NCBI GenBank assembly: GCA_965235115.1
Contig: OZ249436.1
Location: 32,490,001-32,554,000 of the forward strand
Length of the DNA: 64,000 bases
Direction of reading: 5' to 3'
From: Laetmonice hystrix
Lineage: Eukaryota
In this document: positions 1-64,000 of the stretch, piece by piece
Position numbering within the stretch: position 1 is the stretch's first letter
Layout of the letters: every line of letters begins with the position of its first letter
The notes under the pieces: model-generated
Database searches by the model: none
What the model was told of the DNA's origin: nothing
The model's input: the letters and a program-made list of their open reading frames with translations, nothing else
Made by a program: the position numbers and the translations under genes

Positions 1-3000
1 ACTTAGAGCGACCCGGGTCAGGAAGTGACAGATCCAAGGAGTTTGTGCTTGATAAAAGATACAAGACACCAGAGTGTAAGAAAAAGAAATTAATAGTAAA
101 ATCTGAATCATGAAACCTTGTAACTTTTTCTCTTTTAACAGGAAGAATCCGTGAATTCATTGTGATTCATTATCGCTCCTATCTAGGTCTTACCTTTAAC
201 CAGTTATCAGTGTATAGCCTTGAAATATTTGTCAATTCTGATGGGCAGCAAGAATGACATTGTGTATGACCTTTATAATGTGTTCCCATTGTGGCTCTGG
301 TAGCCAAGCCTAAGGAGTTGACGGAGGAAGACTTCAACTTTGGGGGCTACATGCCCTCAGCAGTTACCACGCCTGGTTCACGGCCTGGGTCACGACGCTC
401 TGTCAGGTAAATCATCTTTCTTTATAAACCTGCTTGTATGAATGTTGTGGCATTTTATCAAATTTATGAAACCTATTGGAAGTTAACATCATTCTGAAAT
501 GGATGTGAATGCAGAAAATGTGAAAACACCGGAAAATATTCTTATCAGCATGGACACTCTTGTATTTTGGTTTGTAATAATGCTGTACAAATTGATTTCA
601 TGTGGAACTGTTTAAAATATGTTACGGTAGGTTTGAGGATGAGGATGAGGCCGAGAGGCCGACTTCACAAGGCGGAGGTCGGAGGTCACGAGGTGCAGCC
701 TCCTCCTTCCTGGAAGACATGATCAACAAAGATGATCGGGACTGGCTGGAGATGGCATCAGGCGGAGTGGGCAACTCAAACGTCAAGGACAAAGGGGATG
801 ACAGACCTAAATCTGAAGGCAGCAATCGGGAAAAGGCGCTCCCAGAGAAACCTTCCACTGCTCAATCAGGTCAGCCATGATAGAACACCAGCGAGGGAAA
901 AGAATGTTTACATATACTAAATTTCATAACATTCACAAGGATTTTGTGAGAAAAGCTTTTTAAACCTACACAGGATAACCTTATGAATAACACTGGGCGT
1001 TGTTTTTTGTTTTTGCTTACAGAACCCGTTGACTGGTTGGGCCTTTCCCGGCTTGGCTCTCCAGACTCTTCACGCCAACCCAGGCTTGGTGAGGAAGGGA
1101 AGATTGACCTTGACAACACAGACCCCATGCCCTCAGATTCCAGACCCAGGTCTGGGGGACGTGGAAATATCCCAAAGGAAACAACTGACCCAGATGATTG
1201 GCTGGGGCATGGCAACTCACCTGTGAAACAAAAGTCCTCACCTGTAAAACAAAGAAAGTCATCCACTGACAAAGGGGATGATTGGCTAGGATTGGGTACC
1301 AGTTCTCCTACAAGAGATCAAGGAACTGATTGGTTAGGGACAAAAGACTCAAAGGAAATGGGAGCTGATGATTGGTTAGGAGTTCAAAAGGAGAGTTCAG
1401 AGGTGAAGAGTGGGCGAGATGATGATTGGCTCGGGAACTCATCAGGAGGAGGGACTCGGAAGGAACACTCTGCAGCATCGGGCGATTATTTAGGATTGAC
1501 TGCTGACATTGACGACCCGTTCAGGTAGTGACATAAGTGAACAAAATACAAAAACAGTTCAGTTGAGATTGTAAATAGTTAGTTTGCATTGAATTATTGG
1601 CCATTTCAGAATTCTAAGGTGAAAGTAACGTTGATTGTGTTTTTAAAATATTTAAGGGAAGCATATGATACGTATGTTCTTTGATCTTCATTGGTTATTT
1701 TTGTCATTATGCAGCAAGAGCTTGTCAAAGTCAAGAGCAGATGAGCGAGGACTTGACCTGTTTAGCCCACCTCCTAAACGGGAGGCACCGTATGTATATG
1801 AGGAAAATGTTTGTTCTCCATAATTCAATCTATGCTAAGTAAATTCAGACTTCTAAAATCCAAGTTTTGTGGACTGTAACTAGATATATGGACTATTTTT
1901 CTCGACAGGGTAACTTTACCATGGGAAACTGCAAAAGATACCGTGGATGTCTCCCTGTCCCAGGGTCGCCAAGGACGTGGACGGACACCCCCTCAAGGTG
2001 AATTATGCTACCCCATGCCCAGCTTCACCCATGAGCAGGGCCTCCTCTGATGCCCAGTGTATTGAGTTCTATACTTGGGGTAAAACGGACAATTACATGT
2101 ACTGACTTAGTATAGCAGGACTTGGGGTTTTTGATTTATAGAGATATCTGTCATAGGACTCTTGCATAGAAATGCTTGAAATATATAGGTTTGCGCTGTA
2201 CAGTTTTACAAAGATAATTTTGGTGCTGTTATCGTGTTCACGTAATGTGATTTGGTTCCTTTGTAGAAACCAAACTTAAGGAGAAAGATGAGTTAGATCA
2301 TGGTGAGGTGAAAAAAAAGGTTGCTAAAAAAAGGGAAAGAGAAGGTCCCGCTTCTCTTGCCCTTAGCAATGGTAAGATTCATTAGTCATAGTGGTATAGA
2401 ATGTTGTAGTAGTGCTACACTAGTTTTGGTTATTCCCCCATGGTAACTTCTATTCCCAGACAAAATTGTTGGGTAAGGGTTCGGGTTAAGGTCAGGGATC
2501 TAGGGATATTATGTCTGGGAGGTGTAGGGACCGAGGTTAGGAGTTAGGGATAAGGTCAGGGCTATGGATCTTTACTTCGGACAAAATTCCGTGGGTTTGA
2601 AGTTATCATGGGGGATATACCGGTACCCTAGTTTTAGTCACTATTAGTACCCATCATAGACCACAGCAGGCTTGGAGAGAGGGATCCAAAATCTATGACA
2701 AATACATGATTACATTCCACTCCCTAACACTCTAGGTCTATGCTAACACACAGACCTGCGGGTTCGGTTCCATTGCCACTGAATTTGAAAAGTTAAAAAG
2801 AAATTTGGTTTGACATTCTCTATCGCTGTATAATTGCTAGTAACATGTGAACATATGTTCAGCATGTTTTTACTGTCACTTAAATACTCGGATAAGATGA
2901 CAAGCTGCACAGACATGTAAGCACTCCCCCAAGTGAGATTTTCACCCTCCTCGAATTATTTTTCTTTACATCCCTTTGTATGTAAATGCCATGTGTGTGT

Positions 3001-6000
3001 CTTTCATTCTTACATGTATGCTGTTCATGGCCAGTCAGTACATGTTGCTTACCACCACCGACATGCTAGATTTATCTACAGTATAATTATGTAAAATTTC
3101 ATGCCTGACCCTTAGAATATGTCAATATCATTTGGTTTGTTCAATTGAGTGAGGAATGATTTTTCAGCAATCATGCACCATACAATTGACTATGGGCTAA
3201 ATCACTTCTCACTTTCCATTACAGTGGTTTTCAGAGTTAGTAGTTGGTGCTGGCTGATGGCTCTTCATTTTCATATGCGTGACTGCTAAAAGTTGATAAC
3301 TTCTTTGAAATGGAGACATAAGTTTTATGGGGTGTATCTTGTGGTGTAAGAAAGCGATGCATCCCAAAACAAGATTTTTCTCCCTAGAGTCTACATAGAA
3401 CCTGTATTGATTGTTTAATTTTTATCGGTCCAGCAAAACCCCAAAGCCCTAGAGGATCGTCCCCAGCTGACAGCCCCCATGACTTGATGGCGACCCTTGA
3501 CACTCTCAAGAAGATGGACCAGCAAACGAGAGGGGAACCACCAGCACCGTCAGCACCACTAGCTGCTGTGGTGCCGGTCGGCACTGCTGCTACAGCTTCA
3601 GTCATTGCAGCTCATCTTCCGTCAATGGCGCCATTGCAAGGTGAGATTACATTTAAAATAAACCAGCAAAAATGGGGCAGAACAAAAGCGCCTTTAAAAG
3701 ATTTTCTGCTTGACATTTGCCCTTGAAAAGTTAATAATGTATGAGCATAACAATGCAAGAGTAGATGATCAAGTGAAAGTTAAGTGATGCTGAAAAGTGT
3801 CATGTACAGCAAAACCGTTTGCATTATGCCAGTGTTGAACAGTATACTTGTTTTTATCAACATTGAACATAATTTATTCTGATGCCCCTGCCTGAAGCAT
3901 TGGTAGGTAACACAGACATGTTTGTCCAAAACCAATCTGTTGGAACAGTTTGATATCGTGAAAATGTAACGTTGTTTTGCAGACCCTTTTGCCAGTATGG
4001 GAGGAGCAGCAAATCTGCTACAGCAACAGCAACAGCAAATGATAGCTGCGCATCAGCTAAAGATGAAACAGCAAGAAGACTTACTCAAGCAACAGCAACA
4101 AATGATGCTTGAACAACAGCAAAAAGAACAGGTACAGCTATCCCCATATTATCCAACTTCTTATAATATTTACATTACGAAAATTGCAGTAATGTAGAAC
4201 ATTCCTGGATTTATTTAGAAACTTGCTATAAACTTGCTAAAAGTAAGTCCATTATCTTCAACAATTCAGAGACTTCTGCGTTCATCAGTTGTAATATATC
4301 TATGTTGGGATATTTCAATCAATACTGCAGGAAGTGTTTGAGCAGCAGTTAGCAGCAAAGCAGACACAACTTATGCAGCAGCAGGAGGAGATGGCCAAAC
4401 AACAGATGACCCAAATGCAGGCCCTGCTGCGGCCGACGGTCCCAATGGCTTCTCCCATGGTACCCTTTATCTTTGAGGCCAAACACCATGCATGAATGAA
4501 ACACAAGTTCATCAGTATGAGTGCACCCTTCTGGCATGCAATCTGATCCCTTTGCAGTTTACATAGTTTGTCATTTTTACAAGATTGTGACTGCAGCCAT
4601 GTATGATCCCTTCAGAGGCACGACACGGGTGTCACTCAATTTGTGTTTTCTTTCAGAGTCATCACACAAGTGTCACTCAATTTGTGTTTCCCTATGGAGT
4701 CATGCACGTGTCACTCAGTTCACGTTTCCCTTCAGAGTCCTCACACATGTGTCACTCAGTTCACGTTTCCCATCAGAGTCATCACACACGTGTCACTCAG
4801 TTCAAGTGTCCCATCAGAGTCATCACACACGTGTCACTCAGTTCATGTTTCCCATCAGAGTCATCATACCAGGGTCATGTCTGGAATATCCTTAGGTTAA
4901 ATAGTTGTAATTCCAGCTCTGACGGTACAAATACTGTCTTCTGAATCCTCAAAGAAATATCTTGGGTCCCAGACAGGCCTCATGTTCTGTTTGTGGTAAT
5001 CTACAATGACAAATTTCAGTTTCATCTTTAATATTGCAATAATATTTTTCCATGTTTGGGTCGAGTATTTGATGGTAAGACACAGGCTCCCTGGCAGGGA
5101 GATGTGCCATTATGAGCAGCTCCCTACAGTGGGAGTTAATCTTAAAGAGCATTCAAGAGGGTAAGATGCTTAGTTTTTCCTGGTATACCATCATTGATAA
5201 TCCTTCTTCACATTTTTTTAATCCCCATTTTGTTGCACAACATAAAAAATCCTTTCCATATCCAATTTACTAATGGACATGCTGTGATTGTACTCCAGGT
5301 TGAACTTCAGCGACAGATTGGAGAACAGCAGCAGCGTCTGCGCCAACAGCAGATGGCACAAATGGTAGAAGTGCAGCAGCGCTTGATGCAGCAGGAACAG
5401 ATGGCACAGATACCGCAGATGTCTACAAGCCTTGGAACAGCTGGAATGGTCCCAGGTCTTGGCATGGGTGCCATGTTTAGTAACGACCTGATGGCACAGG
5501 TAGTATTTTTGATACCCTCTACCCCTTATACCTTTTTAACCTCTGTGTGAATATGCCTGTTGTATTAAAAAAACCACTTAAAGGTGCTATTCATGAAAAA
5601 AAGTTCAATTTTTTAATTTTTTATTTTGTTGACGTTTATGTGATCCCTATGTGATCCCACCTATCATGGAAATAGATTCACAACAAAGGAAATCAAAATT
5701 TTTTCTGGATAACGGCACAAATGGGGCTCTCTCAGAAGGCCTGTGGAGACCCTGACACGCCCCACCATAGGAAATGGCTCTATCTCGGTGTGCACCGAGA
5801 TAGGTTTCAAATGCTGCACAGAAACTAATAGAAGTTTTATCAGGCCAATGGTATCGGTAGGAATTTTTTCTAGTACTATGTGCACAATGTATGATAGGAG
5901 AAATGCCATTCTGTGCGAGACGAATAGCACCTTTAATTTCCCTTTTTCTCACGGATGTATTCTTTACCTGTACTAGGTTAAAAGGCTTGAGCTGGAGAAG

Positions 6001-9000
6001 CTCCATCTGGAGACATTGATGGAAACCTCTAAAAGTCAACACCAGGAGGAGATGAAATTGACGCAAGATTCCTACAAGTAGGTCTCCATTGATGTAAATT
6101 GCAGTTGTGCAATTTTAGAACCCCATACAAAGACAAAAGTTACTTCATAATTATTGATATGTTAGCACAAGTCACTTAGCAACAGAATAGCACACACAGT
6201 GTTAATTCCTAGTCTGGAAACAGGTATATTTGAGTATTTGATATAGATGCATCAAAAACTTTAATGACTTAATCTGGTATAATATACCAGGTAGATTTCA
6301 AAGCAACTGATGCACTTGATCACTACATTTTGTGACAGGTGAGCCATTTTGCTATTTGATGTGCTAAATCAGAAACATCACAATAATTGTTTCAGCAAAA
6401 GATTGGAGATACTTGAGGAATCTTACCAAAAAAGGGAAATGAGGTAGTATATCAATTAGTATTTCTCTAGCTAAAATTTTAAGTAGATATATTTCAGAAT
6501 TAATGGAGCTTTCAAAAATTGATTTACATATTTTTTCAGATTCTGATTCCAACCATAGCTTTTTAAATACACAGAAATATTTCCTCAATCTGCTGTAAAG
6601 TTGGCATGGTATAGTGTGTCTGTTTGTGCCTTTGGTCAGGTTGAAGGAAGAGAATGAACTGGTGACGTCACAAAGCATGACAAAGTTGCGTATGGTCGAG
6701 CAGGAGAAATCCGATATTGTGGCTTCTCACATCAAGAGGCTAGAGGAACTACAACAAAACCACACATCAGAGCTTGACCACATCAAGGAACAACAGAGGT
6801 CAGTTGGCATGGATTGGTTAAAAAACTATATGAGAGACTGTACGAAAACTATAAAATGCAGAAAATGTGAGCTTTTTCCTCGGACATCTCAGATAAAATC
6901 AGACATAAAATCATATAGTGTAGGCCTACATAACACACATACCATGCTAGTGTGCTTACGTTTTTATAGGAGAGAGGTAACTGAAATACGAAAACAGCAT
7001 GAAGAGTCGCTGGAGCGGGTTCGACAGGCCAAGGGCCTGGAGATAGCTGCCATTGCCAGTCAGCATGATACTACGCGCAACCTGAATGAGGTCGTTCAAC
7101 TCATGGCAACAAATGCACGCAACCTTGACGACCTTCAAATCAAAGTCCAGTCTAAACACAACCTTTCAATGGACGAGCGAGAGAATGCAGCAAGGACAAG
7201 GGACGAGCAACTAAAATGTTGGTTTCTCATGCTCTATTTAATAACATTAGTGGGAACTTTGCCCATTGCCATAATATTCTCCCTAAAGGCTGCTCTGTTG
7301 TGCTGCACTTTACCACACTCTTCCAAGTGCTATGCCATGCCATACTACAAGTACAGTAAGTTTCCATGTACATGTCACAGCTATTGGCATGGTTACCGAT
7401 TGTATTATTTTTTTATTCCATTCCCACAGCTCTGCAGGACAGACTTGAACGGCAGCAACATGACAATGAGATGGAGCGGTCTCGTCTCCAAGGGCTGCTC
7501 ACAAAGATGGAGTCTCAACTCACAGAACAGACTCGCTTCATGGAAGAGGTAATTTAACTTCTTCAGTAGTTGCAAGTTTTGTCTGTAAGCACAATCTTGA
7601 GTACAAAGTCTTTTCCAGATGAGAGACTTACCCCGTAAGACAGATGAGAAACTTAAGTTGGCAATGGACTTTTTTTTTCTGATTCTACAGATTTTATAGA
7701 CCTGCCTTGTAATTACTATCGGCTTGTTTTGGTTGTAGGAAAAGTGGCGGGTTCGCCAGGAGGAGGGACGTTTCCAGACAGCGCAGAGTGCCCTTGAGAA
7801 GGAGAAAACATTGGTCATGGACCAGCTGCGCCGGGAAAAGGAGGGTGTACAAAGGTCAAAGGTAAGAACGTTGTACATCAATTTTTAACATGTGCCAATA
7901 TGAATGTACAAAAAGACAGATATTTTTACTGAACAGGACTAAACGGGTTGTGGACATATTTACATGTGATACTTTTTTGTTTTTTGTTTTTGTTTTTATT
8001 TGAAATTCGCAAATTTAATGTAGAAATGTTTGTCTTACCTAGGACCAGTTGCTAGAGGAGCAAAAGTCTGTCCTGGCCCAGTTGTATGAGGAGCGCAGAG
8101 CGCTTGCTTCGGAACGAGCAGCATTTGAGATGAACCAGAAACTGAATGGAGAGCAGGCTCAGAGAGAAAACCTGAAGAATGTCAAGGTAGGGAAGAATCT
8201 TAGCCGCTTGATAAGGTCATAGGATATTAATATATCATGGCTAACTCAGGGAAGCAATTTCTCTTTTGCCTATGTAGTTGTCTACCTAACCTTCCGGAGG
8301 ATGTGTAGTTGTTTTTTTAGCAAAGAAGAACATTATTTATATTGGAAGCAATTACCCTAGCTATCGTGTCCGTTAACAGTAAGAGTTGTATCCTTGTTAC
8401 TCAGGCCAATTGTTCCACTATATCTTGTTTTAGACTGGGGCTGAACTAGAAAGCTCTGTCCGAATCATCACTGATGAAAAGGCTCGTCTTGCAAAAGTTG
8501 CCGAGGAACTACGTGAAGAGAAAAATAAGTTGGCCAAAGAGAGGTCAAACCTTGAGCAAGAACAACAGGCAATGCAGTTCGAGAAAGAAAAACTAGAAAC
8601 CATTGCCCTACAGGTCCGACAGAGATCTCAGGATATTGAAGAAATGTGCCAGGTTAGTAAAGGTTTGACAGAGAAACGATATGTACAGACTTTGAGGACA
8701 GGATCCAAATCACTGAAATACATATTCACTGTTCTCCTATTTTATTTGTAATTGCTTACTAAGAGTAAGACATAGTCTTAAGCACTTACTTTCTATCAGT
8801 TGATGTCTTTGTTGATAACCTGAACTTTGTAAATAAATTTCTTACACACCCCTTTCAAGAAAATAAAGCTCTGCCTTTGTTTCAGGTGGCAGCACAGGCA
8901 CGGGAGGCGGGTGAGACAACATTGTGTGAAGCACGTCGTCTGGAGACTGACCAAGTCCAGAGACAGGCCTCTATACAGGCTCAATTACAAACTCTGCGCA

Positions 9001-10171
9001 ACAAGGAACGCCAAATAGCTCAGGTCCGTGCTTGTTGAGCTGAAAGAAAGCGGTAAAATTGTGTGCATGAAGTGTTAGGTTATAGAAACCACAGTCATAT
9101 AGATGTCGGAAGTTGTTAAATTGATAGAAACGCCAGTCATATAGATCCGTAAAATTGGAACAAAAGTTACATCAGAATTAGCACAAGATTTGATATCATT
9201 GCATTAACGGGCATGAATTATGCGAGAAGACAAAGATCTGCCTTCTCTTTCCCTCCTAGTTAAGTGAATAGTGTCTTCATAAATGATGTCTGATTGTGTT
9301 CCAGGAGCGCCTATCTCTAGCCAAGGAGAAGCAGGCTGTTGAACAGCAGGTTGGGTCCCTGTTGTGTGTCAACTGTCGCACGCCAGTCAGAGACGCAGCC
9401 AACCTTGCCCTGCAGCCCTCCAGTTTACCTGTCAACACACAAGGTAAGTACTGTATATGTCCCTTTAGCCGCGCACTACCTATTTGCCGCGCACCCCAGC
9501 ATTTTTTCAAACAAGCTGTGCCGGAAACCCGTATTCGACGCGCCAGCTAGTGTAAAATTTTGTAAGTTCCCTGCGCAACCTCCCTATTGCCACGCACTGC
9601 TTTTCTGCACACGCACATGCACGGCTAAAGGGACATATACGGTATTTGCCTACGTCCCGTGATGAGCATTGTATTTAGTTTAATACATGTATGATGGAAA
9701 TTGGATGTGTTTTGAAGCAAGTTTACCATCTATGCATATGTTCTAACAGGTACCCCAGGGGTACAGAGGAAGATGAGCCCAGCAGCAGCTGGCCTTCTGT
9801 CTGCCCTTGACCCCGACTTAAGGTCAAAGGTCGAGTCTCTCGGCAGTATATCAGCAGAGATTGAATTCGACCGAACCATAAGACTCTGGCGCATTGCCGC
9901 AGATAAGGTAAAAGTTAAGAAGTATCCAGACATAACTCACTTAATGTTACTGAATTAAAGGGACCAAAATTGCTTGCTTTCATAATAGTTTCGGTTTTGA
10001 TAAAAATAGATAATAAATAATGAATGATACTCTCAGTTATATATGTCACGAGTTCTAAAAGAACCTTCCTTTACTTATTAGGACAAACAAATTTTGAATG
10101 AAGAAACAGTCTTCTTACAAGCCATCAAGCACACGCCGTACGCAGATACTTCGACGCAGCAAGGATCATAG
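1..10171 (+). CDS. FBF1: Fas-binding factor 1-like centriolar distal-appendage/transition-fibre coiled-coil protein; 5'-partial, 23 exons in window
   Basis: Phase-consistent GT-AG exons: <1..75, 304..406, 631..869, 1023..1524, 1715..1789, 1909..1997, 2267..2371, 3434..3640, 3983..4131, 4331..4459, 5299..5499, 5977..6077, 6396..6443, 6640..6798, 6970..7217, 7430..7548, 7739..7861, 8043..8186, 8434..8652, 8886..9023, 9305..9443, 9750..9907, 10082..10171 (TAG). The translation shows motifs I recall from vertebrate FBF1: LERPGSG..EFVLDKRY, FNFGGYMPS..SRRSVRF, repeated DWLG, QVKRLELEK, RDEQLKSLQDRLERQQHDNEMERSRLQGLLTKMESQLTEQ, EKWRV, LLEEQKSV and a C-terminal DKQILNEETVFLQAIK. Low-complexity middle exons are less certain than the coiled-coil exons. 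Confidence 0.88.
2428..2620. mobile_element. Intronic MITE-like element with degenerate telomere-like hexamers
   Basis: Imperfect inverted repeats TTCCCCCATGGTAACTTC / GAAGTTATCATGGGGGATA enclose TAAGGG/TTCGGG/TCAGGG/TTAGGG-like hexamers. Confidence 0.55.
4608..4866. repeat. Intronic minisatellite, about 6 copies of a 41-bp unit
   Basis: GTGTCACTCA recurs at 4629, 4670, 4708, 4749, 4790 and 4831; consensus gtgtcactcagttcacgtttcccatcagagtcatcacacac. Confidence 0.9.
5582..5932. mobile_element. MITE with TTAA TSD (Kolobok-like termini) in FBF1 intron
   Basis: TTAA|AGGTGCTATTC ... GAATAGCACCT|TTAA. Confidence 0.75.
9451..9642. mobile_element. Tc1/mariner-type MITE (TA TSD) in FBF1 intron
   Basis: TA|CTGTATATGTCCCTTTAGCCG ... 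CGGCTAAAGGGACATATACGG|TA; 21-bp TIR with one mismatch. Confidence 0.8.
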
Positions 10172-11216
10172 CTATATTTGATCAGAGGTCACTCTCCTGC
10201 AATGATACTCCGTCCAGACCCAGAGAAAGACAAAGGACTCTAACTAGAGCGATGCATCGTGTTATTTTTTCTTGGTCATGTTACATGGATGAGTGAAATA
10301 TCTAAAGTCTTGAATTCTGTCACACATGATGAGATCAAAATGCTTGTCTTCAAACAGCCTGAAAACGCGTGGGTAGTTTGACTATCAAAGCTTTTATTAG
10401 GGCTACGCATCTGTGGAACAATCGATCTAAGTTTGCATTCAGACTACAAAATGTACCAGTCTCTTTCCCCTTTACTGTGGGAGAGTTGAGCCGAAGGCTG
10501 AAGCCAGACTTTATATTTTGATGTTGTGTAGGGAAACAGTGAGGGGTAAAATTTGTTGTACATATAATTTATTCAAAAGATTGGGATAATCTTACTCTCA
10601 AGGATGTGTGAAACTGTTCTTAATAATTTTAAAATGTATTGACTTCGTAATGCCAACTGTGCATGTTTCCATCATAGTATGTGTTTGTGAAAAGGTACGT
10701 GGGAATCGAGCGTATGTTTACATGGATAGCTATGAAAAGAATTCTTGGCATATAAAAGTTATTTTTAACTGATAACGTGTGTGAGAATCAGCTGAGTCAA
10801 CACACCTAATCAGGTCCTAGTCACGATGGGAAAGACTGAAACTTTCCAACATGAAATGGTAATATTTTCACTTCCTTTTATTTATTTCCTTTTTGGTAGA
10901 AGTACATCGAGTGACATTACCACATTTGGGAGAATGGTTAGTGTGTCTTTTATGAATATTTTATGAGAAACCTTATGTCATTGAAGTAGGCATACTAGAG
11001 TTTGGTTTCATCATCGTCGGTCAATTGTCCTAAGCTACCTCGAGGGAAAATATCCCAGAACGGAAAAGTGTGTGTTATTTTGTAATATTCTATTGTATCC
11101 ATACGTCTTCTTTGAAAAGGGAAGACTTTCCTTTTATAGCAAGTGTTTGATACATTTGATACGTTTTGTGGTATGATTGGGATGCTTGAAACGGCCGTAA
11201 TTGAATAAGATTTGTA

Positions 11217-11222
11217 AATAAA
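11217..11222 (+). promoter_or_regulatory. Candidate polyadenylation signal of the FBF1-like gene
   Basis: AATAAA about 1 kb after the stop codon, followed by T/GT-rich sequence (tgttttttatcgatttgttttg). Confidence 0.5.
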
Positions 11223-11612
11223 CATTGAAATGTTTTTTATCGATTTGTTTTGAAAATCATTTTAGTTTACAGTGAAAGGCTAATTGAGGTATCCTTTAAC
11301 GCCGTAGTCAACCAGTGTTAAAGATCTTTGGTAGGCAGCCTGACAAATTCCCACAGCGTTATGGCTTATCATGTCGACTTATCCGTGGTAGAGCCTCTAA
11401 TTAAAAACACGTGTACACACTCTCACGTCCTTGATTACAGGATTTCCAGTCCCCTTGTGTATTATAATAGAAAATCTAGAGTCCTGTGGCCAAGATTGAT
11501 GACATTTTTGATGACTGTTTCTTCAAGAGCAAGGGCTAAATCTGGATATCAATAGAAAAAGACAAAACTATTCTTGAAAAAAAGATAGCAGGCAATAGGT
11601 TACACAATATTG

Positions 11613-11618
11613 TTTATT
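11613..11618 (-). promoter_or_regulatory. Candidate polyadenylation signal of the amylase gene
   Basis: TTTATT on + (AATAAA on -) about 57 nt downstream of the amylase stop codon. Confidence 0.55.
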
Positions 11619-11674
11619 AGCATGCCAGAACATGAAGAGAATGAGACCAAGGAGCTGTCATATATCTGTTAGAG

Positions 11675-15370
<3,696 letters not shown>

Positions 15371-15900
15371 CGTTACTGACTGAAAGTAGGCCTATACGTC
15401 TCTCGGTGTGCTGGCTTGATAAAATATATCCGTGGGAATTTACAGACGGCCAACAGGATGCATGTACTAGGCTGATCTGTCAGCCGCCAAAACTAAAAAG
15501 AAGGTCAGGAGGGTATGGCAGACTGGGTCTAGGCCCCTATATATTTGTTTTTCTTTCGAAGACTGTCTAAGATTTTTTAATACGGATGGCTATAAATAAG
15601 CCCACCCGTTTGGCGTATTTGCCATCACATAGGCCTATCCCTTCTATACGCCCAGCCACTATTGACCAATGGGAAGCCGTTTTTAATAGGCCTACATCCT
15701 TTTCGCTGTAGGCCTACATAGAAGGCGTCAACAAATTTAGGATACGCTAATCTCAACATGTAGGTCTATCCATAGGTTATAGGCGTCTAATATTACATGA
15801 GAGTATAGACAATTAACCAATCATCTAGCTTTAAAAATACAGAATTTTAAGATAATTAGAACATTTCATATGGCACGTGCACCAATTAAAATTGGCGTGA

Positions 15901-16142
15901 CAGGGGCGGATCGGCGGGGGGGGGGGGGCAAATGGGTCATCCAGTGGCGTATCCAGGGAGGGGGTCCAAGTATCCCGGGACGCCCTTGAAAAAATTACTA
16001 TATTGAGGACATTTTTTAAAAACAGGAGTGTAAAAGGTGATTTTAACAAAAGAAAATCTTATAAAAAAGACGTCCTGAGATGCATTATTTGATGCCCCCC
16101 CCCCCCCCCACACACACACTTAAATTTCTGGATCCGCCCCTG
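15901..16142. mobile_element. G-run/C-run MITE with CAGGGGCGGATC termini
   Basis: CAGGGGCGGATC ... GATCCGCCCCTG; a second related left end (CAGTGGCGTATCCAG) lies inside at 15942. No clear TSD. Confidence 0.65.
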
Positions 16143-16382
16143 GGCCCTTGCCTAATAAATCTCGCTAATACATTGTGTACGTAGGCATATATCGGGTGGA
16201 TAAAAAATGTTGAACATTATGCCTAGGTCTACGCCCAATGGTACGTTGGGCGTATTTGGTTTACCTTTATACGCCCCCCAACGGTTAAACGGTTAATCGA
16301 AACGCGGTATGTGTATCATCTGTTCTGAAGAAGTGCAACTCATATCCTGCACTGGATTCATAAAGGTAACACAAAATGGCTG

Positions 16383-16640
16383 TCGCTAATTTAATTTTTG
16401 ATAACGCTAATTTAATTTTTGATATCGCTAATTCATTTTGCGATATCTGTAAATCAGAGAATTGATTTATTGATATCGCTAAATGAAATAGCGATATCAG
16501 AAATTGAATTAGCGATATCAAAAATTGAATTAGCAATATCAAAAAATGAATTAGCGATATGTTTAAATGAATTAGCGATATCTAAAATGGAATTACGTAG
16601 CGATAGGCCTATCTCTAATTCCTTTAGCGATATCACTAAA
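16383..16640. repeat. 21-bp GATATC-containing tandem repeats in opposed orientations
   Basis: Units gatatcgctaattYattttt are followed by inverted units aaattgaattagcgatatc. Confidence 0.8.
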
Positions 16641-17798
16641 TCTAGGTTTGATGGGTGGCGAAGTGAGGGAGTTACTGGAGAAGCGAGAATTAACCAGAAG
16701 TGACGGAGGGGAAAGGGATCACGTCTCACAACGTCATTAAGCTAGGCATCCATAGATCCGTATATGCATTATGCGTAATGCGTATGCGTAATTAAAAGGT
16801 CACTATGGATTTCAATTGACATGCATCCATAGATAGGCCTACGTAGTGCGTAGGGCCGATTGCACATCACCTTTTCCATCAGAATGCCACGTGTTTTCAA
16901 CGTGATACTGAAACAAAATTTCCCCCTCATAAATCCACGTGGTAACGACGTGAAAAACTAGTAGATTTCTGGTGGATCCACCAATCCACTGGTTTTCCAC
17001 CAGTTATTCACGTGGTTTCCACGTGGTGTGCCTGCTGGGATAGGCCTACTACTTCCAGACAAAGTTCTTCGTCCACATGTGCCTTAAGAGTTCCTGACAA
17101 AGTTGCTGACAAAGTACTTTCATACTGAAGACCACGGTCTTCTGCACAATCATGTGGCTTTATAGTACGGACACATGCAGTTACTTTGGTACATGCATCA
17201 ACCCCAAACTGACCATACATGTAGGCCTATGTTTCTTGCTTCCAAAGTACTTTGGCAGAATCAGGCAAAAAGTAATTTGTAAGCCAGTCGCCCATTGGTA
17301 CTTTGGCAACAATTCTCTGGCTTGTTGCTGCCAGAGTACAAATACTGTATTTTGCTTGATAAGTCTGCATGCGCTCGCCTTAAAAATCCTTGACCCATGC
17401 CTGCAATTAACGTGGACATGTTGGTAACATCTAGACCCCTCCCAATTGAAAAAAAACCAGGGTAGGCCTAATATGGGTGCCCGTGCCCATAGGCCTATTA
17501 CACTGATACGGGGTGAGCATGGGCCTATTAGGCCTGCCTATCGGCTCGATTTGAATAGGAAGGAGCACGATTGAAATGAAAAGGGTACATAGCCCGCTAT
17601 ATCAAGTTAAATACCTATAATCGCTACCCCAATTTCAACAGACCGCGACAAGATCCAATAGAGTTTCGGCAGACCTACATTAATAGCCACATTCGAATAT
17701 TTCCTATTAATATTGATCATTGAGCATGCAGTGCGCATATTATCATTAATCAAACAAACACTAATCTAGACCTTAGCAAAGACCTATGAATGATCTCG

Positions 17799-18878
17799 CA
17801 TTTGAGTATTTTCCCCAAACTTTACCATTAGATGCTCCTCGCCTGAACCTTTCATTTCGTCTACCTCACTGTACTGTTTGCATGGATTTTAGGCCAGCCG
17901 GTAAGATGTATGGACTCCTCACTGTAGTGTTTGGCCTCCCACACTGTTTGGCCTTACAGTACACTGTTTGGCCTCCCTGTACTGTTGGGCCTCACTGTAA
18001 TGTTTGCCTGGGTGCGAGGCCAGCTGGTATCTGGTAGGGATTCCTAACTGTACTGTTTGGCCTCCCTGTACTCTTTTGCCTCGCTGTACTGTTTGCTTAT
18101 ATACAATAGTAGCCAGTAGTATAGCGACGCTCATGTTTTAAGTTTCCATGCCTTTATTGTCCAGGAGGTAGGCCAACCGTTTCGTCTATCATTTACTCCC
18201 ATCTAACCTGTGCACTTACAGACCATCTGTAAGCGTCCGCCAACGTTGTCAGGTAGTCCCAATGGCTGTTTGCCGTAAAGGTTTAATTAACAATGACAAA
18301 TTACGTTGTACGCCTTTCCTATATTAGATATCCCATCCCCAAGTAAAAGAAGATTACAGAGATGTTGGAGACAAACGCCAGGATGCTGTTATACTGAAAC
18401 GGCGGGTCCGACTGCACTGCCACCTTCCGGCTACCGGTGGAATCACCACGCATACCTGGCCGGGCTGGCAGGCACCTGTGGCGCTTCGGGGAGAGACAGT
18501 TTTATGCAGTGATAAGCGAAAAATGGCTACATCAAATTGAAACTACGTCCCCAAAAGTGTGGTTGTTAGGCCAGATGTATAACTGTCAAACGTATCCGTC
18601 TCGTACGTTCGCTACAGGTAAATGGTTCTGATATGTATACTTCCCATTTGAGTATTTTCCCCAAACTTTAACATTAGGTGCTCCTCGCCTGAACCTTTCA
18701 TTTCCTCTACCTTACTGTACTGTTTGCATGGATTCTAGACCAGCCGGTAAGATGTATGGACTCCTCACTGTACTGTTTGGCCTCCCACACTGCTTGGCCT
18801 CACAGTACACTGTTTGGCCTCACTGTAGTGTTTGCTTGGGGGCGAGGCCACCTGCTACCCTGTAGGGATTCCTAACAG
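17799..18878. repeat. Diverged ~250-bp direct repeat pair (17799..~18050 and 18646..~18878)
   Basis: Both copies begin catttgagtattttccccaaacttta and end gggattcctaac; both contain ctgtactgtttggcctc sub-repeats. Confidence 0.85.
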
Positions 18879-19024
18879 TTATTACCAAAACCTATATACA
18901 TAGGGCCTAGAAGTTGTTTTTGTGTTAAATTAAGTCATATACCTATATAAAATGGATCAATACCAGGCAGCTATGAAGGCAAAAAACAGGACTCCAGACT
19001 ATTAAGTAAATCGTGGCCAGGCAT

Positions 19025-20012
19025 GAGAAAGGTTAATAGACCAGGGCGCCTGGTGGGGCCGCCGTATGTAGGTCTACCGTCGTGAGAAAGGTTAATAGAC
19101 CAGGGCGCCTGGTGGGGCCGCCGTATGTAGGTCTACCGTCATGAGAAAGGTTAATAGACCAGAGCGCCTGGTGAGGCCGCCGTATGTATAGGTCTACCGT
19201 CGTGAGAAAGGTTAATAGACCCGGGCGCCTGGTGGGGCCGCCGTATGTATAGGTCTACCGTCGTGAGAAAGGTTAATAGACCAGGGCGCCTGGTGGGGCC
19301 GCCGTATGTAGGTCTACCGTCATGAGAAAGGTTAATAGACCAGAGCGCCTGGTGAGGCCGCCGTATGTATAGGTCTACCGTCGTGAGAAAGGTTAATAGA
19401 CCCGGGCGCCTGGTGGGGCCGCCGTATGTATAAGTCTACCGTCGTGAGAAAGGTTAATAGACCCGGGCGCCTGGTGGGGCCGCCGTATGTATAGGTCTAC
19501 CGTCGTGAGAAAGGTTAATAGACCGGGGCGCCTGGTGAGGCCGCCGTATGTATAGGTCTACCGTCGTGAGAAAGGTTAATAGACCCGGGCGCCTGGTGGG
19601 GCCGCCGTATGTAGTCCTACCGTCGTGAGAAAGGTTAATAGACCCGGGCGCCTGGTGAGGCCGCCGTATGTAGGCCTACCGTCGTGAGAAAGGTTAATAG
19701 ACCAGAGCGCCTGGTGATGCCGCCGTATATGTATAGGTCTACCGTCGTGAGAAAGGTTAATAGACCAGAGCGCCTGGTGGGGCCGCCGTATGTATAGGTC
19801 TACCGTCGTGAGAAAGGTTAATAGACCCGGGCGCCTGGTGAGGCCGCCGTATATGTATAGGTCTACCGTCGTGAGAAAGGTTAATAGACCAGGGCGCCTG
19901 GTGGGGCCGCAGTATGTATAGGTCTACCGTCGTGAGAAAGGTTAATAGACCAGGGCGCCTGGTGGGGCCGCCGTATGTATAGGTCTACCGTCGTGAGAAA
20001 GGTATAGACCAG
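19025..20012. repeat. Minisatellite, 16 full copies plus a partial of a 59-63-bp unit
   Basis: Consensus GAGAAAGGTTAATAGACCAGGGCGCCTGGTGGGGCCGCCGTATGTATAGGTCTACCGTCGT; unit length varies only through an internal TA run. Confidence 0.95.
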
Positions 20013-20299
20013 GGCCCTGTTTCATAAACCACGACCAAAAAAGAACGATAATTCTTAAAAAATCGTAGCAGGAACGATAATCGTTACAATATATCGTCCG
20101 TTCCGTTTCATAAAGTGCATCGTTGAAGAAAATCAAAATCGTTACATATTGGAAAATCGTTCCTCGTCGACCCTGGGTAAGACAACCGGGAACCAGTTGA
20201 ACGAACTGAATAGTGACGTCAGGAGGGGAATTCCGGGAATACCCCCTTAATTGACACATGCTTGTTCTTGCTCGTTCGTATGTCCGTAGACAGCGATTT

Positions 20300-21195
20300 C
20301 TCAGAAGTGTATGGGTTGATTTCTTTGAAACTTCACACAATGATCAGGGATGATCTGAGTATGATGCACGTCAAACAGATTTTTGATATCATTCAAAATG
20401 ACCGTTTGGCGGCCATCTTGCCACATTTTCATCAATATCTCAGCCAAAACAGTCACGATTTCTTTCAAACCTGGTCCAGGGAGGAGGCATAATGATGGCC
20501 AATATGCATCGCAATACAATTTCAATTCAGATTCAAAATGGCGACATGGCGGCCATATTTGTTTCTTGACCCCCACAGTGACACTGTTTTGGCTTATATC
20601 TCGAAAACGGTGCAAGATGACGCAACAGTTACTATTATTGATAGATAGGAAGTCATATATGAAGTTTCATTTGGCGCCATTTTCCATGACCTTGAGCGAC
20701 CTTGAAAGGTCAATCAAGGTTATGCAGATTTCCAAAAGCCTGGATCTTTAACGATAACAACATAATCTTGCATGAAACATTACATAATGATCAGGTACAG
20801 TCCAAGGTAGAGGCAGGTCAAAGATATTTTTGACATCAGTCAAAATGGCCGCGTGGTGGCCATCTTGGATATAATCACATTTGGAGCAATAACTCAGACA
20901 AAACGATCCCGATTTCTTTCAAATTTGGTAGAAAGAAGGTGCATATGAGGGGCAATGAATATGCCAATGTATTCCCAGATCAGAGCAAATATGGCGACAT
21001 GGCGGTCACAGTAATATTTTTACTCCCCCATAACACTGTTTTGGCTTGTATCGCCACAACGGTGCAAGATAAGGCAATAGTTACTATTATTGACAGATAG
21101 GAAGTCATATATGAAGTTTCAATTGGCGCCATTTCCCATGACCTTGAGCGACCTTGAAAGGTCAATCAAGGTCATGCAGATTTTCAATAGCCTGG
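20300..21195. repeat. Two diverged tandem copies (~450-bp period) of an interspersed-repeat module
   Basis: gataggaagtcatatatgaagtttc...ggcgccatt..catgaccttgagcgaccttgaaaggtcaatcaagg occurs at about 20645 and 21096; both copies end in agcctgg. Confidence 0.8.
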
Positions 21196-21300
21196 GGTGC
21201 GTTCCTCATCTATCGTTATCCCGTCGTGCGTTAAAATCCCCATTGAAAATACATTGGAGTTAACGATACGACAAGCTAACGACATGATGAGGAACACCCC
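21194..21300. mobile_element. Small hairpin MITE followed by a related left end
   Basis: GGGGTGCGTTCCTCATC ... GATGAGGAACACCCC, immediately followed by a similar end GGGGGTGCGTTGCTCC at 21304. Confidence 0.55.
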
Positions 21301-21756
21301 CCTGGGGGTGCGTTGCTCCAGGAAATCGTTAACAAAAATCGTATCGCCAAAACCTTAACGAGGGGTAAATGTTGCTCCATGAAAAATCGTATCGTAAAAA
21401 CGAGTTATCGCTCGTTATTTCATGCGTTTTTTACGACGAGGTTTTGAGGCCCTTGGATCGTTATTTCTAATCGTTATTTCAATCGTTAACAAAACTTTCT
21501 GCTAGAGGGAGCTGTGTTTTGTTGTCAACCTCAAGGGCAGCGATGGAGTACCTCGGAAATTACCAAGAGTTTTTGCCAGAAAACGAAGCTGACATACAAC
21601 GGGATGTATTAGGTCGATACAGAAGGGAGTATTACCCAAGAGTGCATCCATTTGAGAGGTACAGGGAGTCCAAATTTGTCGGTATCGCTTAAAGACATCA
21701 TGTCACCCTGGTTGAGCGTTCCGGGAAGCCAGTTAAGGACAAGTGCTAGTGTAGGC

Positions 21757-21766
21757 CTAGTAGTTT

Positions 21767-21808
<42 letters not shown>

Positions 21809-22048
21809 GCCTAGTAGTAGTAGGCCTAGTTGTAGTCTACGAGTAGTAGTAGGCCCGTAGCCAGCTTTGTTTGTGGGGGGGGGGGGGGGGATTCTGAGGA
21901 CGGTGGAGTGGAAGTCGGCAGCACAGATCTTGGCTCTGTAGGCGAGGCCTGCCACCGCAGGGTGGAACCTTTGGGTCTGGCGGAGGGGGGGATCGGTCGT
22001 CCGCCCCCCGATCCCCCTTGGCTACGGGCCTGGTAGTAGATTTAGGCC

Positions 22049-22092
<44 letters not shown>
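21757..22092. repeat. (GTA)n microsatellite interrupted by a MITE at 21851..22032
   Basis: GTA arrays flank an insert with AGGCCCGTAGCCA ... TGGCTACGGGCCT inverted termini and G/C homopolymer runs. Confidence 0.85.
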
Positions 22093-22093
<1 letters not shown>

Positions 22094-22888
22094 AGTAACA
22101 TGGGGCAAGACGCCCACCTTAAGCAGCTTTGCTCATAGCACACTAAATAATCACTTCTTTTGATTGAATTGCATATAGGGGAAATGTGAATGCTTATTCC
22201 TAGAAATCGGATGCATTAAATCTTAGAAACAATGATACGTCTGTTCATGGGAGTCAATGAAATATTTTCTCCAAAAAGGGCCTTTTGCCCCAACACCGAG
22301 GCAAAAGGCCCACCTCCCAGGGGTAAAACGCCCACCCTTCTATTTTTTAAAAATAACGCTTCCGAATAAGTTAAAAGTTGTTTTTATGCCGAAAACCATA
22401 TGAAAGTAATAGATTATGAGAAAACCATTAATCCGAAGTCCTTAACACCATCACTGGGGCAAAAGGCCCCTAGTGAGGCAAAAGGCCCACACTGGTCCCA
22501 ACACATTGTGGGCTTTTTGCCCCAGAGGATATCATGACGAATGACGTAGAGTCTCTCATTATGACCCCATTACTCTCCTCAGAATCTGATCTAAACTCAA
22601 AGAAAACATTCCAAACAATACATCTATTCCATTTCAGAAACAACTTGAGCACTTTATGGAGCAGGTTAACTATGTTTCTACCCCTCGATTTTACAAGAAA
22701 TGACACAAAATACAAAAAATGCGCATAAAATTTTAACGTGTAATGACGCCTACCTGGAAATTCAGAAGAATGAAACGACAGATGGCAGGACCTGTATCAT
22801 GTTCCAAACATGTTTGCATTATGCACCAGATGGCAGATATAGGGACTGGGCCTTTTACCCCGGGTGGGCGTCTTGCCCCGTGTTACTC
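22093..22888. mobile_element. 796-bp non-autonomous DNA transposon with TA TSD
   Basis: TA|GAGTAACATGGGGCAAGACGCCCACC ... GGTGGGCGTCTTGCCCCGTGTTACTC|TA; internal copies of ggcaaaaggccc in both orientations. Confidence 0.85.
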
Positions 22889-23629
22889 TATTCTGTTCTG
22901 TAACCATGGTACCACATCTCAGTCATTTTTCAAGATATCTCAATCAAACTTGGCACACATCTTGACAATGACAAGTCTGGTCGGCCAGTGAATAATGACT
23001 TCATGTGACGTCACGTCATGACGTCTTGACGTGTTTTTTGTTTAACACGTTAGATCTAAGGCCATTTTAAGCTCATATTTCCTGAAAACCATTATACCAT
23101 TTTAATTGGGTAAGTTTATTGCCTAAGTCTGACTGTTGTTTTCACCCTTGACCTTTGACCTCGGGGAAAACTGGGTCCTTGGTTATAAATCAGTTAAATG
23201 GCTACTTGTTCACCATTTCTTGTTAAAATTTAACAATATCTGGAAGAAACACTCTCTTTACAACTTGCATCCAAGGATAAGCGATTTGACTTATTTTTTC
23301 GACCTTGAAATTTTGAACATTGGTCAATTTAGATGTAAATCGTGGTGACAGATAGGTCCATAGTTAGTATTGAACACGAATAGGAAGTCATGCTCATTAC
23401 GTTTTAGGTCACGTGACCTATGACGTCACAAGGATGTCATACCTATTTTCTCAGTACTATAACTTGTAGGCCTAAATGGTCACTAGGCCTAATAGGAAGT
23501 CAAGTTAGATCAAGGCATTAGAAACCGTAATGATCTGACAAGTGAGCTGTTTACAACTTTGACCTGAAGCTTCACGTAACATTGATACGTTCATTCATGG
23601 CATTTCTAATTGACTTATTATATCGTCAT

Positions 23630-23912
23630 CAGGGGTGGATCCAGCTTTTTCCGTTGGGGGGGGGGGGGGGTCAACGTGTAAAAGGGCCTCCTGAAGTCCA
23701 ACAGCAACTTTGGCTATAGCATGAAATCATGCCGAGCGTATGGAGGCAAAAAACTTTTTTAGCTGGTTTTTATCTTGCGACTGGAAAAAAAACCTTCTAA
23801 ATTATAATGTTTGAACCCCCTTAAGTTAAAATGTGTGTATCTGCAAAGTTTTAGGGGGGGGGGGGTCGAACCCCCTGACCCGCCCCCCCCCCCCCCCCCG
23901 GATCCGCCAGTG
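23630..23912. mobile_element. G-run/C-run MITE with 5-bp TSD GTCAT
   Basis: GTCAT|CAGGGGTGGATCC ... GGATCCGCCAGTG|GTCAT. Confidence 0.75.
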
Positions 23913-24154
23913 GTCATTAGAGGGGGATGGGATCCAGGGTGTTTTGAGCAGAGAGTGTATATGGGTCAGGCTTTTAAACGATGTACAATTGGGGCTAAAT
24001 TATGATTTTTGAAAATGCTAAAAACAACCTATCTAGGTTAAAATACCAATGTTTCATCTTCAAAACGTACCCAATTATACCGGCATACTCCCATCGGTTC
24101 CGATTTTATTCAACATTGAAGTGAAGTGTCTCGAAACGGGGAACGTCCGTGATA

Positions 24155-24643
24155 CAGATATCTGCAAATATTTAAAGATATCTTCAAATGAATTGAAGAT
24201 ATCCTCAAATGGTTTAAAGATATCCTCAAATGATTTGAAGATATCTTCAATTCTTTTAGGGATATCTGCAAAACAATTTAAGCTATATACATTTAGAGTG
24301 ATGTTCGCACATATCCTTAATTCTAATCAAGATATCTGAAAATGAATTACAGATATCTTCAATTGAATTACAGATATCCACAATTTATTTACAGATATCC
24401 ACAATTCATTTACAGATATCTACAAATCATTTGGAGATATCTGTATAGATCTACAAATCATTTGGAGATATCTGTATAGATAGATGCTGATTTACAGATA
24501 TCTGTAAATGAATTATGGATATCTTCAAATGAATTGTGGATATCTTTAAATGAATTGAAGATATCTTCAAATGAATTGAAGATATCTTCAAATATTTGAA
24601 GATTTCTGTAAATGCTGAATAAAAGTACCAACGGCATCCCATA
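24155..24643. repeat. 21-bp GATATC tandem array ending in a possible transposon terminus
   Basis: Units such as gaagatatcttcaaatgaatt; the array ends ...aacggcatcccata, which reads TATGG on the minus strand. Confidence 0.8.
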
Positions 24644-26465
24644 GAAATGCTCTTTTTAAGCTGTTAGGCCTACCTACTTACTGCCTAAGAAAAACATGAA
24701 AATACTTTAAACGTAACGTCTATAGATCATCGATCTAGGCGTCCCCATGCAGGATTTCCAAGGGGTGCTTCGGAGAGGGGGGGCTCGTTTACTTATAGGC
24801 CTAACTTTAAATACTGTGTTATTTTGCCGGAATGCCGTCAAAATAACCTTTGTATAATGGCCAACGAAAGCACTGCCAACTGATACTACTCAGCAGACAA
24901 TACGTAGGCCTACTCTACATCATTGTGCACAGTCACTGCCTTCAGACAGTAGACTGACATCGTCATACTCGTCAGCTGGCGAGTCGGCCAATGCCATGGC
25001 AATGCGCAATGACAATGCCAATGGGTCCTTGCTCGGTAATGTAATTCTACCTAATACGTACGGTACCTACCCACTTCCTAAATCCATGGCGCTCTCGTCA
25101 CTTCTAAATATTTATTCCCAAGTTTTGCACCCAATAATTCACGAATCTTGACCGTTGGGGCACCGAACGTTGGCTAAGATGAGAGGGGGGGCGTTCGCGC
25201 CCCTCCCTTCCAGTGGGACGCTGATATAGGGGGCCTATATAGATCTTATTATCGTTGAAGACCCATCTAAACTGACCAAAGGCAGTGGCACTGGCGGCAA
25301 ACCACCTGTTGCGGGTACCGGATACATAGTTGATACGGAAAGCGACAGGGGGCGCTGCATTATTTGACCGACATGATTGAGGTTGTCCAATTCCAAGAAC
25401 CGTTTGCCCTCCCTCCTCGTATTTATGTAAAAAGTCCGAGTTGTGAGGCAAGTAAACAATAAAAGTATTTTCTTTATTAATAAAATGGATATATTTATAC
25501 GATACCTTTTTGTAATGCATTTCTCATATTCTTTGTTCAGATCCATTTTAAAATGTCTTATGTTTTATACGAAAGAAAATAAGGGAGGGTGTTCTATATA
25601 TGGAACACCGCAACGCTGTTGTTGTCAGTGGAAACCCGTTTGAATGGACGAAAAATATCGAAGGACTGTGACTTTAGTGTGAGTGTGAAGTAGCGGATCT
25701 GCATTTACCCGTACAAGTTCCGATGACACAATTGCTTTTATGTGATATATGGTAAAGACACTAATGAGATACTGTTTCTTATGTCCGGCGTGTCCATGAT
25801 GACTGTCAGGGAGTGATTTTACCTCAACAGGTGCGGGTAGATCTACATCGATCACACGGTCACTGCACAGCCAGCCATGGTCATGCAGACCTTGGTAGCC
25901 TACGGCGTGTATGATCTTTGACTTTGAGGATCTTGAATGCCAAATATGGAACACGTATTCTACTTCAACTTGCCGAAGTGGGTCGCCATGTGAATCTACC
26001 TTGAACAAGCACCGAATAATACCTTTTCAAGTCTCAAAACTGGTGTTGAAGGTAAGTGAGCACTTCTTGTATCTGGGGCTGGGGTACGTCGCTAAAGTTA
26101 AACCGGTCCAAGGGGCCGCAGCCGTCCGTGTTCACGACCGGCCGCCCTACCCGGCAGCCGGCTAGACGTACCACCACACCAGGCCTGCTCCAGTCTCACT
26201 GTCTGGCCATACGGTTGAAGCCTAACTGAATAGGCCTAACGTGTCATATTATATACAGCCCAGGATGAAAATAGTCTAGGTTTAGTCAGAGTAGACTATC
26301 GAAATTTATAAATTTGTGTAATGTAACGTTAGTCTTAGTTTTGTAGAGTCTACCAAATCCAAAAGTGCAAAACAAGCCGACAAGGCATAAAATAATTAAG
26401 AAAATATGAAAAGACTTTTTGCTAAAAGTTGCAGAAATGATCAGATTAGTTACTAGCCTACTACT

Positions 26466-27032
26466 CGGGGTCCGCCAAATCCCCCAGAAATGTGGTTGCC
26501 CAGTGGGCAACCACAAATTCAAAAGTGGTTGCCCGACAAATAGAACTGGTTGCCCAGGATTTATTGGTTAAAATATAAAGAAAAGCTTTGATTCACAAAA
26601 AATAATTTGCAAATAGAACTGGTTGCCCAGGATTTTTTGGTTAAAATATAAAGAAAAGCTTTGATTCACAAAAAATAATTTTATTTGCAAGCCTCAAAAA
26701 CTTGAATTTAAGCTTTTTCACAACCCTACCTTATGGCCATCAAGATGGCGATAGCCTGGGTTATCGGTCAGCGAGTGGTCTATTGCAGTGTCTGGGTCAA
26801 AATCCTCAAACTTTGGCCCATCAACTGCAAACGTTATTTGGTCCACTGACTCTGAACTGTCAGCACCAACATCACTCAGTCACTCTCATGCTCAGATGCT
26901 GGCTGCCGGCTGGATGTCATGTGACATGAACTGATGTAGTCGCCCGACGGGCGACCAATCTATTCCATCCAGTTGCCCAGACCGAAATTCTGGTTGTCCC
27001 GGGCCCTTGGTCCCTCGATTTGGCGGACCCTG
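26466..27032. mobile_element. MITE with 16-bp TIR and 5-bp TSD CTACT
   Basis: CTACT|CGGGGTCCGCCAAATC ... GATTTGGCGGACCCTG|CTACT; internal 73-bp tandem duplication at 26538 and 26611. Confidence 0.85.
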
Positions 27033-30000
27033 CTACTAGATTAGCATCTACATTCAGTTTTGCTGCTATTATACAAGCTAATGATCGCCCCTCCCCCTAG
27101 GCCATACTACACACAACTTTCGGAATGAGACGGAATCCATGCTTTCTAAATTCTAGCTACACATGATTTCTACGGAACAAAGGTCATCCTGGCACAGGAA
27201 TGTCCAGAAACAGAAAAGTTGTAACGTTATAGGCCTACTATAAAGTTCTATACTATACTATACTGTAACTTATAGGCTATAACAAGTCCTCTACTGGAAT
27301 TGAACCCCAGCCCCAAGATTACTGCACCCATTCGTATCTGAGCATAACATGATAAGCGATAGGGTCTCACGTAATAACCAGGCCTTGCCGTTTGACGGGC
27401 GCGATCGCGCTTGCGCCCCTAACTTAGCGCCCGCAAAATCTGTTTCAGAAGCGCTGTTTATCGCGCCCCTCAACTTCACTGACTGATGTGAACCCTCAGC
27501 CATGTCTGAGGCAACCTCAAAAACGCTCTCTGTCTCCTCCTTGTCCCCAAGTCATTAATGAGTCAATCATTTCCTAGACGGCTCCCAGCACCTCTTTAGC
27601 CTATGCCAAACCTTACAATCTCCCTGGTTTACCTGGAAATACCCAAACGTGGGACATGAACGATTTCTAGGGGAGTGATTTAGCTCTCCTCGGATAACCA
27701 AGGAGAGTGATGGATCGCTCCCGTAAAGATTTCAAACGGCAAGCACTGAATAACTCTTTTCTCTTTAATCAGTTTTGGTCCACAATTTGCCTATTCCGCC
27801 GGTGTTTTTTTTTTTTTTTTAAACTCCACTGCCCATTTATTAGCTAGCAGATAACTTGAGGTGTGAGGCCAAACTGCAACACGCGTGTTTTGTACCTATT
27901 CAGGTTTGGCCTCTAAACAATAGGAAACCATGCACCTGTAGACTGGCAGAGAAAACAGACACTGGGAAACCATGAGAATTTGATATTTTCCTTGCCCTTG
28001 GTGCCTCCCAGACCAGCAAAAGTCTGGATTTCCATTAATATTTGCACAAATCCGGGAAAAGTCTGCCGATAGGTGTAGAGTTGGAAAGGGGCACTGCAAA
28101 AACTGCCGTCGTTTTTCAAGGGAATGGTGGCAAATTTGGAAATTTGATAAATGGAAAAGGCACGATGGCAAATGCCGTCGCGTAATTCGAGGCCTCGGTT
28201 TGCATATTTGCAGTTTGCCTATATAGCATAGGCCCTAGCCAGTAATCCATATTTAAAAAAGGCCCCAGGAACCGATGGCTATGGCGAGTACGGTATGGGG
28301 GGTTTTAAGTGTATTTTACTAGTTTAGGTGTGCAAATTTAGTTTCCCCACTGACATGTTAATAAAAAAATTATCATAAAGCAGGAGGAAGTTTATTTTTA
28401 TTTTTATTTCGCCCTCCATACTTTGGGTAACTTTGCAGGGTGCCTGTAAACCAAACAATAACAAAAGTCTGGCCTAAGTTACTTAGATCACATAAAGGCA
28501 GACAGCGAACTGTAAAAGGAGCCAATGAATGGGGAGCCCCGATACCACTCTGACTACTTCCGGCGATACTGCGCTTGCGAGTCGCTTGCGCTTTGTATCT
28601 CTGACACCACCTCCCGCTTCATGTGCAGATTTTGCACATAGCCGGAAGTGAGCCTAAACCCTCTGACATAAGATCAATGCGCTTGTTGTTTTCCGATATT
28701 GAAAAAAAAAGACTTGTTAATGACTTCCTTGCATTTATCATTAGTTGTCCGATATTATTTGACAGTTTGTAGATGTTGGTAGCCTTATAGGTGGGAGAAG
28801 CGAATGTTTTCCGGAAGGAATTTAGTTCTACGCGTAATATTACAACCTGTGCATTTGTTGACAACGGGCACGCCACATTGTGACGTCACTAAGGGCGAAC
28901 GTCACAATCACGAGTCACATGGGGAGGTGGAGGCAGAGTCATTGAATGAAGAGAGATGGCGCTGCGGTAGGAGAATGCCCCGATACATGTGCTTTTGACT
29001 CTTATGTCGTACACGGCTGCATCAAGATCGTGGACACAATAGGCAATACACAAGCCAGGTCGTGTGCACTGTTTCGTGTATGCACGACTGGGTGCGTACA
29101 CCAGTGTATACACACGATGTTGTGGATACTTATCCACAACAATGTGTGTGTACACATAACAGGCTACACATCTTGTGCATGTTGTGTGTTATACGCATGC
29201 GGCCTGTGTCCCAGGGGACGCATTTTATTAAACTGCTATTATTTATAGTATACCCTGAATACCCTCAAACAGTTTTTAAAAGTTTTGTAATATTCCAATC
29301 CATGTCCCATCTATAGAAACCCTTTTTGAAAAATGAGGAGAAAAAACAAAAAAAGCTTGACAAAAGACAATCTGATGTGGGCAGGTTTAATTGATTTATG
29401 CAGCCTGTAGCTTTGCAGTCTATGCGAAAAGTTTTCAGGGACATCAGACAAAATGTGTGACGTTGAAAAGCTCTATGGCAGACATTTGGACCTTACGTCA
29501 GATTTTTCCTTTTTAATGAAATATTTTTCCCCGTATTCAGCATTTAATATTTATTTTAATAGGACTTCCCAGATGTTAGGGCCTACTTTTGGTCTATGTG
29601 GGGCTTTTATCACACAAAATAGGTCAGTGTGCCGCAGAAGTTAAGAGGTAACTTCAGAGAAAGTGACAATTTCAGATGAAATCCCAGGCAGAGGTATCCA
29701 CCATGATAAGTTCAACACAAAATTTCGGGATAAAAACTGAGAATCTATCACTATTGCTGGCCCACCTGAAACCTGATCTCCCCCATAGCCGAAGTCTCCA
29801 GACATCCCTAAAAACTTACGGTAACTCCTATCACTACCCAGGGTTTCCGCCAGAAAATAATTAATGGGGGGGACGGGCGAGCCCGCTGAAGGCGGGCCGG
29901 AAGGGGGGGTCTGGGAAATTTTTTTTTCAGGAACTCCGGAGATGCGTTTTCCTGGCCTCTCAGAGCGAGAATCTTCACTAAATCCACCACCAAAAAATCC

Positions 30001-30063
30001 ACAATTTTTACGCCAAAAACACAAAATTGGCAGTGACAGCAAACAGAATCATACCAACGTTTT

Positions 30064-31530
30064 AAACTAGACATGCAGATTGCAGGCAATCAGGTATCCC
30101 GTTCCTCTATGGATGTATCTAGAAAGGTTCGGTATAGCATGAAAGCAAGTCAATCATACCAATAATGAGCATAGGGTTACAAGAGAAAGACTGTGGAGAA
30201 GGTATATTCCAAATCTGCAGAAGATTCTCCAAAAAATGAGGGAGTAGATACATTTTGACCAGTAATGAGCATAGGGTACCGACAGACCACTTAGACACCT
30301 GTGTACACAAAAATTTCTTCAAAAGATATAAAAATGAATACCAAAAAAAGGGTTGACATAGGTGGGATTTAAAGGCAATACCCTTGTCATGAAATTCCCA
30401 CACATCTGTTCACACAATATTTTGTAGAGTGTTTCTGTAAATTCATGACCACAGTAATTCAGAACTAAGTAGAAAATATTAAAAAAAATATATATAAATC
30501 ATACCATGGGTAGGATTCGAATCCACGACCCTTGGCAAGAAAGTCCTACACTCTACCACAGCACCATCCGTGCACGCACACAAATAGTAGAGTCCTGCAA
30601 CAAATGAATGACCATTGGCATAGAAGTAAACAACGATGAATTACATCATACCAGGGAGACGCCATACCAGGCTTATAAAGGTCCCCTATTGTAAGACAGC
30701 TATTTACCAAGATTACCGGAGGTAGAACATATATAAATAAATGAAAAAATCTTTTGTCACAGGTGGGATTCGAACCCGAGACCTCTGGCATGAAGATCAT
30801 ACACTGGACCACTGAGCCATCCGGGCACACACTCAATTTGTTGAGTGTTGCTGTAAATGAATCACCATAGTGGTAGATAACTGTGTGTTACGTCATACCA
30901 TCGTTACGTCATAGCAGGCTTATAAAGGACGCCTAGTGGAAGAGAATTATGCCATTATCATTAGATATCAACGAAATTCCACGAACTTCCTCATTACATG
31001 CAAAATAGACAAAATTCAAAGTCACGTGACTCAGCGATATGACGTCATATTTTAAAAAAAGCTGCCATCAATCGATCCGCCCCACTATGACGAAGCTATA
31101 AATCAAATTTGGAGAAGATTCTGTAAAAAATGAAGGAGTAGATAGATTTTGACTGTTTTCTATGGCTTGACCTGTATGTCGGAAAGGTCAAAGGTCAAAT
31201 GTATGTGGTAAATGATAAAGGTACAAGTCCTAAACATGTGAGATGACATGAATAACTTTTGTCTATCTCTAACTGGAAGTGTACCACGTGATCTCAAAGT
31301 TGCCGAACATAATACGTCATAACATGACGTCATGACGTCATATGACATATTCCATCATATGTTGAGGTCTCCATGTCATGATGTAGCTAGCCTGAAAGTT
31401 TCATCCAGATATCTTGAAAACTGAGGGAGATATTCACCAGACCTTAAAACTACTACTACGACAATTTAGTGTACACCCAAACCGTACAATTTCAGGATCC
31501 CGTTCCTCAGTCGGAGGAACGGGATAATAA
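30064..31530. mobile_element. Non-autonomous Helentron/DINE-1-like (HINE) element
   Basis: One end has AACTAG, a short stem-loop GATTGC-AG-GCAATC and the subterminal repeat ATCCCGTTCCTC. The other end has ATCCCGTTCCTC-AGTCG-GAGGAACGGGAT-AATAA. It sits in an A/T run. This matches the recalled DINE-1 architecture. Confidence 0.7.
30757..30826 (-). pseudogene. tRNA-derived sequence (A and B boxes) inside the HINE; a more decayed copy lies at 30505..30572
   Basis: Minus strand GCCCGGATGGCTCAGTGGTCCAGTG...GGGTTCGAATCCCACCTGTGAC has A-box TGGCTCAGTGG and B-box GGTTCGAATCC. Acceptor and anticodon stems pair poorly, so it is not called a functional tRNA. Confidence 0.65.
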
Positions 31531-34500
31531 ATGCATCATTACAATATTATTCGACATCAGAAGGGAGGATTGTCAGGATTATTCATAGACATTTCGTTGT
31601 CGACGTTGAAACTACTATGTTCAGATACCTTTATTAAAGGCTTTAAAAAAAACACTGCTCTGCAGATTGATGGGGGGGATATCCCCCTCATGTCCCAATC
31701 ATGGGGGGGATAATCCGATAAATCCCCCCCCCCGTCCCCCTCCTCTGTATGAAACCCTGCTACCCCTATCTCTTAACTTAATTTACCACCAATTTCGTGG
31801 GAAACCGGAATGTTACCATATGGGGGAATAACCCAGGCAGATCTCATAACACTGCACACGTACCGTATTCCAGGCAGGGGAGCGTGTCCACAAACCCACC
31901 CTTACCTCCCCAACCCCACCTATTACATAATGACATGTGCCAGGGCAGCCGACTGGTGACTGACTGAGCGGACAGTGCATGATTTCATGGGGTTTGATTT
32001 CCCCAAGACCACTGTAGCTGTCCCTACCTACCGCCGCCCTGCCAGCCTCAGCAGCCACGGAGGAACAGCTAGCGAAGGACTAGCGTAACCTGAGCTCAAG
32101 GTGACAGGATGATGTAATTGCCAAGAGTCAGAACTGCAGGGCCCATCAAACCAGCCCATCAGATCAAAGATCAAAGGCCCCTGGAGGCTGGTAGGCTCCG
32201 GCGGCCCCTGGGGTAGTTACTCCAGGACCCTTAGCGCCCATGTTGACCAGTCATGCAAACACCCCTTTAGTTTTTTTTTTTTTAAATATTGATCCTTTTA
32301 TACTGGGCCTAGTTCAAGGCCCAGTATAAAGATTTCCAAGATAGTTACACAGTAAAACGTGCATACCTCTAATATTTTGCTGGGAACTCTCCCCATTTTG
32401 AAATCAGCTGCAGTTGCAAGGTTAATTTTTACAAGCCCCCCCCCCCCCCACCCCCCAAATATATCAACTTTCGCTCACAAGGTAGAATGCTATTGGTTTC
32501 TTCGAGTTCTTGGTCTATGCAGGGGCTGTGAGATCCCGGTGAGAGGGCCCGCCCCCAGGTGGGACTTATCTTTCAGGGGACTTAATTAATGAGTCTTAAG
32601 TAGGAGGACTACGTGTGCCAACTGTCATAATCATGATAATGGGCCATGTGCAGGCACGGCCCAGCCATAGTATGGCATTGATAGTTACTGCTAGGGCACT
32701 GTTGGTTGAGAGAGGGCCCTTCAGCTGTTAAAGGGGTATAATTTCAACACAACAGTAGAAACCCTACCGAACGTCAGCCCAGGCTTCCCACCTTACATGT
32801 GACCTGGGGTAAGGATCGAGGCCGTTTCGTGATTGCCAGCCTCTACAGGGTCCTGCCCACATGCCCCCAGCCTCCCAGAATCAGAGCAGCAACAACAGTG
32901 TTTGGTTGGGACACCCGCCCACTTACTCCCCTGCCACAGGGTACAGTTACGTACACATTTAACACAAGACTATCAGACCCAACTCCACGGTGCACATTTT
33001 AGTTGGAATGTTAGACGGTGATCCATGTTTCCTTCAATTGGACACGTATGGAGAGGGGAGATGGCCATGTTGAAACCATGCCTGCAGGCTCAACCTCCCC
33101 AGTTATGTGTAACAGGCGTGGCAGTCCCCAAAAAGGTAGGCTACAATATGTGAAGTCCTAATATGAGAGATGTATTTTAACCGTAACTGAATGAGAACAA
33201 CGGCTACAACACTTTTATATTGGAGATCTATGACGTACTGACAACGTCATTCCACTGGTGGCGGGTGGACGCAGCCTTTACCACACCATACACATGTACA
33301 TATTTCTATGTATTTGATCAGACATAAATAAGAAATGCGTATCTAGAGCTACTCAGATCGCAACTCTATGTCTAGGATACACGATGTATTTGTCTGTCCT
33401 AGTTTCTCCTTCCCCCATGATGGTGTATTTCCACGCCATCCTTTCCCGTTCCTAGACGAAGTGCATGATAGTGTATTACAGCCCGGCTTCACTACAAGTA
33501 CAAAAAATGGTACAAAGTTAGAAGACTGTACTCGTGGTCACGGAGAAAGAGCTCTAGAGACCTCATATTATATCATACAGCATAATGTTGGTTGGAAGAG
33601 ACGGGGCTTTCAAATTGTTTTTGAGTAGGTGGGGATTGTAGGCGGGGATTAGGCTAAAGTAGCAGGCACCACCAATCCATGCCACCAATTCCGTTAAAAG
33701 TAGCCATGAGAGGACTGCAAAAACTAATATTTGAGGTGTGATTTAGTTGTTTACAAAACCCCTAACCTGAGCCACTGCCTACTTTATTGCCAACCCCTTC
33801 AACAACATAATTATGTAGATTTTATCGGTTGTATCGATTGATACTGAAAAATTGGAAAAGGCCTTGGAAAATCTTAGTGTGTATCTTACGTGTATAGTCG
33901 TGATGAATCGTCACTACAAGGTCGTGTAAGGTCGTGAGAGTTGCTGATTCCGGGCAATTTTTTTTAAAGAAATCGTGGTCAATCGTAAAAATTTGAATTT
34001 GGGGCTATTCTTAGAGATTCTTACAAAGAATCGCACAGATGTGACAGGGGCATATTATTTAGTTAATGCTTTGGGAAGCCTCGTATGTGGTGCTATACGT
34101 TTCTAGTACTGGTAATTCAAGTATACTTAACTGTAATAACATGTAGTAGATGCTTAACTTTATGGAAGTCATAGTGCTCACCTGTCCAACCAGGTGACAG
34201 ATGGAATACCCAATCATTTTGACAGTATCAATGTAAAACTTGCTGGCGATAATTGTCATTACAGGAGCTCCCATAATGTTACGTAATTGTTCTCTGCCTA
34301 GCAACCGTCCATGGCAAACTACTTACAATACTACATTATAGTAGTACATATTCCTATTCTTTTCTATAAAGCATATTTTTTCAGCTTATTTATTTGAATT
34401 TGTTTTCTTTATTTAAGAGGTACCTCTTTGGTATTGATCTGGGCAAGAGATTTATTTGAGGATCTAAATCGGTTCATGTACCATGATCTACGAACAATGT

Positions 34501-34993
34501 ATGACATTTACAAAAGTCATCTGAAACTTAAGAATACATATATAGCCAAGATGTTGACTTTTAAAAGCCAGTGAAGGCCTACTAAAGTGACGGTTGCTAT
34601 CATGAGTGCTTCCATATTAGTGGGGACAGAACCGTTCTTTATGATCCAACTATAGAGAAGTGGGGCTGTTAAATCAGATCAACATGTGTCAGACTTTGTG
34701 CTTGTACTTTTGTAGTGCATGATCTGTCATTGTCAACGAAAGCATGCCTTACAGTCATCAGGTCTTGATACATGTATGGTAACATGTCTTGGGTTGTAGA
34801 AATGTCAAACCAGTGTTATCAGATTGTAGATTAACTTAGTATTGCCCACTTGTCAGAATTAAGAACAGACTTGTATTTATCACAAACAGTCCTCACTTGT
34901 CCATCACACCATATCTTGCACATTTATTTGTATCACAGTATGTCAGTAATATGTCACTTAGACATACAAGTGTACATACGAAATATACCACAG

Positions 34994-35155
34994 CAGTTGA
35001 GGGGGAGGGGGTGTTAACCCCCTAGACAGCCACTTTGTATTTTTTCTCTATTGACTTTCTGAATTGACCATGCTAGCAAATACTCCCCCTTAAGTTAACC
35101 CCCCCCCCCCCAAAAAAAAAAAAAAAAAAAAAAAAAAATCCTGGATCCGCCCCTG
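34994..35155. mobile_element. G-run/C-run MITE with 5-bp TSD CACAG
   Basis: CACAG|CAG... GGATCCGCCCCTG|CACAG; the left TIR is degraded. Confidence 0.6.
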
Positions 35156-37934
35156 CACAGAGGGGGCCATAAGGAAGTGATTATTGACCCGGCAGCCGGG
35201 CCCTCACTGGCCTCAGTAAAGATTGCTCACCCGGCAGCTCACCCGGTTGCAGTATCCGGAATTTGCGGTTGTTTGCCCGGCAGCCAGCTCCCCAGTGAAG
35301 AAATTGGTCCCTGCTTACCAGCCTGCCGGGTAACGGGGTATACAACCCGAACGCTCATTGTTGAGGCATGTGAGGCTAAAAATCTTCACTGGGGAGCCGA
35401 TTGGCCCGGTCCCGGGCGTACGCACGCGTTGACTTTCTTTTAGTAATAATTGATACAGGGTTTGGCATAGAGTGGAATGTCAAATATAAGGCCTAAATAT
35501 GAGTGTGATTCAACACTGCTAATGGAAACACCATCTTTGGAGGGTAGAAAACGTAAAGACAGTCGATAATTATTTTCAAGCGGAGTAGCTAGAGGACAGA
35601 AACAGCGATGCTGCCATGGTCCGGTCCCGACCACAGTAGAGCCACTAGAGGCACCCCGTAGGCTAGCAACTACTATTTCCTGGAATCTGAGAGCTAGGTT
35701 AGAAGTTTACTTTAGAAATGGAAATGGATTGAAAATCCTTCCTTCTTTGTTGATTTTTTGTTTGTTTGTGTTAGTTACAATTCTGTTACAATATTAAATT
35801 ATAAAACCTGATAATGACATTGACGAAATACATTTTCTCTACTCTGCTACTTAAAGAAGGGCCCGTATATAGCAAGCTCAATGAAGCATCCTGCACGCCC
35901 CCCTATGTATACCTAGGCATAGATAGTCCAAGCTCTCTCTAACTTCAGAAAGTTGAGTAAAATAGGCTACATTGTCTAGGAAATCCTAGCAGATTTTTAA
36001 ATCATGCCGGAGTTGGTATAACATGGGCGTAACGCGTCGGTCCCATTCAGGGGTGGAGCCGCATCCTCTGAATTTAAAGGTGGGGTAATTTAAAGGTGGG
36101 TAACAGTACGAGAATTATATCCCCCTAACATATACCTTGGATTTTGTTGACATGCTCATGCCAGGAAAACACGTAGATCTAGTTCGACTTGGCACATATT
36201 TCTAGGCATATTTCACACCGTACACGGGCTGCTGAGTGTCTAGTAACACGTATGGTATTTCTTCACTCAGGAACCGGCTGCCAAATAATATCGGCCTAAA
36301 CATAATCCGCAAGAACGTATACTGTATACCTCCGCGTTTTAAGTTATTGAAGCTAGTCCTTGCATTATTTATATTTCTTTTAAAAAGAAATTCTGTCAGA
36401 GAATGATAATAGTACAATAATTTATACGGTCATATCTACCTGTGTTATCACTAATTATAAAAGGTTAATTGGGTAAGCTGGTGCTGCACCTGTCATTGTT
36501 ACTGTAGCGCATTGTGGCCCGTTGTTCACACAGGTGAGTCTGTTGTACCGGTACATGTATATCAGGATGGTAGGTGTAGACAGGTAAATCTTGATGCAGA
36601 AACAGGTACAGGTGCAACAGATAGTGGGGTATCGGGGGGGGGGGGGGGGCACGGCCGTGTGCCACATCACAGCTCTCATACGTTGTCATCTCTGAAACGT
36701 GATCTGTAAGAGCTACACGCCCACACAGGAAAGGCACCAGTGGTCTGAGTTTAGTTGTAGAGCTCTGTGCAGAATTGCGGGGCCTTATTTAGTCCTGCGA
36801 TGTTTCCAGTGCGTGGAGCACATTTTGAATTCGGTCGCCAGATGAGTATAAACCCAAAGGTTGGTAAATGTGATCTCTGTAGTGATTCATGGTTGTCACT
36901 GTCAGAGACAGTTGGTTCAATCATGTATATTTCGATTACCATCAGCGTCTGATGTTGCCACAGCTAATGGAGCAAGATGTAAGGTATATATTCTGATTGC
37001 TAGTGAATTGCAGGTGCATGTTTTGCAGCTATCAATGTGATCTAGCAGTCGGTACAGTTGTATGATTTCAAGATATATGTATCGGTAATCCTTCCTAACT
37101 ACATATTTATCGATAACCAATATTTGGCCATATGGTTGGCCTGCTTGTAAACAAAAGCAGTAAGCCTCTAAGGCCTGTCCAGGCACACCTCCACAAGTAA
37201 TATCTATCAGCCATTGACTGAAAAATGTAATAATATGAATTCGTGGTGGTCGAGTTTATCAGACGCAAGGAGACAAAAGTGGATAGGTTATCTTACAAAC
37301 GTATATTAAAAAGTTGAGAGTGGTTCATGGCGGGGATTGATGTATTATGGTGGGGTACTCCACTGGAGGAGCCAATGGGGGGGGGGGGGCTAAGGGGTGT
37401 TGTGCCCCCTCCCCCTAAATTCTGGACGACTACTTTCTTTTATCATTCAATTACGATAATATTAATTTATCATATATTTTAGGCCTAGGCCTAATAATAT
37501 GTTTTTGCTCGATGGTTAGCCCCTCCCCCTAAAAAAATCTTGGATCCACCCACGTACCATGATTACTGTCTGTTACTGTCAGATCATTCAAGTTCCACAG
37601 ATCATCAAGACATCAAGATTTATTAGTGAATTTGTTGTTATTTAATCAAGGGAAGAGAAAGAATAAAGAGGTGTCGGTTTTACCTGATTATTACAGCATG
37701 AATCCACAATATTACATAAAATAAAGTGTTTGTTAGCATGTGCCCTTTTTTGTTGATGCTGAGCCTTTCTTTCTCAGCACTGTGGATTAATGGGCTCAGA
37801 ATGCCAGCTAGGGAACCTGTGCCTGTATCAGGGATGGATCATGGCACCTCCAGGTCCAAGAGACTTGCTGTAAAATGTAAAATATTCCTGAAGAAAATCA
37901 TGCACCATTTTACTGTGGACGTTAAAAGTGATAA

Positions 37935-49893
<11,959 letters not shown>

Positions 49894-52080
49894 CATTGCC
49901 ACAAACTGCTCACGAAAAGGTCCAAGTAGCAGCATCTTGTCTTAGCTTCATACCACGAAGTCAGTGGGTACAAATTGGGTGAGCTTGAACGCGCCGCCGC
50001 CATATAACCTAAAGACGTTCCCCCCCAAAAATTGTGCCTTTTTTACTAAAAGTTTGCTCAGCACGGCAAGAGAAGAAGCTGTGCGATGTACAAAAACACA
50101 CAGCTGAATTATGGTCATGACATTTCAAATTGATTACCTGTGATATTGACTTCTTATTTTCTTCTTAATGAGACTTTTTAGTTGTATCTATGTGTTCCCT
50201 CTGTAGACTAGATGTAAGTGAAGTGCCACTGTGGTGTCATGTTTCATGGTAAATGCTCAACAGTTCAAGTTCGGGTGGGCACACATTAATTTCATACGTC
50301 TTTTGAAGAACACCATTGTAAAATCAATCAATCAAGTTTGTCTGAGAGAAGAGTATCTTTACATAACGTTTGATCGGCCTTTAGTTAGTAACTGTCTTCA
50401 CATCTTATTGGGTTGTGTTTTCCGCACAGTTGCCACAATGAAAGAATATTTGTCAATGTTGTGTTGTGCATGCAGTATTATTCTGACAAAATATTCTACG
50501 TACCAGATGTAGAGAAGTGGATAAACTTCAATGTCATACGTTGACACATGGTGGCAGGATAGATGTTTCCCGGATATCGGAGAGTAATAATGGACCGTAA
50601 TCTTCCACTGATATGATTTAGTGTTGGATTATAGCAAAGATATAGATAACAACGTTTATTGGATCACAAGTTATCGCGGAGAACTGAATCAGGTGTATAA
50701 TTGCGGGGTTGTGATCATTAGATCGCTCGGTTAGGAGGGTATTCCTACTGTATATATTAATCAAATAAAGGACGGGCCATTACCAAAAGAGGTTTCGAGA
50801 AGTTCCGAGAGATGTTTCGCACTTTGAAGATTATAACTGAAACAGCTGATCAGTAAAAAGTAGTATAAATAATGAAAGGTCCATTACGTATGGATGCTCT
50901 TGGTGCCATGTTTTCTCATGAAATGAGTTAGAAAAGTTTACATGCAGCTAGAAAGATAAAGGTGACGAAAAGAAAATGGGTGCATCTCCTGCTGTGCTGC
51001 TTCCACCTTCTCCACGAGGTCGCAAGTCATATTATTCATAGAAGCGGTCCTAAAGGAGCCGCGAGGCTTTAGAGAATGCATGATACGATTATGAAACGAA
51101 ATGTATTCAATATATAACAGCAGGGTGGTTTTTGCAAGGAGTTGATGCAAATTTACGTTCAGTAGCGAAAGACAGTTTTCAGTGGACGGTGATTCTGAGA
51201 TGTCTGGTTTCTAGGTTATACTCGCAGAAAGGGAAGGGAGATGACGGTCGAACGTGTTGTGAAACGGTTCATACTGTACGTAAGAGTATTACAGGTGTAT
51301 ATAATGTTTGCAAAGTAATATGACCACAGTTTTGAAGTATCTATTGCAGAACTAAAAATGTTCATGTATTGAGACAAAGCGATGCAAAGTGCAACTGAAG
51401 TGACCTAGCAAGAGGACTGTATTTATATAAACCTTGTTTGGTACGTTTGTGTGGGTGCATTTGCACGAGCACCAGCACCGTATCATGACAGCGGCATCAT
51501 AAGTACGCAATAAACATGACAACTAGCGGTATTACGAATATCTTTATTGGGTACCTTCACATGGACATGTACAAACTCGAGTCAAGATCATCATCGAGTT
51601 TTGCAGACATTTTACATAATTATTTGAAAGTATGTGCGTATTTTGACCCATTAACTCGCCTTTTATTTGAGACGATGTTGTTTAATTCTGGCACGAACTT
51701 TTTCAAGATCAACTCCTATCGTGATTTTTTTTTTTTTCACAAATCATCAAAATGTACTGTAACCCTTCTTCCGTATTGCGTACTGGATTCTACGCGATAT
51801 TAGCACTGCGCCCTCCTAGTTTCTGGCCACAACTTCATTTCTTATTGAAATTTAATAATGATGCACTTATAAGATGCCGTAAATTGACATGGGCTGTGGG
51901 CGGAAGTTCAGTATAGCCAACTTGGAGAAAAAAATGTGGATTTTGTGGGTTAGATTTGGATAAATTAACAGTGCTTATGTTGTCATGGGTGAAATAAAAA
52001 TAAAACCCTTTGCCCAAAATTCCGTGAGATCCAGAGTAGGCCTATCACCCATGAGCCGTCACCCATGAGCCGTCAGGGTC

Positions 52081-55000
52081 TGTGGCGGCACGATTTGACC
52101 CAACGGCACGATTTGACCCCGGCACGATTTCACCCTGAAAATCGCTCAAAATCGGCACGATTTGACCCCGCGGCACGATTTGACCCCCTAAAACGGCACG
52201 TTTTGACCCCGCGGCACGTTTTGACTCTCCAAATCGGCACGTTTTGACCCCGCGGCACGATTTGACCCCCTAAATCGGCACGTTTTGACCCCACGGCACG
52301 ATTTGACCCCCTAAATCGGCACGTTTTGACCCCGCGGCACGATTTGACCCCCTAAAACGGCACGTTTTGACCCCGCGGCACCATTTGACCCCCTAAAACG
52401 GCACGTTTTGACGCTGCGGCACGATTTGACCCTCGAAATCGGCACAATTTGACCCTCGAAATCGGCACAATTTGACCCCGCGGCACGATTTGACACAGTT
52501 AAAACGGCACAATTTGACCCCGCGACACGATTTGACCCCCTGAAACAGCACGATTTGACCCTCAAATTCGGCAAGACACACTCCCCCTAAAGTCTTGTAA
52601 TTCTTGTAAAAGGAATTATTAGCGAGTTAAAAGGGGAGGAATGCGCAACAGTAAAGATATTGTTTTTCATATGTATTAATCTCCCTCCAGAAATGTCAAT
52701 TTTATTTATAACATGAAGAGAAAATTTGCAAAGCTGTGCATAATAATAAAGGGTTGATTCTCTTTTATTCTACAATTGTGCTAGATGGAGGCAATATGAG
52801 ACCATGGTTCACCCCGCAGTCTATGGTTAACTTTCCAAGTTAATTGTAAATAAACAAGCATACGTAACATTAAAATATAAAGGCGTACACTTAAGGCGTA
52901 AGACTAGTTCTCTTTACTGACCAAAAGGCCAAAAATGCCTGTTCGATACTGGCAGGCTCGGTCGCTGCGATCGCTATTACGTTTGGTCGTATAGAGGGCG
53001 CTGCGAACGTGGACACCCCCCCCCCCCCACCCACCCATGGGGTGTACATGTACATAAAGTAGCTCGGTCGGTGTATGAATACAGATGTGTGAAGAGGCGA
53101 AATCATGGGCGCGAGAATGTAGTCCATGAATTCGTAACACCGCGGCGTTTGAATGTGAATGTGTAGGCTACTCGGCACAAAAGGCAGGCCACTGCCGAAT
53201 AGGGGCGTGACTAAATACCGGAATCTACCGGAATCCCCCGGATTTGGACTCAGAATGCCCCAGAGTATCCCAGGAGCACATTGGAATCCGCCGGACTTTG
53301 CCGGATTTGACACAATTCGAGAAAAGGCAAAATGACTAAATACCGGAATCGCCCTGTATCTCTCTAATTTACCCCAAAATGTACCGGAATATCCCCCCCG
53401 GATTTGGGCTCAGAAGGGCCCAGAGTATCCCTGGAGCACATTGGAATCCGCCGGACTTTGCCGGATTTGACACAATTCGAGAAAAGGCAAAATGACTAAA
53501 TACCGGAAACCCCCATGTATCTCTCTAATTTACCCCAAAATGTACCGGAATCCCCCCGAATTTGGGCTCACAAGGGCGCAGAGTATCCCTGAAGCACATT
53601 GGAATCCGCCGGACTTTGCCGGATTTGACACAATTCGAGAAAAGGGCAAATGACTAAATACCGGAATCCCCCTGTATCGTTCTAATTTAGCCCAAAATGT
53701 ACCGGATATGGGCTCACAAGGGCCCAGAGTATCCCTGGAGCACATTGGAATCCGCCGGACTTTGCCGGACTTGACACAATCGCTATTATGTTTGGTCGTA
53801 TAGAGGGCGCTGCGAACGTGGACACCCCACCCACCCCTCCCATGGGGTGTACATGTACATGTATAAAGTAGCTCGGTCGGTATATGAATACAGATGTGTA
53901 AAGAGGCGAAATCATGGGCGCGAGAATGTAGTCCATGAATTCGTAACACCGGGGCGTTTGAATGCTACTCGGCACAAAAGGCAGGCCGCTGCCGAATAGG
54001 GGCGTGACTAAATACCGGAATCCCCCGGAATCCCTTGGAATTTACCGGAATGCCCCCGAATCTACCGGAATCCCCCGGAATCTACCGGAATCCCCCCGGA
54101 TTTGGACTCAGAAGGCCCCAAAGTATCCCTGGAGCACATTGGAATCCGCCGGACTTTGCCGGATTTGACACAATTCGAGAAAAGGGCAAATGACTAAATA
54201 CCGGAATCCCCTGTATCTCTCTAATTTACCATACCCAGGGCCCTTCTGAGCCCATATCCGGGGGGATTCCGGTACATTTTGGGGTAGATTAGAGAGATAC
54301 AGGGGGGTTTCCGGTATTTAGTCATTTTGCCTTTTCTCGAATTGTGTCAAATCCGGCAACGTTCGGCGGATTCCAATGTGCTCCAGGGATACCCTGGGCC
54401 CTTCTGAGCCCATATCCGGGGGGATTCCGGTTTGGATAAATTACAACGATACCGGGGGATTCCGGTATTTAGTCATTTGCCCTTTTCTCGAATTGTGTCA
54501 AATCCGGCAAAGTCCGGCGGATTCCAATGTGCTCCAGGGATACCCTGGGCCCTTCTTAGCCCATATCCGGGGGGATTCCGGTTTGGATAAATTAGAACGA
54601 TACCGGGGGATTCCGGTATTTAGTCATTTGCCCTTTTCTCGAATTGTGTCAAATCCGGCAAAGTCCGGCGGATTCCAATGTGCTCCAGGGATACTCTGCT
54701 CCCTTGTGAGCCCAAATCCGGGGGGATTCCGGTTTGGATGAATTAGAACGATACAGGGGGATTCCGGTATTTAGTCATTTGCCCTTTTCTCGAATTGTGT
54801 CAAATCCGGCAAAGTCCGGCGGATTCCAATGTGCTCCAGGGATACTCTGCTCCCTTGTGAGCCCAAATCCGGGGGGATTCCGGTACATTTTGGGATAAAT
54901 TAGAGACATACAGGGGGATACCGGTATTTCAGTCATTTTGCCTTTTCTCGAATTGTGTCAAATCCGGCAAAGTCCGGCGGATTCCAACGTGCTCCTGGGA

Positions 55001-56163
55001 TACTCTGGGGCCTTCTGAGTCCAAATCCGGGGGGATTCCGGTAGATTCCGGGGGATTCCGGTAGATTCCGGGGCATTCCGGTAAATTCCAAGGGATTCCG
55101 GGGGATTCCGGTATTTAGTCACGCCCCTATTCGGCAGTGGCCTGCCTTTTGTGCCGAGTAGCCTACACATTCACATTCAAACGCCGCGGTGTTACGAATT
55201 CACGGACTACATTCTCGCGCCCATGATTTCGCCTCTTCACACATCTGTATTCATACACCGACCGAGCTACTTTATTAACATGTACACCCCATGGGTGGGG
55301 GGGGGGGGTGTCCACGTTCGCAGCGCCCTCTATACGACCAAACGTAATAGCGATCGCAGCGACCGAGCCTGCCAGTATCGAACAGGCATTTTTGGCCTTT
55401 TGGTCAGTAAAGAGAACTAGTCTTACGCCTTAAGTGTACGCCTTTATATTTTAATGTTACGTATGCTTGTTTATTTACAATTAACTTGGAAAGTTAACCA
55501 TAGACTGCGGGGTGAACCATGGTCTCATATTGCCTCCATCTAGCACAATTGTAGAATAAAAGAGAATCAACCCTTTATTATTATGCACAGCTTTGCAAAT
55601 TTTCTCTTCATGTTATAAATAAAATTGACATTTCTGGAGGGAGATTAATACATATGAAAAACAATATCTTTACTGTTGCGCATTCCTCCCCTTTTAACTC
55701 GCTATAATAATTCCTTTTACAAGAATTACAAGACTTTAGGGGAAGTGTGTCTTGCCGAATTTGAGGGTCAAATCGTGCTGTTTCAGGGGGTCAAATTGTG
55801 TCGCGGGGTCAAATTGTGCCGTTTTAACTGTGTCAAATCGTGCCGCGGGGTCAAATTGTGCCGATTTCGAGGGTCAAATCGTGCCGCGGGGTCAAAACGT
55901 GCCGTTTTAGGGGGTCAAATCGTGCCGCGGGGTCAAAACGTGCCGTTTTAGGGGGTCAAATCGTGCCGCGGGGTCAAAACGTGCCGTTTTAGGGGGTCAA
56001 ATCGTGCCGCGGGGTCAAAACGTGCCGATTTGAAGGGTCAAAACGTGCCGTTTTAGGGGGTCAAATCGTGCCGCGGGGTCAAATCGTGCCGATTTTGAGC
56101 GATTTTCAGGGTCAAATCGTGCCGGGGTCAAAACGTGCCGTTGGGTCAAATCGTGCCGCCACA
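52081..56163. mobile_element. 4.08-kb non-coding foldback element with TGT...ACA termini and 5-bp TSD GGGTC
   Basis: Left end TGTGGCGGCACGATTTGACCCAACGGCACG mirrors right end CGTGCCGTTGGGTCAAATCGTGCCGCCACA. GGGTC lies at 52076..52080 and 56164..56168. Each arm has an outer 18/23-bp tandem array, a ~640-bp unique block and inner ~150-160-bp repeats; orientation flips near 54230. Confidence 0.9.
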
Positions 56164-56320
56164 GGGTCACGGAAATTCTGTGAGAGTTGGCAACACTGGA
56201 AGTTCTGAGTATTTTAATCCCACCCACTACAGTTCACACAATCATGCAGTGGATTGGACTGCACCCACATCCTCCGCAATGGGACAGAAGAATATCGGCC
56301 CTTATAACGGGCGATGATAC

Positions 56321-56441
56321 GACGACACTAGCTTTTCGCACAAATTTTCGCACCATCTACACAATGGTCTAGATTTAGACCCGATCTAGATCTAGACTAT
56401 TGGGTAGATGGTGCGCAAATTTGTGCGAAAAGCTTGTCGTC
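56321..56441. repeat. About 120-bp near-perfect hairpin
   Basis: AGCTTTTCGCACAAATTT-T-CGCACCATCTAC pairs with GTAGATGGTGCG-C-AAATTTGTGCGAAAAGCT; outer GACGACA/TGTCGTC and inner GTCTAGAT/ATCTAGAC also pair. Confidence 0.8.
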
Positions 56442-57078
56442 GTCGCTGAGGCCCACCTCTGCTTTTATAGGTTATTAGCTATGGAATAGCATGCTCAAAT
56501 TGACTTATTTCCATCATTGTCATAATATACTACGGTATCTCTTATATTCATGACGACCGCTGGGAAGCCCGAGTGTCGGGGGGGGATAACTCTAGAATTA
56601 TCATTTTGATGTCGTACCCGAGATTTTTCAAAAGCAGTGCCCCTCCGTACTGAGCATGAACCGAGGTAGGCTGATTACAGTACTGAGGTGCCCATGGGCT
56701 GACCCTTGCCCATGCTATAAGAATTAGAAGAAGTAGAATTTTTCCTCCTGCCACCCCATGACAGTTTCACATCCAAACTATAGACAAGTTGAGGATTTCT
56801 TTTGTCGTTGCACCCCACTGTGGTAATGTGTCGTTTACTATCTTTTCACAACCCATGCACTAGCTGATAAGCTGTGAGTGATTGAGTTCCCATGGGCACC
56901 ACAATCTGTCGTTGCACAAGACACAGTGGGAGCTGACTGACTCTCGATCACGTGACTTTTCTCCGCGGTGGAACGTACATTCTGTGGAGAAAAGTATACT
57001 CCACGGAAATATACTTTTCTCCGCAGTGGAAAGTGATAAAATTGCAATAAGTCCCAAAATAAAATGAAATGTCCTTTA

Positions 57079-57429
57079 GGCCACTTAAAATTAATAAATT
57101 GTTTTACATGACTCCAACTTCTGAAATGTTGGTGAGTAGGGCATTTTATATTTTATATTTTATATTTTTCCTCGACAAGAAGAAGGACAGCAGAGATCAC
57201 CAATACTGGAAAAATACTTTTAATTTCTCAATATCTCAACATTTTGTACAGCCCTTCTATACCTTGAGGGTCACTTTAACTGTAACACCCTGACAGAACT
57301 GTGGGAGACGGTTTTGGGGATGAAAAAAACGGACTTTTTGAAAAATATAAAATATTAAAAAAAATCGAGGCGGCGCCAAAAAATTGAGGCGGCCGGCCAT
57401 GTAAAACAATTTATTAATTTTAAGTGGCC
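57079..57429. mobile_element. MITE with perfect 32-bp TIR and TTA TSD (Zator- or PIF/Harbinger-like)
   Basis: TTA|GGCCACTTAAAATTAATAAATTGTTTTACATG ... CATGTAAAACAATTTATTAATTTTAAGTGGCC|TTA. Confidence 0.85.
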
Positions 57430-59204
57430 TTATAAAAACTAATGTCCCTTATAGGCCACCGTAACCATCGCCTGCATGCCTGCGCCCATGGGACGATGAG
57501 CTGTGGCCCTCGCGATCTGGGGGATTTTTCTGTGTCGATAGCGGCATTTATGAAATATATGCCGACACTTTCTGACACGGATATTTGAGTTGTAAAACCT
57601 ACATATATATATAGAGGCCGTAATAGTCCTGCCGTATTAGGTGGAGACAAGACCCACAAAGTCATAGAACCCAAATACCCTCCCACACCCAATCTGGAAC
57701 CCCGAGGACTATAGCTATAGGCCTTGGGTAATTGTCCTTGAATTTGGCATACATTATATAGGCTGCCACCAACTTTTACCGATTTTGGCCATGATATTGG
57801 TGCTAAAAATTTTAACAAAGAATGTAGGAACGCCAAATGTAGACGTCTTGTGGGCGATAATATGGAAAAACTGTGCATTGACAATAAAAAATTCGTGGGT
57901 TTTTTTCAATTATAATATAGACTTACATGAAGAATGTTGCATAAAACGACTTCTTGGTGTTAATATAGGCTATCACTTTTCATTGAGACAAAATTGACTT
58001 CTTTTTTGTGGCACTGCCAAAAGATTTTGTGCATATTGAAATATAGATTTCATTCATTTGTTTTATGGTGAGTAGGCCTGTAGTCTGCAGTCTACACGTG
58101 ATATATTATTAATAATATTAATAGCCTATACTTACGATGGATGAATTCGTATGCTTTCAAAATTCTATTTCCCCTGCTCAGGTAGGCCACCGCAGTCAAG
58201 GCATTTGACAAACGTAGACGAGAATTTGACAGTGTAGGGCCATTAAAGGTAATCGATCACCCTACAGCCGCCAATTTTGTCGAAGCGGTGTCCCTATCTC
58301 CTACGAATCCGCGTATTTCAAGCTTACCTGATCTTGAATCTATCCCACTGGACTGATAAAACATTCTGTCGCGATACGCGGCGATACATCCCATATTTCT
58401 CATCTCAGTGGACTGAGAACGTAGAATGACCGGCATGACCGGGTTAGCATTGTTAGGGCGGTCGTTACTAAGCAACGGGATTGGGCGCATAATCCAAATA
58501 AGGGCATGATGTGATTCGCGTGCTGTCGTCTCTAGCCAAATAGGTAAACGCTTAATTAATTAATTAAAAATATTGTCGATATGGACGCGCCATGGTACCA
58601 GACAGCTAGAAACCCCAGAAAATAATTGTTTTTATTCAAGTTTTGTTGAATTGACTGCGTTTATTACAATTTTCGGACAGATTTCCTTTAGTTAAGTTCA
58701 GTGTAGGGGTCCTATCATAGTCATGATTCGGATATCATTCATAATTTTGCACTTTTCGATCACCGTAGTTGGGAGTTGGTGCTGGCTAATTTATGACGTT
58801 CAAACGTCATAATAGGCCTACAATCATTATGACGTGTAACCATAGACCTCTATCTGACGTATCCAGCTTACGTTTCGCCAGACATCTTTTTAGGGGGCTA
58901 GGGCACCTTATCTTCTGGACAACTTGAGACTGACCGGTAAGTCAATTTACAGATCTGCCTGTGATTTAGTTTAGTTAAAGGAAGAATAGATACTGGCCAC
59001 CTCCACCCCCAACTCAGTCACTGTCTCAACTGACTCAAGCCAGTCAGTGCAAGGCGTTATCGCGTTGCACGCAGCAAGCAGCTCCTGACCAAACTTAAAA
59101 TGGCAAAGTCAAAGACCTAGCCCCCCCGGGCCCCCCTAATGATGAATGATTAAAATTAGGCGTAGAGATCTACTACATGAATGATCCTGACGTCCAAAAC
59201 TAAA

Positions 59205-59615
59205 AGGGGCTTTCCCACATGCCCGAATTTTTCGTGAGAGTGCGCCAAACTGTCCCGAATTGAAATTCGTGACGGTTCTTGGTCGTGTGTGACCTCGCAC
59301 AAGTTTGTCAAGACTGTCGTAGCTATTCTTATCAGATCGTAGGAATTCGTAGAATCTAGGTGAATCACATGAATTCGGAATTTTTAACTCTACGATTCAT
59401 TACGAAAAGGCACGAACCACCTACGAAGTCCTACGAAGCACTACGATCTACCTACCACTTACGAACTGCTACGATCTTTTTTTGTCGGCGACTATTTTCT
59501 AGCATTTCTCAAGAACTGCCACGAGCCATGCCGAACTCTGACGAATTTCTTCACGATCTCCTACGATCTCGAGATCGTAGCAGTTCGGGATCCAATTCGG
59601 GAATGTGAAGGTTAA
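59205..59615. mobile_element. Degenerate MITE rich in TCGT/ACGA motifs
   Basis: CACATGCCCGAATT ... AATTCGGGAATGTG inverted ends; tcgt motifs dominate the left half and acga motifs the right half. Confidence 0.55.
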
Positions 59616-59644
59616 GTCATCGGTGGTTCACCCGGAAACTACTA

Positions 59645-59951
59645 CAGGGGCAGGGCCGGGTCCAGGCCCGGGGGGGGGGGCACCATCATTGATCAAAGAT
59701 ACTTGTTGTGTGAGGTCCCCAAAGCAGGGCCTTGCCCAGAGATTGGTACAGACTACAGGGGGGTTATTGGTGCAGGCCGTTACAGTGGACGGATCCAAGT
59801 ATTAGTTAGGACCTAAAATTAAGTAAAAAGCCTTTTAAAAAAAACTTTGGCACCTAGGGGGAGTTACAACCCCCCCCCCCCCGGGCACCCAGTGCAGCCC
59901 CCCACCCCCCACCCCCACCCCCACCCCCAAATTGCCCAATCTGCGCCAGTG
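59645..59951. mobile_element. G-run/C-run MITE
   Basis: CAGGGGCAG... left end and ...ATCTGCGCCAGTG right end with G-run and C-run; TSD ambiguous. Confidence 0.5.
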
Positions 59952-61635
59952 TCTACTACACTAACGTTATATATATATATGATAGGCCCTATTAGTAGAC
60001 ATGGTAAGGGGGTGAACACTGCATTTTATAGTGCAAATGTCTAAGTTGGCATGATTGGTCCTTAGGGCAAAAGGAAAAAAAATATCCAAAGAGACAAGTT
60101 GTCTCTATGCATAGAGGCCCCTAATTTGCATAAATTATGTTAATTAGCACCTGACGGAAGTAGATTTCTAACTTTTGAACCAATTCACTTAGAAATACGT
60201 GTGATAGGTGGATTTCAACTAATTTGGGGGTCAGAAATCCATCTGCAGGGTTATTTTGACATTTGGCGGCCATTTTGACCCTCAAATCCAAGATGGCCGC
60301 CAGCAACCATCTGAAATCTAGCTTACCCATGGCGATTCACTTTTGGCATTATCTCCACCCGTAAATTGACATTTTCAGTGTATAATTTTTTTCTTATGAG
60401 GTTCTGGGAAAGAGGAATCGGTCACAAGAAAAAAAAGAATGATTGGCCGCGCCCTCATTTGCATAAATTAAATATGGCCGCCATCTTAACACGAATTTGA
60501 GCTATTCTGGCTATATCGCAACGTCAAAATGGAATTTTACTCTTTATAAAGTACTGTTCAGGGGATAAATGACGTACACAATCTTTTTGCAGTGATACAT
60601 ATTCTAATTCGCGGTACCCGCATTCGTTAGTTCCGAAGCTTCCGCCATGTGGCGCCACGGTCGCTGACAAGTTCCGGTTACGTCCTCGGGGGCATGATCA
60701 GCACGTTACAACACATCAACACAACAGTCTACACTCCAGCTTGTCGTCCCTGCTACTCGGGAGTCGCATATTAAACTTGTGAAAAATATGGTATGTTGAA
60801 TAACATTCAGCTTATACTTACGAAAAGGTTTCAATCTCGATAATGATTTATAGAGGTAAATTCTATAAAACTAAGTTCTTAATAAGCCCACGTAGTCGTA
60901 GTGTTATAGTAGTATTAGTAAGCAAGCCTACTTGTAGCTACTACTACTAGTACTAGTACTAGTAACTAGATCTAGATCTAGATAGTCGTCTCGATCGTGG
61001 CCATAGCCTAGCCCTAGCCTAGGCCAGGGGTAGGCCTACGCCAGTTGCTTTGCTTGTGTCTGTCACTGTCAGTGTCACTAGTATTACTATTGATGCCCAC
61101 AACTTACAACTTATGATGAACTGACAGTCAACCGAGGGGAGGAGGTTGGGGGGGGGGGGGGTACAGCGAGACGACTGACCATCACTCAGCACTTCCGACT
61201 TGCATCCCTGCTTTTTTCTTTCAACAGCATTTTGATAGACTTTTCAGATAGGTATACTATAGTAGTAGTTAGTATAGGGGCCTGCTATGCCTGGCTGTCA
61301 GATCATTCTGATTCTCATGTGTCAATTTTTTTCTTATTTTACACCCAGATCATGGCCAGATGTGGATCACAAATAAATATGAATACATTATAGAGCACTA
61401 ATGTAATGGTGTTAGATCTAGATCTATAGATATTTTTCTTATTTTTCTATTCTTCATGTTCATGACAAATAATTCATATTCAATTTTCAACTAGGTAATG
61501 GCAATCCCCTGCTAGGATAGGGCTAGGCGGCTGCTAGTGCATGCACATGTTACAGAACACAGTGAATTACTATGTGACTTAACTTTAGATAATTAGAGTG
61601 GATTTAGATAGACTCTACCTTTGTTTGTCTTTTAG

Positions 61636-63695
61636 GCTTGTTCTAACGCGTACACAGATCATACGTATCATCATGGAACCAACATCAGTGAACCAGCTTC
61701 ACCTTTCTCATCTCTGCCAGAATCTGGATCCACTCCAACAACTTCTGATAACCCAAAAATATGTGGCCGTGGTAGAAGTTACTGTGTAATCTGCAGAAAC
61801 CACGAGGGCAAGATATTACCTAATGGAAGGGCCATCAAGATGCATCGGATCCCAGCAGCTCCCGAAGCAAACAAAACTGATGTTAAATCCACGAAGAGAA
61901 GAAAGCAGCGGAAATTATGGATCCAGAGAATTAGAACTGTGCGTGTAGATGTAAATATCACTTCTTCAACTCGTATTTGCTCCGAACACTTTGAAGGGGG
62001 AGTGTATGGTGGATCACCAGACGAAGTGCCCATTTATCTCCACCTAGATCATGCTGATAGGGGAAAACCTAAGCCTCGACCGTTGCCATATAGAGCCACT
62101 CCTGCTTCAACTACCACTTCATCTGAGCAACAGACAGATAATATAGTATCTGGTAGGTAATGTTAATACAGAAGTAAAGTTTTGTAGTCATTTTAACATA
62201 TTCTCATCTAAAGTTGTATATCAGTATTTCTTGTGATTTAGTGGAGCTTCAACAGGAACATTGTTCACTTTTATCAGATACATGTATCTTCATTTTGAAA
62301 GATTTGGACTCAAGAATTTTTATCTATTTTTGGAGAAACAAGTGAAAACTAAAATCAAGGATGTTCAATGTCATCCATTTTAGAAAATGTGTACATTGCA
62401 AATTATTTTGTTTATACATACAGAGATCTATATTTCACATTTTCTGTTTATCATTATATGGATGCTGTAAATATGCGGTCTATTATAGTGATGAGTGTCC
62501 ATGAATCCATGGGAGCATCAGCTTAGTTTAATGTAAAAAAAAATCCAAGCACATACTAAAAATATTTGTTGTTTTCTTTTCAGTTGAGCATCTGGAACCT
62601 GAGCTGTCAACACCATCTGTAGAGCAATCCACTGTGAGCTCCAAAGCCATCCAAGTCAACATTATAGGTGCCAAATTGCCATTGACCAAAGATGCATCTT
62701 GTCAAGCCAATCTGCCTGCTTTAGGTGTACATGTACATGTGATTCGTGATAACGATGCTAAAACAAGATTTTATACTGGTTTCAAAAACTGGGGCACATT
62801 CTGGTTAATGTTCTGTACACTTCTGTCTCATCATGGTGCTGACCGCCTTAAATATTGGGATGGTGAAAAAAGATCTCTTGGTGACCCAGTGAACAGAAAG
62901 TATACAAATCCCACAATAAAGAAACCGGGAAAACGCAGGACTCTAGCATTGGAAGATGAATTCTTCCTCGTATGGCTTCGTCTTAGACACGACATCCGTC
63001 AAGTAATGCTTGCAGATTTATTTGGTATTTCTCAGAGCAGTGTTAGCCGGATTCTCATTACATGGGTGAATTATCTGTATGATCATTTAAAAGGTCTTAT
63101 AGCTTGGCCAACCCGGGAGCAGATCTTAACAAATCTTCCTCGTCATTTCTCTGCTCGTGTGATGGTGCGCACTATACTGGACGCCACAGAAATATTTTGT
63201 GAGAAACCTTCCAGTCTCGAATCTCAGCAGCTTACGTGGTCCGAATACAAATCTCACAATACTATGAAAATAGTGATTGGAGTCACTCCAAATGGCATGG
63301 TTAAATTTGTTTCTAGGTTGTGGGGCGGGAGAGCTTCTGATAGGCACATCACCGAGTTAGATGGAAATGACCCAGGTATTGGATTTATTCCACGTTTGTC
63401 CCCTGATGATGTTGTAATGGCAGATAAGGGGTTCACCATAGGCGATCTCCTTCCTTATTATGCAGGACTTAACATTCCTCCATTTGTCTCCACACAAAAA
63501 CAGATGACCGGAGAAGAGTTTTTTAAAACACAAGAAATTGCTTCAGCTAGAATTGTTGTGGAGATGAAAATGGAGCAAATAAAGAACTATCGAATTTTGA
63601 GTTCTACATACGAGCTCTCAGAAGCGGCGATTGCAGAGCAGATTGTACTTATTTGTACTGCATGTACAAACTTATTAGATCCACTCCTTGTATAA
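61636..63695 (+). CDS. THAP-domain + HTH + DDE_Tnp_4 transposase (ISL2EU/PIF-Harbinger-related); start codon uncertain
   Basis: Exon 61636..62152 encodes a THAP zinc finger (YCVICRN...HRIP...LWIQRIR...RICSEHF). It splices in frame (G|gtaggt...ttttcag|TT) to exon 62584..63695, which encodes DNDAKTRFYTGF, an HTH (LALEDEFFLVWLRLR..LADLFGISQSSVSRI) and the catalytic triad ILDATE / MADKGF / RIVVE, plus SEYKSHNTMK and WGGRASD. 542 codons with no stop or frameshift. Confidence 0.88.
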
Positions 63696-64000
63696 AATCA
63701 TCTGAAATGCCTGTAGCCTGTGTAATACTACTAATAATCTCTTTGTAATCTGTAAATGCTTAAAGTTTCACGGGGTTTCCTTACACAAATTACATTAAGC
63801 GAACACCGAGATTACCCGGTAGATGTACTATTTATTAGATTTCTCCATTTATTTTTAGATAGTTTCCACCCCCCCCCCCCGGGATTTTTAAGTTACTGAG
63901 TTTCGTCTTCACTATTCTAGTTCTTGTTCCAATTCTTTTTCTGCTTCTTCTTGTAATTATTCCTGTAGATAGACTATCGTTTTGTCATGTTCATTTCTGA

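Follow-up and report, generated by a model that had tools for sequence, protein, structure and literature searches.

A young family of non-coding foldback transposons with TGT...ACA ends and 5-bp target-site duplications, built from repeated ends, a host-like segment and one end of another foldback family

The DNA between positions 52081 and 56163 of the window (the whole stretch of 64,000 nucleotides from Laetmonice hystrix that was analysed) is a real, non-coding transposon and not an assembly fold-back artefact. It represents a family, here called A, that is young and recently mobile, moves as a whole unit of 2.7-4.5 kb, duplicates 5 bp of its target, shows a strong preference for NGGNN and codes for nothing. 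The element is a composite: besides its own repeated ends, it contains a host-like segment and one end derived from a second foldback family, C. Taken jointly, and leaving the mobilising enzyme aside, its identity as a transposon and an origin by inverted duplication of one half appear probable to us.

The family-A element in the window is 4083 bp long, begins with TGT, ends with ACA and is abutted on either side by an exact GGGTC, all of which had been read from the sequence before (Table 1). The original prediction of one large palindrome with its axis near 54230 holds insofar as the strand switch lies at 54230/54231, with no spacer; the arms, however, are unequal (2150 bp on the left, 1933 bp on the right, midpoint 54122), as are their outer arrays with 23 and 19 motifs, respectively. 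The block of ~640 bp was correctly described as near-identical in both arms (99-100%) but is not unique, since one host site is 82% identical to its portion 52575-52886. Similarly, the three tiers of outer array, block and inner units are all present, but the innermost turned out to be the end of the separate foldback family C, and the supposed five inner units per arm do not exist on the left, where three units and a partial one are followed by a duplicate of the U2 part of the block and by a second family-C end with one unit. This extra 221-bp duplicate (53779-53999), the composite make-up and a larger sister family, B, had all been overlooked. The lack of a coding loop stands, as none of the five reading frames of at least 100 aa within the element has a match in Pfam and a search of Rfam with 52081-56163 returned nothing.

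Table 1. Features of the family-A element and its immediate surroundings (window positions)
Feature	Position	Strand	Remarks
Left TSD GGGTC	52076..52080	+	Paralogous empty site of host repeat (L114) holds single GGGTC
Left terminus TGTGG... and outer array	52081..52574	+	23 copies of a 15-18-bp motif, 41-bp pairs
Host-like segment	52575..52886	+	82% to single non-family site near SLC23-like gene
Rest of arm block (U2) with variable poly-C run	52887..53202	+	
Family-C end (T>C in terminal motif), 10-bp repeats, three 157-bp units and a partial one	53203..53780	+	
Tandem copy of U2 with diverged sequence, confined to the left arm	53779..53999	+	221 bp, 89% identity
Another family-C end plus a single near-complete unit	54000..54230	+	
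Central strand-switch junction, spacer-less	54230..54231	.	Identical in 10/13 copies, both orientations
Right-arm family-C end: 35-bp stub, five 151-158-bp units, 10-bp repeats	54231..55126	-	
Inverted arm block	55127..55751	-	Host-like part ~55438-55751
Right outer array and terminus ...CCACA	55752..56163	-	19 motifs
Right TSD GGGTC	56164..56168	+	
Older small dispersed repeat split by the insertion	51960..52075, continues from 56169	+	

The animal's genome (627 Mb, 35 contigs) contains 25 exact matches to the terminal 21-mer of family A, as opposed to none for the reversed control, and 27 matches to a relaxed terminal pattern. Collecting these termini and tabulating their duplications, a check that had been proposed earlier, yielded 15 insertion sites (with segmental duplicates on C19 and C21 counted once) and nine two-ended copies spread over seven contigs, eight of them with an exact 5-bp target-site duplication (TSD) and the ninth one base off. 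The 5-bp duplication seen in the window is thus repeated across the family. Copies range from 2653 to 4463 bp in length and carry 13-26 outer motifs and 0-13 inner units per arm. Of the 13 copies examined, 10 have an identical central junction, which occurs in both orientations; these 10 include two segmental duplicates that stem from a single insertion. With long arms composed of tandem-repeat and non-repeat domains, dispersed copies flanked by TSDs, arrays of variable length and no coding capacity, family A is a foldback-type non-autonomous transposon with terminal inverted repeats (TIRs), so that the architecture originally proposed is borne out at the level of arms, copies and coding content.

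The recent activity suggested earlier is supported by the arm block, which among 23 family-A arms differs by 0.52% between copies and by 0.39% within a copy. Because the latter value is only slightly below the former, conversion between arms appears to be occasional. That it happens at all follows from one copy (L031), in which the two arms have a pair of substitutions in common that is found elsewhere only in the oldest copy (L045), implying at least occasional copying from arm to arm. The available reads (four runs from one sample, as assembled contigs) cover the left flank only; here, an 86-bp contig spanning the left junction has depths of 13, 26 and 16, whereas the flank has ~32-50, which hints weakly at a heterozygous insertion.

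The length of the duplication is fixed at 5 bp by empty paralogous sites. A single GGGTC is present in L114, an empty paralogue of the repeat that hosts the window element, and a single AGGCG occurs both in neighbouring units of the repeat hosting another copy (L032) and at 18311-18315 of the window. The proposed search for empty sites was thus successful at paralogous positions, but yielded no empty-site end among the read-contig loose ends listed for the one sample. The sequence NGGNN is found on one strand at all 15 family-A sites and at 21 of the 27 family-B sites examined, against a window background of 10.9%, and the GC content of the TSDs reaches 81% in family A and 72% in family B. The empty copy of the L032 host repeat in the window (18202-18389) lies near a 61-bp tandem array with 16.5 copies (19024-20019).

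Outside the family, the segment 52575-52886 has exactly one match in the genome (82%; all 29 candidates scored). This match, G000:C3:13547271, begins 8 bp past the stop codon of an SLC23-like gene, whose preceding exon matches SLC23A1 with an E value of 4.4e-5, and shares exact runs of up to 25, 22 and 20 bases with the element. Capture of a host 3' UTR by the element seems likelier than transfer in the reverse direction. It is conceivable, but highly improbable, that transcripts reading through the element fold into a 2-kb hairpin and that this hairpin, by way of its exact matches of 20-25 nt to the SLC23-like 3' UTR, could silence the gene.

The motif of the outer arrays, whose copies are putative transposase-binding sites, is shared with the sister family B. 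A relaxed search for B termini gave 76 exact and 149 near matches, compared with 29 in the control. Most B copies measure ~4.6 kb and consist of end arrays of 500-600 bp, made of a variant of the A motif, around a non-palindromic, non-coding mosaic middle, with short forms of 0.5-1.6 kb (loci L163-L199, for instance G000:C3:7791356-7796009). An exact 5-bp TSD flanks 9 of the 12 two-ended B copies examined. The termini of the two families differ at one of their first 11 bases and their TSDs are equally long. Similar termini together with TSDs of equal length are the Repbase rule for membership in one superfamily (PMC4455052), and one enzyme probably moves both families. One B copy lies ~14-16 kb upstream of the window start (C1:32473873-32476468). 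Single ends that have intermediate terminal motifs together with degenerate arrays also occur at L129, L130, L201, L132 and L133, with no coding frame inside those scanned.

Which enzyme mobilises these families can be approached through their ends. All Gingers have TGTNR termini (Bao, Kapitonov and Jurka 2010, PMC2836005), a pattern that accommodates both TGTGG (A) and TGTTG (B), which differ at its free fourth position. Ginger1 additionally shares a GC-rich target with family A, and Ginger1-like relics exist in this genome. However, its TSD is 4 bp long (CCGG or CCGT/ACGG) and its TIRs measure 40-270 bp (PMC2836005), as opposed to a 5-bp NGGNN duplication and arms of 2150 and 1933 bp in family A, whose outer arrays alone cover 400-500 bp; moreover, no Ginger1 reading frame was found between A or B ends. 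Ginger2 and the TDD elements likewise combine TGTNR termini with a TSD of 4 or 5 bp. According to the portions available of PMC2836005, a 5-bp TSD occurs among Gingers only in TDD-4 and TDD-5 of Dictyostelium; Kojima and Bao (2023) again give TSDs of 4 bp and 4-5 bp (PMC10045372), and GingerRoot has a 6-bp TSD (PMC6839031). Animal Ginger2 has TIRs of 50-180 bp and duplicates 4 bp of an AT-rich RTATAY target (PMC2836005; PMC10045372), unlike the GC-rich TSDs of A and B. Because the element departs from Ginger1 in two features and from animal Ginger2 in one, we have not filed it as a Ginger. On balance, an integrase-type (Ginger-like) protein is the most likely enzyme, a tentative assignment that we hold with a little less than even confidence.

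The same element may instead be moved by a DDE transposase other than an integrase that generates a 5-bp TSD, such as hAT5, a member of the CMCT lineage (Transib, Plavaka and ESTA kin) or an undescribed superfamily, a reading about whose correctness we are likewise almost evenly divided. In the text available, hAT5 has a TSD of 5 bp, CMCT lineages have TSDs of 2-5 bp, and PlavakaA has TGT...ACA ends (PMC12730594), whereas TSDs of 4 bp and TIRs below 300 bp in the animal Ginger1 and Ginger2 (PMC2836005) fit family A poorly. The likeness to hAT5 is one of TSD length, and PlavakaA differs from A in its 2-bp TSD and fungal host. The Ginger1-like relics in the genome, which comprise integrase pieces as well as GPY, Ulp1 and PHD pieces (ten genome matches for GPY), occur singly, and no A- or B-type end was found within 10 kb of them in nine regions of 20 kb, which also favours an enzyme of another kind. 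On the other side, the A and B termini fit the Ginger pattern and vary precisely at its free position, CMCT ends are mostly CA...TG, and all 53 matches to the hAT dimerisation domain (PF05699) lie more than 15 kb from the listed termini, in a comparison of positions made by eye that leaves 49 one-mismatch ends outside.

Longer copies with an integrase or transposase reading frame between the arms, which the original prediction had proposed to look for, were sought and none was found. Pfam scans of the frames around orphan termini (48, 24 and 132 frames) revealed nothing apart from sequences of unrelated kinds (LINE, Gypsy, ISL2EU-like, pogo-like, NADAR and CUB), and integrase searches were dominated by Gypsy and gave no partner with A or B ends in the two sets of candidates that were scored (150 out of 1235, and 108 out of 1542). 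Three GPY matches 11-65 kb from A termini were rejected as evidence, none being enclosed by a pair of ends. Variant-terminus patterns stayed at or near the control level or identified decayed B copies and chance matches, and scans of metagenome and viral sequence with terminus patterns gave no match. The A and B ends may resemble those of Mu and Tn7; a search for the Mu transposase C-terminus was without a match, as was its control anywhere. A coding relic in family B was traced to a DDE transposase with 199 relatives and no Pfam match, whose motifs we take to be Sola-like. It was set aside as a passenger, because the DDE elements to which it belongs end differently and differ in their subterminal motif, and the Y1 transposase suggested for it (Atlas hint, 0.87) was not borne out.

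These searches brought to light several other elements. The DDE transposon related to the B relic (L202:2265-6310, L203:3203-6977, L205:3067-7229) encodes a C-terminal PHD finger, includes two copies that are 99% identical, has ends that appear to start CATGAATTC and has many relatives in molluscs and other animals. The GPY-Ulp1-PHD cassette typical of Ginger1 C-termini occurs detached from an integrase at L125:6665-8108, L147:8287-9513 and L159:6546-10103, in one case downstream of a frame that is MULE-like by inspection. A NADAR-domain frame (L072:1877-2578) lies ~1 kb inside an orphan family-A terminus and is followed by a TIR element with 15-bp terminal repeats (L072:2758-6967). The window itself encodes a THAP and DDE_Tnp_4 transposase at 61636-63695 (+), a second copy of which (L075:336-3701) is accompanied by a YqaJ frame on the opposite strand, an arrangement presumably as in ISL2EU-type elements. 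Exons at 6599-7552 (+) and 11675-12484 (-) match the Pfam Fas-binding factor 1 and alpha-amylase C-terminal domain.

The inner tier of family A leads to family C. The 157-bp unit has 1546 matches in the genome, ~126 of them within 13 A copies (counted by a related motif), and the first 100 matches listed fall mostly in free inverted arrays of this third foldback family. The family-C end gave 118 exact matches, compared with none in the control, corresponding to about 59 copies, including loci L212-L222 (for example G000:C1:33017335-33020900, 30305852-30311081 and 20371979-20374710). All seven free C ends examined are preceded by GG, so that C was dropped as a TGT...ACA element. Three of three two-ended copies lack a TSD under any boundary tried, and family C possibly inserts between GG and CC without duplication.

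The three two-ended free C copies examined, of about 59, each have two different end types with unrelated flanks. In family A, by contrast, the C end is preceded by the same flank in either arm, and the ends of the two arms have A-specific changes in common, among them the T>C substitution in the end motif. Since both arms thus carry the same flank and shared substitutions, whereas free C has two end types, the simplest reading of these sequences is that the half of the element bearing a C insertion may have been duplicated in inverted form; given the three free copies compared, this reading leans on the shared flank and substitutions. An insertion of a complete family-C element into a pre-existing long-TIR element, made symmetrical later by conversion from arm to arm, is unlikely. 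It would account for the 94-96% identity between the inner units of A and free C units, and such conversion is evident in L031. Moreover, in the oldest copy (L045:3309-3335) a C end of the same type is still intact but lies next to a different, non-mirrored flank, which the half-duplication does not fully explain. However, this alternative has to contend with the identical end type, flank and derived changes in both arms; in addition, the other C end type was not seen at the start of any A arm and the central junction of A is absent from the centres of all three free C copies. In L045, a 9-bp word from the U2 flank recurs, directly oriented, beside the C end; the notion that this copy carries both C end types was not supported on comparison of the end types. 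The simple X end label is gone in many A arms with shortened 10-bp repeats.

An assembly artefact, whose typical shape a spacer-less palindrome has and which read contigs of one sample that cover the left flank without a long-read span do not speak against, is excluded in practice by the independent TSDs of nine two-ended copies on seven contigs, as well as by the unequal arms, the common junction in both orientations and the empty paralogous sites.

Our preferred reading, inverted duplication of one half, can be cast as a sequence of events. An ancestor with short arrayed ends would have picked up the host-like segment, after which an element of foldback family C inserted into it. The half comprising the outer array, the block and one C end would subsequently have been duplicated in inverted orientation, by recombination or template switching inside the C arrays, to give the spacer-less palindrome. 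Afterwards, array lengths may have drifted by slippage or unequal exchange, while the arms may have been homogenised by conversion. To mobilise the element, a DDE transposase acting in trans would bind the short motif, of which each outer array holds ~20 copies, and make a 5-bp staggered cut.

Foldback elements such as FB, Galileo and the sea-urchin TU have been described before, and this form is known mainly from Mutator- and P-type elements (PMC4079207). The closest described architecture is that of Tetris from Drosophila virilis, which was assigned to Mutator and has a TSD of 8-10 bp (PMC4079207). Like family A, it combines long modular TIRs, tandem-repeat domains and variable arrays with the lack of an ORF and of any autonomous copy found. 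Unlike Tetris, family A has a 5-bp TSD, TGT...ACA ends and no middle domain, derives its inner tier from a second foldback family and carries a host-like segment in both arms. Ginger and foldback elements are mentioned only separately in the accessible text of PMC6431247 and PMC8268682, and no foldback with the ends of family A was found in the literature available, although Repbase, Dfam, subscription papers and supplements may contain one.

It is tempting, if rather doubtful, to see in A and B the non-autonomous arm of an undescribed animal lineage, either a Ginger branch with a 5-bp TSD or a new superfamily, that is characterised by TGT...ACA ends, arrays of binding sites and an asymmetric NGGNN target, with A additionally recording the birth of a foldback by inverted half-duplication around another foldback. 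Without the enzyme, these families amount to one more group of unclassified non-autonomous DNA transposons, which are common in repeat-rich invertebrate genomes. A foldback that combines TGT...ACA ends with a TSD of 5 bp would extend the list of enzyme lineages beyond the Mutator and P types, and it points to an animal transposase that is active and has so far been matched to no known family. The family-A copies also illustrate how nested elements can give rise to a long palindrome and how such a palindrome can carry host-like sequence.
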